From Nitrosopumilus sp. (lineage in GTDB: Archaea; Thermoproteota; Nitrososphaeria; Nitrososphaerales; Nitrosopumilaceae), in assembly GCA_965205215.1 (NCBI GenBank), contig OZ242041.1:448001-512000 (forward strand): DNA of 64,000 bases. The letters are read 5' to 3'. The notes beneath the pieces are model-generated. The model was not told the origin of the DNA. It did no database searches and was given only the letters and a program-made list of their open reading frames with translations. Within the stretch, counting starts at the first letter, position 1. The number at the start of each line of letters is the position of its first letter. Of this stretch, positions 1-64,000 are shown piece by piece. A program made the position numbers and the translations under genes.

Positions 1-70
1 TCTGCTGTACGCAGTCGGTGTGGTCCGAGTCCGTCGCCGATATCCTGTTGCAGATGCGGCAGACCCTCAT
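1..70 (-). CDS. Small CxxC-containing hypothetical protein (5' part only; runs off the window)
   Basis: ATG at 70 reads MRVCRICNRISATDSDHTDCVQQ...; divergent from tRNA-Pro across an AT-rich TATA region (95-105). Confidence 0.6.
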   Translation of the reverse strand, partial: MRVCRICNRISATDSDHTDCVQQ

Positions 71-124
71 GTATGTGATCTGCAATACGACGGTTTAATA
101 ATTTCGTGTTTCGGCCTTTTGCAA

Positions 125-201
125 GGGATCGTCGTCTAGCTTGGTATGATACTAGTCTGGGGGGCTAGTGGTCGCAGGTTCAAATCCTGCCGGTCCCACC
201 A
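125..201 (+). tRNA. tRNA-Pro(GGG) with encoded CCA
   Basis: GGGATCG...CGGTCCC acceptor stem, anticodon arm CTAGT-CTGGGGG-GCTAG, GGTTCAAATCC T-arm, 3' ACCA; TTTAATAA upstream. Confidence 0.95.
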
Positions 202-319
202 CTTATCACGGCAGACGCGCGCCCGCGGTGCCGCACGGCCCGTCGGCCCATCGGAATTCCGGGCGGGCGGCGCGCGGCTGCCTGCTACATTTTATAGCCG
301 CGGCGCGCGCGGCAACAGC

Positions 320-982
320 ATGAGGGTGTTCGTGGCAGTGGAGATTACCGAACCCGGCATAACGGGCGCCATTGAGAACCTGCAGTCAGAGCTGCTGCGG
401 GCAGAACCCGGGGGCGCAAGGCCTGTCGGCGCCGGCCTGCTCCACATCACGCTTCAGTTCCTTGGGGAGATGCCGGAGGGTGCGGAGAGCCGGGTCATAG
501 GCGCGCTCGGCTCGATCAAGTTTGACGCCTTTGACGTCAGGATAGGCGGGGTGGGGGCGTTTCCAAACGCCAGATCGCCCAGGGTGGTATGGGTGGGGGC
601 GTCGCCGTCGCCGCCCATAACGGCGACCTCAGCGGCGCAGGGAGGCGGCCGGCCCGGTGGCACCGTCTCCGGCCGCGGCGACAACGACGGGCCGGCCCCC
701 GCCGCGGGTGCGGCGCCCAGCTGCCCGAAACTGCAGGATCTGGCGCAGAGGGTGTCAGGAGTGCTGGGCCCCCTGGGATACAAGCCTGACAAGCCGTTCA
801 GGCCGCACTGCACCATATTCAGGATTAAAAGGAGGGTAGACATTGCCAAAGAGTTGAGGGAGATGGCCGGCAGATCATTTGGGGTGCAGAGGGTGAAAAG
901 CTTCAAGCTAAAACGGAGCCTGCTGACCCCCCAGGGGCCGGTCTACAGCGACCTTGCGGTGGTGGAGGGTGCCGAGAATTGA
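320..982 (+). CDS. thpR: RNA 2',3'-cyclic phosphodiesterase (2H phosphoesterase)
   Basis: MRVFVAV start, two HxT motifs (LHITL, PHCTI), GVGAFP..RSPRVVWVG; ATG 320 chosen because the longer ORF overlaps the tRNA. Confidence 0.92.
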   Translation: MRVFVAVEITEPGITGAIENLQSELLRAEPGGARPVGAGLLHITLQFLGEMPEGAESRVIGALGSIKFDAFDVRIGGVGAFPNARSPRVVWVGASPSPPITATSAAQGGGRPGGTVSGRGDNDGPAPAAGAAPSCPKLQDLAQRVSGVLGPLGYKPDKPFRPHCTIFRIKRRVDIAKELREMAGRSFGVQRVKSFKLKRSLLTPQGPVYSDLAVVEGAEN

Positions 983-2397
983 GCGGGACGGCGGCCGTAA
1001 AAAAGGGGAGAGGGAGAAAGAAGGGAACCGACATCAGGAAGGCCATAGCAGACGCCCGCGACGCGGCCAGGCCCACCGACGCGCAGGCCTCCCGGGCCAA
1101 GAGGCTGGCCGACATGGTACTGGGCCTGGTCTCCGAGGAGGCCGCAAAGCATCCGGAGATACTGGACGTGGAGGTGGGGGGCTCCTACAGGAAGGGCACG
1201 TGGCTTGCCAAGCCCGAGATGGACGTCGACGTCTACCTCAGGTTTGACCGCGGCACGGAACAGGATCGGTTCAAGGACGTTGCAATCGACGTGGGGCGCG
1301 CAGCCCTCAGGGACTTTGCGCCATACCTCAAGTTCTCGGACCATCCCTACGTGGAGGCCAGGCTTCAGAGGGGCGTCCTGGCAAACGTGGTGCCTTGCTA
1401 TGACGTCGACGAGGGCCGGTGGCAGAGCGCGGCGGATCGCTCCAGATTCCACGTACAGTACATGACCAGAAAACTGACCAAGAAGATGAGGGACGACGTC
1501 AGGCTTCTCAAGTCCTTTCTAAAGGCAAACGGGCTGTACGGTGCCCAGGTTGCAACCAACGGGTTTAGCGGGTACGTCGCCGAGGTTCTGGTCTCGCATT
1601 ATGGCAGCTTTGAGGGGGTCGTAAGGGCGTTTGCACGTGACGTGGTCCCCGGCTACGTCATAGGCCGGACGGCAAGGGAGTTTACGGGAATCATATCGAT
1701 AATCGATCCCATTGACGGCAACAGGAACCTGGCGGCCGCGATATCCAGCGCGAACGTGGTGAGGTTCATACTCGCGTGCCGGGCATTTGTAAGGGCGCCC
1801 TCGGCTGACTTTTTTGACGGGCGCCGCGCCAAGAGGTCCGGAAGAAGGGTGGCCCGGAGATACTGGGACAACCTACTGGTGGTGAGGTTCGGGTTCAGGA
1901 AGAGGGCGCCCGACGTGATATGGGGGCAGACGAAAAAGTCCGCCGCAAAGCTTGCAAAAAAGCTGGCACAGGACGGCTTTACCGTGCACAGGCATGGCGC
2001 GCACGTCGAGACCGGGGAGGGGCGGGGATACCTCTTCGTGCTGCTGGGCGCAACTGAGATCCCGCCCGTGTATGTGCAGTACGGCCCCGAGTTCTCCATG
2101 TCAGAGAACTTGGACGCGTACATCGGAAAGAACCTCGGGGACTCGGAGATGATGTGGGTGGACGCCAAGGGAAGGCTGGCGGCGCTCAAAAAGTGGGACG
2201 ACACGAGGGCCGACGCGCACGCAAGGCGCCTCCTGAACCGGGAGAGCGCGGGGGGGAGCGGCGACGCGCTGCTGCCGCCGGGGCGGGAGGGCAGGCCAAA
2301 GGTATGGATTGGAAGCGCCGCGGATCTGGGCGCGGCGGCCAGGGGCGCGGCCGAGGAGCTGATTGCAACCGATGCGGCGATCGTACGTCTCAGTTGA
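979..2397 (+). CDS. cca: Archaeal (class I) CCA-adding tRNA nucleotidyltransferase
   Basis: GGSYRKGTWL..DVDVY NTase motif, HPYV, SAADRS.FH, GFSGYVAEVLV, DPIDGNRNLAAAIS. Confidence 0.95.
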   Translation: MSGTAAVKKGRGRKKGTDIRKAIADARDAARPTDAQASRAKRLADMVLGLVSEEAAKHPEILDVEVGGSYRKGTWLAKPEMDVDVYLRFDRGTEQDRFKDVAIDVGRAALRDFAPYLKFSDHPYVEARLQRGVLANVVPCYDVDEGRWQSAADRSRFHVQYMTRKLTKKMRDDVRLLKSFLKANGLYGAQVATNGFSGYVAEVLVSHYGSFEGVVRAFARDVVPGYVIGRTAREFTGIISIIDPIDGNRNLAAAISSANVVRFILACRAFVRAPSADFFDGRRAKRSGRRVARRYWDNLLVVRFGFRKRAPDVIWGQTKKSAAKLAKKLAQDGFTVHRHGAHVETGEGRGYLFVLLGATEIPPVYVQYGPEFSMSENLDAYIGKNLGDSEMMWVDAKGRLAALKKWDDTRADAHARRLLNRESAGGSGDALLPPGREGRPKVWIGSAADLGAAARGAAEELIATDAAIVRLS

Positions 2398-3145
2398 CAG
2401 CGTGTCCGGCGACCCGGACGCGCTGGCAGTCTTCGGGTATCCGCGCGCCACCCCGCGGCAGAAGAAGGCGCGGCTGCGGGAGCTCTCAAAACTTGGAATC
2501 GACTCTGTCTCGTTCTCGGGCCCCACGATCTTGGGCAGGACGCGCGTGCTCGGCAAGGGGTACGTCGGGGTAGTGGTTCTGGGCAGGGATTCGGGCGGCA
2601 GGCGCCTTGCCATAAAGGCGCGGCGGGCGGACTCGCCGAGGCCGCACATGGGGGGCGAGGCGTCCCTGCTTGGCGCGGCCAACGCGGCGGGGGTGGGGCC
2701 CAGGCTGGTCTCCTACAGCCGGAACTTCCTTGTCATGCAGTACGCCGGCGGCAGGAGAATAGGCGACTGGCTTGACGCGCTCCGGGGCGCCGGCACGTCA
2801 GCAAGATTCAGGCGCGCCGCAAGATCGATAATATCCGACTGCCACAAGCTTGACGAGGCCGGGATAGACCACGGCGAGCTCGTCCGCATCTCAAAGCACG
2901 TCATCATCTCAGAGCGGGGCGACAGGCCGGTCATAATAGACTTTGAGAGCGCCAGCACGGCGCGCAGGCCCTCGAACGTCACGTCCATAACCCAGGCCAT
3001 CTTCATCTCCCCGCCCCTGGCAGGAAAGGTCCGGAGAATCTGCAGGGTTCCGCCCAAGGACGAGGTGATAGCAAGCCTCAGGGAGTACAAGCACTCGCGG
3101 GACGGGCGCGCCCTTGCACGGCTGCTTGGAAGGCTGGGCCTGTAA
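2372..3145 (+). CDS. Archaeal Ser/Thr protein kinase-like protein (RIO/Bud32-like fold)
   Basis: LGKGYVGVV glycine loop, AIK, HGEL catalytic loop, IIDFESAS; conserved position after cca. Confidence 0.85.
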   Translation: MRRSYVSVDSVSGDPDALAVFGYPRATPRQKKARLRELSKLGIDSVSFSGPTILGRTRVLGKGYVGVVVLGRDSGGRRLAIKARRADSPRPHMGGEASLLGAANAAGVGPRLVSYSRNFLVMQYAGGRRIGDWLDALRGAGTSARFRRAARSIISDCHKLDEAGIDHGELVRISKHVIISERGDRPVIIDFESASTARRPSNVTSITQAIFISPPLAGKVRRICRVPPKDEVIASLREYKHSRDGRALARLLGRLGL

Positions 3146-3344
3146 GAAGTGGTGGCGCAGCACGCCTTGGCAGTGGAAACAGCAGCAACACCCATGCTCA
3201 GTACGTTCTAGGACGCGCCCCGACGGGGGCCAATGACGCAAAACAACGGAGGCGGCGGGACGCGCAAGCCGCCGGAAGGGGCACTGCTCCGGCGTGCTGC
3301 ACCAGTAGGTAACTTCATAATGCAAGCGCGGTGAACACCGGCCG

Positions 3345-3956
3345 TTGAACCGGGGGAAGAAGGTGCTCGTCGTGTGCCTGACCGGCATGCCGGGGGCAGG
3401 CAAGTCAACTATTGCGGACGGGCTGCGCGCCCTGTACGGGTACGACACGGTGAACATGGGGGATGCGGTCCGCGAGGAGGCCAAGAGGCGCAACCTTGAG
3501 CCCACCCGGTCGAACCTTGGCAGGATAATGCTGGAGCTACGCGAGAAGAACGGGCCTGGTGCCATAGCCGAGCTCGTGCGCCCACGGATCTCGCAGGCGG
3601 ATTCTGACGTGGTGCTGGTCGACGGGGTGCGCTCAAATGCCGAGATAAGATCGCTCTCAGAGATTGGCACGCTAAAGGTGCTGGCCGTCCATGCCTCTGC
3701 CGGCACGCGGTTTGGATTTCTGCAGGAGAGGGGGAGGCCCGACGATCCGCAGACGCGGGACCACTTTGAGGAGAGGGACACGCGCGAGATGGCGGTGGGG
3801 ATAAGCGACTCCATAGCGCTGTCCGACTACGCCATATCAAACGCGGGCCTGACAAAGGAACAGCTGGTCGGGGAGGCGTACCGTGTCGTAAGCATGTGGC
3901 TGCGCGAGAGCGGCAACGGCGGCAACGGCGACGTGACGCCCGCCGATGCGACGTGA
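3345..3956 (+). CDS. Dephospho-CoA kinase-like P-loop NTPase (UPF0200)
   Basis: LTGMPGAGKST Walker A, MGDAVREEA, VDGVRS, RGRPDDP. Confidence 0.85.
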   Translation: MNRGKKVLVVCLTGMPGAGKSTIADGLRALYGYDTVNMGDAVREEAKRRNLEPTRSNLGRIMLELREKNGPGAIAELVRPRISQADSDVVLVDGVRSNAEIRSLSEIGTLKVLAVHASAGTRFGFLQERGRPDDPQTRDHFEERDTREMAVGISDSIALSDYAISNAGLTKEQLVGEAYRVVSMWLRESGNGGNGDVTPADAT

Positions 3957-4043
3957 CGCCCGCCATTTTGAGCGCGGGATCGGCGCAAGTGATATTTGAC
4001 GGCGGTAGCAGCAGCAGTAGCAGTGGCGGAGGTGGTGTGAACA

Positions 4044-4463
4044 GTGTCCAAAACGTCATATGATGCGGTCATCCCTGCGGCCGTACCCAGGGCCAGGTTC
4101 AGGGCAGCTGCCCCCGTGTACCCGTCTGAGGATCCCGCAAAGGTGGAGGCGGCAGTCAACAACGTCTTTGACGGCGAGACGAGGCGGCAGCGATTCTCAG
4201 TCGTGTCCGACGCGTCGGCCGCATCCTCCCTTGAGCGCGTGCGCGAGGCGATCCGCACGGGGGCGGAATCCAGGAGCGCGTACAGGCGCAACTTGGCAGA
4301 CAACACCAACGGAGGCTCCGCCTGGTTCTACCTCAACAAGCAGGCCGCCTTTGCTGGCCGCGTGGCAATATGCCGCGAGTCCGACGAGTCCCCGCTCGGG
4401 CCGGTCAAGATAACCATCGAGTCCGCGAATCCCCAGGGGATAATCGACTGGCTTCTGGGGTGA
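4044..4463 (+). CDS. UPF0201/DUF54 RNA-binding-like protein
   Basis: PSEDPAKVEAAV and LNKQAAF.G motifs, SPLGPVKITI; usual partner of UPF0200; start uncertain. Confidence 0.8.
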   Translation: MSKTSYDAVIPAAVPRARFRAAAPVYPSEDPAKVEAAVNNVFDGETRRQRFSVVSDASAASSLERVREAIRTGAESRSAYRRNLADNTNGGSAWFYLNKQAAFAGRVAICRESDESPLGPVKITIESANPQGIIDWLLG

Positions 4464-4632
4464 CCTGCACCCCCGCGCGCAAGCCCTCCGCGCCACTTCT
4501 GCGAACTGTCACACCAGCACGGAGCCGCGCGCAGGACGCCGCACTGCAGGACCGTCAGGCCCATGCCCTGCCCGCGCTGGTAAAGAAAATTTATCCAATA
4601 TACCTGATCTTTTTTAGCTGGGCCGTAATATC

Positions 4633-4995
4633 GTGACGCGGCAACCACGCATCATGCTGATAAAGATTGGAATCGTAGCCGGGCTTGTGATTCTGGGAGG
4701 CATGATATTCTACAACGAGCTGGGCACGCTGTTTCCAAGCACGGTCTCCACCGTGCCCGAGTCCCTGGCAGAGGACGTTGAGAAGCTTGGCGGCGAGGCC
4801 ACCGGCTTTGTAGAGGAGAGGATCAACGAGTCGGCAATGCAGATTGAGAGCATGACAGACGAGGCCACAAGCGGCATAGTCGAGAACATCCAGGGCGCCC
4901 AGGAGCGCATCATCGGAGGGGCCTCATCCATAAACCCGATCGAGCCGCTGCAAGAGGTCTTGGCAGGCGTCGACGCGCCGGCCGGGGAGACGTAG
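4633..4995 (+). CDS. Hypothetical single-TM/secreted protein
   Basis: N-terminal hydrophobic helix followed by acidic amphipathic helices. Confidence 0.65.
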   Translation: MTRQPRIMLIKIGIVAGLVILGGMIFYNELGTLFPSTVSTVPESLAEDVEKLGGEATGFVEERINESAMQIESMTDEATSGIVENIQGAQERIIGGASSINPIEPLQEVLAGVDAPAGET

Positions 4996-5036
4996 CGGCG
5001 CCCGCGCCGCGGCTGTCCTGCCGCCCGCCGGGTTGG

Positions 5037-6233
5037 TCACTCCGACGGAGCCTTCCACCACTGCCACCTGCGCATCATGGTCCACTTTACCGCGAGCGCC
5101 GTTATGACCAGGTATATCATTATGCCGACGGGCTCTATCCAGTTGTCATTGTTGCCGTACCCGGCCGCGATTCCCAGCGCGGGCTCCACCACATAAAGGA
5201 ACAGCACGCCCGCCGCGAGGGGCGCCATCGCGACGAAGAATATCATCAGTGTCCACGTGTCCCTGACGGCCTTGGCAAGATCGCGGTACGTGCCGTGCGG
5301 CTTTTTCCACCTGCCGGGGCCGGTCCAGACCTGCATGCCGCTCACGTACCAGTATACCATGCCTTGGAATATCATGGCGCCTATGATGTTCCCCAGCGTG
5401 ACCGGGACCAGGTTGTTGAACCACGCCTCCCCCCACGTATAGTCCGCCCCGGCCCAGATTCCGGCCGAGAGCGCAAAGTGGTTGACGATGCTGTGCTCAA
5501 ACCCTATTGCAAAAAAGATCGAGACCGGTATCCCGATCAAAAGGAGCCGCCCCACGGTATCCTTTGCCCTGAACGCGCCCCACACGCCCATCGCAATCAG
5601 CCAGTTTGCAAATATCCCCCTGTAGAATAGCTGCTCCCATGTCAGATCGTGCACCTTTGTCGTTCCTATGTCCTGGAGCACCTCCATCATTGTAGAGCCT
5701 ATCGGACCGGCCTGCGCCGCCCCTATTACGATCATCCACGCGATCACAAACCCGCCTATCCAGTGTCCGGCGTGCGTTATGGTCCACTCCCAGAGCACCT
5801 CGCGCCAACGCGATCGCTGCGTCATCATGGCCAGGCCGCCGGTCATATAGTCCCCGGTCACAAGGTTTGATCCATAGAGTATCACCAGGCCCAGGGCCGA
5901 GAATCCGAACACCCCGAAGGCCAGAAACTTGCCCAGTCCCACCGACAGGTCCACTGACACGTACGCCATTATCATCCACGCCAGAAACGCCGCAAACGCA
6001 AGGTATACGACGGCCTGCCAGCCCATGAGCAGGCCCTGCGCTGGATTTATCTTCGTCTTGGCGACCCCGAGGCCGCTGAGGGTCCTGATCGTCTCCGGTA
6101 TGTTGAAGATGCCCACCATTATGCGGGGAGGCCCAAAACCGTCTTCCTCCGCATCGGAACCCGCAGGTTCCGCGGCCCCTTTGCCTTCCTCCTCCCCCTT
6201 CCCTTCTGCCGGCCCCGGGACATCGTCTGGCAT
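5037..6233 (-). CDS. Formate/nitrite transporter (FNT, FocA/NirC family) with a C-terminal membrane extension
   Basis: GSNLVTGD, GIFANWL, GFEHSIVN and VTLGNIIGA FNT signatures; multiple TM helices. Confidence 0.88.
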   Translation of the reverse strand: MPDDVPGPAEGKGEEEGKGAAEPAGSDAEEDGFGPPRIMVGIFNIPETIRTLSGLGVAKTKINPAQGLLMGWQAVVYLAFAAFLAWMIMAYVSVDLSVGLGKFLAFGVFGFSALGLVILYGSNLVTGDYMTGGLAMMTQRSRWREVLWEWTITHAGHWIGGFVIAWMIVIGAAQAGPIGSTMMEVLQDIGTTKVHDLTWEQLFYRGIFANWLIAMGVWGAFRAKDTVGRLLLIGIPVSIFFAIGFEHSIVNHFALSAGIWAGADYTWGEAWFNNLVPVTLGNIIGAMIFQGMVYWYVSGMQVWTGPGRWKKPHGTYRDLAKAVRDTWTLMIFFVAMAPLAAGVLFLYVVEPALGIAAGYGNNDNWIEPVGIMIYLVITALAVKWTMMRRWQWWKAPSE

Positions 6234-6489
6234 AGTCCGCGTGTCACTGCTGCGTTAATAAGGTGTTACAGTCTGGGACTGCACCCTCGGATCACCCTGC
6301 ATAGCGCGGCGGGCCGGCGCCGCCCCCCCTGCGCAGGTGGGTCGCAGTGACAGGATATAGTGTGCGGCGGCCCCGCCGGATGACACCTTTTGCCTGCGGC
6401 AGGCACGCGGGGGGCGACCTGCCTTCGGGGCCAGCCAGAACAACCCTGTTTCATAAATTTTAATATAACACGGGTTTTGCCCCCTAACA

Positions 6490-7197
6490 ATGGGCCGCAG
6501 CATTGGAACGTCGATTCCCGAGATGTTTCGCTCCGTTGATCTAGACGGCACCATAATTGACTGCAACCGCACGTATGCAGAGAGGCTGGGGTACCCCTTG
6601 GAGGAGGTAATCGGCAAGTCGTTTATTGACCACACGCCCGAGAAATACCGCGACGATCTGGTGGCCAACTTTGAGAGATGGAAGGAGACCCACGCGCACT
6701 CGGCCGGGCACATATTCCTCCTGACCAAGTCCGGCGAAGAGTTCGAGGTCATGCTGGCCGCGTCGAGCCTGTATGACGACCACAGGAACCTCATAGGCCG
6801 CAACTCCACGATGAGGGAGATCGCGCACCTCGAGGAGATGAGCAAGATGTACGACGTCTCTTCAAGGGAGGGGTACGAGCACCCGGAGATCCTGCACAGG
6901 TCGGTAAACTACAAAGGCATCATCATAGACTGCAACCAGACGTACGTTGACAGCCTGGGATACACAAAGGAGGAGGTGATAGGCGTCGACCTGCTGGAGC
7001 ACACAGCCCCGCGCTCCCGCGGTAACATAAGCGCCCACATGGAGAACTGGAGGAACGGGATACACGACACGGCAAAGATCTGGATGCTGCGGAAGGACAA
7101 GAGCGAGTTTCTCGTGTCCCTTACCGCCACGGATGAGCGTGACGAGGACGGCGCTCTGGTCGGCAGGACCGTCGCGCTCAGGCCCGTCAAGCAGTGA
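6490..7197 (+). CDS. Stand-alone tandem PAS-PAS domain protein
   Basis: Two repeats of G.IIDCN..Y...LGY..EEVIG....HT, each with a PAC-like segment (KSGEEFEV / RKDKSEFLV); no output domain. Confidence 0.88.
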   Translation: MGRSIGTSIPEMFRSVDLDGTIIDCNRTYAERLGYPLEEVIGKSFIDHTPEKYRDDLVANFERWKETHAHSAGHIFLLTKSGEEFEVMLAASSLYDDHRNLIGRNSTMREIAHLEEMSKMYDVSSREGYEHPEILHRSVNYKGIIIDCNQTYVDSLGYTKEEVIGVDLLEHTAPRSRGNISAHMENWRNGIHDTAKIWMLRKDKSEFLVSLTATDERDEDGALVGRTVALRPVKQ

Positions 7198-7277
7198 TGC
7201 GCCGCAGCCGCCGCCGCTAACAGCAGTAGCAGCAACAACAACGGTCGAGCCCGTGCAGTTTCTACAACGACGCGTCT

Positions 7278-8210
7278 TCACGCGACCCGTATCTCCATGC
7301 GGTCCGCCGCGGCGGTCACGCAGGGATGGATCCTCCGCGCCTCGGCCAGGTGCCCGGCGTCGTCCCTGTATCTGGCAGAAAAGTGCGTCAGGATCAGGTT
7401 CTTGGCGCCGGCAGACTTTGCCAGCGAGGCCGCCTGGGACGCCGTCGAGTGCCTGGTCTCCGCGGCCCTCTGCTGCTCCCCGTCAAGAAAGGTGGCGTCA
7501 AATATGAGATAGTCGCACCCCGCAAAGAACTCTTCGAGCTCCGCGCTTGGCATCGTGTCCCCGGATATGCCTATGACCTTTCCGGGGCGCTCCTCCCCCA
7601 GAACCTGCTCGGGCCTGAACGTCTTGCCGTCCACCACCACCTCGCGCCCTTCTTGGAGCCGCCCCCACAGGCGCCCCCTCGGTATGCCCAGCTTTGCGGC
7701 GTTCTCCTCGATGAATCTTCCGGGTTTGTTCTTCTCGCGGAGCACGTACGAGAACGCCGTTATCGTGTGGCTTGCCCTGCACGCCAGAATCTCATAATCG
7801 CCGCGCCGCCCGCCCCCGCCTCGTCCGTCGCCCCCGTATCCGACCACCGCGCCGGGACTGACCGTTCCGATGGTTATGGGAAAGGTCGGAGCAAAGCCGA
7901 GCATGCGGATGTTTGCGGTTACAAACTCCTCGATGCCGGCGGGCCCGAATATCTCAAGCGGCTCGGTCCTGCGCTGCATGGACATTGTCTGCAGGAGCCC
8001 CAGTATTCCTATGCAGTGGTCGCCGTGAAGGTGCGTGATGAATATCCTCATCCTCTTGTTCCATCCCAGCCCCGTCTTGGCGTACGCGGTCTGGGCGCAC
8101 TCGCCTGCGTCAAACATGATGATCTCGCCGTTCCTCTCTATGCAGGTGCATGAGAGGCCCCTTGACGCGGTGGGCTGTGCGGCAGACGTGCCCAGAAACA
8201 GGATTCTCAT
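7278..8210 (-). CDS. rnz: Ribonuclease Z
   Basis: [39 protein letters not shown] motifs. Confidence 0.96.
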
Positions 8211-8251
8211 ATGCTGGTACCTGGCACGCGTGATGCTTTATGCATACCCAT

Positions 8252-9166
8252 TTACCTCCGCCGCCTTCTCTTCAGGATCCTGACAATCTCGTCTGATACG
8301 TCGACTGACGCGACTCCCCTGCCGGCGGGTATGGTGTTGGCGCAGACTATCTTGCCGACTCCCGCCCTCCTTATCTTGGATTTGGCGCCGTCCGCGAGCA
8401 GGGCGTGCGTGCATGCGGCAAATATGCGCCCGCAGCCCTGCTTTTTTAGAAACTCCGCGGCCTTGACAACGCTTCCCCCGGTGCTTATCATGTCGTCGAT
8501 TATAATGGCGTCCCTGCCTGCCACGGCCCCCGCCTTCTCGGTCTTTATGCTCACGGCCCCCGTCCTCCTGTCCCTTGACTTTTCGAGCACCAGCAGGTCG
8601 CACCCCATCTCCGACGCGAACCGCTCGGCCCTCCTTGCGCCCCCCTTGTCGGGGGACACCGCAATGGGACTCTCCAGCCTGATGCCGTCAAAGTGCCGCG
8701 CCAGCGCGGGTATGGCAGACACGTTGGTCATGCCCCGCGTACCGAGCAGCGCAAGCCCCTTCTCACTGTGTATGTCTACCACCACGATCCTGGCGGCGCC
8801 GGCGCTTCTGAGCATTTTGCCGAGCACCTTTGCTGATATGATCTCGCCCGGAAGGAACTCGGCGTCCTGCCTTGCATATCCAACGTACGGGATCACCGCG
8901 GTTACATCCTTGGTGTCCTCGCTTATCCTTGATATGAGGCAGAGCGCCCTGAACAGGTTGGTGTCCACGGGCGGGTGGAGCGACTGCACTATGACCGCCC
9001 TCTCGTATCCGGCGGTCCTGCCCCCGAGCCTCATCTTGCTCTCCCCGTCGGCAAACACGCGCACCTCCGTGGTGATCAGCCTGGCGCCAATCTTTCCCGC
9101 TATGCTCCTGGCAAGGCCGTCCGAGGAGCCACCCGATAACACGCACGTCCCCTTTCTCTGCGCCAT
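8252..9166 (-). CDS. prs: Ribose-phosphate pyrophosphokinase
   Basis: FADGE, PYVGYARQD, VDIHS, SPDKGG, IIDDMISTGGS. Confidence 0.95.
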   Translation of the reverse strand: MAQRKGTCVLSGGSSDGLARSIAGKIGARLITTEVRVFADGESKMRLGGRTAGYERAVIVQSLHPPVDTNLFRALCLISRISEDTKDVTAVIPYVGYARQDAEFLPGEIISAKVLGKMLRSAGAARIVVVDIHSEKGLALLGTRGMTNVSAIPALARHFDGIRLESPIAVSPDKGGARRAERFASEMGCDLLVLEKSRDRRTGAVSIKTEKAGAVAGRDAIIIDDMISTGGSVVKAAEFLKKQGCGRIFAACTHALLADGAKSKIRRAGVGKIVCANTIPAGRGVASVDVSDEIVRILKRRRRR

Positions 9167-9320
9167 GTCGGCCGTATCCTGCACTGCATCTTAAATCTTG
9201 AGAGGGGCGTACGCGCGCGGCCTGCCGGGTGGCGCAGCCTTTCCTACCTTGCATGAAGCCTGTTGGCGCCGCAGCCGCAGCCGCAGCCGCCGCACCGCGG
9301 CATCGGGAGCGGGCGTAAAC

Positions 9321-11066
9321 CTAGTCCTCGCCCTCGCCGCGCCCGTCTGTGCCCGCGCCATACTCGTCGATCACCTTGTCCCTCTCCTTGTCGAGCGCCC
9401 CGATCTCTTCGGCCTCCCTCTTCTCGTCCCCTTGGTATACGGTCCTGATGGGCCACGGTATCCTGATGTCGTACCGCTTGAACTCCTCATACATCATGAT
9501 CCTCATCTCCGTCGTCGTCTTGAACTGCGCGCCGTAGTTGCGCACGTACACCCACAGCGCAAAGTCGAGTGACGAGTCGTTAAAGTTCTGGAACCTGACG
9601 ACCGGCTGCGTCACGTCCACGTGCAGGTCCTTGTCGCAGCCGCAGCTGGGCTTGTTCTGGTCTAGGTACGGGCACCGGTACTGCCTTACGAGGTGCTTGC
9701 CCTTGAGGTCGACTATCTCGCTCATTGCGCGCCTGCCCACCTTTGTAAGGATGGCCTCGACCTGCTTGGGGTCATTTAGGTACGACACCCCGACCTTTAC
9801 GGTTGCAGGCACGAGCTGGTTCTCCTTTGTGTAGTTTATGATCTGGGACTCTACGAGGCTGCTTGTTGGAATGACTGCGACTGACTCGTGGAGCGCGTCC
9901 CTCACGTACGTGACAAGCGGCGTTATCCTGTGCACCAGGCCGTTGTATCCGGACTCCAGCTGTATCCGGTCCCCCTCCTTAAAGACGCTGTCCTTTCTGA
10001 TCCGCAGGTACGCAAAATAGTTCTTCATGGTCTCCTGCAGGGCCAGTCCCAGGCCTATCGAGAAGCCGCCGGTTGCCGTCGCGACCACGAACAGGTCCAC
10101 GCCCCACCACCCAAGCACGCCCAGAATGGTCGCCGCAAAGAGCCCGATGGGCATGAGCTGCTTTATGGACTTTGGCAGCTCGTGCCTCTTCTTGGCCGCG
10201 TATCCGGGGGGGTGCGCGCTCGGGACGACGTGCTCGTATCCGCCAAGCCGCTTCTCCTCCCTCCAGAGGTCGATGGGATATATCTCCGCCACCTTCATGC
10301 CCGGCCTCAGCTTTATGCCGGACTGGTTGTTGCCGCTCGTGCAGTCGGTGTAATACTTTGCGTACTTGGCGCGCTCCGACTTCTTCCACTCCTCGAGCGG
10401 ATTTTTTACCCTCTTTTCATACATGCCTATCGGGTTTCCCTTTGTGGTGCGGAACTGCTCAAGCTGCGCCATGCCCTCCTCCGTGCCCGTCAGCTTGCGG
10501 AACTCCTCGGCATCCATGCCCTCGGGGGCCTCCTTTGGGGGGGTCCACTTGTACAGTTTGTGGAAGAGGTCGCCGTCGTCGTCTGAAAACCCCCTCATCT
10601 CAAACCACGCGTCAAAGTCGCCCTTCTCGTCGATCGTGCGGTCGCGCTTTGTCAGTATTATTGGAATCATCTGGGAGGCTGCATAGCCGACCACGATTAT
10701 GGTGAACGTGTTGAGGATCTTGGCAAACGTCTCGCTTGCGCTGAGCATGCCGTCGGGCGCGGCCGCTTGTCCCCCCGGATCCTCGGTCAGGACGTTGGTC
10801 TGCACGTGCACGTTTATGGCCGCAATCAGGACTATGGCTATGATGGGCAGCATGACGCTGCGCAGGAACTTCGATATGTGCGGCCTCTCGTAGTAGAACC
10901 TCTGCGTGGCCATCCACGAGGAGAACCTCTTGTATATGGCGACAATCCCTATTATCCCGGCCGTCATGATGATGAATGCAATCTGGAGCGCCTCTGAGGT
11001 GGCAAGCAGGTGCGGGACGGTCTCAAACTGCCCCGCCGTAATCTGCGACAGCTCCTCGCCGGCCAT
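9321..11066 (-). CDS. Large MscS-family mechanosensitive channel
   Basis: GLGLALQETMKNYFA, FKEGDRI, IINYT, VGVSY, FNDSSLDFAL, IPWP motifs; ATG 11066. Confidence 0.85.
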   Translation of the reverse strand: MAGEELSQITAGQFETVPHLLATSEALQIAFIIMTAGIIGIVAIYKRFSSWMATQRFYYERPHISKFLRSVMLPIIAIVLIAAINVHVQTNVLTEDPGGQAAAPDGMLSASETFAKILNTFTIIVVGYAASQMIPIILTKRDRTIDEKGDFDAWFEMRGFSDDDGDLFHKLYKWTPPKEAPEGMDAEEFRKLTGTEEGMAQLEQFRTTKGNPIGMYEKRVKNPLEEWKKSERAKYAKYYTDCTSGNNQSGIKLRPGMKVAEIYPIDLWREEKRLGGYEHVVPSAHPPGYAAKKRHELPKSIKQLMPIGLFAATILGVLGWWGVDLFVVATATGGFSIGLGLALQETMKNYFAYLRIRKDSVFKEGDRIQLESGYNGLVHRITPLVTYVRDALHESVAVIPTSSLVESQIINYTKENQLVPATVKVGVSYLNDPKQVEAILTKVGRRAMSEIVDLKGKHLVRQYRCPYLDQNKPSCGCDKDLHVDVTQPVVRFQNFNDSSLDFALWVYVRNYGAQFKTTTEMRIMMYEEFKRYDIRIPWPIRTVYQGDEKREAEEIGALDKERDKVIDEYGAGTDGRGEGED

Positions 11067-11278
11067 GTCACTTCCTTCCCCGACGCCGCGGCGCTCTTCC
11101 GGTTTCCGTCTCCACACGTGCTGGCATCATGATACTCAGAGGGATCATCTCTCATGCACGTTATATCATTTTGTCCCCTCCCCCGTGCGTCATGCAGCAC
11201 GCGTGCGCCCGCCCCGGCCGTCCGCGCTGCCGCACGATCTAAAGGTTTAACAATAATCCTAACCGAATAGTGACACTC

Positions 11279-12682
11279 ATGACGTATCAGGAGACCGTAT
11301 GGGACGACGCGGCCGGCTCCCCGGCGCTCAAGTCATACACGCTGGCCAACTTCAGGAGCCTTCCGCAGATCGAGGCCCTCCCGGAGCAGGCGGTATCGGA
11401 GATGGAGGTGGTGGGCAACGTCCTCCCGTTCAAGGCCAACAACTACGTGGTCGAGCGGCTCATAGACTGGTCCGACATACCAAACGACCCGATCTTCGTG
11501 CTGACCTTCCCCCAGAGGGGGATGCTAAAGCCGGACCACTACGCAAAGATGGAGGCCGCGCTGGAGGGGGGCGCCGGCAAGGAGGAGATCGCGCGGGTGG
11601 CAAACGAGATACGCCTGCAGCTCAACCCGCACCCGGCCGGACAGATGGAGCTCAACGTCCCGGCGCTCCGGGACGGGACAAAGCTGTACGGCATGCAGCA
11701 CAAGTACAAGGAGACCTGCCTCTTCTTTCCAAGCCAGAGCCAGACCTGCCACGCGTACTGCAGCTTTTGCTTTAGGTGGCCGCAGTTCGTCGGGATGGAC
11801 GAGATGAAGTTTGCAATGAAGGAGGGCGAGCAGCTGGTCCAGTACGTGTCGGAGCATCCCGAGATAACCGACATCCTGTTTACCGGCGGCGATCCGATGA
11901 TAATGAAGGCGCGCATATTTGCAAAGTATGCGGACGCCATAATAGAGTCGAGGCTCCCGCACCTCAAGACCGTCAGGATAGGCACAAAGGCGCTCGCGTA
12001 CTGGCCGTACAAGTTCCTGACGGACCCCGACGCGGAGGAGATGCTCGACGTGTTCCGCCGCATAACCGAGAGCGGGCTGCACCTCGCGTTCATGTCACAC
12101 TTTAACCACCTCAACGAGCTCTCGACTGACGCGGTGGCGGCCGCCATCAAGAAGGTCAGGGCCACGGGCGCGCAGATAAGGACGCAGTCGCCGCTGCTTG
12201 CACACATAAACGACGACGCGCAGATGTGGGGGCGCATGTGGACCAAGCAGGTCAGCATGGGCTGCATTCCGTACTACATGTTCGTGGTCAGGGACACGGG
12301 CGCGCAGCACTACTTTGGCGTGCCGCTTGTCAGGGCGTACGAGATATTCAGCAGGGCGTACTCGTCAGTCAGCGGGCTGGCAAGGACGGTCAGGGGCCCC
12401 AGCATGTCGGCCACGCCCGGCAAGGTGCAGGTCTCCGGCGTCGCCACGATAGGCGGCCAAAAGATGCTCGTGCTCAGGTTCCTGCAGGGAAGGAACCCCG
12501 ACTGGGCGCACACACCGTTCTTTGCGAAATATGACGAGGACGCCATATGGCTTGACGACCTCAGGCCGGTGGAGGGCTCTAGGTTCTTCTTTGAGGACGA
12601 GCTTGACGCGATAAAGGCGGCAAAGCAGCAGGCAGGGCATAGCAGTACGCGCCCGGGCCAGGACCCCCCGCAGGAAAACTGA
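11279..12682 (+). CDS. KamA-family radical SAM protein (lysine 2,3-aminomutase-like)
   Basis: QHKYKET, CHAYCSFCFR (CxxxCxxC), LFTGGDPMI, HFNH, PYYMF. Confidence 0.9.
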   Translation: MTYQETVWDDAAGSPALKSYTLANFRSLPQIEALPEQAVSEMEVVGNVLPFKANNYVVERLIDWSDIPNDPIFVLTFPQRGMLKPDHYAKMEAALEGGAGKEEIARVANEIRLQLNPHPAGQMELNVPALRDGTKLYGMQHKYKETCLFFPSQSQTCHAYCSFCFRWPQFVGMDEMKFAMKEGEQLVQYVSEHPEITDILFTGGDPMIMKARIFAKYADAIIESRLPHLKTVRIGTKALAYWPYKFLTDPDAEEMLDVFRRITESGLHLAFMSHFNHLNELSTDAVAAAIKKVRATGAQIRTQSPLLAHINDDAQMWGRMWTKQVSMGCIPYYMFVVRDTGAQHYFGVPLVRAYEIFSRAYSSVSGLARTVRGPSMSATPGKVQVSGVATIGGQKMLVLRFLQGRNPDWAHTPFFAKYDEDAIWLDDLRPVEGSRFFFEDELDAIKAAKQQAGHSSTRPGQDPPQEN

Positions 12683-12870
12683 TCAACTAGCAACGAGGAT
12701 TGGCCACGACCCGGACACCGGTCCCCCGACTAGACGTATGCCAAACCCCGCCCGGGGCGTTCCCGGGCAAGAAGGCCGCAAAAGCGATCAGGAAAGGGCG
12801 GCCCCCGCCGGATGGAGTCGGAGCGACGGTGCGACATAGTCTTTTATAGCATACTTGTCAAAGCGCCGGC

Positions 12871-14046
12871 ATGTCCAGAAATAGCATGGGCCGGAGGCTC
12901 GTGCTATCAAGTTTTGGCGAGGCCAACGGACAACTGATCGGAGCCATGCTTGACGGCTGCCCCGCCGGCATGGAGCTCTCAGAGGCCGACATCCAGCCCA
13001 TGCTTGACCGGCGCAGGCCCGGGCAGAGCATCCTCTATACCCAGCGCAAGGAGGGTGACGTCGTCAGGATAATCTCTGGCACGTACCGCGGGCGCACGAC
13101 GGGCGCGCCAATTGCAATGATCATGGAAAACCAAGACACACCCTCGACCCACTATGAGCTCCTGAGGGCGTACCTTAGGCCCGGACACGCCGATTATACG
13201 GCCATGGTAAAGTACGGCCGCTTCAACGACATCCGGGGCAGCGGCAGGTTCTCTGGCAGGATCACCGCCACGTACGTGATGGCTGGGGCAATTGCACGAA
13301 AGCTTCTCAGGATCTCGCTTGGCGTCGAGACCTGTTCGTACGTCCAGTCGGTGGGCGCGACTACCATGGCGGCGGATACGACGGGGACGTCCGCAGCTGC
13401 GCAGCGTGGTGGTAGTGGATCCGCCGTCGCATATGACGATGCCGCGATATACGGCAACGACCTAAGATGCCCCGATCCCGCCACCGCCGCCGCCATGAGG
13501 GAAACCCTACTGGACACGAAGAGGAGGGCCGACTCGATCGGGGGCGTCGTACAATCCGTGACGACCGGGGTGCCGGTCGGACTGGGCGAGCCCATCTTCG
13601 GCTCCCTCGAGTCCGACATAAGCTCGGCCATGTTCTCGATTCCGTCCGTCAAGGGCGTGGAGTTTGGTTCCGGCTTTGCCGGCTCGGAGCTTTGCGGCTC
13701 GGAGAACAACGACACGTTCGCGCTTGCAGACGACCATGACGGCAGCGGTGGCAGCCCGCGCATAATAACGCGCACGAACAACTCCGGCGGCATTCTGGGA
13801 GGGATATCAAACGGCATGCCCATCACGATGAGGGTCGCCTTCAAGCCGGTCCCCTCCCTGCTGAAGGAACAACCCGCCGTCAACGTAGACACGATGAGCG
13901 AAGCCCCGCTGACCATCAAGGGTCGGTTCGACCAGTGTGCGGTCCCGCGGGCGCCGCCGATAGTCGACGCGCTGGTCTCGCTTGTAATAGCCGACCACGC
14001 GCTTGTATCCGGGCATATGGGGCCGGTGCTCCGCGACGAGAGCTGA
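12871..14046 (+). CDS. aroC: Chorismate synthase (divergent; see findings)
   Basis: RRRPGQS, GRTTGAPI, RPGHADY, DSIGG, GLGEPIF, KGVEFGSGF, GGILGGISNG, FKP signatures. Confidence 0.88.
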   Translation: MSRNSMGRRLVLSSFGEANGQLIGAMLDGCPAGMELSEADIQPMLDRRRPGQSILYTQRKEGDVVRIISGTYRGRTTGAPIAMIMENQDTPSTHYELLRAYLRPGHADYTAMVKYGRFNDIRGSGRFSGRITATYVMAGAIARKLLRISLGVETCSYVQSVGATTMAADTTGTSAAAQRGGSGSAVAYDDAAIYGNDLRCPDPATAAAMRETLLDTKRRADSIGGVVQSVTTGVPVGLGEPIFGSLESDISSAMFSIPSVKGVEFGSGFAGSELCGSENNDTFALADDHDGSGGSPRIITRTNNSGGILGGISNGMPITMRVAFKPVPSLLKEQPAVNVDTMSEAPLTIKGRFDQCAVPRAPPIVDALVSLVIADHALVSGHMGPVLRDES

Positions 14047-14149
14047 CGATCCGGATGCGCCGCGCCGCGGGGCTGGGGGCAGGGAGCACAACTCTTGGGC
14101 TGGCTGCTGGCGCGCTTGCCATTAAATAACACCCCTGCAACGGTATGTC

Positions 14150-15637
14150 ATGAGCACCGGAAGCGAGGAGATGACGACAGGCAGGGTTCTTGACGTCATC
14201 GAGAGCGAGGGCATCTCCTTTGTCGACTTTTGGTTTGTGGACGTCTTCGGCGAGCTGCACAATGTGGGGATGCCCACCTATGCGATAGACGAGGACAACT
14301 TTGTAAACGGGCTTGAAAAGCTGGACGGAAGCTCCATTGTGGGGTTCAAGACGGTCAACAAGTCCGACATGGTGATGCTGCCTGACCCGTCCACGTTCCG
14401 TATACTTCCCGACGACTATGACATGGGCGCAGGCAGCGGCGGCGGCCACGGCCGCAAGAACGCGCGGATAATATGCGACCTGTACGATGGGAGCACGCAT
14501 CCGGACGCCAGGTACAACCGGGACTCACGCGGAATAGCCGAAAAGGCGGCGGGCAAGCTGTCCGAGCTCGGGTTCACGCACACGAACTGGGGGCCAGAGA
14601 TAGAGTTCTTCATATTCGACGCGATAAACGTGTATCCCTCGCCGTACGCGGCGACCCACTCCGGCGCGGGCTCTGGGTACTCGATCGAGTCCAAGGAGTC
14701 GCCCTGGTCCAAGGGAAACGTCAGTACTGCCATCGAGGTTCGCGAGGGGTACTATCCCTCGCAGCCAAAGGACACTCTTGACGGGTTCCGCAAGGACGTC
14801 TGCGTGGACCTGTACCGCCACTTTGGCATAGAGGTCGAGGCCGAGCACCACGAGGTTGCGACGTCCGGCCAGTGCGAGGTCAACCTCCGGTACGGGCGCA
14901 TGATACAGATGGCCGACAACGTGGTCACGGTGAAGAACCTCGTAAAGGTAAAGGCAAAGCGCAAGAACAGGGTGGCGACGTTCATGCCAAAGCCGATATT
15001 CGGCGACAACGCGTCGGCCATGCACACGCACCAGAGCCTGTGGAACGGCCAGACAAACGAGATGTACGACGAGGACGACCTGGTTGCGCAGATCAGCCAG
15101 GCCGGCAGGTACTACGTGGGGGGCATACTGGATCACGCAGAGGCGCTCTGCGCCATAACAAACCCCACCACGAACTCGTACAAGCGGCTCGTTCCGGGCT
15201 TTGAGGCGCCGGTAAACGTCTGCTGGGGCCTGGGAAACCGCTCTGCGGCCGTGAGGGTGCCCATGTATACCCGGCACCAGGAGAAGAGCAAGAGGATCGA
15301 GTACCGCGTGCCGGACCCGACTGCCAACATCTACCTGCTGGAGGCGGCTCTGCTGCTGGCCGGGCTTGACGGCATCCGGAGAAAGCTTGATCCGGGCGAC
15401 CCCGTCGAGGAGAACGTATACAGGCTCACCCCCGAGAAGAAGCGCGAGTACAACATCAGCTCGCTGCCCGCGTCGCTGAAGGGCGCCCTCGACTCGCTCG
15501 CAAGCGACAGGGAGTTCCTCGTAGACGTGTTTACAAGGGACTTTCTAGAGGTGTACGCAGACCTAAAGTACAGCGAGTACTCGTCGTTTGCACAGACCCC
15601 CACCGCGTGGGAGATCTCCATGTATGCGGACGCCTAG
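14150..15637 (+). CDS. glnA: Glutamine synthetase type I
   Basis: DGSSI.GF, GPEIEFF, HHEVA, FMPKP..GDNASAMHTHQSL, NSYKRLVPGFEAP, NRSAAVRVP, RIEYRVPD. Confidence 0.97.
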   Translation: MSTGSEEMTTGRVLDVIESEGISFVDFWFVDVFGELHNVGMPTYAIDEDNFVNGLEKLDGSSIVGFKTVNKSDMVMLPDPSTFRILPDDYDMGAGSGGGHGRKNARIICDLYDGSTHPDARYNRDSRGIAEKAAGKLSELGFTHTNWGPEIEFFIFDAINVYPSPYAATHSGAGSGYSIESKESPWSKGNVSTAIEVREGYYPSQPKDTLDGFRKDVCVDLYRHFGIEVEAEHHEVATSGQCEVNLRYGRMIQMADNVVTVKNLVKVKAKRKNRVATFMPKPIFGDNASAMHTHQSLWNGQTNEMYDEDDLVAQISQAGRYYVGGILDHAEALCAITNPTTNSYKRLVPGFEAPVNVCWGLGNRSAAVRVPMYTRHQEKSKRIEYRVPDPTANIYLLEAALLLAGLDGIRRKLDPGDPVEENVYRLTPEKKREYNISSLPASLKGALDSLASDREFLVDVFTRDFLEVYADLKYSEYSSFAQTPTAWEISMYADA

Positions 15638-15738
15638 CCGCTCTTACCACCACCGCGCCGCCGCCGCCGCCGCCGCCGCCGCACTGCGGCGCATCAAACC
15701 ACAAATATGAAACCCGGCTGACCCACTGCAGGTCTGGG

Positions 15739-16929
15739 ATGGTCGAATCAAACTATGACATTCTGGGGGTGCCCGAGGACTCCACGGATAGGGAGATCCG
15801 GGACGCGTTCAGGCAGCTTGCGCTCCGGCTGCACTCTGATCGCGGGGGCGAGAGCAAGCAGTTCATCCGCATCAAGCAGGCGTACGAGGATCTGAAGGCG
15901 GGCAAAAAGTATCCGGACACGGACGACGAGCGCCTGAGAAACTCGAGGGTGTTTGCAGGGGACACGGACGCCGACGTGAAGAGGCGCAACCAGATACTGG
16001 GCCAGCAGATACACAAGGAGATGATGGCCGCCGAGGAGTGGGCGGCCGCCCTGAACCGCGCCAACATGACCGCGTCAAAACTGTTCGGCTCAAAGACGCT
16101 GGGGGAGATCGAGCTTGAGCGCAAGGCAAACGGCGCCCTCTCGATAAAGGGCAACTTTATGGCCGGCAGCCTGACGTATGACGGCCCCATTACGATGAGC
16201 GGCAACGTTACAAGCCCGTCGTGGGCAGAGGAGTACCGCACCCGGATACGGCTCACCCGGGGTGACTTCAAGCTGGTGAACCCGCTTGAGAACAAGTACA
16301 GGATAGAGAACGGGGCCTCCATTACAGTGGAGGACGGCAGCGCCATCGTCGGAAACGTGTTCGGCCGCAAGTACAGGGTGGACGACCAAGAGGGCAGGGT
16401 CGGCGTGTTCCACATGCAAGAATACCGCACCAGGATCTCGGCCCCCCGGGGCAGGATAATCGCCGAGAACGTGGTCAATACGGTCTCGCTGGAGGCCGAC
16501 ACCGTGATGGTGCTCAACGTGGAGGACGACGTGGTGATATCTGCCCGCGAGCTGCTGTTTTACGGCGGCAAGCTTACGTACGATTCGACGATTATACTGA
16601 GGCGCGGCGGCACCATCCGGTTCTTTGAACAGTTCTCGATACAGGGGCTGAGCGGCGATGCCGTGATAAAGCTGGAGGGTTCGGGCAAGGCCATACGCCT
16701 CTTCAACCTCAAGACCAAGCGCATAAGGACGCTTCCCGACGAGCTTGTCCGGGACAAGGAATCGTATGCAAAGGACGCGACCATGGTGGGGGGCGGGTTT
16801 ACCATAACATACGAGATGCTTGAGAGCATATCGGTGGGCCAGAAGCCGTCAAAGAGGAAGGACAAGAGGGAAGAAAAGCCGTCGGGAGGGGGCTGGGCCG
16901 CAAGGTTCGGATTCGGGCAGCGGCAATAG
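15739..16929 (+). CDS. J-domain (DnaJ-like) protein with a beta-rich C-terminal domain
   Basis: NYDILGV...EIRDAFRQLALRLHSDRGG...F..IKQAYEDL; ATG 15739. Confidence 0.85.
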   Translation: MVESNYDILGVPEDSTDREIRDAFRQLALRLHSDRGGESKQFIRIKQAYEDLKAGKKYPDTDDERLRNSRVFAGDTDADVKRRNQILGQQIHKEMMAAEEWAAALNRANMTASKLFGSKTLGEIELERKANGALSIKGNFMAGSLTYDGPITMSGNVTSPSWAEEYRTRIRLTRGDFKLVNPLENKYRIENGASITVEDGSAIVGNVFGRKYRVDDQEGRVGVFHMQEYRTRISAPRGRIIAENVVNTVSLEADTVMVLNVEDDVVISARELLFYGGKLTYDSTIILRRGGTIRFFEQFSIQGLSGDAVIKLEGSGKAIRLFNLKTKRIRTLPDELVRDKESYAKDATMVGGGFTITYEMLESISVGQKPSKRKDKREEKPSGGGWAARFGFGQRQ

Positions 16930-17005
16930 CCGCCGCCGTGACCACTACGCCCCGGCGCGGCGAACCCGTTCAAAAATAAAATAAGAAAAAAGGTTTGGAA
17001 CCGAC

Positions 17006-17305
17006 TTAGTCAATCAGTTCAGTCCAGCCCTTTACAAAGACCGAGTTCTTGTAGAGTGGCACAGGTTGTCCGACGGTAAAGTCCATCGGCCTCATCCAAA
17101 AGATTGCCTTTGTCGGGCACACGCCAATGCATGCGCCGTCAGAGATGCATCTCTCCGGATAAAAGACAAACGCCTTGCCTCTCTTCCAGCCCTCGACTGG
17201 TTTTACTCTTAGCACATCAGGTCCCAGAGATGTACAGATCTCCACACATAGTGCACAGCCTATGCACATCTGCTCGCTGATGTCAGGAATAATTCCTACT
17301 GGCAT
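17006..17305 (-). CDS. 4Fe-4S dicluster ferredoxin
   Basis: CIGCALCVEIC and CISDGACIGVCP; T-rich terminator-like tract at 16972-16991. Confidence 0.92.
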   Translation of the reverse strand: MPVGIIPDISEQMCIGCALCVEICTSLGPDVLRVKPVEGWKRGKAFVFYPERCISDGACIGVCPTKAIFWMRPMDFTVGQPVPLYKNSVFVKGWTELID

Positions 17306-17417
17306 TGTGATTCAGAATCTCCATTCATTGTTAATAAGGCTTGCCGTAAAACCATGACCTATAACGGCGTTTGCCGTTTTATAACACCGTTATGAAAGCG
17401 ATCGCATGCCGTTGCTG

Positions 17418-18125
17418 CTACACCTCTACCTTGGCAGGTGGCGCGTCCGTGCCTTCGGGCGGCAGCAGGTAGGTGCTGTCGGCCGCCATGCGCGGAACCT
17501 GCCTTCCCCCGGGGTGTAGCACCCATTCCTCTGCAGTCGCCGCCGCCGGCTGGGCGGCATGCGTCGCCTCTCCGCCGCCGCCCTTGCCGCCGCCGAACCT
17601 GTTTGCCTTCATACTCATCCTTCTCCTTACCCGCACTCCTACTATGACGGCCGAGCCGGCCTGCCCTGCAAGCGACGCGAGGGCCATTATGTGCGTGTTT
17701 GCAGTCATGGCCGAGTCAGCCCCCCCGTACATCTCGTAGATCCCGTTCAGCGAGTCTATTATGACGGTCATCCTGCCGGCGGACGACGCGGATATGGCAG
17801 ATGCAAGATCGCGGTGCCACGTGTCCTGGTCGGGACAGACCAGGGTCGTGCAGTCGCGGATCCTTCCGAGGCCCGCCCTTGCGCACCCCGCGTACAGCAG
17901 GTCCGTGTCCATGTACAGCACGGATCCGGCCGCCGCGCCGGCCGCCGCGCGCAGAAACCGCGTCTTTGCGGCCGCGCCGGTGCAGAGTATGACGCTCAGC
18001 GGGGATCCCTCCCGGCCTGTCAGTCTTCGCGCAAGCAGTTCTGCATGCGAGGGCGCGGACGGCGACGGCTGTCCCTCCTGCCCTGACTCCTTTCCGCCCG
18101 CCCCGCCATGGTTTTTATCCATCAC
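17418..18125 (-). CDS. Hypothetical protein with a degenerate RecA/KaiC-like P-loop fold
   Basis: AKTRFL, VLYMDTDL, VIIDSLNG. Confidence 0.6.
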   Translation of the reverse strand: MMDKNHGGAGGKESGQEGQPSPSAPSHAELLARRLTGREGSPLSVILCTGAAAKTRFLRAAAGAAAGSVLYMDTDLLYAGCARAGLGRIRDCTTLVCPDQDTWHRDLASAISASSAGRMTVIIDSLNGIYEMYGGADSAMTANTHIMALASLAGQAGSAVIVGVRVRRRMSMKANRFGGGKGGGGEATHAAQPAAATAEEWVLHPGGRQVPRMAADSTYLLPPEGTDAPPAKVEV

Positions 18126-18151
18126 GTGTGGTAGCTGCTTGAGACATAATA

Positions 18152-19435
18152 ATGAGCTTGGATGATCCCACTGCCCGCCCCGCCAGAGGGGTTAAGAGTG
18201 ACTTTGCAGACGACTTTGCATACACGGGGGACAGGATCTACCTGAACAGCGCGTCCGTCTCTGTGATGCCAGAGCCGAGCATAGACGCCATGAGGGACTT
18301 TCTGATAGAGTACAATTTGGCGGGGCCGGACTCTGCCGTATCCAAAGAGCTCGTAACAAAAAAGATCCAAAACGTCAGGAGCATGATTTCAAAGATAATC
18401 TCGTGCAGCCCGGACGAGGTCGTGCTGACCCAGAGTACCACGGACGGGGTAAACATGGTGGCCAGTGGGCTCGGACTAGGCGCCGACGCGGCCGGGGTGA
18501 TAATTCGGGGCATGGAGCACGAACACCATGCCAACCTGTATCCGTGGCTCCGGCTGGCCGAGAGAGGCGTCCGAATCAGGAGCCTCGGGATAGACCGAGA
18601 CGGGCTCTTTGAGATGGGCCAGCTCGCGTCCCTTCTTGACGGGCACGCCGGACTGGTCGTCTTGAGCCACGCCCTGTACAACACGGGCGCCATCCTGCCG
18701 GTAGAGGAGGCGGGCGACGTCATAAGGGAGCGCGCGGGCGACTGCAGATTCTTCCTTGACGCGGCGCAGACCATCGGCTGCATAGACCCTGCAGACTGCG
18801 ACGTCTCCCGCATAGGCTGCGACTATATGTCGTTTAACGGCTCAAAATGGCTGTGCGGCCCCATGGGCACCGGACTGTTTTACTGCAGCCGGGAGGCAGG
18901 CCGCACCTTGGATCCCATAATGATCGGGGGAGAGTCTGCCACACTGGACGGTCATGATGCTTGCTGCAGCAGTGGTGAAGGCAACAATGACCGCGACAGC
19001 AGCAACGATGGCCGCAGCAACGACACGGCGCCCCGGCGCCTTGCCCTCAAGGACGCGCCAGACAGGTTCCAGGCCGGCTTTAGAAACTATGCCGGAGTGG
19101 CCGGGCTGGAGGCCTCCCTGGAGTATGTGACGGGTGTCGGCCTCGGCCGCATACGCGCGATAAACCGGAACCTGGCGGGCCTGCTGTATGACGAGCTAAG
19201 CCGGATGCCCGGCGTCTCCGTGTATGTGCCAGGCGATCCCGCAAGGCGCACCAGCATCATATCATTTAACATCGACGACACGAGCCCGGAGCAGGTGGTT
19301 GAAAGACTGGCGCGGCAGGGGATAATACTCGCCGTCCGCAAACAGGGAAGCCTCGCGCATGTGCGGGCGTCGCCCCATTTTTTCAATACCGAGGGTGAGA
19401 TGCACGCGTTGCTCGATGCGCTAAAAAGGCTGTAG
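18152..19435 (+). CDS. Class V PLP-dependent aminotransferase/C-S lyase-like protein
   Basis: IYLNSAS, EHHAN, DAAQTIG, NGSKWLCGPMGTG, RASPHFFN; lacks the SufS/IscS catalytic Cys loop. Confidence 0.88.
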   Translation: MSLDDPTARPARGVKSDFADDFAYTGDRIYLNSASVSVMPEPSIDAMRDFLIEYNLAGPDSAVSKELVTKKIQNVRSMISKIISCSPDEVVLTQSTTDGVNMVASGLGLGADAAGVIIRGMEHEHHANLYPWLRLAERGVRIRSLGIDRDGLFEMGQLASLLDGHAGLVVLSHALYNTGAILPVEEAGDVIRERAGDCRFFLDAAQTIGCIDPADCDVSRIGCDYMSFNGSKWLCGPMGTGLFYCSREAGRTLDPIMIGGESATLDGHDACCSSGEGNNDRDSSNDGRSNDTAPRRLALKDAPDRFQAGFRNYAGVAGLEASLEYVTGVGLGRIRAINRNLAGLLYDELSRMPGVSVYVPGDPARRTSIISFNIDDTSPEQVVERLARQGIILAVRKQGSLAHVRASPHFFNTEGEMHALLDALKRL

Positions 19436-19448
19436 GCCCCGCATGTTG

Positions 19449-19703
19449 CTACTGTCCCTGCCCCTCTATTACCATCATGGTCAGGGTGGACTGGACTTTG
19501 CCTATCTTCCTGATCCTGTCCGTTATTATTCCGCGCAGCTCTTCCGGATCGTCGGCCGTAAGCTTGAGGACTATGTCGTACACCCCATACACCCCCTGTA
19601 TCTCAAACTTGGCGTTCTCCGACGCCAGTATCTGTTTCACCTCGTCGATTATGGATTCGTCGGACCCCAGATCAGAATTGAGCAGGACGTACGCTGTCGG
19701 CAC
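19449..19703 (-). CDS. Lrp/AsnC ligand-binding (RAM) domain protein
   Basis: AYVLLN, GVYGVYDIVLKL, IRKI.KVQSTLTM. Confidence 0.88.
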   Translation of the reverse strand: MPTAYVLLNSDLGSDESIIDEVKQILASENAKFEIQGVYGVYDIVLKLTADDPEELRGIITDRIRKIGKVQSTLTMMVIEGQGQ

Positions 19704-19912
19704 GCTTGGACTCCGTCCAAAGTGTATTTAACCTTTCATGGATGCCCCCGCATGCTGCCGACACGGCAAGCGTGTACGAGGGGGCTGGCCGGCTGACGTA
19801 AGAGAAAGGACGGACTCATGCGCTCTTCCCTGCCGCCGCCCCGCCCTCCCCCCCGCAGCATGCCGCACCGGCCGACATATGACATATTTACCATGGCCGC
19901 GGCCGTTGCCAC

Positions 19913-20605
19913 ATGCAGGCACCGGGGAGGCCACTGAAGCCGCTTGACCTTACCCTCACCATATCAAAGACGCTCCCGACGTTTCCGGGCTCGCCCAGGC
20001 CGCAGTTCATAGGATGGTCCGCCCTTGACGAGGATGGATACAACCTAGAGCTGCTCCTCGCCAGTACTCATTCCGGGACGCATCTTGACGCCCCGTACCA
20101 CTTTGCAAGGGACGGGCTCAGGGTCGACCAGATCAAGCCCGAGAGGCTTGTCGGGAGGGCCGTTCTGATCAGGACTGCCGGCGCCGCGACCGCCGCGCAG
20201 CGCCGCCGCGCCATCACCAGAGACGATATCAGGGAGTTTGAGGAGTCAAGGGACGGCCGCGCAATACGGCCTGGCACGCCGGTGATATTCTATACCGGTT
20301 GGCAGGAGGGGCACCTCGGCTCCAAGGACTATTTTCTGGCAAACCCCGGAATTGACAGGTCGGCCGCAAGATACCTGGCATCAAAGGGGGTGGGGCTGGT
20401 GGGGATAGACTCTCCCAGCATAGACGTGGGGGGCGATCCTAGATTCCCGGCCCACCGCGTACTGGCAGAGGCCGGGGCCGTAATAGTGGAGAACTTGGCA
20501 AACCTTGGGAAGATACGTTCAAGCGAGTTTGACTTTGTCATACTCCCGCTAAAACTGAGGGGCGCAAGCGGCTCCCCGGTCAGGGCCCTAGCGCTCAGCA
20601 GATGA
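19913..20605 (+). CDS. Cyclase-family metal hydrolase (kynurenine formamidase-like)
   Basis: HSGTHLDAPYH, GIDSPSID, VENLANL, PLKLRGASGSPVRA. Confidence 0.92.
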   Translation: MQAPGRPLKPLDLTLTISKTLPTFPGSPRPQFIGWSALDEDGYNLELLLASTHSGTHLDAPYHFARDGLRVDQIKPERLVGRAVLIRTAGAATAAQRRRAITRDDIREFEESRDGRAIRPGTPVIFYTGWQEGHLGSKDYFLANPGIDRSAARYLASKGVGLVGIDSPSIDVGGDPRFPAHRVLAEAGAVIVENLANLGKIRSSEFDFVILPLKLRGASGSPVRALALSR

Positions 20606-20699
20606 TGCGCGGCGGAGGGGGGGCGGGGCGCGTGCACCGTAGCAGTAGCAGCAGCAGGGCCGGCAAGATAAAAATGAGCCGTCCCCTGCCGTACGCGCG

Positions 20700-21233
20700 A
20701 TGAGCAGGCCGGGAAACATGTGGAGAAAGGTACACGGACGCATCACGAAAAGACCGACCAACTTTTCATGGGTGGTTGACGGCAGGCTTGCAGGCTCGGG
20801 CAGGCCTACAAGCCGGGACGAGCTTGACTGGGCGGTAGGCTCACAGGGCATAAAGTGCATAGTTACAATGACTGAGGACCCGCTGCCTCCGCAATGGATA
20901 GCGTCCTCGGGCACGAGGTACCTGCACGTTCCAACCCCGGACCTTACGGCCCCGGACCATGGGCGCCTGAACGACGCGGCCGACTTTATCGACGCGCAGA
21001 TCAGGGAGGGCCGCCCCGTAATGGTGCACTGCGCGGCAGGGCTGGGCAGGGCGGGGACCGTCCTTGCCTGTTATCTGATTAAATACGGGGACCGTACCGC
21101 CGAGCAGGCCATACGCGAGATCAGGGAGAAGAGGCCTGGCTCCATCCAGTCGGCAGAACAGGAGACCGCGGTGGCCTTTTTTGCAAGGCAGCATGCAGGC
21201 CCCGACGGGCGTGACGACGGGGAGCAACCGTGA
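20700..21233 (+). CDS. Dual-specificity protein phosphatase
   Basis: VHCAAGLGRAGT CX5R motif, RPGSIQ. Confidence 0.92.
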   Translation: MSRPGNMWRKVHGRITKRPTNFSWVVDGRLAGSGRPTSRDELDWAVGSQGIKCIVTMTEDPLPPQWIASSGTRYLHVPTPDLTAPDHGRLNDAADFIDAQIREGRPVMVHCAAGLGRAGTVLACYLIKYGDRTAEQAIREIREKRPGSIQSAEQETAVAFFARQHAGPDGRDDGEQP

Positions 21234-21284
21234 CCAACTACTGATGCAATCATGCCAGATCTGGCTGCTGCCCGGCGCGGCCGC

Positions 21285-21449
21285 TTAGTCTTCTGCAAAC
21301 TCTGCCACGAGCCCGCCGTCGCCTGCTATGCTGATGTAGAGCGTCTTGCCGTTCTGAAAGACAAGTGTCAGCCTGCCACCACCGTCGCCGTCCTCCGGGT
21401 CAATGACCTTTACCAGCTCCTGCATCTTTATCGGATCAAACTTTTCCAT
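21285..21449 (-). CDS. 54-aa hypothetical microprotein (not in ORF track)
   Basis: Hand-translated MEKFDPIKMQELVKVIDPEDGDGGGRLTLVFQNGKTLYISIAGDGGLVAEFAED*; coding-like codon usage; GGAGG upstream. Confidence 0.7.
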   Translation of the reverse strand: MEKFDPIKMQELVKVIDPEDGDGGGRLTLVFQNGKTLYISIAGDGGLVAEFAED

Positions 21450-21464
21450 TGTACAGCCTCCGCG

Positions 21465-21617
21465 TCACTCCGGTATCGAGATCGTGTCTATCTTGCCGTC
21501 CCTTGCCTTTATGAAGAGGAACCTGTTGTCCTTGAAGATGAACGTGATTCCGCCCTCCTTGTCGGGCTCTTCGACCTCTAGCACGGGCTGTCCCAGCAGT
21601 CCGTCGTACTTTGCCAT
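21465..21617 (-). CDS. 50-aa hypothetical microprotein, paralog of the neighbour (not in ORF track)
   Basis: Hand-translated MAKYDGLLGQPVLEVEEPDKEGGITFIFKDNRFLFIKARDGKIDTISIPE*. Confidence 0.75.
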   Translation of the reverse strand: MAKYDGLLGQPVLEVEEPDKEGGITFIFKDNRFLFIKARDGKIDTISIPE

Positions 21618-21648
21618 GCGTCACGCTCCTGCAGAGTTCCTTATATCC

Positions 21649-22194
21649 CTAATTGAGAATCGTAATCTCGATTCCATCCGAGTCGTTCTTTATGCTTCCT
21701 GCCTCGGTATACTGGTGCTTTTGCCACGACGCGTACACCTCGGCGCCTATCCTGTGCGTGCCCCCGCCTCCCAGCTCCGACGGCTTTATGACGAACGTCT
21801 CTGCAAAGTCGAACAGCTCGCCCCGGACCTCCTCCTCCGACAGCCTGATGTACGGCTTGAAGTTCTTTGCCACCTGGACCCATATGCGCTTGTCCTTCAT
21901 GGGGTTGACCAGCTTTGGGTTTCTGGTCCAGAATATGGACGCCTTGCGGTAGGTGTCGACGGGCCTTCCCACCGCCTTCTTTCTAAAGCCGCCTGCCGTG
22001 ACCAGCCTTGCGCCGTACTTGAGCTTGAATGAGACGTCGTTTGCCTCGTAGGCCTTGGTCCAGTCGCCCTCGTTGAAGGCGTTCCTGATCCCTCCCTGTA
22101 TGGAGAACTCTGCCGTTATCTCGACGTTCTCGCCGGGGGAGTATTCGGCCTTGGGCGACGTCAGCGTTACCTCCGAGAACCTGCTCTCTGCCAT
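21649..22194 (-). CDS. Conserved hypothetical protein
   Basis: 181-aa ORF from ATG 22194 with natural composition; TATA-like ATAAAG upstream. Confidence 0.75.
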   Translation of the reverse strand: MAESRFSEVTLTSPKAEYSPGENVEITAEFSIQGGIRNAFNEGDWTKAYEANDVSFKLKYGARLVTAGGFRKKAVGRPVDTYRKASIFWTRNPKLVNPMKDKRIWVQVAKNFKPYIRLSEEEVRGELFDFAETFVIKPSELGGGGTHRIGAEVYASWQKHQYTEAGSIKNDSDGIEITILN

Positions 22195-22583
22195 CCGACT
22201 GCGGTGTGCGCGTCCCTGCTTTATGTGTGCGTTGCGGGCGCGCATGACACCCACGCTAGGGAATAGTTGACATCCGAGTCAAGATCACTTGATCAGTTCA
22301 GTGGGGCGTGCGTGTAGGATGATGATGACGACCTTTGGCGCCGCATGGACTCAGATCCCCTGAAAGTTCGTGCCTGCCATCCCGCATCCTCAGACTTCGC
22401 GGGCAGAATACGAGTCCGGCCACCGTCACCCCCCCTGCGCAACACGCACGAGTTATGGGATTCCAGCACCCGATAAGACGGATCATAGCAGGCCGGTTCG
22501 TGGGGCGGTGGTGGTGGACTTTGCCATGTGTTCGGCCCCGGCGGCGACGTGAACTTATATACTGTATATTGAAATGATGTACC

Positions 22584-23852
22584 ATGAAACTTTTAGGTGT
22601 CCCAACACCCGTGGTGTGCGCAGTTGTTGCGGCCGCGGCGGTTCTTTCCATCGGCGGTGTGACGGCCGAGGACGGCCTGTTCGTGCACGACACTTCTGCC
22701 CAGACCGTCGGCGGCGAGATCAAGATCGCATTTCTAAGCGACTTTGAGCACAAGGGCGTCTTTGAATATGCCGTGAGTGAGTATAACCGTGAGCAGGCCG
22801 CCATAACCTCGTCAAACTATCAGATCGTAAGCAAGGTGGTCGACGTGCCGCTTGGCAATTCTAGTATCACGACTTACATACAGGACTTGGAGAGAGAGGG
22901 CTTCAAGTACTTTATAGGCCCGCTGGCCAGCTCGTCTGCAGAAGCGGCAAAGGTGTACACTGACTCCACAGACGACCTCGTACTGCTGTCCCCGTCCTCT
23001 ACTGCGGCCTCCCTTGCCATCGAAGACGACAGCCTGTTCAGGCTGGTGCCAAGCGACGACGCGCAGGTTCCAGTAATCGTGGACCGAATACAGAGCCAAG
23101 GCAAGGAGCACGTGGTGCTCATATACAGGAACGACACGTGGGGGGTGGGCCTGCATGACATCATAACCCGCGACTTTGCGGTGGCCGATACGATCCTGCT
23201 CAGTCCCGACGGCTCAAACGCGGCCGCAGTGGCGACGGAGGCGGCGGCACAGGTGGGCGGGCTCGTCTCGTCCCACGGCGCGGACAACGTCGCGGTATTG
23301 CTGCTGTCGTTTGACACGGACACCGTTGCGCTTGTACAACACATTACGTCCGATGCGGCGCTGGCCAGTACGCTTGGCGGCGTGCAGTGGTACGGCGCCG
23401 ATGGCACGGCGGAGCAGAGCGAGCTCGTCGACGATCAGGACGTTGCGGCATTCTTGTCATCAGTCAGCTTTGTCTCATCCAAGTTCGAGGTAGCCCCGAA
23501 TCCCATAAACCTCAGGATTGGCGCACAGGCGTTTGGCGACGACGCGACGTACGGGGACAACCTGTACGACGCGGTCTTCCTGCTAGCCGACACGGTAATC
23601 ATACACGGCGAGGAGCTTGCCACGGACCCCGACTCCACCGTAAGGTCGCTGGTACTTGACGTGGCGGCCGGGCTGCGCGGCCACGACCACCACCACTCCT
23701 CAAGGACCGTCGGCGACGGCGCGCTCGGACCATATGAGCTCAACGCGGCCGGCGACATGTCGTCCCCGCTCACGTTCGAGCAGTTCGGAATATTTGAAAA
23801 CTCCGACGGGTCGTTTGAGTGGCGCATCATAAAGACAACCGTGTGCCGCTGA
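22584..23852 (+). CDS. Type I periplasmic/extracellular ligand-binding protein (LivJ/ANF receptor-like)
   Basis: Signal peptide, FIGPLASSS, LSPSSTA..L, SLFRLVPSD, YRNDTWG, YDAV.LLA, LN..GD. Confidence 0.88.
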   Translation: MKLLGVPTPVVCAVVAAAAVLSIGGVTAEDGLFVHDTSAQTVGGEIKIAFLSDFEHKGVFEYAVSEYNREQAAITSSNYQIVSKVVDVPLGNSSITTYIQDLEREGFKYFIGPLASSSAEAAKVYTDSTDDLVLLSPSSTAASLAIEDDSLFRLVPSDDAQVPVIVDRIQSQGKEHVVLIYRNDTWGVGLHDIITRDFAVADTILLSPDGSNAAAVATEAAAQVGGLVSSHGADNVAVLLLSFDTDTVALVQHITSDAALASTLGGVQWYGADGTAEQSELVDDQDVAAFLSSVSFVSSKFEVAPNPINLRIGAQAFGDDATYGDNLYDAVFLLADTVIIHGEELATDPDSTVRSLVLDVAAGLRGHDHHHSSRTVGDGALGPYELNAAGDMSSPLTFEQFGIFENSDGSFEWRIIKTTVCR

Positions 23853-23908
23853 CCCTCGGCCTCTGCTGCAGGGTTGATTTATATCCATAACTGGCACGGC
23901 GCAGTCAC

Positions 23909-24187
23909 ATGAAGGCCCATGTGGTAAGCTCGGAGCCCAAGGAGGTCAACCTGTCAATCGCGGAGGCCGATATCGGAATCCTGTACATAATACAGCACGA
24001 GCTTCTCAAGGCGGCCGGAACCAGCTTTGCAGGCGTCATAGTAAAGCATCCGCTCACGAACGAGTGCTGGATGAAGGTCGGCTCGTCCTCGGCGCCGCTG
24101 GCCGAGATCCAAAAGGCGGCCGAGTCCGCGATAAAGACGGCCGCGGGCCTCAAGGATCTCTTCTATTCCACAGTCAAGGTCGAATGA
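23909..24187 (+). CDS. rpoL: DNA-directed RNA polymerase subunit L (Rpo11)
   Basis: FAGVIVKHPL motif; upstream of tfs and PCNA. Confidence 0.85.
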   Translation: MKAHVVSSEPKEVNLSIAEADIGILYIIQHELLKAAGTSFAGVIVKHPLTNECWMKVGSSSAPLAEIQKAAESAIKTAAGLKDLFYSTVKVE

Positions 24188-24188
24188 G

Positions 24189-24530
24189 TTGAAGTTCTGC
24201 CCCACATGCGAGGTGAAGATGAGGCGCGGCGCGGACGGCCTGATCTGCCCGAAATGCGGGCATGCCAACGCGCAGGGCGGGGAACCAGCGGCTCCGGCCT
24301 CCTCTGCCGCTGCCGCCGACAGCGGCGACGGCGCTCAGGGTGTTGTCGGCCTGAACGTCTTTGATGATTCAGACGAGGACGAGTCGCGCCCCACGATCAA
24401 GATAGAGTGCGAAAAGTGCGGAAACGACGAGGCCGTATGGTGGATGCTGCAGACCCGTAGCGCCGACGAGCCCACCACGCAGTTCTACCGCTGCACGAAA
24501 TGCCAGTACACTTGGCGCGACTATTCGTGA
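24189..24530 (+). CDS. tfs: Transcription factor S
   Basis: MKFCPTC...CPKC, CEKCGN...LQTRSADEPTTQFYRCTKC. Confidence 0.95.
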   Translation: MKFCPTCEVKMRRGADGLICPKCGHANAQGGEPAAPASSAAAADSGDGAQGVVGLNVFDDSDEDESRPTIKIECEKCGNDEAVWWMLQTRSADEPTTQFYRCTKCQYTWRDYS

Positions 24531-24649
24531 CCGCGCCACGCGATGCGGGGGCGCCAGCCCGGGCAACCCCCGCGCCCCGCCGCCCCTGCCACCGCCGCCG
24601 AGCTCCAGCAGCATGATTTTTAATGAAGCATTACGGCGCCCAAGTCAAC

Positions 24650-25435
24650 TTGACTTTTACTGCAAAGACAAGCGGCTCAGACGACCTCAAGACCATCATA
24701 TCTGCGATATCCACGCTAGTCGAGGAGGCCACCTTTGACGCCACGGCCGAGGGAATCACGTTCCGCGGAATGGATCCGTCCCACGTGGCGCTGATAGACA
24801 TCTCGTGGCCCAACTCTGCCTTTGAAAAGTACGAGTGCGACAGCGACATAAAGTTCGGCGTCCGCATCGACGAGTTCTCCAAGATAATAAAGAGGGCCGA
24901 CAAGAAGGACAGCATCGACATCAGCATCTCCGATGACAACAAGCTGCTAGTTACGGTCGGCCGCAACAAAAAGTACAGGATACGGCTGATAGAGAGCTCT
25001 GCAACCGACACGCCGCTCCCCAAGATACCTTACGACACCAAGATCGTGGTCCCCACCACAAAGTTTGACAAGGTGCTCGGCGACGTGCAGGTGGTCTCCG
25101 AGTACCTGACGATCCGCGTCGCGGGCAACGTAGTGGAATTTTCCGGCAAGGGCGACTCAGGCGAGGTCGCGATAGAACTGGGAGTGTCCGGCTCGCGCGA
25201 CTCCGGAAGCGACGACGCAAACTCCTCGGATAACATAATCGAGGAGGTAGAGACCAAGACGGAGAGCACCGGAACCTACTCGCTGGAGTACCTCAATCCG
25301 GTCATAAAGGCCGTCGGGAGTGCCACGTCCCGCGTGACGTGCGAGTTCTCATCTGCAAAGCCGCTCAGGCTCGAGTGCAAGATTGCAAACATAGGCAGGA
25401 TCCACTTTTACTTGGCCCCGCGGGTCGAGGGTTAA
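24650..25435 (+). CDS. pcn: DNA polymerase sliding clamp (PCNA)
   Basis: LVEEATF, GMDPSHVALID, YSLEYL, FYLAPRVE; TTG start inferred. Confidence 0.95.
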   Translation: MTFTAKTSGSDDLKTIISAISTLVEEATFDATAEGITFRGMDPSHVALIDISWPNSAFEKYECDSDIKFGVRIDEFSKIIKRADKKDSIDISISDDNKLLVTVGRNKKYRIRLIESSATDTPLPKIPYDTKIVVPTTKFDKVLGDVQVVSEYLTIRVAGNVVEFSGKGDSGEVAIELGVSGSRDSGSDDANSSDNIIEEVETKTESTGTYSLEYLNPVIKAVGSATSRVTCEFSSAKPLRLECKIANIGRIHFYLAPRVEG

Positions 25436-25467
25436 AGCATTTTAAGGCTGCAACCGGCCGATGTGAC

Positions 25468-26883
25468 ATGCGGGAGCAGCTGCTCGTCCTCAAGTACGAC
25501 GGGGCGTCAATCACGTCTGCAAAAGACATACGCAACATGGCCGCATATGTCGCCGGACTCTCGGGTAACAGCCGGCTTGTCGTGGTGTGCTCTGCGACGG
25601 GCGGCACCACGGACACCCTGCTGAGCATTGCAGACTCGATCAAGAGGGGCGACAAGAGGCCGGCAGAGCGCCTGGCATCCGGCATGATCAGGAGACACAG
25701 GCGCCTGGCAGTCCAAGTGGCGGGGAAGGCGTCTGTCCAGAAGAGGATGCTTGCCGCCATTGATTCGGACTCTGCGGAGCTGATGGCGCTCATCGACGGC
25801 ATGGTGTTGCTCGGCGAGGTGACGCCGGGCATGATGGACTACATGCTGTCGTTCGGGGAGAGGCTGTCAGTCAAGCTGGTTGCGGGGGCCATATCAGACC
25901 GCCGCGGGGTGCGCGCAGTACCGCTTACCGGCAAGGAGGCCGGGATCGTAACCGACTCCGAGTTCGGCCAGGCGAGGCCGCTGATGGACACCACCCGCCT
26001 GCGGGTTGCAAAGACCCTCGGCGCCGCCATGTCCGACGGCGTGATTCCTGTGGTGGGCGGCTTTGTGGGCGCCGACCAGCACGGCCGGTTCACGACGCTT
26101 GGCAGGGGCGGCTCTGACTATACGGCCACCATAATAGGCTCATGCATAGGGGCCGACGAGATCTGGCTCATGGGGGAGGTGGACGGCCTTCTGACCGCCG
26201 ATCCGAGCCTCGTGCGCGATGCGAGGACCCTCAGGCACGTCTCGTACGTGGAGGCAGTCGAGATGGCGCTCTTTGAGGCAAAGCAGATACACCCGCGCAC
26301 GTTTGAGCCAGTCCTGGCGCGGGAGATTCCGATGCGCATACGCAGCTCAAGAAACACCGGGGATCCCGGCACGCTGGTCACCGCCTCGCCGCCGCCCACG
26401 GTCAGGAACACCGTAAAGTGCGTAAGCCGCATCAGGGACAGCGGCCTGGTGGACATACAGGGGGGGAGCATGGTGGGGACGCCCGGCACGGCGGCCCGGA
26501 TATTTGCCACGCTGGCGGAGGCCGGAATCAACGTGATGATGATATCGCAGAACCCGTCGGAGTCGAGCATTACCATAGTGGTCCGGGACTCGGATCTGGA
26601 CAGGGCCGTAAGCTCGCTGGAGCTGAAACTGCTGGGCAAGATAATCAAGAGGCTGGAGGTCACCACCAACATGTCGATCGTGGCGCTCATCGGGTCCGGG
26701 ATGCGCGGCACTGTCGGCGTGGCCTCCAAGGTCTTCGAGTCGATGGGCCGCGCCGGGATCAACGTGGCCATGATAACCCAAGGGTCGTCTGAGCTGAATC
26801 TTGCATTTGTGGTGCGCAACGAGGACGCGGACGGCGCCGTGCGGGCCCTGCACGACATGTTCGGGCTTGGAAGGGCAGGCTGA
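25468..26883 (+). CDS. lysC: Aspartate kinase with two ACT domains (motif-variant; see findings)
   Basis: SFGERLS, TTLGRGGSDYTA, DGLLTADP, GTLV, ACT repeats (ISQNPSESSI, QGSSELNL). Confidence 0.9.
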   Translation: MREQLLVLKYDGASITSAKDIRNMAAYVAGLSGNSRLVVVCSATGGTTDTLLSIADSIKRGDKRPAERLASGMIRRHRRLAVQVAGKASVQKRMLAAIDSDSAELMALIDGMVLLGEVTPGMMDYMLSFGERLSVKLVAGAISDRRGVRAVPLTGKEAGIVTDSEFGQARPLMDTTRLRVAKTLGAAMSDGVIPVVGGFVGADQHGRFTTLGRGGSDYTATIIGSCIGADEIWLMGEVDGLLTADPSLVRDARTLRHVSYVEAVEMALFEAKQIHPRTFEPVLAREIPMRIRSSRNTGDPGTLVTASPPPTVRNTVKCVSRIRDSGLVDIQGGSMVGTPGTAARIFATLAEAGINVMMISQNPSESSITIVVRDSDLDRAVSSLELKLLGKIIKRLEVTTNMSIVALIGSGMRGTVGVASKVFESMGRAGINVAMITQGSSELNLAFVVRNEDADGAVRALHDMFGLGRAG

Positions 26884-26891
26884 CCCCCCGG

Positions 26892-28553
26892 ATGCGGCTT
26901 TCCGCCGACGTCCAAAATCATTTATGGGAACATGCATTGGTGCGGGTATTGAGGAGATCCCTGTCCGCTGCCGTGGCCGCGGCCGCCGTAGCCGTCGTCA
27001 TATCCGGCGCGCTGTATGCGGTTCCGATGGGCGCGGTGGATCAGTTTGCAGACGCCAACACGCGCAAAAAGGTGCACTTTACAGAGACCCTCACGTCGTC
27101 GGCCGATCCCGGCATGTCTGACGCGGACCTGGTGTCTGGGCAGCCGCAGCAGCAGCAAGAGGAAAGGCACATCGCGTTCGTCCTGTCGCCCAATCCCGGC
27201 ACCATATACGACGGCTCCATGACCTTTGCGTCGAGCGCGCCGGTGGACGTGATGGTGCTCCACGCGATCACCTCAGAGGACATCCAAGACGCCGCGGACT
27301 ACGGGCTTCCTGTGTGGACTGTGGACGGGCAGACCAGGTACGCGGCCTCCGTCATTGGGACCGGTGCGGGCGCGGCCTCAGTCGAGTTTACCGGGGCGGC
27401 AGTCGCGCTGTACGGGGAGGACCGGTTTGCCGCCACCGTGAGCGTGGACGGCTGGGTGCGCGGCGAGCCCACCCCCGTGATCATGCAGACCATCTCAGTC
27501 GAGACGCCGCCCGGCGATCCGCACCTGCCGCTCTCAAGGACCAGCGTGCCCGCGGTCATACCTATGCACGAGGGCATGTACGAGGGCGACCCGCTGCTGT
27601 ACATCATAACCGACGCGGGGGACGCAGACTACGCGGCGGAGATATCAGAGGCGCAGGGATGGCGCGTGCAGCACTCACCGGTTCTGGCCCTGCCGCCCGA
27701 CTCGCCTGCCGCCCCGCTGCCGGAGTCTGTCCTGCAGCAGGTCTACGTGTTTACAAACGGGATAGAGGGCGACGGGCTGTACGGGTACCAGACCGAGGTC
27801 TTTTCGTCAACGCCTGCCGGGGCGGGGTACAGCGCGCTGAGCGAGGTCATAAAGGTGGCGTGGAAGCCAGGACAGAACGAGATCACGCTTGAGAGCGTCG
27901 ACGACATACTCAGGGAGGAGGAGGCCGGACGCGTATCACTTGGTGATGACGTGGTTATAGTAAACATGCCGCAGGTCAGGTGGCCGGGCGACGGGGGCGG
28001 CAACACTGACGGCAGCAAAGACCAGCGCCACGACCAGGCAGCTGTGCGCGGGGACGCCGACTTTTCGGGCCAGATGCCGTACGGTGGCGGCCAGATAACT
28101 GAGATTGACACGGAGAACATGACCGTGACGTTCGTGGCCCACCGCGGATGGGGCCCCGACGGGCGCACCACGTACCACATTGTGACCGGCGCGACCCCGG
28201 AGCGCCCCGCCGGCATAATAGGGGTCGAGTCCGTACCCGCGTATGCAGGTTTGGTTGACCACGCCGCCGCAGCCGATCTCTACGTCTTTGAGAACGGCGT
28301 CACGGGCTCCGGCTCCCTGGGGTTCCAGGCCCCGATATTTGGCGCCGAACCCGGGTGGCAGAACGGCACCACGTACACGCCCCTGTGGCGGGTGCATACC
28401 GTGGAGTGGAACGATCCGGCCCACGCGACCGTGCTTGAGAACGTGGCCGACATAGAGTCGTTCCGGGACGAGGGGATGCTGACGGCGGGCCTCGCGCGGC
28501 CAACCAACAGCTACTATGTGATCAACGCGCCCCTCGTAGACCCGTTCCAGTAA
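26892..28553 (+). CDS. Secreted hypothetical protein with an internal tandem domain repeat
   Basis: Signal-like N-terminus; two repeats of Y.I.T...YVF.NG..G.G..G.Q...F......Y..L..V..V.W; start uncertain. Confidence 0.75.
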   Translation: MRLSADVQNHLWEHALVRVLRRSLSAAVAAAAVAVVISGALYAVPMGAVDQFADANTRKKVHFTETLTSSADPGMSDADLVSGQPQQQQEERHIAFVLSPNPGTIYDGSMTFASSAPVDVMVLHAITSEDIQDAADYGLPVWTVDGQTRYAASVIGTGAGAASVEFTGAAVALYGEDRFAATVSVDGWVRGEPTPVIMQTISVETPPGDPHLPLSRTSVPAVIPMHEGMYEGDPLLYIITDAGDADYAAEISEAQGWRVQHSPVLALPPDSPAAPLPESVLQQVYVFTNGIEGDGLYGYQTEVFSSTPAGAGYSALSEVIKVAWKPGQNEITLESVDDILREEEAGRVSLGDDVVIVNMPQVRWPGDGGGNTDGSKDQRHDQAAVRGDADFSGQMPYGGGQITEIDTENMTVTFVAHRGWGPDGRTTYHIVTGATPERPAGIIGVESVPAYAGLVDHAAAADLYVFENGVTGSGSLGFQAPIFGAEPGWQNGTTYTPLWRVHTVEWNDPAHATVLENVADIESFRDEGMLTAGLARPTNSYYVINAPLVDPFQ

Positions 28554-28685
28554 ATTATTGGCGCGGATGCCGCCGGCCGGCCGGCGCCGCAGCCGCCCGC
28601 CCGCGCGGGATCTGCTGAAAAACATCCCCTCGATCCGCGGGGGCGGCCGCTACGGATAAATTGCGACCGGCCCCTGCGTCACTAC

Positions 28686-29477
28686 GTGGCAGGCAAGCTG
28701 TTCATAGTCGGCGTCGGGCCGGGACACCATGACCACATGACGTTTCGCGCAAAGGAGGCCATTGCCCAGAGCGACACCATCGTCGGATACGAGACGTACG
28801 TCAACCTGGTCAAGGACCTCATCGACGGCAAGACCGTATACCGGTACGCCATGACGCAGGAGGTCGAGCGGGCCCAGCAGTGCATCGACCTTGCAAGGTC
28901 CGGCAAGACCGTGTCGCTCGTGTCAAGCGGCGACCCCGGAATATACGGGATGGCGGGCCTCATATACGAGACGCTTGCCGAGTCGGGCTGGAACCCCTCC
29001 GCCAAGGACGGGGCGGCCGACCCCGAGGTGGAGATTGTCCCGGGTATATCCGCGCTGAACTCCTGCGCGTCGATAGTGGGCTCGCCCCTCATGACGGACT
29101 TTGCCGTGGTCAGCATGTCGGACCTGCTGGTCCCGTGGGAGATCATAGTAAAGCGGGTGGAGGCCGCGGCCGCGGGCGACTTTGTCCTTGTGATATATAA
29201 TCCGGCAAGCAAGCGGCGCATACACCAGCTGCAGGACACGCGTGAGATACTGCTGCGGCACCGCAAGCCGGAGACGCCCGTCGCCATAATAAAGGGCGCG
29301 TTCAGGGACTCTGAGACGGTGGTGCTGACGGATCTCCAGAGCCTTCCGGACCACTCCGACAAGCTTGGCATGATAAGCACGGTCATAGTGGGGAACTCTT
29401 CTACGTACACGTACGGCGACCTGATGATAAACCCCCGCGGCTATACGTCAAAGTACAGGCTCGGCGCGGCGTCGTGA
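28686..29477 (+). CDS. cobJ: Precorrin-3B C17-methyltransferase
   Basis: VGVGPG, VSSGDPGIYGMAG, PGISA, DFAVVSMSDLL.PW, YNPAS..R, NPRGY. Confidence 0.94.
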   Translation: MAGKLFIVGVGPGHHDHMTFRAKEAIAQSDTIVGYETYVNLVKDLIDGKTVYRYAMTQEVERAQQCIDLARSGKTVSLVSSGDPGIYGMAGLIYETLAESGWNPSAKDGAADPEVEIVPGISALNSCASIVGSPLMTDFAVVSMSDLLVPWEIIVKRVEAAAAGDFVLVIYNPASKRRIHQLQDTREILLRHRKPETPVAIIKGAFRDSETVVLTDLQSLPDHSDKLGMISTVIVGNSSTYTYGDLMINPRGYTSKYRLGAAS

Positions 29478-29542
29478 GCGACTCGAGCATTGGCGCACAG
29501 GCCGCGGCAGACAGGCAGCAGCCCCGTAATCCGCGCCGCGCG

Positions 29543-30613
29543 TCACTGGGAACTGCCTCTGATGGCCTCTGCCGTCTCGTCTGACAGTGTAAGCCTGTCC
29601 CTTATTGGGGCCACGATTTTTGCAAGCTCGCCGCCTATGGCGCGCTTCAGGTCGGCCGGGTGCAGGCTGCGGGAGCCAAACGCCGACTCTAGCGACTCGT
29701 AGCTGTCGTACGAGACGTTTCCGCCGAATTTTTCCGGACGCTCAACCGTAACGACCCTGCCCGCGTCATGGAACACGATGCTCTTTGCGATTGCCAGCAC
29801 CGGATTGTTCTCTATATCGCCCTCCTCGCACCACGCCTTTTTGATCTTTTTTTGTATCTGCTCGTCCGTATCGTGCATGAAGACGCTGGAGTCGGGATCC
29901 GACTTGCTCATCTTGGCGCCCGCCTGCGGTCCGCCTGCGGCGACGCCGCCGCCGCCGCTGGTGGGCCTTGAGAGTCCCGGCAGCAGCCCGTGGTGGACGG
30001 CGACGGGAACCTTCCATCCCATCTTTGGAAATATCTCCCTTACCAGCATGTGTATCCTGCGCTGGTCCATCCCCGCATGCGCGATGTCCACGTCAAGGGA
30101 GTGTATGTCGACTGCCTGCATGGGCGGGTATAGGAGCCTTGCCAGGCCCATGTTCTTCTCGTCCTCTGAGCGCCCCATTATGGTAAGGGCCCTCTTGGTG
30201 CGCTCAAGGGACATGTGCTTTGTGAACGTGACCAGCTCCTGCCAGTACCCTGGCTTTTCGTTGTACAGGTCGGTTCCGAGCCTTATCTCGGCGTCGGGGC
30301 AGACCAGCCTGAACGCGTCCCGGTAGTATCTGGTAACCCTTGATACGGCGTCCCAACTTCCTCCCAGTTTGTCGTTTATTACGGTGTGCCAGTCGGCCAG
30401 AAACACGGTGCATCTGACGCCGGCCCTCGCAAAGTCGTTTATCTTGTAGCCGACGCTCAGGAGGCTCCCCAAGTGCAGAAACCCTGAGATCTCCAGGCCT
30501 ATGTAGTGCCTCGGCGCGTCGTTCGTCTCGAGTATGGTCCTCAGGTCGTCCTCCGTTACGATCTCCTGGGTGGGCGGCGCGGCAATCAGCCTTATTCTAT
30601 CCTCAACATCCAA
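29543..30613 (-). CDS. tyrS: Tyrosine--tRNA ligase
   Basis: YIGLEISGFLHLGS (HIGH-like), YPPMQAVD, GMDQRRIH, KMSKS, LHPADLK. Confidence 0.95.
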   Translation of the reverse strand: MDVEDRIRLIAAPPTQEIVTEDDLRTILETNDAPRHYIGLEISGFLHLGSLLSVGYKINDFARAGVRCTVFLADWHTVINDKLGGSWDAVSRVTRYYRDAFRLVCPDAEIRLGTDLYNEKPGYWQELVTFTKHMSLERTKRALTIMGRSEDEKNMGLARLLYPPMQAVDIHSLDVDIAHAGMDQRRIHMLVREIFPKMGWKVPVAVHHGLLPGLSRPTSGGGGVAAGGPQAGAKMSKSDPDSSVFMHDTDEQIQKKIKKAWCEEGDIENNPVLAIAKSIVFHDAGRVVTVERPEKFGGNVSYDSYESLESAFGSRSLHPADLKRAIGGELAKIVAPIRDRLTLSDETAEAIRGSSQ

Positions 30614-30776
30614 CCAAGTTTGGTTGACGGCGGTAAACGTATAAAGCTACGCGCGGGATCGGCCCCGGCGTGGCCAGTCACGGCCGCCATCTTGCTCGCC
30701 CTTCGCGCGCGTCAGGCGCCCCCGATTGTGGCGCGGCCGCAACAACAGCTTCCCTGCGGGCGCGCCGCCGTGCGCG

Positions 30777-31337
30777 CTAGTCGAGCTCCTTTCTTGGTCT
30801 TGTGCTCAGGTACAGGGCGTGCGCGCTTATGATGAACCCTGCAAGGAATATCTTTGTCGCAAAGACCAGGTTCCAGGGCCTGTCCGGATCCGGATAGGCC
30901 ACCGACAGGCGGTCTATGTCGGGGACCACGCCGTCCGCCACCCCGGCCGCTATCTGGGCGTTGAGGACGGTAAAGTTGTACAGGACCTCGTACAGCGTGA
31001 TGATGGCAAACCCGACTAGCATAAGCTGCAGCAGGGCCATCCTGGTTCCTGTGATCTTGTCCCCCGCTGTCTTCTTCCACCCTATCCTGGAGACGCAGTA
31101 CCAGCCCACCACGGCGGAGAAGAACAGCCACGTGGAGACCCTCGCAAAGTTCTCAAACGGAATGGTGGTGTTGTGTACGACCTCCCCCATGACGTAGGTG
31201 CCGTTCTCGAGCCACTCGATGGTGGTTGCGTACGCCCCGTATGCGGCCCCCGTCGCCATGACAGCCGCGCACAGGTAAAAGACGTACAGGTACACCCTGT
31301 ATGCCGCGTCAGTCTCCTGCAAGTGGCCAGACTCCAT
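30777..31337 (-). CDS. Conserved hypothetical membrane protein
   Basis: Four TM helices; PWNLVFATK motif; ATG 31337. Confidence 0.7.
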   Translation of the reverse strand: MESGHLQETDAAYRVYLYVFYLCAAVMATGAAYGAYATTIEWLENGTYVMGEVVHNTTIPFENFARVSTWLFFSAVVGWYCVSRIGWKKTAGDKITGTRMALLQLMLVGFAIITLYEVLYNFTVLNAQIAAGVADGVVPDIDRLSVAYPDPDRPWNLVFATKIFLAGFIISAHALYLSTRPRKELD

Positions 31338-31387
31338 ACGGCGCGTCTGGATCTTGAAATATAAGAATTCTTGCCGCCCGGCCAGTC

Positions 31388-32899
31388 TCAATTCACGGGA
31401 ACCGGCTCAATGCGTTTCCCCACGGGCAGGGCAAAGTAGAAATTACTTCCCTCCCCCTCCGTGCTCTCTACGTTTATCTTGCCGCCCAGGCTCTCCACCA
31501 TTCCCTTGCAGATTGACAGGCCAAGTCCGGTTCCGCCGTGCTTCCTGCTGTGTGACGTGTCGGCCTGATAGAACTTTGCGAACAGCTGCTTCTGCTTCTC
31601 CGGCGGTATGCCGATCCCGTTGTCCTTCACTGAGAAGACAACGTCGGAGTCCTTCCGCTCCGCGGCTATCGTAATTCTGCCGGTATCCTTTGGCACAAAG
31701 TCAATCGCATTGTATACCAGGTTCGTGATCACCTGCTTGACCCTGTCAATGTCGCTGACCATCATGATCTCTTCTTTGCCTGCTACCGTACACTGTATCG
31801 TGACTCCCTTCTCCTGCGCCGTGAGCTGGAAGGACTTTTCTATGACGGCCATCAGGCTGTTTACCGACATCTCCTTGAGGGCGAACTTCATCTTTCCCAG
31901 TTCCAGCTTGTGCGCGTCGAGCAGGTCCCCTATCAGCTTCTTGAGCGTAGTGGCATTCGACAGGATGGTGTTCAGTGCCTCCATCTGCTTCTCATTCATC
32001 TCTCCCAGCAGTTTCGGCCTGGCCAATGCCTGCGCGAATCCAATAATCGGAGTGAGCGGCGACTTTAGTTCGTGTGTAACCATCGACAGGAACTCTTCCT
32101 TCATCTTGTCGATCTTCTCCTTCTCGCTGAGCATCTTCTTGGTTTCGTGCAACTTTGACGTGTCCTTTATGACCACGTTCCTCCCGATCATGAAGCCGTC
32201 GTCGTCGTAGATGTTGGTTGGCGTCAGGAGTGCCGGAAACTCTGTCCCGTCCTTGCGCTTCATCCATATCTCCGAGTCTTTCTCCCTGCCTGTCTTTCTC
32301 CAGGTTGCCATGTGTATGCGCAGGGTATCGACGCTCCTGTCTGCCGTATGCTCGATCAGGTTGCTGCCTATCACCTCGTCCTTGCTGTCGTATCCCAGGT
32401 CCTTGAGGTAGGTTCTGTTGCAGTCTACGATCGTGCCGTTGTAGTTCACTGTCCTGTAGAGATCCGGAGATTTCTCGTACAGGCTCTCAAACTTTCTGAT
32501 CATCACATACTTTTGGAACGTCTTTAGCTCGACAAAATCCATCATGACATCAGATATGCCCGCTACCCTGCCTCTGCTGTCAATGCTGGTGCTTATGGAT
32601 GAGATCGTCTCAATCCTCTTTCCGTCCTTGGATACGATCCAAGTCTTGAGGGTTTTTGATTTTCTCGTCTCCTTCCACTCGTCGAATTCCCTGCGCATGT
32701 CGGCCCTGTGGTCGGGAGGCGTATGCTCATCCATGCTCATCCCGATTACCTCGTCTATGGTGTAACCGAGCTTTTCAGCATACGCTTCGTTGCAGTCTAT
32801 GATGATTCCGTCCATGTTTATCAATCGGCGCATTTCGTGTACCATCTTCTTGAGCTTGGGCTTGTCGACGTGTGTCTGCTCGGCCGTCGTGGATTCCAT
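31388..32899 (-). CDS. Cytoplasmic PAS-PAS sensor histidine kinase
   Basis: Two PAS/PAC domains; H-box MVTHELKSPLTPI; N-box QVITNLVYNAIDF; DNGIGIP, GGTGLGLSI, GEGSNFYF. Confidence 0.95.
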   Translation of the reverse strand: MESTTAEQTHVDKPKLKKMVHEMRRLINMDGIIIDCNEAYAEKLGYTIDEVIGMSMDEHTPPDHRADMRREFDEWKETRKSKTLKTWIVSKDGKRIETISSISTSIDSRGRVAGISDVMMDFVELKTFQKYVMIRKFESLYEKSPDLYRTVNYNGTIVDCNRTYLKDLGYDSKDEVIGSNLIEHTADRSVDTLRIHMATWRKTGREKDSEIWMKRKDGTEFPALLTPTNIYDDDGFMIGRNVVIKDTSKLHETKKMLSEKEKIDKMKEEFLSMVTHELKSPLTPIIGFAQALARPKLLGEMNEKQMEALNTILSNATTLKKLIGDLLDAHKLELGKMKFALKEMSVNSLMAVIEKSFQLTAQEKGVTIQCTVAGKEEIMMVSDIDRVKQVITNLVYNAIDFVPKDTGRITIAAERKDSDVVFSVKDNGIGIPPEKQKQLFAKFYQADTSHSRKHGGTGLGLSICKGMVESLGGKINVESTEGEGSNFYFALPVGKRIEPVPVN

Positions 32900-33301
32900 T
32901 TATGCCCATATTTTGCCTTGTAGTATATTTAGATTTTGAACACCCCGTGCCGTTGCAAAAGCGGCGCGCGGCGCGTTATGGCAGAGACTGGGACCCGGCC
33001 GGCCGCGCGCGACTTGCCGCAATGCGATTGGGATGTCACGACGTACCTGTGTAGCGTGCCTGTGCGCGCTGCATCCGCTCACCCCTGCCCATGCAGATCA
33101 ACGCATGAACGCAGACGCCAGGAGCGCCGCCCGTTTGCCAATTCCGTCTATGCGCACGCCCGCGGCCTCTGCCGGGGCCTTGCTGCCTTTCCCGTGTGCG
33201 GCTCTGTGCCGCTTTGGAGCCCGTAGAAATTGCCGACGGCGTGGCCGAATGCCTCCGGCCCATCCTAGCTTCCGCCTCCCTGCCCTGTCATCGATTTTTG
33301 C

Positions 33302-33682
33302 TCAAGCGGATGTGACTTCAGACGCAACCTTTTCCAGCAGGTCTGTTATCTGATCTATGTCTGCCGGCTTTGCCAGTATGGAATAAACGCCCTTCTTGCG
33401 TAGATCGACTTCTATGTCCTCTACGCCCAGATATGAAGCGGTGAAGAGAGTTACGCGCTGCTTCTTTATGATGCCGTCTTGTACAAGCGCGTCTATGACC
33501 TCAAGGCCTGTGAGGTTGGGCATTGACATGTCCAGAAAAACCAAGTCATATTCTTTGCTGCGTATAAGCTCGAGTCCCTCCTGGCCGTCGTGTGCAAGCT
33601 CGAGATTGTGCCCCATCGACTCTACGATGAGACTTATCAGATTTAGTATATCTTGGTTATCGTCAACTGCCAGTACCTTCAT
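33302..33682 (-). CDS. Single-domain response regulator (receiver only)
   Basis: KVLAVDDN, VFLDMSMPNLTG, FTAS, LAKP. Confidence 0.95.
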   Translation of the reverse strand: MKVLAVDDNQDILNLISLIVESMGHNLELAHDGQEGLELIRSKEYDLVFLDMSMPNLTGLEVIDALVQDGIIKKQRVTLFTASYLGVEDIEVDLRKKGVYSILAKPADIDQITDLLEKVASEVTSA

Positions 33683-34140
33683 TGTTACAGATCCCCCGTT
33701 CTTGTGGAAAAGTGAAACGCGCCGCTATTCTTCATTTTATCTTTCCCGTTTCCCTCGGGCGCACCTGCCTCATACGGCAATACAGCACCCCGACGGATCA
33801 GCCATTTATTGGGATCTGCGTTTTCATATGCTGACGGTCTGCGCAGATTAAAGGACAACGTATCGTCCCCTGTGACATACCCGCCATTGAATTTGGACAA
33901 CTTGATGCTATTTCGCCCCCTTGGTTATGTATATGCTTTGCCGCGTGGCGGCCGTTACTGGTTGGGTTGAACGCAAGGCCAAACTTTCCCGGTCATCAGT
34001 TCTATGCGGTACTTGGCATACGCGAATGCGGTGTCAAACCCCTCGAGGTCAAGCTGTTGCGAGGCGGGCTTGCGCGGGTCATAGCGTAGGTCAAGGGAGG
34101 GACGAGGCCTTGGAGCGGCAGTATCCAGATTGAGCAGCTG

Positions 34141-34445
34141 GTGGGGGGGGGGGGAGGAGGGGGCAGCTGGACAAGGGAGGCGGGGCGCTCCGCATACTAC
34201 GAGGACCCGCACAGCCGGCCGTCGACGAACTTCCCGAAACGGAAGAGGGCCTCAAGGAAGGATCCGACAGACTACAAGAGGCCCAGACGGAGGCCGGGGC
34301 ACAGGGGCGTCTCGCACGGCCGCAAGTCATCGCCGACCATACACCACGCCTCCAAGGCGTGCCGGGGATGTAGCAGCGGCAGGTTGGAGGCGGGCCGCAT
34401 CGCGGACACGAGGCAGGCCACCGACGTCCCGCTCGCGCGTGGGCA
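34141..34445 (+). mobile_element. Degenerate IS66-family transposase N-terminal remnant
   Basis: Translation AYYEDPHSRPS...KRKR...KRPRRRPGHRGVSH.RKS..TIHH...C..C....RQ.TDVP resembles the IS66 TnpC N-terminus (PPS, basic linker, PGH.G, zinc finger); no DDE domain; starts in a G homopolymer. Confidence 0.6.
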
Positions 34446-34911
34446 ACGATCGCCTCCCGCGCGGCGCGCGACGGGGGTGCGCGGGATTGTCGGGCGGGGC
34501 CCCTAACCCCGGGGCCGACGGGACGACGTACGGGTTTCTGCACGCTGGATCCGGCACGGTTCGTTCTTGGTCGGCATGTACCATATTATCTCAAGCGTGT
34601 GGCGCGCCACGGCCACCTTGCCTTGCTCGCCCCGCGCCGCTTCTTGTTTTCGCGCATGCCTTTGCCATCCTCGCCCCGCGCCGCATCGTGGTGGCGGCAG
34701 CCTCGACTGTGGCGCTGCGCATCCACTTGGAGCCCCCCTTATTATGCCGCTCCCGCGGTAGGTCGACGCGCCGTTGTGGCGCGACGGCATAACGCCGCAA
34801 CCGCGTCAGCATAGGTGCGTGCTGACGTGGAGGAAGCGGAACCTCGGCGTGTCAGACATGCTGTTGAAGGACTTGGGCGGAATCGAATCAATAACCTGTG
34901 GGCCACGCCCA

Positions 34912-34924
34912 TCGAAAATATATT
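34912..34924 (+). promoter_or_regulatory. BRE/TATA promoter of MFS copy 1 (identical motif upstream of copy 2 at ~37658-37670)
   Basis: TCGAAAATATATT conserved in both copies ~25-30 nt before the GTG. Confidence 0.6.
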
Positions 34925-34946
34925 CAAGACGTTTGCCACACGTTAC

Positions 34947-36488
34947 GTGCGCCGGACTACGTATCTGTTGTTATCTGCATCACTACTGGTCGGCTTCGTT
35001 TGGGGTATACGCGCCCCAATAGTGCCAATCTTTGCCGCCAACGAGTTGGGTGCGACCTACAGTGATATCGGAATGATAGTAACTGTGACTTGTCTGCCGT
35101 ATATTCTGGTACCGCTGGCGCTAGGGATCGTGCTGGGTCGCATAAACGACAAATACCTGCTTACGGCGGGCTTTGCAACGTCTGCCCTGGCGATGTACCT
35201 GATATCCACCTCGACCACCATAACGGAGCTCACGCTGTACTGCCTCCTATTGGGCTTTGCATACTCCCTGATATGGCCCCCGGCGATACACGCCGTCTCC
35301 CAAAACCCCGAGACGAGGGTAAGGCTCACGGCGATGCTCACGATGTGCCGCGTGATAGGCTTTATGATAGGACCGCTGGTCGGATCGTTCATACTAGGAG
35401 CGTTCGGAGTGGATGACCGTACGCTCCTTCTGATTACAGCAATCATAACAAGTACCGGAATTGTCTTGATCGTACTAAATTACCCGCATCACAAGTCAAA
35501 GGGAGTCCAGCTAGATCTTCGCCTGTTCAAGGAGGTACTGAAATTTCCAGTACAGGTTACAGTACTGATATACAGCACCGTCACATTCGGCTTGGTTCTG
35601 TCACTGTATCCGGTATTTATACAGGAGCATGGATTCGACGCCGCCGCCGTAATGCAGCTGTATGCCGTCTTTGGGATCACCAGGATTTTAGGATCGTTTC
35701 TGGCAAAGAAGCTGGCCGAACACAGAAGGGAGACACTTCTGCTGTCCACGTCGTGCGTGATCATAGCCATGGCCGTATCAATGATGGCCACCACCTTTGC
35801 AGAGTTTGTCGTTGCTATGCTGTTGCTGGGATTTGGATTCATTTCCATATATCCGGTGACTCTCGACATGCTACTGGCCGGTTCCAAAAAGTTCACCGCT
35901 GGGAGAATGATAGGGACGTACGAGGGGCTGTACGGGATAGGACTGGTGGTGGGCCCGTTTGTAAGCGGTTACATCGGGTACACCCTGGGTTCGGACAGCC
36001 TTTACTTGATTCTGATTGCTACAGGAGCAGCCGTATTGCTGTTGACGTTCCTGTATCGCAACAAAATGCGTACTACAATAGCCTTGATCAAATACGACGC
36101 CGAATCCCGGAAGAGCAGGGCCATATTCGTCAAGCAGGAGCTCAAGAACCAACTTGGAGTAATACTCATGAGTATCGGCCTGATAAACATGTGTCTCAAA
36201 AAGGCTGGCACGTACGATTCCGTCCAATCTTCCATCGCAGACGCATCCAAGACCATGAACCTGACTACAACCCGCGCCAACGAGATGATAGGCGAGTCAA
36301 ACGACATCATGCATTCCGAGCTGATTCAGGAGATACGCGACACCCTGTCCAAGATAGGCGAGATCGATCCAATGTCGGGAGTGGGCAAAGGTTATCCTGA
36401 CTATGACAATATCAAAAAGATGGTGACGTACTGCTCAGACAGGTTAGATCGCAACATAACCGACGATGCCGTACTAAAGGACTATTGA
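34947..36488 (+). CDS. MFS transporter with a C-terminal HisKA-like helical tail (copy 1)
   Basis: ~12 TM helices with MFS spacing; GTG 34947 preferred because the two copies differ by a frameshift upstream of it; tail FVKQELKNQLGVI. Confidence 0.9.
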   Translation: MRRTTYLLLSASLLVGFVWGIRAPIVPIFAANELGATYSDIGMIVTVTCLPYILVPLALGIVLGRINDKYLLTAGFATSALAMYLISTSTTITELTLYCLLLGFAYSLIWPPAIHAVSQNPETRVRLTAMLTMCRVIGFMIGPLVGSFILGAFGVDDRTLLLITAIITSTGIVLIVLNYPHHKSKGVQLDLRLFKEVLKFPVQVTVLIYSTVTFGLVLSLYPVFIQEHGFDAAAVMQLYAVFGITRILGSFLAKKLAEHRRETLLLSTSCVIIAMAVSMMATTFAEFVVAMLLLGFGFISIYPVTLDMLLAGSKKFTAGRMIGTYEGLYGIGLVVGPFVSGYIGYTLGSDSLYLILIATGAAVLLLTFLYRNKMRTTIALIKYDAESRKSRAIFVKQELKNQLGVILMSIGLINMCLKKAGTYDSVQSSIADASKTMNLTTTRANEMIGESNDIMHSELIQEIRDTLSKIGEIDPMSGVGKGYPDYDNIKKMVTYCSDRLDRNITDDAVLKDY

Positions 36489-36852
36489 ACGCGTGGCAAG
36501 CCCCTTGACATGGCTGCGTAGTCAACGAGCCAAATAACAGAACATTATCACAGCCGGGATCCCTTCCCCCTGCAGCTGCGTTGGCGGATTCCTGCACTCT
36601 TCCGCGCTCTCCGTGGGCGCGGGGTGGATAAAAGAGGGAGGAGAGCGGGCGGTTGCCCTTTCCGGGGGGGGTTTATAGTCAAGCAACTGACAATCCATGG
36701 TTGTCGGATACGCGATTTATACGCCCCCGTGCTGCAGTACACCATAATGAACGCGATAGGCGATGGACTCTGTCCAGTCTTGGTGACCTGGGCGGGACTG
36801 TCAAATAGGTGACCTGTCCGTGATCTGTTTCAAATTGGGTTGCTGACTACGA

Positions 36853-37358
36853 GTGATGCGCCGTTACTTGTCCGCGGATCTCGGCTCCCTGGTGCATGCA
36901 GAAGAGACGCCATCGGGAGGCGTACCGTCGTGGGTGAAGGACACAGCGGGCTTTTGGTCACAAGGTCTGATAGACGACGGTGCGTTTGTCAACGCCATCC
37001 AGTACTTGGTCGAACAAGGAATCATAACACTTTCAACAATGCAGGCGCAGAATCAGGAATCAGCAGAGACGATCTCGGCACTGTATGAACACGTCGGGCG
37101 CCTCAAGGCAGACAACAAGAAACTTGAGGAGATGAACGAGGTGCTTGAGCACGAGATCGAGTTTTTACGGAATACCGAACAGTGTCTAGTTGACTGCGGC
37201 GTTAACTTTGCGGTGACGTCCTGCGAGGCGACGTCCAGTTACGCGCACGTGAAAGGAATCGTACAAAACACGGGTAAGGAGACACTTAGGCTGGAGTACA
37301 CGGCCTATCTGACGGATGCCTTCAGTAACGGGGTGGCGATTGACTCTGGAATGATAAA
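36853..37358 (+). pseudogene. Truncated secreted protein with the thaumarchaeal 'PxW.K..AG.W..G.IDD..F..IQYL' domain and a coiled coil
   Basis: VPSWVKDTAGFWSQGLIDDGAFVNAIQYLVEQGII; the ORF runs on into duplicated non-coding DNA at 37359 and stops at 37485. Confidence 0.7.
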
Positions 37359-39828
37359 TTCCCTCGGGTGCGCCTGCCTCATCAGGCAATACAGCACCCC
37401 CGACGGATTAGCCATTTATTGGAATCTACATTTCCATACACTAGCGGTCTGCGCAGATCAAAGGGCAGCGTGTCGACTCCTGTGACATGTCCACCATTGA
37501 ATCTGGACAGCCTGGTGCTATTTCGTCTCCTTGGTTGCGTATATGCTTTGCCGCATGATGGCTGTGACTGCGCGCTGGCGTGAAGCGGAACCTCGACGTA
37601 CCATACGTGCTGCTGAAGGCCTTGCGCGGAGCCTGCTCAATGGCCTGTGGTTCACAATCGAAAATATATTCAAGTGCCTGCCATACGTTACGTGCACCGG
37701 ACTACGCATCTGTTGCTATCTGCATCACTACTGGTCGGCTTCGTTTGGGGTATGCGCGCCCCAATAATACCAATCTTTGCCGCCAACGAGTTGGGTGCGA
37801 CCTACATTGATATCGGAGTGATAGTAACGGTGACTTGCCTACCATATGTTCTGGTACCGCTGGCGCTAGGGATCGTGCTGGGTCGCATAAACGACAAATA
37901 CCTGCTTGCGGCGGGCTTTGCAGCGTCTGCTGTATCGTTGTACCTGATATCCACCTCGACCACCATAACGGAGCTCACGCTGTACTGCCTCCTATTGGGC
38001 CTTTCATACTCTCTGATATGGCCACCAGCGATACACGCCGTCTCCCAAAACCCCGACACTAGGGTAAAGCTCACGACGAAGCTCATGATGTGCCGCGTGA
38101 TAGGCTTTATGATAGGACCGCTGGTCGGATCACTCATACTGGGGACGTTCGGGGTGGATGACCGTACGCTCCTTCTGATCACGGCATGCATAACAAGTGT
38201 CGGAGTTATCCTGTTCGTACTAAATTACCCGCATCACAAGTCAAAGGGAGTCCAGCTAGATCCTCGTCTGTTCAAGGAGGTACTGAAATTTCCAGTGCAG
38301 GTTACAGTACTGCTATACAGCACCGTCACATTCGGCTTGGTCTTGTCACTGTATCCGGTATTTATACAGGAGCATGGATTCGACGCCGCCGCCGTAATGC
38401 AGCTATACGCCGTCTTTGGAATCACCAAAGTTTTAGGATCGTTTCTGGCAAAGAGGTTGGTCGTACACAGAAGGAAAATACTTCCGCTGTCTACGTCGTG
38501 CGTGATCGCAGCCATGGCCGTATCCATGGCGGCCACCACCTTTGCAGAGTTTGTTGTTGCTATGCTGTTGCTGGGATTTGGACTTGTTTCCATATATCCG
38601 GTGATTCTCGACATGATACTGGCCGGCTCCAAAAAGCTCGCCGCTGGAAGAGTGATAGGGGCGTATGAGGGACTGTACGGAATAGGGCTGGTGGTGGGCC
38701 CGCTTGTAAGCGGTTACATCGGGTACACCCTGGGTGCGGACAGCCTTTACCTGATTCTGCTTGCTACAGGGTTGGCCGTACTGTTGTTAACGTTCCTGTA
38801 TCGCAACAAAATGCGTACTGCGCTAACCGTACTCAAACAAGACGCCAAATCCCAGAAGAACAGGGCCATATTCGTCAAGCAGGAGCTAAAGAACCAACTT
38901 GGAGTAATACTCCTGGGTATCGGCCTGATGGACAGGCGCCTCAAGAGTCCTGGCACGTACAACTCCATCCAGTCTGATATCGCAGATGCATACAGGACTG
39001 TGAACATTAATAGAACCCGCGTCAACGACGTGGTAAATGACGCAGACGATATCATACATTCTGCGCTAGTCAAGGAGATACGCGACACCCTGTCAAAGAT
39101 AGGCAAGATAGATCCAATATCGGGGGCGGGCAAAGGTTACCCTGACTATGACAATATCAAAGAAATGATAGCGTCTTGTACAGACGGGTTAGAACGCAGC
39201 ATAAGTGACGATGCTGTACTAAAGTGACTGTTGAATGCATGATAAAGCGCCTTGACGCGGCTTCGTAGCCAGCGAGCCAAATAATAGAATATCTCCACAA
39301 CCGGAATCTCTTCCCCCTGCAGCATTGGATTCCTGCACCTCTTCCACACTCTCATACAGGCGGTTCCCGATCGCCCTTGTGCGTGTGACCCCCGCTGTCC
39401 TTCCGCCGGATTTGTCCCCGGCGCGTACAGTACATGGAAGTACTGCCGGGACTGTCAAAGCTGCTTGACAGGCGGCAGGCGCTGCACGCGGCCGGCACAG
39501 CCGATGTGGCCAGGACGCCCGGCATCCACGATCAGTCCTGTCGGTAATCGGTGTGGTGGCCGGGAGGGAAGACCAGAAAGAGCGCCAACGCGTCCTCCGG
39601 TGTCCGCCCGCGCGTTCTGGGCTGGCCCGTGCCCTAATCTGCACCCGCTCTCAATGGGCGCGGGGTGGATAAGAAGGGAGGGGGGGGGGGAGGGAGAGGA
39701 GCGGCGGAGAGTTGGACGGTTACCCTCTCCTAGGGATTAGTCAAGTAAACTGACAATTCCCGACATGCCGGATACGCGATTTATACGCCCCCGTGTTTGC
39801 AGTACGCTGTAATGGACGCGATAGGCGA
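37359..39828 (+). repeat. Copy 2 of the tandem segmental duplication (extra ~300-bp segment at 39355-39653)
   Basis: Colinear with 33750-36764; ends in the first codons of the MtrA-like gene. Confidence 0.92.
37692..39227 (+). CDS. MFS transporter with a C-terminal HisKA-like helical tail (copy 2)
   Basis: Close paralog of 34947-36488, intact ORF. Confidence 0.9.
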   Translation: MHRTTHLLLSASLLVGFVWGMRAPIIPIFAANELGATYIDIGVIVTVTCLPYVLVPLALGIVLGRINDKYLLAAGFAASAVSLYLISTSTTITELTLYCLLLGLSYSLIWPPAIHAVSQNPDTRVKLTTKLMMCRVIGFMIGPLVGSLILGTFGVDDRTLLLITACITSVGVILFVLNYPHHKSKGVQLDPRLFKEVLKFPVQVTVLLYSTVTFGLVLSLYPVFIQEHGFDAAAVMQLYAVFGITKVLGSFLAKRLVVHRRKILPLSTSCVIAAMAVSMAATTFAEFVVAMLLLGFGLVSIYPVILDMILAGSKKLAAGRVIGAYEGLYGIGLVVGPLVSGYIGYTLGADSLYLILLATGLAVLLLTFLYRNKMRTALTVLKQDAKSQKNRAIFVKQELKNQLGVILLGIGLMDRRLKSPGTYNSIQSDIADAYRTVNINRTRVNDVVNDADDIIHSALVKEIRDTLSKIGKIDPISGAGKGYPDYDNIKEMIASCTDGLERSISDDAVLK

Positions 39829-40321
39829 CGCGCTGGGAGAACTGTGCAAGATCGTACTGCCCATACGGCCAGAGTCGTATCGCGGAAACCCTCAGTCCGC
39901 GGTTGCCGTCTGTACCCTGTCTGACATTACTCTGCTTGACGATCTGGCCTCCGATCCCGGCGTACTCGGGCGAGTCAACATAGTGGGCCGCCTCCTGTCA
40001 GAGAACAGGGGCATTGACGCCATGCTGGGATACCTGCACGCCAACCCTCACGTGCGCACGGTGATAGTATGCGGAGCAGACGGGGCGGGACACCGCGCGG
40101 GGCACTCCCTGCTCATGCTTCACAGGTACGGCGTTGACCATGACAGCGGCTACGGCAGCAGCGCAGCAAACCGGATAGCGCGCTCGCGCAGCCCCGAGCC
40201 GTATATTACTGCCAGCCCTGATCAGATCGGACACTTTCGTGGCGACATATCCATAGTCGACATGACGGGCACCTCCGACCGCACGGAGGTACTAAGATGC
40301 ATAGGGCGGTACTGCGCGTAG
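39812..40321 (+). CDS. MtrA-like (corrinoid-binding methyltransferase subunit A-like) domain protein
   Basis: GNPQSAVAVCTLS, GRLLSENRGID, NP.VR..IVCG, GH.AG.SL. Confidence 0.85.
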   Translation: MDAIGDALGELCKIVLPIRPESYRGNPQSAVAVCTLSDITLLDDLASDPGVLGRVNIVGRLLSENRGIDAMLGYLHANPHVRTVIVCGADGAGHRAGHSLLMLHRYGVDHDSGYGSSAANRIARSRSPEPYITASPDQIGHFRGDISIVDMTGTSDRTEVLRCIGRYCA

Positions 40322-40346
40322 GCGCCCGCGCGGCCAGCCCCCGCAG

Positions 40347-40745
40347 CTAGTACCCGTCCCTCTGCCTGTCCCTGTTGATCTCGTTTTTGCGCCTATACTC
40401 TGCCAGTATGTCGTCCGGCGTCAGTCCAAGCTCTAGCGATGCCTGTATTACAAAGTGCCATATGTCTATCAGCTCCTCCCTTGCCTCTGTTGTGTCAAAC
40501 TCAGTCGGCGTCTTCCACCACTTCCAGTTGGTGGTGCGCTGCAGCTCCACTGCCTCGTGCATGATCGCGGTGCAGAGGGCCGACACCCTGTCCTCCGTGC
40601 CCTCCGGGTACCTGCCATGCCTCATCATTGAGGCCAGCCCCCTCTGCAGCTCGAATATCTCCTCCAGGCGGTCTGCCGCCGCCGCCGGAGCGTCAGGTTC
40701 GGTCCGCCGCCCGTCTCCGTCCTCATGCGACACATGGCTCACCAT
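40347..40745 (-). CDS. Dimeric dUTPase-like all-alpha NTP pyrophosphatase
   Basis: HEAVEL...WKWWK, EELIDIWHF, KNEIN..RQ..GY. Confidence 0.88.
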   Translation of the reverse strand: MVSHVSHEDGDGRRTEPDAPAAAADRLEEIFELQRGLASMMRHGRYPEGTEDRVSALCTAIMHEAVELQRTTNWKWWKTPTEFDTTEAREELIDIWHFVIQASLELGLTPDDILAEYRRKNEINRDRQRDGY

Positions 40746-40785
40746 ACCGCGCCGTTCCCATATCCGTCACCATCATAACCAACCC

Positions 40786-41691
40786 TCAATGCGGAAACGA
40801 GCTTGTATACTTGTCTGCGCGCCCCGTTATCGCGCCCTTTCTGCCTGCCCCAAGGAGCCCGTCCAGCCCGTACCTTTCGACTGCAAACGATCCCATGACG
40901 TTTCCAAAAATCATGGCGCGCTTGAGATCCCGCACCCGTATCACGCCGCTGTCCAGGCTTGCCAGGTATCCCATCATGGCGCCCGCAAAGGCGTCCCCCG
41001 CCCCGGTGGGGTCCACCACCTTTTCAAGCAGGTATCCCGGCGCGGCCACCACCTTCTGCTTGTAGAACATGAGCGCGCCGTGCTCCCCCTTTTTTATAAT
41101 CAGGAACGGGACGCCGCTCTCCCTCCGGATCTTTTTTGCGCACCGCGCCAGGTTGTCCTCTCCCGCAAGCAGCCTGGCCTCCGAGTCGTTCATTATGGCC
41201 GCGTCCGTCCGCTTCATCAGCTTTATGACCGAGCTGCGCTTTGTCTTTATCCAAAAGTCGATCGTGTCGCACATGGAGAACCTCGCACGCCCAAACTTTT
41301 CGAGCAGCGCCAGATTCTGATCCGGGTCGTTGTTTGCAAGGTACACGTACCGCGACGAGGCATACGTGCCGGGAAGCGTGGGCCTGAACCCGTCAAGCAC
41401 GTTGAGCTCGGTCTTTATCGTGGTTCTGGTGCTGAGCGTCCTGTCGTACCTGCCGTCGTACCTGAATGTCTTGCCGGGCCTGGTGACCAGCCCGTCAAGA
41501 ACCGCGTGCCTGCCCAGGGTGCGGCGGTCCCTCTCCGGCAGGTCGGTTCCCACCACGGCGACGAGCCCCGTCTTTGCAAAACGGCTTGCCGATACGGCGG
41601 CGTATGACGCGGCTCCACCTAGGACGTTTTTGAGGGTCCTTTTCGGCGTCCTTATGGTGTCAAGGGCCACTGAACCGAAGACGGTCAGCAT
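40786..41691 (-). CDS. PfkB-family carbohydrate/nucleoside kinase
   Basis: GSVALD, GGAASY, KKGEHG, DPTGAGDAFAG. Confidence 0.93.
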   Translation of the reverse strand: MLTVFGSVALDTIRTPKRTLKNVLGGAASYAAVSASRFAKTGLVAVVGTDLPERDRRTLGRHAVLDGLVTRPGKTFRYDGRYDRTLSTRTTIKTELNVLDGFRPTLPGTYASSRYVYLANNDPDQNLALLEKFGRARFSMCDTIDFWIKTKRSSVIKLMKRTDAAIMNDSEARLLAGEDNLARCAKKIRRESGVPFLIIKKGEHGALMFYKQKVVAAPGYLLEKVVDPTGAGDAFAGAMMGYLASLDSGVIRVRDLKRAMIFGNVMGSFAVERYGLDGLLGAGRKGAITGRADKYTSSFPH

Positions 41692-41700
41692 GAATGCGCG

Positions 41701-42177
41701 CTAGCTCTGATGTATAAAATCTCTTGCCTGCTCGTCGGTCGGATAGTACTCAAACGGGATCCCGATGGAGGCAAACAGCACGTCGTACTCCGTACTGCCC
41801 GAAATCCTGATTGTCGACGCGTCGCCGCCGCCCTCCCCGTCACCGCTGGGAGTGTGGTACGTGCCGCTGACGGTCGTCCCGTCAAGCGGGGTCAGCGTAA
41901 ACGGAGCCAAGACGCCCTGGCCCACGGCCCTGCCGTCTGACTCTATCACAAACTCGGTCTGGCCCGCCGTCAAGACAAGCAGCGACGGGTTCTCAAACTC
42001 AAGCTCGATGTAATAGTCAGAGCCGTCCCCGTCCGTGCTGAGAAGCTCGTTGTGAGTCATGTTGACCGATATGTGGGACGCCGACGCGTACTGCGCGTAT
42101 CCGAATATCGCAACGCCGATGGCCACCAGCGCGATGATGCCAGCCTTTCTCGACGGCTCCATGATCTGTGTCTGCAA
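41701..42177 (-). CDS. Hypothetical membrane-anchored protein (LEA/WHy-like)
   Basis: N-terminal TM, LEFENPS, beta-rich. Confidence 0.65.
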   Translation of the reverse strand: MQTQIMEPSRKAGIIALVAIGVAIFGYAQYASASHISVNMTHNELLSTDGDGSDYYIELEFENPSLLVLTAGQTEFVIESDGRAVGQGVLAPFTLTPLDGTTVSGTYHTPSGDGEGGGDASTIRISGSTEYDVLFASIGIPFEYYPTDEQARDFIHQS

Positions 42178-42280
42178 AGTTTCCTTTTAACCGCGCCGCG
42201 GAAAAAGTCTAATTTTTTTGATCAGGTAATCAACATAGTTACATTACGCATACTATATCTTGGCGCGAGCATCATGCCGT

Positions 42281-42889
42281 ATGGCGCGAGTCAGGCTTAG
42301 AATGGGCCCAAGTGAGGTGGAGATAGACTCGCGCGACTTTTACGTGGACAACGAGACCGTACGGGCCGTCATAGAGGAGATGGCCCTGTGCATGCAGGAG
42401 GCGCCAGCGGCAGGCAGGCCACCGGCGCCACTTCCAGCTCCCCCGCAGGCCGGGTCACCGGAGTATCTGGACGCCACGGGACTGCGCAACATCAGGGAGG
42501 CCGAGGCGTCTGAGCCGGAATTCTCGGATCACGCCGCAAGCCCCGGGAACGATGACACTGAAGAGGAGCCGCCCCCCGCAGGCCCACGCGCGCAGCGCGC
42601 CCACTCCCGCGAGCAGGTCAGGGACGGACTGCTGATGCTGCTTGACACAGACGCCTTCTTTGACTATCCGCGCACCGTATCTGACATTGCCCAGCGCCTC
42701 CGCGAATGCGGCTGGCGTGCCGGCTCGCTTGCGGTCTCGGAGGTCATGACGGAGCTGGCAATCTGCAAGAGGGTCACCAAAAACTACGTCAAGGGGACTG
42801 CCAGCACGTACGTCTCCGCCGTAGCCCGCGCCGGTTGCTATGAAGCATGCGACGGCCCCCCCGCCGCCGAAATGGCCGCCCCCGCGTGA
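42281..42889 (+). CDS. Hypothetical protein with a C-terminal winged-HTH-like domain
   Basis: FF..PRTVSDI...LR..GW motif; TATA upstream. Confidence 0.65.
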   Translation: MARVRLRMGPSEVEIDSRDFYVDNETVRAVIEEMALCMQEAPAAGRPPAPLPAPPQAGSPEYLDATGLRNIREAEASEPEFSDHAASPGNDDTEEEPPPAGPRAQRAHSREQVRDGLLMLLDTDAFFDYPRTVSDIAQRLRECGWRAGSLAVSEVMTELAICKRVTKNYVKGTASTYVSAVARAGCYEACDGPPAAEMAAPA

Positions 42890-42900
42890 CCTGCACCGTC

Positions 42901-43098
42901 TCACCGCCCGCCTTCTGGAAAACCGCACGTCTGGCATTCGGAAAACGTTACGCCCTCCAGATGGTCAAAGTGCACGTTGCAGTCGGCGCAGGTGTGGTGC
43001 ATGTCATAGTATCCGTCCTCCTCCGGCTCGCCGACCCTGTCCGTCTTTAGGTTCGTGCCCTTGCACTTTATGCAGTGGCAGCCACAGTCGGCGTCCAT
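42901..43098 (-). CDS. Small Cys/His-rich zinc-binding protein
   Basis: CIKC, HTCADC, HFDHLEG, CQTC. Confidence 0.75.
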   Translation of the reverse strand: MDADCGCHCIKCKGTNLKTDRVGEPEEDGYYDMHHTCADCNVHFDHLEGVTFSECQTCGFPEGGR

Positions 43099-43156
43099 GC
43101 CTCGTTTTTGGGGCTGACGTATATTTACCGTGCGTGCGGGGTGATAATGATATCAA

Positions 43157-43408
43157 ATGCCAGCCAGTGAGAATCATAACGGCGGCGACAACGCCGAGGA
43201 TGCCGGCGCCGAGGCCGCGGCCGGGCCCGGCGCGGACGCAAAAGAAGGGGAGGAGGAGGAGGAGCGTGTAATACCGCTGGAGATTGACGATCACTTCCGC
43301 CTGTTTGGCAAGCATCCGTGGGAGGTAGAGTACGGTGAAAAGTGCCCCGAGTGCCAAAGCCGGATCGACGAGTACGGCTTCTGCTCGTGCGGTTCTAACG
43401 GCGACTGA
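43157..43408 (+). CDS. Small acidic zinc-finger protein
   Basis: CPEC..RIDEYGFCSC C-terminus. Confidence 0.75.
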   Translation: MPASENHNGGDNAEDAGAEAAAGPGADAKEGEEEEERVIPLEIDDHFRLFGKHPWEVEYGEKCPECQSRIDEYGFCSCGSNGD

Positions 43409-44513
43409 ACCTTCTTCTCGTGGTGAACACGGCAACAGCAGCTATCGCCGCCAGGCCCGCGACTGCCGCGGCAACAACCCAGGCTCCGTCATCCGGGGAC
43501 TCCGCGCTCACCGGCTGCTGCGCCTGCATCTGTTGCTGCATGTACTGTAGTATGTGCTGCGCCGGCGCGCCCGATATGCTCACCAGGCCCCCCGACTCCA
43601 GGTTTGCCGCGATCAATGTGTGCGTGCCGTTTGGGCGCTTTTGGTGAATTATCTTTTTGCCGTCAAGCGAGACCGTAAACGGCTCGCCCATCAGCTCCAT
43701 CGGGATCGCCATGTCCAGGAACTGGCGGCCCGTCCCATCAGCCCAGAGCGAGATCTCCCCCTTTGGGGCGTCAAATGAGAACTCGCCCACCCCCGAGCTT
43801 GACGCGATCCCGACTTGGAACGCCGCATAACCCGCGATCTCGGCAGTCTCGGCCCCGCTTGAGATCTCCTTTGCATAGTACAGGGTCATGCTGCACCCGT
43901 GGCAGGCAATCTTGTCCTTGTCCCCCAGTTCCACGATCCTGTCGTTTACAAATACCATTGACGCGTCGTCCGGCAGCACAAAGACCGTAGTGTGCGGGTA
44001 CGCATACTCCAGGGAGTATACGCCGTCTGACAGGCTGATCGCGCCGGTGAGGTTGTATTCTGCTACCGCCGGCCGGCCGTCCGCCGCGCGTATTACGGCC
44101 ACCGGCCCGCTCTTGCTTTCGGATGGCAGTGCCAGCACGGGTTGGTTCTCCCGGCCGACGTCGTCCAGGCTCGACACGCGTACGACGGTTTCGTAGACGC
44201 CCTCCGCGTCCACCAACGGCAGCAGTGCCGGCCCGTCCGTGGGGTCAAGCGTGTGCACGACGCGCATGCCCAGCCCGTCATCGCCGGTTCCAAGCGTAAT
44301 CTCGATAGAGTCTTGGCTTGCCTCGGCCGGCATGCTGCCGCCCTCCTCCTCCTCTTGGGCTGACGCCATGTTCTGATATGCAAGGGCGCCTCCAGCGCCA
44401 CCGTCCGCATAAAGACCGCCTGCAGCCAGCAGTAGCGGCGGAAGTAGCAACAACAACAGCAGCAGAGACGGCTGTGATAACAGGCGTGGCGGTATCCTAG
44501 CGTACCTCGTCAT
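43395..44513 (-). CDS. Hypothetical secreted, C-terminally anchored protein
   Basis: Signal peptide, CHGC motif, C-terminal TM followed by RRRFSRR. Confidence 0.7.
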   Translation of the reverse strand: MTRYARIPPRLLSQPSLLLLLLLLPPLLLAAGGLYADGGAGGALAYQNMASAQEEEEGGSMPAEASQDSIEITLGTGDDGLGMRVVHTLDPTDGPALLPLVDAEGVYETVVRVSSLDDVGRENQPVLALPSESKSGPVAVIRAADGRPAVAEYNLTGAISLSDGVYSLEYAYPHTTVFVLPDDASMVFVNDRIVELGDKDKIACHGCSMTLYYAKEISSGAETAEIAGYAAFQVGIASSSGVGEFSFDAPKGEISLWADGTGRQFLDMAIPMELMGEPFTVSLDGKKIIHQKRPNGTHTLIAANLESGGLVSISGAPAQHILQYMQQQMQAQQPVSAESPDDGAWVVAAAVAGLAAIAAVAVFTTRRRFSRR

Positions 44514-44995
44514 GCCTCGATGACCACTCGCGTCATTCTGGCATCGTCTTCCTGCTTGGGGCAGTCGCCGGCGTCCCTTGGGAGCGCCACTATCTTGTCT
44601 GCCACGTCCATCCCCTCCGTGACCTCGCCGAACACGGTATACTGCCTGTCAAGAAACGTGCTGTCGGCGACTACTATAAAGAACTGCGATCCGGCGCTGT
44701 CGGGGTCCTGCGCCCTTGCCATTGATACGATCCCCCTCCGGTGCGAGCGCGAGCTGAACTCCGCCTTTATGTTGTGCCCGGGGCCGCCCATGCCCCACGA
44801 GCCCCGGTTGGGGGTCTTCGTGTTGGGATCCCCCCCCTGTATCATGAACCCCGGTATGATCCTGTGAAACAGCGTCCCGTCGTAAAACCCGCTCCTTGCA
44901 AGGCTCTCAAAATTCCTGACATGCTCGGGCGCAAGCTCCGGCAGCAGCCTGAATTTAATTACGCCAAGTCCGGTCTCTATTTTTGCAGTAGACAC
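44510..44995 (-). CDS. Cyclophilin-type peptidyl-prolyl isomerase
   Basis: FYDGTLFHRIIPGFMIQGGDP, SMARAQDPDSAGSQFFI, YTVFGEV. Confidence 0.96.
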   Translation of the reverse strand: MSTAKIETGLGVIKFRLLPELAPEHVRNFESLARSGFYDGTLFHRIIPGFMIQGGDPNTKTPNRGSWGMGGPGHNIKAEFSSRSHRRGIVSMARAQDPDSAGSQFFIVVADSTFLDRQYTVFGEVTEGMDVADKIVALPRDAGDCPKQEDDARMTRVVIEA

Positions 44996-45137
44996 GCGTT
45001 GCCTGCATATCGTATCCTAATAACCCTTTGGCAGAACCGCGCCGGACCGGATATATTGTGATCATAGTTCAGAGTCTGCATTTGTTTTGGCTTTTTTTGA
45101 TATAGTATTATATAGAACGGCCCATACCGAGTATCCG

Positions 45138-45383
45138 TTGATCAGTTCTAAGAACCAGAGCGCCAGAATAAAGGCGACGATAAACTCTTTTCTCGACCAG
45201 GGACTGACGGACAAACAAGTCATCTACAACAAGGTGGTCGACGAGCTGGGCGTCCCGAGGCCCACGGTACGGCGGGTCGCAAGGGATCTAAGAAACGAGT
45301 TGCTGGAAAAGATAAACGTTCTACAGTCCACAATGCCGAGGGAGGCAGACGGCGGATCCCGCGGCATCGGTGCGAAGAACTAG
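45138..45383 (+). CDS. Small HTH-like hypothetical protein
   Basis: VVDELGVPRPTVRRVARDL helix-turn-helix pattern; TTATATA upstream; TTG start inferred. Confidence 0.65.
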   Translation: MISSKNQSARIKATINSFLDQGLTDKQVIYNKVVDELGVPRPTVRRVARDLRNELLEKINVLQSTMPREADGGSRGIGAKN

Positions 45384-45627
45384 GGTTGCTTTGAACCCCT
45401 GTTTTTTAACTTGGGCGCGGGCCGGCTGCGATGCGCCGCTTATCATATGATCATAAGCAGGCGTGAATCCGGGTTGTTGCGCGGGCCGGCGTTGCCGGCA
45501 GCGGCCTTCCGCCTTGCGGGCGCAGACAAGGTTTTCGGGCGTTATTACCACTGGCGCGCGTTCCGGAATTAATCGCGCATGGTCTGGTCTGCCACCGCCC
45601 CTGCGCTTACTAAAAAGATCATATCGA

Positions 45628-45704
45628 TGGTGGGCCGAGTGAGATTCGAACTCACGATCACCGCCGTGTCGAGGCGGTATCCTAACCAGCTAGACTACCG
45701 GCCC
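45628..45704 (-). tRNA. tRNA-Val(GAC) with encoded CCA
   Basis: Reverse complement GGGCCGGTAGTCTAGCTGGTTAGGATA-CCGCC-TCGACAC-GGCGG...GTTCGAATC...CGGCCCACCA. Confidence 0.93.
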
Positions 45705-45770
45705 ATCGGATCACAAACCTTGGCGCAGGTATTATTAAGGTTTAACAGGGATGGCCCCTGACGCATCAGC

Positions 45771-46547
45771 ATGGCCGGTAATTCTTCAGACGATTTCAGT
45801 GACGAGGAGAAGGGTGGCCTGTACAAGGCCATCTACACCAGGAGGGACGTGAGGTCGCACTTCAGGCCGGGCCGCATAAGCGACGAGACGGTTGCCCGGA
45901 TCCTCCACGCGGCGCACCACGCGCCGTCAGTTGGCTTCTCGCAGCCCTGGAACTTCATACTGATAAGGGACGCCGCGACCCGCCGCAGGATAAAAGAGTC
46001 CTTCGAGGCCGAAAGGAAGAGATCGTCGGACATGGTGCGGGACGACCCGGAGAAAAGGTCAAGGTACCTGTCCTTCAAGCTGGAGGGGATACTAGAGTCG
46101 GCGCTCAACCTGTGCGTGACGTACGATCCCGCGAAGTTTGGCCCGTTCGTGATCGGGAGATCGAGCATCCCTGAGACGGGGCTGTACAGCGTCTGCTGCG
46201 CCATCCAGAACCTCTGGCTGGCGGCCAGGACGGAGGGCATAGGGGTCGGATGGGTCAGCATACTCTCAAACGACGTTCTCAGGGAGGTGCTGCAGATACC
46301 CGGCCACGTCGTGCCGGTAGCGTACCTCTGCCTGGGGCACGTTGACAGGTTTGCGCCAAAGCCTGACTTGGAGGAGGCCGGCTGGCTTCCGAGGCTTGCG
46401 CTGGGGGACGTGACATACTTTGAGCGGTGGCGCAACGAGGATGCCGGCGGCGTCTGGGAGGGAATGCAGGACATGATCAGGGACATGGCCGCCGCCGACG
46501 GCGTGCCGGCAGGTTCAGGCGCCCGTGCCTCCCCGCCCTCCGAGTAG
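45771..46547 (+). CDS. bluB: 5,6-dimethylbenzimidazole synthase (nitroreductase family)
   Basis: RRDVR.HF, AHHAPSVGFSQPWNF, KLEGILES, SVCCAIQNLWLAAR.EG.GVGWVS. Confidence 0.92.
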   Translation: MAGNSSDDFSDEEKGGLYKAIYTRRDVRSHFRPGRISDETVARILHAAHHAPSVGFSQPWNFILIRDAATRRRIKESFEAERKRSSDMVRDDPEKRSRYLSFKLEGILESALNLCVTYDPAKFGPFVIGRSSIPETGLYSVCCAIQNLWLAARTEGIGVGWVSILSNDVLREVLQIPGHVVPVAYLCLGHVDRFAPKPDLEEAGWLPRLALGDVTYFERWRNEDAGGVWEGMQDMIRDMAAADGVPAGSGARASPPSE

Positions 46548-46577
46548 GCTTAAATAATTAGCGACATTTCTCACGCT

Positions 46578-46670
46578 GGGCTTGTGGCGCAGAGCCTCTT
46601 TGGCGCGCAGTATGGATAGCGTGGTAGCCTCCTAAGTTACAGGTCGAGGGATCGAAGCCCTCCAAGCCCG
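46578..46670 (+). tRNA. tRNA-Arg(CCT) with an 18-nt non-canonical intron at 15/16 (46593-46610)
   Basis: GGGCTTG/CAAGCCC acceptor stem, GTAGC-CTCCTAA-GTTAC anticodon arm; removing AGCCTCTTTGGCGCGCAG restores the D-arm; TTAAATA upstream. Confidence 0.88.
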
Positions 46671-46750
46671 CTCTTGCTGATGCCGTCGGTGGGCCGTCCT
46701 GCGCCCCCGCGCTTACTTTGACTTAAATGAGACGGGCGCGGCAGCGTGAC

Positions 46751-47296
46751 ATGCGGGTAGTGGTAATATCAGGCAGCCCCAGAAGGAACGCCAACACTGA
46801 GACGATGATGAGGTACGTCTACGAGTACGCCATGGACAGGAACGGCGGTGACGGGAGCGACACCACGTTTGTCAACCTGTCGGAGGGCCAGGTAGAATGC
46901 TTTCACGGGTTTGACGTGGAGTATGGCGAGGCTACAAAGTCCGCCGCAAAGGCGATAACGGAGGCCGACGTCTGGCTTGTCGGAACGCCGATCTACAACT
47001 CCTTCTTCAGCGGGGCCCTGAAGAACCTCTTTGAGTATGTAGACTACAAAAAGACGCCGGGGAAGACGGCGGGCATGGCCGTAATGGCGGCAGGCAGCAT
47101 AGGCTTCACCGACGTGCAGACCGTGCTGACGCAGCTCATGTCGTATTTCGGCGTGGTTACAAACCCCAAGGCCGTCTTTATGACCACGGGCGACGTGGCC
47201 GACGGCGCCATAAGCAGCGCCGACGCGCAGGCAAGGCTCAGGGAGATGGTGGACGGGACGCTTGAGATGGCCTCGAAGCTTGCCCAGGGCAGGTAG
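46751..47296 (+). CDS. NAD(P)H-dependent FMN reductase
   Basis: VVISGSPR..NT, GTPIYNSFFSGALKN. Confidence 0.9.
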   Translation: MRVVVISGSPRRNANTETMMRYVYEYAMDRNGGDGSDTTFVNLSEGQVECFHGFDVEYGEATKSAAKAITEADVWLVGTPIYNSFFSGALKNLFEYVDYKKTPGKTAGMAVMAAGSIGFTDVQTVLTQLMSYFGVVTNPKAVFMTTGDVADGAISSADAQARLREMVDGTLEMASKLAQGR

Positions 47297-47301
47297 CGGC
47301 A

Positions 47302-47427
47302 ATGATGGATCCCGCCGCCAAGGCGTGCACGTGCAGGTGCCACTTCGGCGGGGCCGTAAGCTGCCCGTCCTGCAAGAAGAACCATCCTGACGGACGCAGC
47401 AGAAAATGCCGCCACTGCTCCGAATAA
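47302..47427 (+). CDS. 41-aa Cys/His-rich microprotein (not in ORF track)
   Basis: MMDPAAKACTCRCHFGGAVSCPSCKKNHPDGRSRKCRHCSE*, starting 5 nt after the FMN reductase stop. Confidence 0.65.
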   Translation: MMDPAAKACTCRCHFGGAVSCPSCKKNHPDGRSRKCRHCSE

Positions 47428-47483
47428 TCATACTTGGGGCATCGCGCGGTGACGGCCATGGCGCCGAGTCGCGCCTCCGCCTC

Positions 47484-47990
47484 TCATTTCTTGTGCTTTG
47501 ATGCCAGCATCTTCAGGTTTGCCAGCTCCGCCTTGAGGGTCTCAATCTGTACAAGCGTCTGCAGGTTTGCAATCTGCCTGTTGAGCCTCTCAATCTCGCT
47601 GTCCTTGAGCTTGAGGGACTCCTTGAGCCCCTCGAGGTCGGCTGCAAGCTCGCTCTGGACGCTCTGCAGGTCTGCTATCTCGCTCTGGGCGCCCTTATGA
47701 CTCCCGCCCGCCGTCGCCGTCACTGTCAAGCTTTTTTTTTCGTCGTACTGCAGCACGGTTCCCGCAGGGACATCGTCATTCTGGTCGTGGTGGTGGGTCG
47801 AGTGCATGTAATCGGCGCTCTTCTGGGCTATCCAGCAGGTAAATACCAGAAACCACATGATTGGAACCGCCATTATAAAGACAAAGTCCAGCACGGGCGC
47901 AAAGTCGACAAAGACCGGCCAGAGCACGGTCAGGACCGCCGCAAAGACGCCGGTCGCCACGGTGGCCAGATGGTTGCCCAGATAGCCCAT
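47484..47990 (-). CDS. Hypothetical two-TM plus coiled-coil protein
   Basis: Two N-terminal TM helices, His-rich linker, C-terminal heptads. Confidence 0.75.
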   Translation of the reverse strand: MGYLGNHLATVATGVFAAVLTVLWPVFVDFAPVLDFVFIMAVPIMWFLVFTCWIAQKSADYMHSTHHHDQNDDVPAGTVLQYDEKKSLTVTATAGGSHKGAQSEIADLQSVQSELAADLEGLKESLKLKDSEIERLNRQIANLQTLVQIETLKAELANLKMLASKHKK

Positions 47991-48200
47991 GGACTAAATC
48001 CGGGTGCTCACTATTTATGTGGTATGCGGCCCTGTCCGGAACTGCCGGCCCGTAATCTGCCACGCGTCAGCCGTACTAAGTCTCTGCACATCTCCCAAGC
48101 CGGGCCTGTGCTTGGAATGGCCGGTTCTCGGGCTTTAACGCACGGGGGCGCCAATCGATTCACACATGGTACATCTATCAAAAACTTTTAAACGGATACC

Positions 48201-49571
48201 TTGCCCTCTTTCTTATTGTTGAATGCAAGGGGCGCAGGCATGCTTGCCGCCATACTTGGAGTCGCCGCGGTGTCCGGGCTGCTGCTTGCCGCACCGGCGA
48301 TCACCACGTCCGCGCAGGTCTTCGATGAGAACAACGAAAAGATAATCAGGATCGGCACAATCCTGTCGGCGACAGACCCGGGCGACCACAACCCGCACGA
48401 CGACCGCTTCAAGGCCATGGAGCTTGCCCGGGACGACTTTAACGCCGCTCAGGACACCTACAGGCTCGAGCTGGTGGATCTCAGGGTAACCGGCGAGTCC
48501 GACAGCCACGCCCACAGCCGCGCCGGGGCCATACTGCAGGAGACGTTTAAAAACCGGAACATCACGTACTTTGTCGGGCCCATGGGCAGTACGGACACGA
48601 CGTCCACCAAGGCCCAGCTGGCCCTGCTTGAGCCGGAGAACCCTGGCAGAGACTTTATCGTCATCTCGCCCGCGTCGACCGCCCTGTCCCTGCGGGCCGA
48701 CGACAGCGTGTTCAGGATGACCATTGACGATTCGGTGCAGGCCGTCGAGATTTCCAACCTGCTGCGGGCCGACGGCAAGACGCACGCGGTCCTGATAGGC
48801 CTGAACTCACACCATACAGAACCCGACGGGACGCCGGAGCGCGACATCTGGTCGGTGGGGCTGGAGGAAAGTTTTACTGCAAATTATGCGAGCCAGGGGA
48901 CGATTGACTACCACCTTACCATCGCAATACGTGACAATGACGAAAACGAGCCGGGACGCGATGCGTACGACAGCTTTGCATCGGATCTGAACGACAAGGT
49001 GTCCGGCCTGATTGACGATCATGGGGCGGACAGCGTCGCGGTCGTTATAATGGGCTATAGCGCGGACCTGTCACACCTGGTGCAGGCAATCAACAGGGAC
49101 GCGTCACTCGACAGCCTTGACGACGTAGCGTGGTACGGGCCTGACGGCATTGCAACCCGCAGCGAACTAACTAACAACGTCGAAGTGGGGAGGTTCCTGG
49201 CCAAGGTCGGACTCGCTGCGACCCAGTATGCGGGCGAGGACAACGAGCTAAAGTCCGACGTCGAGTCCAGGCTGGTCAGCGCCGGCGTCGCCTCGACCAG
49301 TTCCATCTACCTCTACTCGTCTTATGACGCGGTGTCGCTCCTGGCGCATGCAATAGCAGAGCGCGAGGACAACGGGCAGACACAGACCGTAAAGGAGCTG
49401 CTGCACGAGCTGGCCGATACACCTGTAGGCGTGGGGGCGCTGGGCGACTACAGCTTTGGCCCAAACGGCGATCTTGACGCGCCCCTCTCATACAAGACGT
49501 GGAGGATCGTCCTGGACTCGGACTCTATGCCGGTATGGACCGACAAATCCGTCCAGATAATGTGCAGATAA
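48201..49571 (+). CDS. Type I periplasmic/extracellular ligand-binding protein (paralog of 22584-23852)
   Basis: Signal peptide, FVGPMGS, ISPASTA, SVFRM, WYGPDG, YDAVSLLA; true start may be 48219 or 48240. Confidence 0.87.
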   Translation: MPSFLLLNARGAGMLAAILGVAAVSGLLLAAPAITTSAQVFDENNEKIIRIGTILSATDPGDHNPHDDRFKAMELARDDFNAAQDTYRLELVDLRVTGESDSHAHSRAGAILQETFKNRNITYFVGPMGSTDTTSTKAQLALLEPENPGRDFIVISPASTALSLRADDSVFRMTIDDSVQAVEISNLLRADGKTHAVLIGLNSHHTEPDGTPERDIWSVGLEESFTANYASQGTIDYHLTIAIRDNDENEPGRDAYDSFASDLNDKVSGLIDDHGADSVAVVIMGYSADLSHLVQAINRDASLDSLDDVAWYGPDGIATRSELTNNVEVGRFLAKVGLAATQYAGEDNELKSDVESRLVSAGVASTSSIYLYSSYDAVSLLAHAIAEREDNGQTQTVKELLHELADTPVGVGALGDYSFGPNGDLDAPLSYKTWRIVLDSDSMPVWTDKSVQIMCR

Positions 49572-49618
49572 TAGATTGCTGGAGCAACCGGGCGCCGCGG
49601 CTGCCGCCGCAACAAGAG

Positions 49619-50116
49619 CTATACACCCGCATCCAGCAGGGCCGCGAAGAGCAGTATGGCAACGGATATCGCCACGGTGACCTCCCCCAGTATTATGATC
49701 TTCTTTCGCAGCCTCTGGACCTCCCGCGTCGAGAGCGCGCCGGACATTATCTTCTCCTCCACGCCCTTGGAGATTATCCTCACGTGCGCCACGTATGCCA
49801 CAACGAGCGCGGCCACCAGCCCCACCTTGACTGCCAGAAACGTCCCATAGCTGGTGGCCATCAGGAGCTCCGGCCTGGCAAGCAGGGCGTGCGAGCTGTA
49901 CAGCCCGGTGGCCACGAGTATCCCGAGCGCGGGGATGGCCACCATGTTGAACCTCCTGCCCACGCGTATCATTATCTTCATCCTGTCCTCCACCGAGTCG
50001 GCCATCGTCTTTAGCAGGGGGGAGAAGACAACCCCGATGAACAGCGAGCCGCCCACCCAGATAGAGGCCGATATGAGGTGGACCCATGTCAGGAGGGCCT
50101 GCTCCAGCGCGGACAT
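49619..50116 (-). CDS. CopD-family copper resistance/transport membrane protein
   Basis: WVHLISASIWVGG, ILVATGLY, YG.FL.VK; ATG 50116. Confidence 0.82.
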   Translation of the reverse strand: MSALEQALLTWVHLISASIWVGGSLFIGVVFSPLLKTMADSVEDRMKIMIRVGRRFNMVAIPALGILVATGLYSSHALLARPELLMATSYGTFLAVKVGLVAALVVAYVAHVRIISKGVEEKIMSGALSTREVQRLRKKIIILGEVTVAISVAILLFAALLDAGV

Positions 50117-50279
50117 CGTGACGTCCAAGCGGCAGGGGATATTATCTATTTGGGGGAGGGAGGGAGGGAGGGGGAATCGGATCTGCGCCAAGCTGGACGC
50201 CGGGGCGTGCGGCCGCATGACCGGTGGGGCCGACGGCCGTCGTGAAACCTTTTTTAATAATTCACGGGCCGGTAGCGCA

Positions 50280-51386
50280 ATGGAGCTGCAGAGCAAGACG
50301 ACCGTGTACGTCGCGATAGGCAGCATGCTTGCGCTGATGGGCGGGATCATCTATTATGCAAGCCTGGACAACGAGTCGCTGGAGCAGGCGGAGATCGAGC
50401 TCGGCTCCGTGATGCTCAGGGACGTCAACGCCGTTACGAACCAGGCGGAGTTCGTGGTAGAGTTTGTAGTGTCCAACCCGAGCGAAAAGACGTTCACCGT
50501 CGCCAGCATCGGGTACCAGCTGTACGGCGACGGGACGCTGCTGGGATCGGGACAGTACTCGGTGATTGACATCGCGCTTCCCGGCAGGGCGGTCTTCTAC
50601 TCCGGGGCCGCTGTGCCCCTGAAGAGCACGTTCGTCCTGGACAAGGGTTCGGTCGGCGAGGACGCGTACAACGCGATGATAGACGGGCGCATCTCCAGCT
50701 TTACGGCCGAGGGCATACTGACTACCCAGACCGCGTGGAGCACCATCGACAAGGAGTTCAAGACGCTTGCGTCGGCATACACAATAGAGGAGAAGCGCGA
50801 TACCGCGTACGAGGACTTTCTGACGCGCAACAACAAGCACATGGTCCGCGTCTCCGAGTATCAAAAGTACTGGGGAGACGGGCAGACGGACCAGCGCCTG
50901 AACGAGATACTGGACAACATACGCGTGGAGCGCGAAAAGGTCAACGGGTTCGACCCCGCGTCGGCCGGGGCGCAGCAGGAACGGCAGGAGTTCCGGGGCG
51001 CCAACGACGCGGCGGTGGCAGGACTGGTCTCGCTGCTGGCAGACGAGTACGACCTGCACATACGGCACGCGCAAGACAGCGGACTGTCAGAGATTGCGTC
51101 GTCACTTGAAAAGCAGAGGGAGGCGGCAGTGCGGATCACCGCCACGTCCTTTCCGGGAGCGGGCGACCACGTGGAGATGACTACTGCCCACGGCGAGGAG
51201 ACCGAGGGCCTGGTCGTGCAGATGGAGGAGGCCGGCGCGCAGGTGCGCGAGAGGCACGACGTGAGGGAGGTCGGAGACGACCAGAACACGATACAGGTTC
51301 TCTACTCGGTCATCACGTGCCAGCAGGAGCTCCGGATCAACGGCGAGGACTACATGGACGCCCTAGTGGAGCTTGGCGCCCGGTGA
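50280..51386 (+). CDS. Membrane-anchored LEA_2/WHy-like domain protein with a long C-terminal extension
   Basis: TM helix, VEFVVSNPS...TV..I.YQLY.DG..LG.G; TTTAATAA upstream of ATG 50280. Confidence 0.7.
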   Translation: MELQSKTTVYVAIGSMLALMGGIIYYASLDNESLEQAEIELGSVMLRDVNAVTNQAEFVVEFVVSNPSEKTFTVASIGYQLYGDGTLLGSGQYSVIDIALPGRAVFYSGAAVPLKSTFVLDKGSVGEDAYNAMIDGRISSFTAEGILTTQTAWSTIDKEFKTLASAYTIEEKRDTAYEDFLTRNNKHMVRVSEYQKYWGDGQTDQRLNEILDNIRVEREKVNGFDPASAGAQQERQEFRGANDAAVAGLVSLLADEYDLHIRHAQDSGLSEIASSLEKQREAAVRITATSFPGAGDHVEMTTAHGEETEGLVVQMEEAGAQVRERHDVREVGDDQNTIQVLYSVITCQQELRINGEDYMDALVELGAR

Positions 51387-51615
51387 GGCGCAGGCTACAT
51401 CATGCGCCGTCCGAGACTGCCTAATTCAAGCGCGCGGCGCGCATGTGCCCGAAATGGCTCGATTATGGGCGCGGCAGGCCGGTTAGCACGCCGACCCGGA
51501 GCAAGGGACAAAATTGTTATTTGGGCTCGCTCCCGCCCTTTTATGGCCCTACGGAACGCACGGGACGCGCCGCGCCCGTCGTGACGGCAAGGCGGCGGGA
51601 GGGGGATCCCTGTAC

Positions 51616-54384
51616 ATGGTGGTGAGGACAAGAAAGGCCGGGGCCGCCGCTGCCGCCACGGAGCCGCAGGACGTACCTTCCGCGCCAAAAAAGAGGCGCA
51701 AGGTCGAGAAAAAGACGGACGAGCCGGCCGTCGTAAACTCAAAGGAGCTGTGCATGACGCGGTTCAGGGAGTGGTGGTCCACAGACGAGCTCTCGGCCAT
51801 AATATCGCAGATCAACCCGGACATCATCATGATGTTCTCAGACGACAACAAGGACGTCTTCAACCCCGACAGGCTCTCGGAGATACTGTACGATACGGTC
51901 GGCTCGCGCTTTCTGCGGAACATAGAGAACGACACGACAAAGCGCAGGCTCTTTCTGGACCTGATACTTGCGACCGTAACCGCAAAGGGGCTTGCAAAGC
52001 CCGACGACATAATCGGGGCCGTACGGTCCGCGGTGCGCAGCGCAAAGAAAGACTCTGTAAACCGCATAACCGACATACCGGCCCTGGAGATTACAAACAA
52101 CCTCGGGCTGGCCCTCGCCGGAGTACTGGGACTGCCGCCGTCGGTGGCAGAAAAGGAGTACGTCGAGTCGCTGCCGGACACTGAGATCATAGTCCCGCAC
52201 ACCGCGCTCAACCCCCTGTACGACTACCAGTTTACGACCGGGATCGTCGTGCGCAGGATGCTGGAGGGGACCATGGTCGAGAACGACAAGGAGGCAAAGC
52301 GCAAGATGATATCCATCCCCACCGGAGCCGGCAAGACCCGCATGCTTGTCGAGACCATAATAGAGTGGCTCAACGACGGCAAGCCCTCAAAGAACGCCCA
52401 GCAACGGGACTCTAGGTTCATACTCTGGATCGCCCAGTCCAACGAGCTCTGCGAGCAGGCGTTCAGCACGTTCAAGGCCGTCTTTGAGGACGTCGGCCGG
52501 CGCGGCACCACGCTGCACATGCACCGCTTCTGGGGCGCGGGGGGCGCGCTGCCCACCCTCGGCATGGACGACCTGCTTGATGAGAAGGGGATAATTGTGG
52601 CCACGATACAGTCACTCCTCAAGATAATGGAGCAGCCCGAGCAGCTCCGGACGCTCGGCAGGCTGACTGCCTGCGTCATCATAGACGAGGCGCACCACGC
52701 CGTCGCCTCGTCCTACTCCAGGGTGCTGCGGGAGATGGGCTTTAACTGGGACAACAGAAAGTCGGAGATATCCGAGTGGGGGATCATACTCATCGGCCTG
52801 ACGGCCACGCCGTTCCGGGGCAAGGGCTCGGGCCTGGACACTGACAGGCTCAAGCGGCGCATGGGCGGCACGTACTTTCCGACCATACCCTACTCCGAGG
52901 AGCTGAGGCGCTACAAGCCCCACGCCGTAGTGGACTGCCAGACCATCGCATACACGAAGGATCCGATAAAGATCATAGGCGAGAACTCGTACGACCGGGA
53001 CGGACACATCGAGGACGGGGACTTTAGGTGGACCATCACGCGCACCGCACAGCTCGAGGAAGGGGCGCTGCCGGCGGACGCCGCGAGGGAGGACGGCGTC
53101 GTCACGTACGACGACAACACCTTGGAGGGCGCGGAGGACGGCCGCGGCCACGGAGAGGGCGCGGAGGGGCAGGCGGCCGACGCCGACGACGGCGGGGATG
53201 ACGGCAACAGCGACGACCCGACGGATGGGACGGACGCGCTCCCGACCTGGACGTACGACGGGCAGAGGAACATCATACACGAGTTCAAAAAGCCGGGGTA
53301 CTACGAGGTGGCGCTATCCGTAAGGGACAGCCACGGCAACGTGTCCATCACGACGGCCCGGATTACGGTCGAGCCCAGGCCGACGGAGTCGAAGATGACG
53401 CCTGAGGAGCGCCAGAAGAACCTGTACCACCGGCTCATAATGCGCAATATTTTGTGTGACGTATACCACAAGGTGCTCTCCTCGAGCAACTACGAGCTGA
53501 GCACGCAGGACGTCAAGTATATGGCGACCTTTGGCGAGTTCCGCAGGGAGACGATCAAGGAGATAGGGCGCGACAGGTCCCGCAACTCCATGATAGTCAG
53601 GGAGATAAAGCGCCTCAACGGGCTTGGCAAGCGCAAGATACTGTTCTTTGGGTGCAGCGTGGCGCACTCGAGGCAGATTGCTATGCTGCTAAAGGTGCTG
53701 TACCACATGAAGGTAAAGTACGTGGACTCGAAGATGGACCTGGACGCCCGCGTTAACGCGATAGAGCAATTCCGGTCGGGGGATCTGGAGGTGCTGTGCA
53801 ACTTTGACGTCCTGACCACGGGCTTTGACGCGCCCAACATAGACTGCGTGTTCGTGGGCAGGCCCGTCAAGAGCACGCTGCTGTACACGCAGATGATAGG
53901 AAGGGGCATGCGCGGGACCAAGAGCGGCGGGACCGAGAGCATGCTGCTGGTGGACGTCGATGACAACTTTCAGCTGCGCCAGAACTATGACGTGGTCGAG
54001 GTGGAGCTCGGATGGAAGATCTTCAAGAACTTTTGGAAGACGTGGGAGGATCCGTACGACGGGGACGCGGAGGCGGCGGCCGGCGGTGTCGGCGCAGAGA
54101 AGGGGGACGCAATGCTTGCCGTAAAGAGGCAGAGGGCGCGCGGCGGCAGGATAGAGGACAGCGACGTGTGGGAGGACGACGACGAGGAGGACGACGACGA
54201 GGAGGACGACGAGGACGCCGGCCTGACGTACGCCTGCTCCGGGTGCAAGAAGGAGGGGCGCGGCATACCGGAGATACAGAGCCTGTTTGGGATTGAGGGG
54301 GCGCGGCAGCTGCTGGCAGAGTGCCTGCGGTCCGGCGACCACTCCATGCTGCCATCCGAATGCATGGAGTGCAGGAGCAGGTAG
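51616..54384 (+). CDS. SF2 DEAH helicase (ResIII/SSL2-like) with an inserted PKD-like domain and a C-terminal Zn ribbon
   Basis: LYDYQ, IPTGAGKT, IIDEAHH, GLTATP, FGCSVAHS, LTTGFDAP, QMIGRGMR; CSGC...CMEC. Confidence 0.9.
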   Translation: MVVRTRKAGAAAAATEPQDVPSAPKKRRKVEKKTDEPAVVNSKELCMTRFREWWSTDELSAIISQINPDIIMMFSDDNKDVFNPDRLSEILYDTVGSRFLRNIENDTTKRRLFLDLILATVTAKGLAKPDDIIGAVRSAVRSAKKDSVNRITDIPALEITNNLGLALAGVLGLPPSVAEKEYVESLPDTEIIVPHTALNPLYDYQFTTGIVVRRMLEGTMVENDKEAKRKMISIPTGAGKTRMLVETIIEWLNDGKPSKNAQQRDSRFILWIAQSNELCEQAFSTFKAVFEDVGRRGTTLHMHRFWGAGGALPTLGMDDLLDEKGIIVATIQSLLKIMEQPEQLRTLGRLTACVIIDEAHHAVASSYSRVLREMGFNWDNRKSEISEWGIILIGLTATPFRGKGSGLDTDRLKRRMGGTYFPTIPYSEELRRYKPHAVVDCQTIAYTKDPIKIIGENSYDRDGHIEDGDFRWTITRTAQLEEGALPADAAREDGVVTYDDNTLEGAEDGRGHGEGAEGQAADADDGGDDGNSDDPTDGTDALPTWTYDGQRNIIHEFKKPGYYEVALSVRDSHGNVSITTARITVEPRPTESKMTPEERQKNLYHRLIMRNILCDVYHKVLSSSNYELSTQDVKYMATFGEFRRETIKEIGRDRSRNSMIVREIKRLNGLGKRKILFFGCSVAHSRQIAMLLKVLYHMKVKYVDSKMDLDARVNAIEQFRSGDLEVLCNFDVLTTGFDAPNIDCVFVGRPVKSTLLYTQMIGRGMRGTKSGGTESMLLVDVDDNFQLRQNYDVVEVELGWKIFKNFWKTWEDPYDGDAEAAAGGVGAEKGDAMLAVKRQRARGGRIEDSDVWEDDDEEDDDEEDDEDAGLTYACSGCKKEGRGIPEIQSLFGIEGARQLLAECLRSGDHSMLPSECMECRSR

Positions 54385-54467
54385 TCTGCCGGCCCGTGGG
54401 GGGCCGCCGTGCCCGGCCGGCGGCGGCGGGCCTGACACTTTTTTTAGAGCCGCCGCGCAGTATAGCA

Positions 54468-54983
54468 GTGGCCGACGGTCTCTTGGTGGGTAGGTTCCAG
54501 CCGTTTCATCTGGGGCACATGTCCGCGCTCCGGTTTGCACTCGACACGGCGGACCGGCTCTGGATCGGAATAGGCAGCTCCAACAGGCCCCCGGAGGCGG
54601 CAAACCCGTTTACGGCAGCGGAGCGCAGGGAGATGATACTCTCCTCGGTGGACGCCGGCACGGCGGCGCGCGTTGCGATATACGACATACCGGACGTGGA
54701 GAACCACGTCAGGTGGCTTGACCTGATCGACGAGATCGTGCCCCCCTTTGGCGTGGTGTTTACAAACGACCGGCTGACAGAGCGCCTCTACTCTGAGAGG
54801 AAAAGGGGCGCAGTCAGGACCGTCCGAATCCCGTTCCTCGACCGGGACGAGCTGTCCGGCACCCGCATCCGGAACATGCTCAGGGGCGGGGCCCCCCCGC
54901 CCGACTGGCAGCGGCTCGTCCCGTCCGGGACGCGGGACGTCCTGCGACGGTGCGACGCGGCGTCGCGCCTGGCGGATCTCTAG
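54468..54983 (+). CDS. nadM: Nicotinamide-mononucleotide adenylyltransferase
   Basis: GRFQPFHLGH, IGIGSS, NPFTAAER, LSGTRIR. Confidence 0.92.
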   Translation: MADGLLVGRFQPFHLGHMSALRFALDTADRLWIGIGSSNRPPEAANPFTAAERREMILSSVDAGTAARVAIYDIPDVENHVRWLDLIDEIVPPFGVVFTNDRLTERLYSERKRGAVRTVRIPFLDRDELSGTRIRNMLRGGAPPPDWQRLVPSGTRDVLRRCDAASRLADL

Positions 54984-55017
54984 TTATAAATAAAGCAGGA
55001 CGGCATCCAGAGCAAAC

Positions 55018-56163
55018 ATGGAATATCTGGCGATGCTTCCGGGCCCCACAAACGTGCCCAACAGGGTCATGAGGGCCATGCTGGCGCCCATGATAAACCA
55101 CCGCAGCGACGACTTTGTAGACCTGTACACGGACGTAATATCAAAGACCCAGCAGGTGTTCGAGACCACGAACGACGTGGTCGCCCTCTCCGCGTCCGGA
55201 ACCGGGGCCGTCGAGGCGGGCGTCATCAACCTGGTCAAGAAGGACGACAAGGTGATCATACCGGTAAACGGCGAGTTCTCAAGCAGGCTGGCCCAGCTCA
55301 TCGAGGGGCAGGGCGCAAACGTGGTAAGGCTGGAGACGCCGCCGGGACAGAACGCAACGTTTGAGCAGGTAAAGGAGGCCTTTGACAACAACCCCGACGT
55401 AAAGGCGTTCTACGTGGTGCACAACGAGACCTCGACTGGGACCATGGTCAAGTATCTTGACCGGGTGTCTGACCTGACGTCGAGAAACGACGCGTTCTAC
55501 GTGGTGGACTCTGTCTCGCTGCTGGGAGGAGCCGAGCTGCCCGTCGACAAGTGGAACGTGGACGTCTGCATGACGGGCGCGCAAAAGGCGATCGCGGCGC
55601 CGCCCGGAATATCCCCAATATCAGTAAGCCCGAGGGCCAAGAAATACATGATCGAGAACCCGCCGAACACGATGTACTTTAACCTGGCACGCTACTTCAA
55701 GTACTACGAGGAGTCGAAGCACACCCCGTTCACGCCGGCCCTGCCCCTGTTGCACGCCTACAGGGAGGCACTCTCCATACTGCTGGAGGAGGGGCTGCCA
55801 AACGTGTTCCGGCGCCACCGGACGTGCTCCGACGCTCTGTACTCGGGGCTCAGCGCCATAGGACTGACCCCGTTTGCAAAGGAGGAGGACAGGTCGATAT
55901 CCATAGTGGCGCTGAACTACCTGGAGGGGCTGGAGGACAAGACGTTCAGGGACACGCTTGCGGCAAAGTTCAAGGTTCTTGTGGCAGGCGGCTTTGGCAA
56001 CCTCAAGGGCAAGGTCTTCAGGGTGGGGTGCATGGGTGAGGTGAGCCCCTACCACGTGATGCGGACCATATCTGCCATATCCTCCACGCTTGCCATGATG
56101 GGGTACGACACGGACCCGCAGGCCGGGCTAAAGGCGGCCGAAGAGAAGCTAAAGGCGCTCTGA
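55018..56163 (+). CDS. Class V aminotransferase (serine-pyruvate/alanine-glyoxylate type)
   Basis: MLPGPTNVP, SGTGAVEA, HNETSTG, VDSVS, GAQKA, FRVGCMG. Confidence 0.93.
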   Translation: MEYLAMLPGPTNVPNRVMRAMLAPMINHRSDDFVDLYTDVISKTQQVFETTNDVVALSASGTGAVEAGVINLVKKDDKVIIPVNGEFSSRLAQLIEGQGANVVRLETPPGQNATFEQVKEAFDNNPDVKAFYVVHNETSTGTMVKYLDRVSDLTSRNDAFYVVDSVSLLGGAELPVDKWNVDVCMTGAQKAIAAPPGISPISVSPRAKKYMIENPPNTMYFNLARYFKYYEESKHTPFTPALPLLHAYREALSILLEEGLPNVFRRHRTCSDALYSGLSAIGLTPFAKEEDRSISIVALNYLEGLEDKTFRDTLAAKFKVLVAGGFGNLKGKVFRVGCMGEVSPYHVMRTISAISSTLAMMGYDTDPQAGLKAAEEKLKAL

Positions 56164-56239
56164 CGGCGTACGCCGCAAACGGGCGAGCGGCAGCCTGAGC
56201 GCGTTTGATTTAATATGTGGAAATTCGAGAGCAGGCTCG

Positions 56240-57064
56240 TTGACTTTTGAGAAGGGGTCGCTGATTCTAGTAGAATATACGATGCGCGCCAAGGACAGCG
56301 ACGCCGTCATCGAGACTACCAGCGAGGAGGACGCCAAGGCCGGTTCGATACACGATCCCGACGTTCTGTACGTGCCCCGGCTCGTCTCTGTCGGGGAGGC
56401 CAACTATCCGGTCCTCAAGGGCTTTGCTGAGGGACTCGGGGAGATGTCGGTGGGAGAGAGCAGGGCCATAGAGGTCGGGCCAGAGAAGGCGTGGGGCGTG
56501 CGCGATCCGAAACAGGTGCGCACGTATCCGCAGCGGAAGCTCGGCAAGGACGCCGACCACTACTCGGCGGGGGATCGCGTGCTTATTGACGACAAGCCGG
56601 GCATAATCAGGTTCATGAGCTCCGGCAGGGTGCAGATTGACTTTAACCACGTGCACGCCGGCAAGACCCTTGTGTATGACGCGACCGTCAAGGCGCTGCT
56701 TGACAAGCCGGATGACATCATACGCAGCATACTGCTGGCCAGACTGAGCATCAAAGAACCGGAATTTGCGACGGATGCAGGCGTCCTCTCGATCACGCTC
56801 GCGGGGGACATACTGGAGTCCATGGAACTGCCCGCCGCAAAGCGCAGGATCGCGCGCGACATATTCAAGTTCGTGCCTGATCTGGACTCTGTGCGGTTCG
56901 TTGAGAGCTTTGAGAACAAGGCAAAGGCGCCGCCGCAACAACAGCCGGATACTCCGGCAGCCGACGACGCTGCCAGTGGTGATACTGCCAATGATGATGA
57001 TAGTACTGCTGCCGCCGCCACCACGGACACCAACGCCGACTCTGGTGACGGCAGGACTGCCTAG
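56240..57064 (+). CDS. Long-type archaeal FKBP peptidyl-prolyl isomerase (SlyD-like)
   Basis: ILVEYT...IETT, PEKAWG.RDP, IDFNH..AGKTL.Y. Confidence 0.88.
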   Translation: MTFEKGSLILVEYTMRAKDSDAVIETTSEEDAKAGSIHDPDVLYVPRLVSVGEANYPVLKGFAEGLGEMSVGESRAIEVGPEKAWGVRDPKQVRTYPQRKLGKDADHYSAGDRVLIDDKPGIIRFMSSGRVQIDFNHVHAGKTLVYDATVKALLDKPDDIIRSILLARLSIKEPEFATDAGVLSITLAGDILESMELPAAKRRIARDIFKFVPDLDSVRFVESFENKAKAPPQQQPDTPAADDAASGDTANDDDSTAAAATTDTNADSGDGRTA

Positions 57065-57138
57065 CCGCATTACGTGCCGCCTGCGTCCCCTTGGATGCCC
57101 CATTTTGACATAAATACAGAGGTCGCTTCCGTACTACA

Positions 57139-58272
57139 ATGACGGGCAATATGCATACTATGGAGCTGCCGCGCCTCATAGAGATAGGAGAGAAGAACCT
57201 GGACGGGTTTGGGCGTTTTCTTTGCTCGCTGGCAGGCGGCGTAGGTTACGGCAGCAGCAGCAGTAGCAGCAGCGCCGGCAGCAACACAGGCGACAACACC
57301 GGCAGCCCCGCCGCGAAAAGGCCCGACGGCATATCCCTGGTGTCCGGCTCCAACGTGCGGCGCATCATCAGAAAGACAGTCGAGGGGTCACTCGAGTCTG
57401 CCGGCATCGCATACGTGTGGCACAAGGCGGGCAAGAACAGCCCCGACTCGCTTGACCGCGTACGGGCCGAGATCGAGGAGGACGACACCGAGATGGTAGC
57501 CGGGATAGGAGGCGGAAGGTCTGTTGACACCGCCAAGATGATCTCGTTTGGCATGCGGAGGCCGTTTGTCAGCGTGCCCACCGCCGCGTCCCACGACGGA
57601 ATGGCAAGCCCGTTTGTCTCCATCAAGAGCGACAGGCCGCACTCGATAGTGGCATCCGCGCCGCTGGGGGTCTTTGTGGACATCAGCATAATCAAGAGCG
57701 CCCCGCCCGGGCTGCTTGCAAGCGGCTGCGGCGATCTGATCGCCAACATCATCGCGGTCCGGGACTGGCAGCTCGGGCACAGGCGCACCGACGAGTACTA
57801 TGGGAGGTATGCGGCCGACCTGGCCACTATGAGCGCAATGATGGTAATCGAGAACTCGGCCGAGTTTGCAGAGAAGGGCACGGACGCCAGGCTGATCGTC
57901 GAGGGGCTGATCAGCGCCGGGGTCGCGTCATGCATAGCCGGCAGCAGCAGGCCCTGCTCCGGCTCCGAGCACCTGTTCTCCCACGCGCTCGACGCGATAG
58001 CCCCCGGTATAGGACTGCACGGCGAAAAGTGCGGGATCGGCTCGATAATGATGGCAAAGCTGCACGGGCAGGACTGGCGCAGGATTGCAAGGGCCCTGAG
58101 GGACGTGGGGGCCCCCACGACTGCAGAGCAGGTGGGGCTTGACGCGGACCACATAGTAAGGGCGCTCTGCATGGCGCAGGGGCTCAGGCCGGAGCGCTAT
58201 ACCATACTGTCCGAGTCGGAGATGACCCCGAGAAAGGCGCTGAGCCTGGCAAAGAGCACCGGAGTCGTATGA
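57139..58272 (+). CDS. egsA: sn-glycerol-1-phosphate dehydrogenase
   Basis: GIGGGRSVDTAK, PTAASHDG, SGCGD, GSSRPCSGSEHLFSHALD, HGEKCG, RPERYTIL. Confidence 0.95.
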   Translation: MTGNMHTMELPRLIEIGEKNLDGFGRFLCSLAGGVGYGSSSSSSSAGSNTGDNTGSPAAKRPDGISLVSGSNVRRIIRKTVEGSLESAGIAYVWHKAGKNSPDSLDRVRAEIEEDDTEMVAGIGGGRSVDTAKMISFGMRRPFVSVPTAASHDGMASPFVSIKSDRPHSIVASAPLGVFVDISIIKSAPPGLLASGCGDLIANIIAVRDWQLGHRRTDEYYGRYAADLATMSAMMVIENSAEFAEKGTDARLIVEGLISAGVASCIAGSSRPCSGSEHLFSHALDAIAPGIGLHGEKCGIGSIMMAKLHGQDWRRIARALRDVGAPTTAEQVGLDADHIVRALCMAQGLRPERYTILSESEMTPRKALSLAKSTGVV

Positions 58273-58505
58273 GCCGGCGCCGGCGTAGCGATCCGGCCGC
58301 TGCGGAATCAGGCACGGGTCCGCGCAAGCCCCCGCCTGCCGCGGGCGCGTGCATGCGGGGCCGGGCGGGCTCTGTCAAATCGGTGACCTGAGGTGCATTA
58401 ACCCAAGCTTTATTTGGAATCTGACACATATGAAAGCCATGGGCATGCACCTGCATTGTATGTAAGCAAACGGGGTTATGGTTTACGGGTACGCGTAGGT
58501 TGAGG

Positions 58506-59033
58506 ATGAGATGGGTTGACCGGTTCATAATAACCGCGATAGTTCAAGGGGCGGTGATTACCGGGATGGCCCTGGCCATTGTCGGGGTGCAGATGGCATA
58601 CGCCAACGTGAATATAATCCAGCACCTGTCACTGTCATTTGAGGGGGCCGCCAAGTGGTTCTTTCTGGGGATAGTGTTTCACTTGATCGTCATAGTTGCA
58701 ATAGCAGTCACCGCGCTGTTTTACAGCCACTTGGAGATCACCCTCAAGAAAAAGTTCTCACGCGCGTCAAATACACTGGCCGCCATACACCTAATCGGGA
58801 TGAACGTCGGCGGCGCCGGGGCCATGATGATCATGACGTTTGCGGGCCTTGCAGGAAGCGGGCTGCTGGATGTGTTTGCCACGGGGAAGCCAGGCCCACA
58901 GTCCCCCGCAATCATGGATTCGTTTGTAGAGCCAATCGGCGGGTTTGTCGCACTTTTGGCAGTAGGCGTCATGTGTGGTGGCTTTTGCTTCATGCTGGCA
59001 TATAGGAGCAGTCCGGAAGGGGCGGCATCCTAG
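58506..59033 (+). CDS. Hypothetical four-TM membrane protein
   Basis: Four hydrophobic helices with His residues; visibly lower GC than neighbours. Confidence 0.7.
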   Translation: MRWVDRFIITAIVQGAVITGMALAIVGVQMAYANVNIIQHLSLSFEGAAKWFFLGIVFHLIVIVAIAVTALFYSHLEITLKKKFSRASNTLAAIHLIGMNVGGAGAMMIMTFAGLAGSGLLDVFATGKPGPQSPAIMDSFVEPIGGFVALLAVGVMCGGFCFMLAYRSSPEGAAS

Positions 59034-59273
59034 CGCCCCGGGTTGGCGGCGCCGGATACGGATCCAACGCGGTGGCGATCTGTCCTAAAGTGTCGATGGG
59101 ATGCATTACTGCACTGTCTTGCCCGGCAAGCAGTCCCGCCTTTAATACGTGCCTGTGTATGATCATATCAAACGTCGACAGTGTAGGCAGTTCCGCCTAG
59201 GGGCGCATTTCCGTCTGCTGGCTTGGCGCATAGTTATTTAAAAGGCCAAAACGTGCATGAGACAGGTGCTTTT

Positions 59274-59915
59274 TTGTCAAGGGCCAACATTGAAAACAAG
59301 ATACTGCATGGTACCACCACCGTGGGCATTAGGGCCAGTGACGGGGTGGTGCTCTGCGCAGACATGAGGGCCTCGGCAGGCTATTTCATTGCCAACAACA
59401 ACACCATGAAGATCCAAAAGATAGACGACCACGCCGGGCTGACCCTTGCCGGCGGCGTGGCCGACGCCCAGAACATAGTGGACGTACTGAGGTACCACGC
59501 CGGGCTGCACAGGGTGGAGAGGGACGGCGCCCCCATAGGGATAAACTCGCTTGCCCGCCTCTGCTCGCTGATATTCCACCAGAACCGCGGCTATCCGTTC
59601 ATCGCGGACATACTGGTGGGCGGATACGACGACTCGGAGGGGCCGGCGCTCTTCAACATAGACATGTTCGGCTCCGTCGAGCCAAAGCCGTACGTTACGA
59701 CGGGCAGCGGATCGCCGGTCGCGTACGGGCTGCTGGAGGACGAGTATTCGCCGGACATTACGGTATCGGAAGCCAAGACGATCGCCCTCAGGGCGGTCAG
59801 GGCCGCGATAGTGAGAAACATCGGGACTGGCGACGGAATCAACTTGGCCGTGATGGACAGCGGCGGGTTCCGGCTCCTGACCGACGAGCAGAAGAAGGCA
59901 GTAATCAAACTCTAG
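59274..59915 (+). CDS. psmB: Proteasome beta subunit
   Basis: HG|TTTVG propeptide cleavage site, ADMRAS, GGVADAQ, TGSGSPVAYG; TTG start inferred. Confidence 0.95.
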   Translation: MSRANIENKILHGTTTVGIRASDGVVLCADMRASAGYFIANNNTMKIQKIDDHAGLTLAGGVADAQNIVDVLRYHAGLHRVERDGAPIGINSLARLCSLIFHQNRGYPFIADILVGGYDDSEGPALFNIDMFGSVEPKPYVTTGSGSPVAYGLLEDEYSPDITVSEAKTIALRAVRAAIVRNIGTGDGINLAVMDSGGFRLLTDEQKKAVIKL

Positions 59916-59922
59916 TGATATA

Positions 59923-61869
59923 ATGCAAAGAAGGCAACAGTCACCACCCAGGGAACCGCCCCCGAGCAGCCAGAGCATCATGGCGACCATACTGCAGAGC
60001 ATACCCAAGGATGCGAACGTCACGAAGATCGAGTACGAGGGGCCGCGCATCGCGCTGTATACCAACACGCCGCGGTTCCTGATGGAGAACAGCGAGCGCA
60101 TCTCGAGGCTGGTCAACATCATAAAGAAGCGCATCGTAATCAGGACCACGGACTCTATACGCAAGCCCGAGGACGAGGCCCGCAAGATGATAGCCAAGTG
60201 CGTCCCGGAGGAGGCCGGGCTCCAGGGTACCATATTTGACACCGCCACAGGCGAGGTCTCCATAGAGGCAAAGCGCCCCTGGCTCCTGCAGCGCAACGCA
60301 AAGGAGTTTGACCACACGGACGTGACCGAGAAGATCGGGTGGCGGCTGCGCATACGCAAGTCCACCACGATACAGTCGCGCACGGTGCAGATGATAAACG
60401 CCACGCTAAAGCAGTCGTCGGCCGAGCGTAGCAGGCAGCTAAAGCAGGTCGGCGACGAGATATTCAGGCCCCGCCTCTCGCAGCGCACCGAGGTCACGCT
60501 GCACACGCTCGGCGGCTTCGGGCAGGTGGGGCGCTCCTGCATGCTTTTGTCCACGCCGGAGAGCAAGATACTGCTTGACTGCGGGATCAACCCCGGCGCC
60601 CGCTCGCCGATGGACGCGTACCCGAGGCTCGACTCGCTTGCCATGACCCTCGCCGACCTGGACGCGGTGGTGATCGGGCACGCCCACCTAGACCACACGG
60701 GATTCCTGCCCGTGCTGTGCAAGTACGGGTACAGGGGCCCCATATACTGCACCGAGCCCACCCTGCCCATGATGAACCTGATACAGCTTGACGCAATCAA
60801 GGTGGCGGCGGCGCAGGGGCGCCTGCCGATATACTCCGAGCGCGACGTAAAGCAGGTCATGCGGCAGGCAATCACGCTCCCGTACGGGACCGTCACCGAC
60901 ATCTCGCCGGACATCAAGCTGGTCCTTGCAAACGCGGGGCACATACTCGGGTCGGCCCTGTGCCACTTCCACATAGGGAACGGCGAGCACAACTTTGTGT
61001 ACTCCGGCGACCTAAAGTTCGGCAAGTCCATACTGTTCGAGGCGGCCGACTACCGGTTCCCGCGCGCCGAGACCCTGCTGATAGAGAGCACGTACGGCCT
61101 GCGCGAGGACGTGCAGCCCAGCAGGCAGGAGGTCGAGTCCGCGTTCATCAACGCCGTGAACCACACACTTGCCGACGGGGGCAAGGTGCTCATACCGATA
61201 CCGGCCGTGGGGCGCGCCCAGGAGATCATGATGGTGATAGACCACTACATGAAGTCCGGCGAGATGGTAGAGGCGCCCGTGTTCACGGAGGGGATGATAT
61301 CCGAGGCGTCTGCGATACACGAGTCGTACCCCGAGTACCTGGCGCGCGAGCTAAAGCAGAAGATACTGGAGACTGACGACAACCCGTTTGACTCGGAGTA
61401 CTTTACCAACATAGAGCACGCCGACGACAGGGACGAGCCGCTCCGCGAGGACTCGCCGTGCATCATACTCGCCACGTCGGGAATGCTCGAGGGCGGGCCC
61501 GTGCTCGAGTACTTTAGGAACATAGCGCCGGGCAAGAACAACAAGATGCTCTTCGTGTCCTACCAGGTCAACGGCACAATGGGCCGCCGCGTCCTTGACG
61601 GCTCGAGGCAGGTTACGATGGTGGGCAGGGGCGGCAAGGTCGAGGTGGTCAACATCGACTGCAGCGTCGAGAAGCTTGACGGGTTCAGCGGGCACAGCGA
61701 CTACAACCAGCTGATGGCGTTCGTGCAGCGCCTGCGGCCCAAGCTGAGGAGGGTGCTTGTAAACCACGGCGAGCGCAAAAAGTCCGAGAACCTGGCAACC
61801 AGCATACGCCGCAGCTTTAGGCTGCCCGCGCACAACCCGCAGATACAAGAGTCGATCAGGCTATTTTAG
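59923..61869 (+). CDS. beta-CASP ribonuclease aCPSF1 (FttA)
   Basis: N-terminal KH region (YEGP), GGFGQVGRS, HAHLDH, AGHILGS, AVGRAQE, TSGMLEGG, GFSGHSD, NHGE. Confidence 0.96.
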   Translation: MQRRQQSPPREPPPSSQSIMATILQSIPKDANVTKIEYEGPRIALYTNTPRFLMENSERISRLVNIIKKRIVIRTTDSIRKPEDEARKMIAKCVPEEAGLQGTIFDTATGEVSIEAKRPWLLQRNAKEFDHTDVTEKIGWRLRIRKSTTIQSRTVQMINATLKQSSAERSRQLKQVGDEIFRPRLSQRTEVTLHTLGGFGQVGRSCMLLSTPESKILLDCGINPGARSPMDAYPRLDSLAMTLADLDAVVIGHAHLDHTGFLPVLCKYGYRGPIYCTEPTLPMMNLIQLDAIKVAAAQGRLPIYSERDVKQVMRQAITLPYGTVTDISPDIKLVLANAGHILGSALCHFHIGNGEHNFVYSGDLKFGKSILFEAADYRFPRAETLLIESTYGLREDVQPSRQEVESAFINAVNHTLADGGKVLIPIPAVGRAQEIMMVIDHYMKSGEMVEAPVFTEGMISEASAIHESYPEYLARELKQKILETDDNPFDSEYFTNIEHADDRDEPLREDSPCIILATSGMLEGGPVLEYFRNIAPGKNNKMLFVSYQVNGTMGRRVLDGSRQVTMVGRGGKVEVVNIDCSVEKLDGFSGHSDYNQLMAFVQRLRPKLRRVLVNHGERKKSENLATSIRRSFRLPAHNPQIQESIRLF

Positions 61870-62148
61870 GTCGTACTCGGGCTTCCAGATCTTTATGCCG
61901 GCCGGCGCCACTATGATGCGCTCCTCGCCCAGCCTTGCAATGTCGGCCCCGGCCGCCTTTGCCACGGCGTACAGCTCCTCGACGGTGCCCCGCAGCTGCG
62001 CCACGTCCTTTTGCGCCAGCGGCGTGACGCGCAGTATCAGTATCATGTCCCTCTTGATGTCCTCCTTGATGCCGTGTATGTCGCTTGGGTCCCTTATGGT
62101 CATCGCCTTGAGGTACGTGGGGCTGTCATGCTTTTGCACACTCTTCAA
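61861..62148 (-). CDS. sepF: Cell division protein SepF-like
   Basis: IKEDI....ILILRVTPL......L...VEEL......GADIARLGEERIIVAP.GIKI. Confidence 0.8.
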   Translation of the reverse strand: MKSVQKHDSPTYLKAMTIRDPSDIHGIKEDIKRDMILILRVTPLAQKDVAQLRGTVEELYAVAKAAGADIARLGEERIIVAPAGIKIWKPEYDLK

Positions 62149-62218
62149 TTACATCCTCTCACTCAAAAACTTTCTTTATATGCAAAGCTGTGCATGCCGT
62201 ACCTGCCTGCCTGACGCG

Positions 62219-63391
62219 TTATTTAATCCTGAACCTGGCGTATGACTCGTCTGCCGCCGGTTCCGCGTGTACGACGCGCTCTGCGGCCGCGTCATCGTCG
62301 CCGTCTTCCCTGCCCCCGCCGCGCACCCTCCTGACGGTCACGGCCCACTTCGCGTCCTGGCCCTTTGGCGCGTCAGAGTACCGCAGCGTGATTGACGCGG
62401 CAAGCGATACGTGGTAGTCAGTTATTGCGCCGCCGCCCGAGTCGCCGCGTATGACCGACACGGGCCCCATGTGATCCCTTGCCTCCAGGAGCACGTCGCC
62501 GGGCAGCGCCAGCGCGGATATGACCCCGTTCTCGTCCTTGTTGCGGCCAGTCACAATCTTTGTCATCTCGTCGAACCTAAAGTGCCTGCCGACCTTTAGC
62601 AGGTCGATGTCGTTTATGGTCGGCGTCTCCGTGTGGTCGAACAGGTCCCTAGTCTTGCGGCCAAACTGCGGGTCGGTCAGCAGGCACCCCCCGCCGGCGT
62701 TGGGGGGATCCTCTATCGCGTACTGCTCGGCCATCCTCAGCTGGGCCCTTCTAGTGCGGCCCCTTATCGTTCCCATGTCCTCGCGCCTTATGAGGCCGTC
62801 CCTCTCAGGATCGGTCGCGGGAAGCAGCGCGGCCGAGAGGGGCCTCACGATCTTGCCCTCCAGACGCGACTCCTTCTCTATCGTCCTTAGCGCGGGGCCA
62901 TGCTGGCTCATGGGCCTCTGGCCCAGGACCTCCCCCGATATCACGAACTCGGCGCCGATCTCCTCCATGCGCTTTTTTGCGGCCCCGAACATCATTGCGC
63001 GGCAGTCTATGCACGGGTTGAACCCCGCGCCCCTGCCGTACTTGGGGTTCTTTAGCATCTCGACGTACTCGTCGCCCAGGTATACGGTCTTGAGGTCCAC
63101 GTTGAGGTCGTCGGCCCTCTCCCTGATCTCAAAGCCGCACCCCCTGCCGCAGTCAAAGTCGCAAAAGGGCGTCTTGATGGCCACGGCCGAGACCTCAAAG
63201 CCCCGCTCCTGCATCATCCTGACTGCCAGCTGGCTGTCAAGGCCCCCCGAGAGCAGGGCTACCACCTTCTTCTTCTCCTCCCCCTTCTCCCGCGCATTCT
63301 CACTCCTGCTCTCTCCTGCGCCCGGCTCATATGCCGTGGGGCCCGCGCCGTTGCCGCCGCCCTCGCGCCCTGCCGCCATCATATCTGACAT
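62219..63391 (-). CDS. ThiI/MnmA-like PP-loop tRNA sulfurtransferase-related protein
   Basis: LLSGGLDS PP-loop, NPCIDCR, GEVLGQRPMSQ, GGCLLTD, GRHFR. Confidence 0.88.
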   Translation of the reverse strand: MSDMMAAGREGGGNGAGPTAYEPGAGESRSENAREKGEEKKKVVALLSGGLDSQLAVRMMQERGFEVSAVAIKTPFCDFDCGRGCGFEIRERADDLNVDLKTVYLGDEYVEMLKNPKYGRGAGFNPCIDCRAMMFGAAKKRMEEIGAEFVISGEVLGQRPMSQHGPALRTIEKESRLEGKIVRPLSAALLPATDPERDGLIRREDMGTIRGRTRRAQLRMAEQYAIEDPPNAGGGCLLTDPQFGRKTRDLFDHTETPTINDIDLLKVGRHFRFDEMTKIVTGRNKDENGVISALALPGDVLLEARDHMGPVSVIRGDSGGGAITDYHVSLAASITLRYSDAPKGQDAKWAVTVRRVRGGGREDGDDDAAAERVVHAEPAADESYARFRIK

Positions 63392-63493
63392 GTATGCGCG
63401 ACATACAGGCCCCTTATACAGACTTTGGTTTTCCATAGTCCGGCTGCGCCCTGCCATCTCAAGGTTAATACGGTTTGGTATCTGCGCCCCCGT

Positions 63494-64000
63494 GTGGGCG
63501 CAAGGTACGGGTCACTCCTGAGGAGTGCCGGCAGGATGAAGTTTGACACGCTGATTGCGTTTAGGCCCGAGAACATATCCTACATGACGGGCTTTTGGGG
63601 GGAGGCCGCGGCCGTACTGCAGAGGGGGCAGAAGCCCGTCATCGTGTCCCCCGAGCTGGAGGCGGCCAGGGCCGAGTCCGAGTCCGGCGGCTGCGAGGTC
63701 GTGGTGGCCGAGCGCGGCATGCGCGGGATTGCGTCGACCGCGGCAAGGGTGGCAAGGGCCGGACGCCGGGACGGCGCCGGCGCCGGCGCCGGCGGCACGT
63801 GCACCGACTGCAGGGACTACCAAACCATGACGTACCTGAAGAGGGCGGTCCCGAAGATCGTACAGACCGAGGAGCCGTTTGACGCGTCCCGGATGGTAAA
63901 GGACCCGTCTGAGATTGCGGTCCTGAGAAAAGCCTCCCGGATCATAGACTGCCTGTTTGAGGTATGCTCGCAGAAGATGAGGGCGGGGCAGCGCGAGTCC
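63494..64000 (+). CDS. Xaa-Pro aminopeptidase (M24 family), 5' part
   Basis: PENISYMTGFWG creatinase-N motif; RMVKDPSEI..LRKA; runs off the window. Confidence 0.85.
   Translation, partial: MGARYGSLLRSAGRMKFDTLIAFRPENISYMTGFWGEAAAVLQRGQKPVIVSPELEAARAESESGGCEVVVAERGMRGIASTAARVARAGRRDGAGAGAGGTCTDCRDYQTMTYLKRAVPKIVQTEEPFDASRMVKDPSEIAVLRKASRIIDCLFEVCSQKMRAGQRES

Follow-up and report, generated by a model that had tools for sequence, protein, structure and literature searches.

A membrane-held domain of Nitrosopumilaceae, fused to two MFS transporters, as a probable docking site for a neighbouring two-component regulator

Known couplings of transporters to two-component systems and the locus

In the UhpC/UhpB system, a transporter acts as co-sensor and influences two-component signalling through direct contact between proteins. 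A cytoplasmic domain behind a 12-TM MFS core is known from E. coli YajR, whose appendix, a small alpha/beta domain, is not known to be linked to two-component systems. In plants, AHP6 is classed as a pseudo-HPt by its residue at the phospho-His position, and transmembrane, membrane-anchored HPt forms are predicted. Modulation of a two-component system by a transporter through protein contact is likewise described for DctA/DcuS in PMC4280142. The SLC5-STAC histidine kinases CbrA and CrbS ('transceptors') unite a transporter and two-component signalling in a single polypeptide (PMC13022988 and PMC7096432). Finally, the account in PMC4211667 has the pseudo-histidine kinase DivL of Caulobacter sensing DivK~P via the receiver docking interface, with the usual information flow reversed.

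The locus described here was analysed in a window of 64,000 nucleotides from the ammonia-oxidising archaeon Nitrosopumilus sp., in which two MFS genes are divergent from a REC-only response regulator and a soluble PAS-PAS-HisKA kinase. The 503-aa kinase (31388..32899, minus strand) comprises two PAS domains, HisKA and HATPase_c according to Pfam, i. e. cytoplasmic signalling domains only; its H-box THELKSPL contains His276, whose codon, CAC, occupies minus-strand positions 32072-32074. In the 126-aa regulator (33302..33682, minus strand), both the receiver profile (PF00072, E 9.4e-20) and the phosphorylation residues are present, with D7, D8, D51, S83 and K105 invariant among 18 orthologs. Pfam domains and strands agree with a sequence-only reading of the window, which had described a receiver-only regulator and a soluble PAS-PAS kinase as divergent neighbours. 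In the 2.1-Mb genome (G000), only two HisKA and two REC matches were found, the window kinase and regulator being one of each, and Pfam Hpt gave no match.

The MFS genes, MFS-A (34947-36488, plus strand; PF07690, E 3.9e-37) and MFS-B (37647-39227, plus strand; PF07690, E 1.3e-40), encode proteins identical at 411 of 511 residues (80%). Their PF07690 cores span 34947..36053, with 12 predicted TM helices, and 37647..38798; profile and 12-TM fold place them in the MFS family. The start of MFS-A is uncertain (GTG at 34815, 34827 or 34947), as is the GTG start of MFS-B. A full-length model of MFS-A aligns in Foldseek to MdfA, NorA, VMAT2 and G6PT with E-values down to 2.8e-11, with YajR listed at rank 49; as in YajR, a cytoplasmic domain follows the 12-TM core, but here the appendix is helical. 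The duplication reaches beyond the genes: segments 82-90% identical precede both copies (33750..33960 and 37359-37570), and segments 82% identical follow them (36498..36576 and 39245-39323), of which the one at 36498..36576 is the boundary of the tandem duplication. Copy A's upstream segment is split by an 872-bp GC-rich insert (33961..34832), a sequence that occurs once in the genome and for which neither an Rfam match nor evidence of coding was obtained. Between the MFS genes, a 210-aa ORF (36853..37485, plus strand) with a coiled-coil segment runs at its 3' end into the duplicated upstream segment; it is probably a gene remnant, and its membership of the system is not assumed.

The arrangement differs from each of the transporter systems above. 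DctA and UhpC act by contact with kinases that are themselves membrane-bound, and lack a dedicated signalling domain, whereas the predicted contact of the MFS tail is a receiver, made through a dedicated domain. CbrA and CrbS carry a complete kinase (DHp with its His plus ATPase domain) behind the STAC linker of an SLC5 transporter, in contrast to an MFS protein bearing a kinase-less docking bundle next to a separate, soluble kinase; being MFS rather than SLC5 and having neither ATPase domain nor phospho-accepting His, the window proteins fall outside the SLC5-STAC transceptor kinases.

The tail domain, its motif and its fold

Past the last TM helix, MFS-A continues for 144 aa (36054..36488, plus strand) and MFS-B for 142 aa (38799..39227, plus strand), which matches the extension of about 140 aa read earlier from the sequence. 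The tails are 65% identical, compared with 86% for the MFS cores; nevertheless, both carry the identical IFVKQELKNQLGVIL motif, and RAIFVKQELKNQLGVIL does not differ between the copies, so the earlier remark on motif identity amid diverging tails holds. Helix 1 of tail A bears Q28-E-L-K31-N32, with the Gln codon CAG at 36135-36137, and the corresponding CAG of tail B lies at 38880-38882, confirming the His-to-Gln difference from the kinase's CAC codon. As had also been noted, no HATPase_c follows the motif; nor does any other Pfam domain. Tail A further contains a conserved loop, S-G-x-G-K-G-[FY]-P-x-Y117.

Neither Pfam nor NCBIfam was found to have a model for the tail, which is a member of an undescribed cytoplasmic domain of Nitrosopumilaceae of about 140 aa, predicted to form a four-helix bundle. 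An exhaustive HMMER search returned 16 representatives among 1.84 billion proteins: 12 of 188-250 aa, two of MFS length, one 340-aa signal peptidase fusion and one fragment. The usual carrier is a single-pass membrane protein of about 220 aa with a short conserved Cys-containing outer motif; MFS and type I signal peptidase fusions are rarer, and the domain is always membrane-held by one of these three anchors. Its profile matches in 35 of 401 Nitrosopumilaceae genomes and 11 of 27 genera, three of the 35 genome matches being weak and containing stops.

Among 59 unique sequences, 41 have Gln at position 28; Leu stands there in four, His and Phe in three each and Arg in two, five more have a residue seen only once, and one has a gap. 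Conservation of the QELKN stretch in homologs is strong for its basic and Asn positions and incomplete for Gln28: all 58 sequences with a residue at position 31 have K or R, and of 59 sequences 45 have N at position 32, with D in 8 and T in a single one. Position 30 is L in 44 of 57 relatives. The second proposed landmark, a kept His in DI[M/I]HS, is present in both window copies but not typical of the family: of 57 relatives, 38 have Asp at this position and 9 have His, and a close relative (P0011) has Asn.

The AlphaFold2 model of tail A is a four-helix bundle (pLDDT 86.8, pTM 0.77; helices 2-50, 54-81, 88-103 and 117-134), in line with the all-helical tail anticipated earlier. In the full-length MFS-A model, a low-confidence linker (residues 376-386) joins TM12 to the bundle, which in the single-chain model is closed, self-contained and monomeric, unlike a dimerising hairpin. 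Foldseek gave no match at E <= 1e-3 (best 0.11), with only generic four-helix bundles and, among the top 50, no HPt and no specific DHp.

The sequence-only reading had gone further and taken the tail for a pseudo-HisKA domain, a homology which the profile comparisons below do not support. Neither tail matches Pfam HisKA or Hpt at E <= 10. When 22 members were compared with Pfam at the same threshold, both families were absent from the 25 listed (21 further families, with at most one member each, lie outside these 25). Comparison by hhalign with the DHp of the linked kinases gave a probability of 0.65% (P = 0.088), and a broader alignment scored 13.2 in a different register, within the 6.6-15.5 of 30 column-shuffled controls. 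The top match of the tail profile in the PDB was a histidine kinase with the Gln aligned on its His (E 0.1); in another search the kinase match reached E 0.027 but ranked behind RNA polymerase RPB1 at E 0.0017-0.0037, which shows that E-values of this kind cannot be relied on with the helical tail profile. Neither kinase value is significant. In the ESM Atlas, HisKA clusters made up 10 of 30 matches, a weak pointer to HisKA, and the recognition value of 2092 (below 2300), with 149 of 256 features in common, reads as chance or a distant relative. At the sequence level, homology of the tail to HisKA is thus statistically not demonstrable.

What the tail does share with HisKA DHp domains (PF00512) is the flank of the H-box: L at +2, a basic residue at +3 and Thr/Asn at +4, its x-L-[KR]-[ND]-x-[FL] corresponding to the flank in 20 linked kinases (vtHELKtPL), a motif too short to establish membership. 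It differs in lacking the His in 56 of 59 sequences, a conserved +1 acid and Pro at +5, in having no ATPase domain behind it, and in its modelled closed monomeric bundle without significant profile match; profile match, phospho-accepting His and hairpin with ATPase domain, which would define a HisKA protein, are all missing. The fold class is compatible with HPt (PF01627), and like HPt and pseudo-HPt proteins such as AHP6, whose His-less variants are decoys, the tail would be a monomeric four-helix bundle that docks receivers. However, it has no Hpt profile or fold match, and its motif lies on the first helix, continuous with the membrane anchor.

Genomic linkage and the predicted receiver-tail complex

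Twenty-five of the 40 tail genes have a kinase ortholog and a receiver no more than 7 kb away (20 of 28 single-pass, 5 of 11 MFS and 0 of 1 peptidase forms). By genome, the linkage is present in 22 of 31, belonging to 8 genera, and its gene order takes at least five forms: divergent, convergent, tail-HK-RR, HK-RR-tail and flanking. These tallies overstate the number of separate events because kin are not independent. Moreover, the tail profile was matched in all 24 genomes with a kinase ortholog (E <= 1e-144, full length); kinase and tail lie apart in four genomes (G160, G143, G184 and G078), and the match in G002 is a 55-aa remnant that overlaps the kinase 3' end by 16 bases. The proposed tie between tail and neighbouring two-component genes is thereby upheld. 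For the MFS fusion itself, the expectation of the same linkage elsewhere was borne out in part: five of 11 MFS-fused forms are linked, whereas none of the six beyond the window's closest kin adjoins two-component genes.

Since 15 of 40 tail genes, including 6 of 11 MFS-fused ones, have no two-component genes nearby, the tail could be an unrelated helical appendage that serves membrane proteins in general, for oligomerisation or regulation, and its neighbourhood could be inherited synteny without function. The unproven sequence homology to signalling domains and the generic Foldseek bundles fit such an appendage. Linkage that persists through so many gene orders and genera, co-occurrence in 24 of 24 kinase-ortholog genomes against 35 of 401 overall, and a receiver co-fold that passed with controls at 0.00 make it the least probable of the explanations considered here.

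In this co-fold, receiver and tail reached an ipSAE of 0.62 (runs 0.62, 0.47 and 0.66), compared with 0.00 for the best of three controls, none of which was another receiver domain. The runs had at least 89% of contacts in common, with a partner pLDDT of at least 78. In the calibration of the tool, 58 of 80 solved complexes attained the mark applied, as did 2 of 110 mismatched pairs, counts that are only rough here because the analyst's own alignments were used. The predicted interface comprises receiver residues 9, 11-12, 14-16, 18-19, 22, 53, 82-84, 104-109 and 112 and tail residues 27-28, 31-32, 34-40, 42-43, 45-46, 63-64, 67, 71, 121, 124-125, 128 and 132, such that the phosphorylation-site face of the receiver sits on the motif helix of the tail. 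As in complexes with HisKA DHp domains, the receiver is predicted to dock by alpha1 and the beta5-alpha5 loop, the canonical geometry of solved kinase-receiver complexes. Interface positions are somewhat more conserved than the rest in the tail (0.54 vs 0.42, p = 0.043) and in the receiver (0.73 vs 0.63, p = 0.050), and co-variation across the interface is apparent only, as it tracks a two-clade split. A pass expresses the confidence of a model rather than measured binding, and resemblance to solved complexes of receivers with kinases or HPt proteins may lie behind it. With these qualifications, the model favours what had been offered as an alternative, namely that the tail docks the receiver with the H-box-like motif in the interface; receiver docking is also a trait of HisKA/DHp domains that the tail is predicted to share. 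The tail is therefore probably a membrane docking site for the neighbouring two-component regulator.

A different partner is conceivable, as linkage and co-occurrence suit the kinase equally well. The tail might bind the soluble kinase through its PAS or DHp domains and recruit or gate it at the membrane as a co-sensor, in the way that transporters serve some bacterial kinases, the receiver contact being secondary or an artefact. Pfam shows cytoplasmic signalling domains only in this kinase, and the conserved outer Cys motif of the ancestral single-pass carriers resembles a sensor. Yet it was the receiver co-fold that passed, with the conserved motif within the interface, and the closed-bundle model argues against DHp-style heterodimerisation, which leaves the kinase as a possible but rather unlikely primary partner.

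The same docking, which puts the receiver active site on the His/Gln helix of a modelled monomeric four-helix bundle, could alternatively belong to a phosphorelay: a membrane-anchored HPt-like domain whose His members (three of 59, in the context S/V-H-x-L-K-D) accept phosphate from the receiver and whose Gln forms, as in the window, are receiver-competing decoys comparable to plant pseudo-HPt proteins, in a genome that has no Pfam Hpt match. We regard this as improbable. His is rare, the His-bearing MFS forms (L057 and L060) are not near two-component genes, and neither profile nor fold searches gave a match to Hpt; in kinase-receiver-linked forms position 28 is Gln, Leu, Phe or Arg, and phosphotransfer is thus not the conserved function.

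Proposed mechanism

Given the family, its linkage and co-occurrence together with the predicted fold and binding, we consider it fairly probable that the tail is a kinase-less, DHp/HPt-like receiver-docking module, through which a membrane protein partners one kinase-regulator pair. The soluble PAS-PAS HisKA kinase would phosphorylate the receiver-only regulator, which would then settle on tail helices 1, 2 and 4 with its phospho-Asp face (helix alpha1, residue 53, beta4 and beta5 loops). There, helix 1 of the tail would present an H-box-like stripe, Q-x-L-[KR]-[ND], in which Gln replaces the kinase's phospho-accepting His, the +1 acid is not conserved and the basic +3 and Asn +4 are retained. 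In HisKA kinases, according to PMC3510030, the +1 acid is required for kinase activity only and the +4 Thr/Asn for phosphatase activity only, the tail's +4 Asn thus corresponding to the HisKA phosphatase residue. With Gln in place of His, the tail would be incapable of phosphate uptake in the window genome and may act like a kinase-less DHp or a pseudo-HPt. As predicted, it resembles DivL in offering a kinase-type docking surface without phospho-accepting His to a single-domain receiver; DivL, however, still has its PAS and catalytic domains and can be recognised as a kinase homolog, whereas the tail is only a bundle of about 140 aa, fused to membrane proteins, and archaeal.

REC-only proteins make up about 75% of thaumarchaeal regulators and are presumed, in PMC5847659, to work by protein contacts. 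For the direction of signalling, we slightly prefer the membrane protein upstream, where it would sequester the regulator or dephosphorylate it, depending on the state of the membrane protein itself, because Pfam shows no membrane sensor in the kinase and the +4 Asn is the HisKA phosphatase residue. The opposite, in which the phosphorylated regulator controls the transporter, is nearly as likely. In the window lineage, the domain would have been transferred onto an MFS transporter that was later duplicated, and we propose that this move physically couples the transporter to phospho-signalling.

A divergent locus with duplicated transporters

Between 29 and 42 kb of the window, genes were mapped in six frames and their products scanned against Pfam. 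The minus strand encodes a soluble kinase of 503 aa (31388-32899) with two PAS domains, HisKA (E 1.7e-15) and HATPase_c (E 1.3e-32), as well as a receiver-only regulator of 126 aa (33302-33682; Response_reg, E 9.4e-20). Divergent from this pair, the six-frame reading and Pfam place two MFS transporters on the plus strand, MFS-A (34947-36488, with GTG starts at 34815 or 34827 also possible) and MFS-B (37647-39227), both of which end in a helical domain of about 140 aa, the tail. The coordinates given in the sequence-only reading of this DNA were all correct, including the Gln codons (CAG) at 36135 and 38880 in the tails and the codon of His276 in the kinase (CAC, 32072-32074).

MFS-A and MFS-B are identical at 411 of 511 positions, and according to repeat analysis they stem from a tandem segmental duplication that included flanks up- and downstream. 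Identity amounts to 86% in the cores and 65% in the tails, within which the stretch RAIFVKQELKNQLGVIL is the same in both copies, as had been noted from the sequence. The start of MFS-A is uncertain: the N-terminal extension of the homologous protein P0010 (MRRKRNLGVSDMLLK...) is encoded at 34774-34947 in a frame that differs from that of the MFS-A body, and either relatives may differ in their start or an indel may lie in this interval. The upstream segment otherwise duplicated before both MFS genes is split by an 872-bp GC-rich stretch (33961-34832) that is unique in the genome, has no Rfam match and contains overlapping ORFs on both strands, for which there is no coding evidence. It harbors a poly-G run (34140-34162) like that at 39677-39699. 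Between both MFS genes, the six-frame reading gives a 210-aa ORF (36853-37485, plus strand) with a coiled-coil stretch, whose 3' end lies within the duplicated upstream segment. In genome G429 (locus L043), it is divided between two ORFs (112 and 111 aa), and it resembles portions of 503-aa and 571-aa proteins at loci L064 and L051. The ORF appears to be what is left of a larger gene.

The tail as a domain family and its likeness to histidine kinases

Neither tail matches a Pfam family (best DUF948, 16 bits versus a cut-off of 37), and Pfam and NCBIfam searches with the tails and the proteins that carry them gave no family for the domain. In its own genome, only the two MFS tails were found. 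A search with a single tail led to two close relatives, recorded as Nitrosopumilus sp. and Nitrosopumilaceae archaeon, and a word-indexed search to six close MFS-plus-tail relatives, while an exhaustive HMMER search of 1.84 billion representatives returned only 16 proteins at E <= 1e-3. Twelve of these measure 188-250 aa, two have MFS length (511 and 520 aa), one is a fragment of 118 aa, and one of 340 aa carries a signal peptidase S26 domain, so that the tail has three types of membrane anchor in all. Fusions with type I signal peptidase occur in P0013 (the 340-aa protein) and at L048:6791-8014 (plus strand), with Peptidase_S26 E-values of 2e-07 and 2.8e-07. The short carriers follow one plan, in which an N-terminal hydrophobic segment is followed by the motif C-S-x-x-x-F-D-P-x-C-S-P-S-G-W, one TM helix and the tail domain. 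In the single-pass carriers of about 220 aa (L038-L076, e.g. L039:6998-7654, minus strand), this motif is extracytoplasmic and directly precedes the TM helix; it is a candidate for a minimal redox or metal sensor. Judging from topology, the tail domain would be cytoplasmic with all three kinds of anchor. Within the same family of archaea, tail-profile matches were found in 35 of 401 genomes (three of them weak and with stops) and in 11 of 27 genera.

AlphaFold2 predicts the tail, from a 22-row alignment, as a closed four-helix bundle (pLDDT 86.8, pTM 0.77; helices 2-50, 54-81, 88-103 and 117-134). Foldseek gave no PDB match to this model at E <= 1e-3 (best E 0.11), and neither DHp nor HPt was among the best 50 matches. 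It was set aside as a means of fold identification, as the generic four-helix bundles that it returned (talin rod, vinculin head, the sensor domains of PcaY and QseE) do not discriminate. In the full-length model of MFS-A (pLDDT 79), a 12-TM MFS core resembling MdfA, NorA, VMAT2 and G6PT is followed by a linker (376-386) and then the bundle. Since the pLDDT of the linker is below 50, the model does not tell how the bundle packs against the transporter.

Conservation was counted over 57 to 59 unique sequences. Positions 42 (Gly) and 117 (Tyr) are kept in 55/57, Lys121 and Leu131 in 53/57, position 31 is Lys in 54 and Arg in 4, and position 32 is Asn in 45 and Asp in 8. Position 28, where both MFS tails have Gln, is Gln in 41, Leu in 4, His in 3, Phe in 3, Arg in 2, five other residues once each, and a gap once. 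A second His (DI[M/I]HS), which had been described as kept in both copies, did not hold up in the wider family: it is Asp in 38 of 57 sequences, within an L-D-P motif, and was therefore dropped as a functional residue. The three members with His at position 28 are the MFS fusions L057:6959-8521 (minus strand) and L060:6434-8011 (plus strand) and the single-pass protein P0014, with the context S/V-H-x-L-K-D (SVSH[SA]LKD, YVVHALKD). They may be genuine phosphotransfer versions; two-component genes are not near the two MFS forms.

The sequence-only reading had proposed a pseudo-HisKA domain with Gln in place of the phospho-acceptor His. The local match to the H-box is real, with Q-x-L-[KR]-[ND]-x-[FL] in the tail and H-E-L-K-[TS]-P-L in the linked kinases, such that the His and the acid at +1 are lost and the Asn at +4 is kept. 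According to the accessible part of one study, HisKA proteins need the +1 acid solely to act as kinases and the +4 Thr/Asn solely to act as phosphatases (PMC3510030), and the pattern in the tail is consistent with the separation of function reported there. Homology, on the other hand, found no statistical support. Pfam searches with the tails gave no HisKA match, nor was HisKA among the 25 Pfam families listed for 22 family members. When hhalign was used to compare the tail family with the DHp of the linked kinases, the proposed register was recovered from the first alignment (P = 0.088); a broader alignment shifted the register and its score of 13.2 fell inside that of 30 column-shuffled controls (6.6-15.5), and the comparison was rejected as evidence for HisKA. 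A PDB profile match to the histidine kinase 8u4x_A at the H-box (E 0.1 and 0.027) was likewise not used as support; RPB1 scored better. The RPB1 match itself, to the funnel helices of RNA polymerase II (E 0.0017-0.0037), was taken as spurious: tail residues 53-131 (window 36210-36446) align with a helical stretch at about residues 692-771, which we regard as a chance likeness of helical segments. HisKA clusters among the ESM Atlas matches were below recognition level and served as a lead only. With the statistics failing, the tail is therefore described as a domain that acts in the manner of a DHp or HPt surface and is classed in neither family.

Linkage of the tail to the kinase-receiver pair

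Linkage was surveyed within 7 kb on either side of every solid tail match and in regions around kinase orthologs sited elsewhere, where all ORFs were scanned with the window's kinase, its receiver, the MFS core and the tail HMM. Kinase and receiver both lie within 7 kb of 25 of the 40 tail genes. For the MFS fusions, this is true only in the window's own genome (G000), G429 and G422, which account for the five linked genes among 11. The single-pass form has both genes nearby in 20 of 28 cases, and three of the eight misses concern short contigs or the ends of contigs; the one peptidase fusion is not linked (0/1). By genome, linkage was found in 22 of 31 and in 8 genera, tallies that overstate the number of separate events because kin are not independent; eight genomes marked as unpublished (G152, G263, G388, G137, G285, G153, G313 and G312) count in denominators only. 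Besides the divergent order of the window, the genes are convergent at L038, L039, L053 and L067, arranged as tail-HK-RR at L047, L051 and L052 and as HK-RR-tail at L056, and at L065 two tail genes flank the pair. Despite kinship among the loci, these varied gene orders argue for a linkage that is maintained.

Full-length orthologs of the kinase (E <= 1e-144) occur in 24 of the same 401 genomes, all 24 of which fall within the 35 with tail-profile matches, G002 with no more than a remnant. Kinase and tail lie apart in G160, G143, G184 and G078. Several genomes encode more than one tail protein, e.g. G125, G194, G103 and G184. In the first three, the single-pass form adjoins the kinase-receiver pair and the MFS forms are found elsewhere; in G184, the tail proteins, all away from the kinase, are two MFS forms with His, one MFS form with Gln and one peptidase fusion. 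At locus L080 (G002:C1:1997745-2013124), the carrier is represented only by a 55-aa remnant of its N-terminal part, with a 16-base overlap with the 3' end of the kinase ortholog. No receiver turned up within 7 kb of this kinase gene, and the locus may hold a module in decay. Members of one genus have, besides the receiver beside the kinase, a further receiver-only gene of 144-155 aa (L044:7669-8100, L045:7693-8127 and L076:4093-4557, all minus strand) that is directly convergent to the tail gene. The 2.1-Mb genome G000 contains only two HisKA and two REC matches, and no Hpt match was found in it.

Predicted receiver docking and its possible meaning

As an alternative, the sequence-only reading had suggested that the tail docks the receiver. 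Co-folding of the receiver (18-row alignment) with the tail (22 rows) passed with an ipSAE of 0.62 (runs 0.62, 0.47 and 0.66) versus 0.00 for the best of three controls, none of which was another receiver; the pass may mirror likeness to solved complexes. The runs have at least 89% of contacts in common, with a partner pLDDT of at least 78. When the method was calibrated, 58 of 80 solved complexes attained the mark, as did 2 of 110 mismatched pairs, rates that are rough here owing to the custom alignments. On the receiver, the predicted interface comprises helix alpha1 (9-22), residue 53, which adjoins the phospho-Asp51, and residues 82-84, 104-109 and 112. We take this to be the face by which receivers meet kinases and HPt proteins in solved complexes. 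On the tail, it involves helix 1 (27-46, with Q28, K31, N32, G42 and N45), helix 2 (63-71) and helix 4 (121-132). Conservation is modestly higher at the interface than at other positions (p about 0.04-0.05 on each side). Co-variation across the interface was discarded, as its pattern tracks two clades and is inseparable from ancestry. The prediction thus supports, rather than shows, binding of the receiver by the tail.

The best-supported reading is that the tail represents a kinase-less receiver-docking module belonging to the kinase-receiver pair. Signals might run in either direction. As an input, the membrane protein would sequester or dephosphorylate the phosphorylated receiver according to its own state. 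Alternatively, as an output, the phosphorylated receiver would bind the tail and regulate the transporter, similar to DivL, which reads phosphorylated DivK according to the accessible part of the source (PMC4211667). The input direction has a slight edge, given that the kinase is soluble, that the single-pass ancestor resembles a sensor and that the +4 Asn is retained. A co-sensor role through binding of the kinase is a further candidate. A more far-reaching proposal, which we consider tentative and rather doubtful, is that a kinase-less descendant of a histidine-kinase DHp domain serves ammonia-oxidising archaea as a portable unit anchored in the membrane, where it would act as receptor or phosphatase on a receiver-only regulator. 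On an MFS protein, the transport state would then determine the phosphorylation of the pathway, or be determined by it, without DNA-binding output, i.e. a transceptor derived from a pseudo-DHp and not from a kinase.

The domain, the module and the fusion were not described in the literature searched on archaeal two-component systems, on MFS, kinase and regulator neighbourhoods of ammonia-oxidising archaea, on pseudo-HPt proteins, on transceptor kinases and on transporter co-sensors. They resemble known kinds, namely docking surfaces of kinases or HPt proteins that lack the His, and two-component sensing tied to transporters; the tail family and the MFS fusion are new forms of these. According to the accessible part of a survey, the response regulators of thaumarchaea mostly consist of a receiver domain alone, and most REC-only regulators have no conserved gene neighbourhood (PMC5847659). 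For such bare receivers, the tail is a concrete candidate partner with a 140-aa domain, a predicted interface and a conserved three-gene module, in a genome whose mere two receivers imply simple wiring. If the docking is real, it would reveal a new way to couple a transporter to signalling and extend to archaea the few cases in which a kinase or HPt surface without the His has been repurposed, and it would give a first means of studying how two-component signals pass into or out of the phospho-pathway of ammonia-oxidising archaea.
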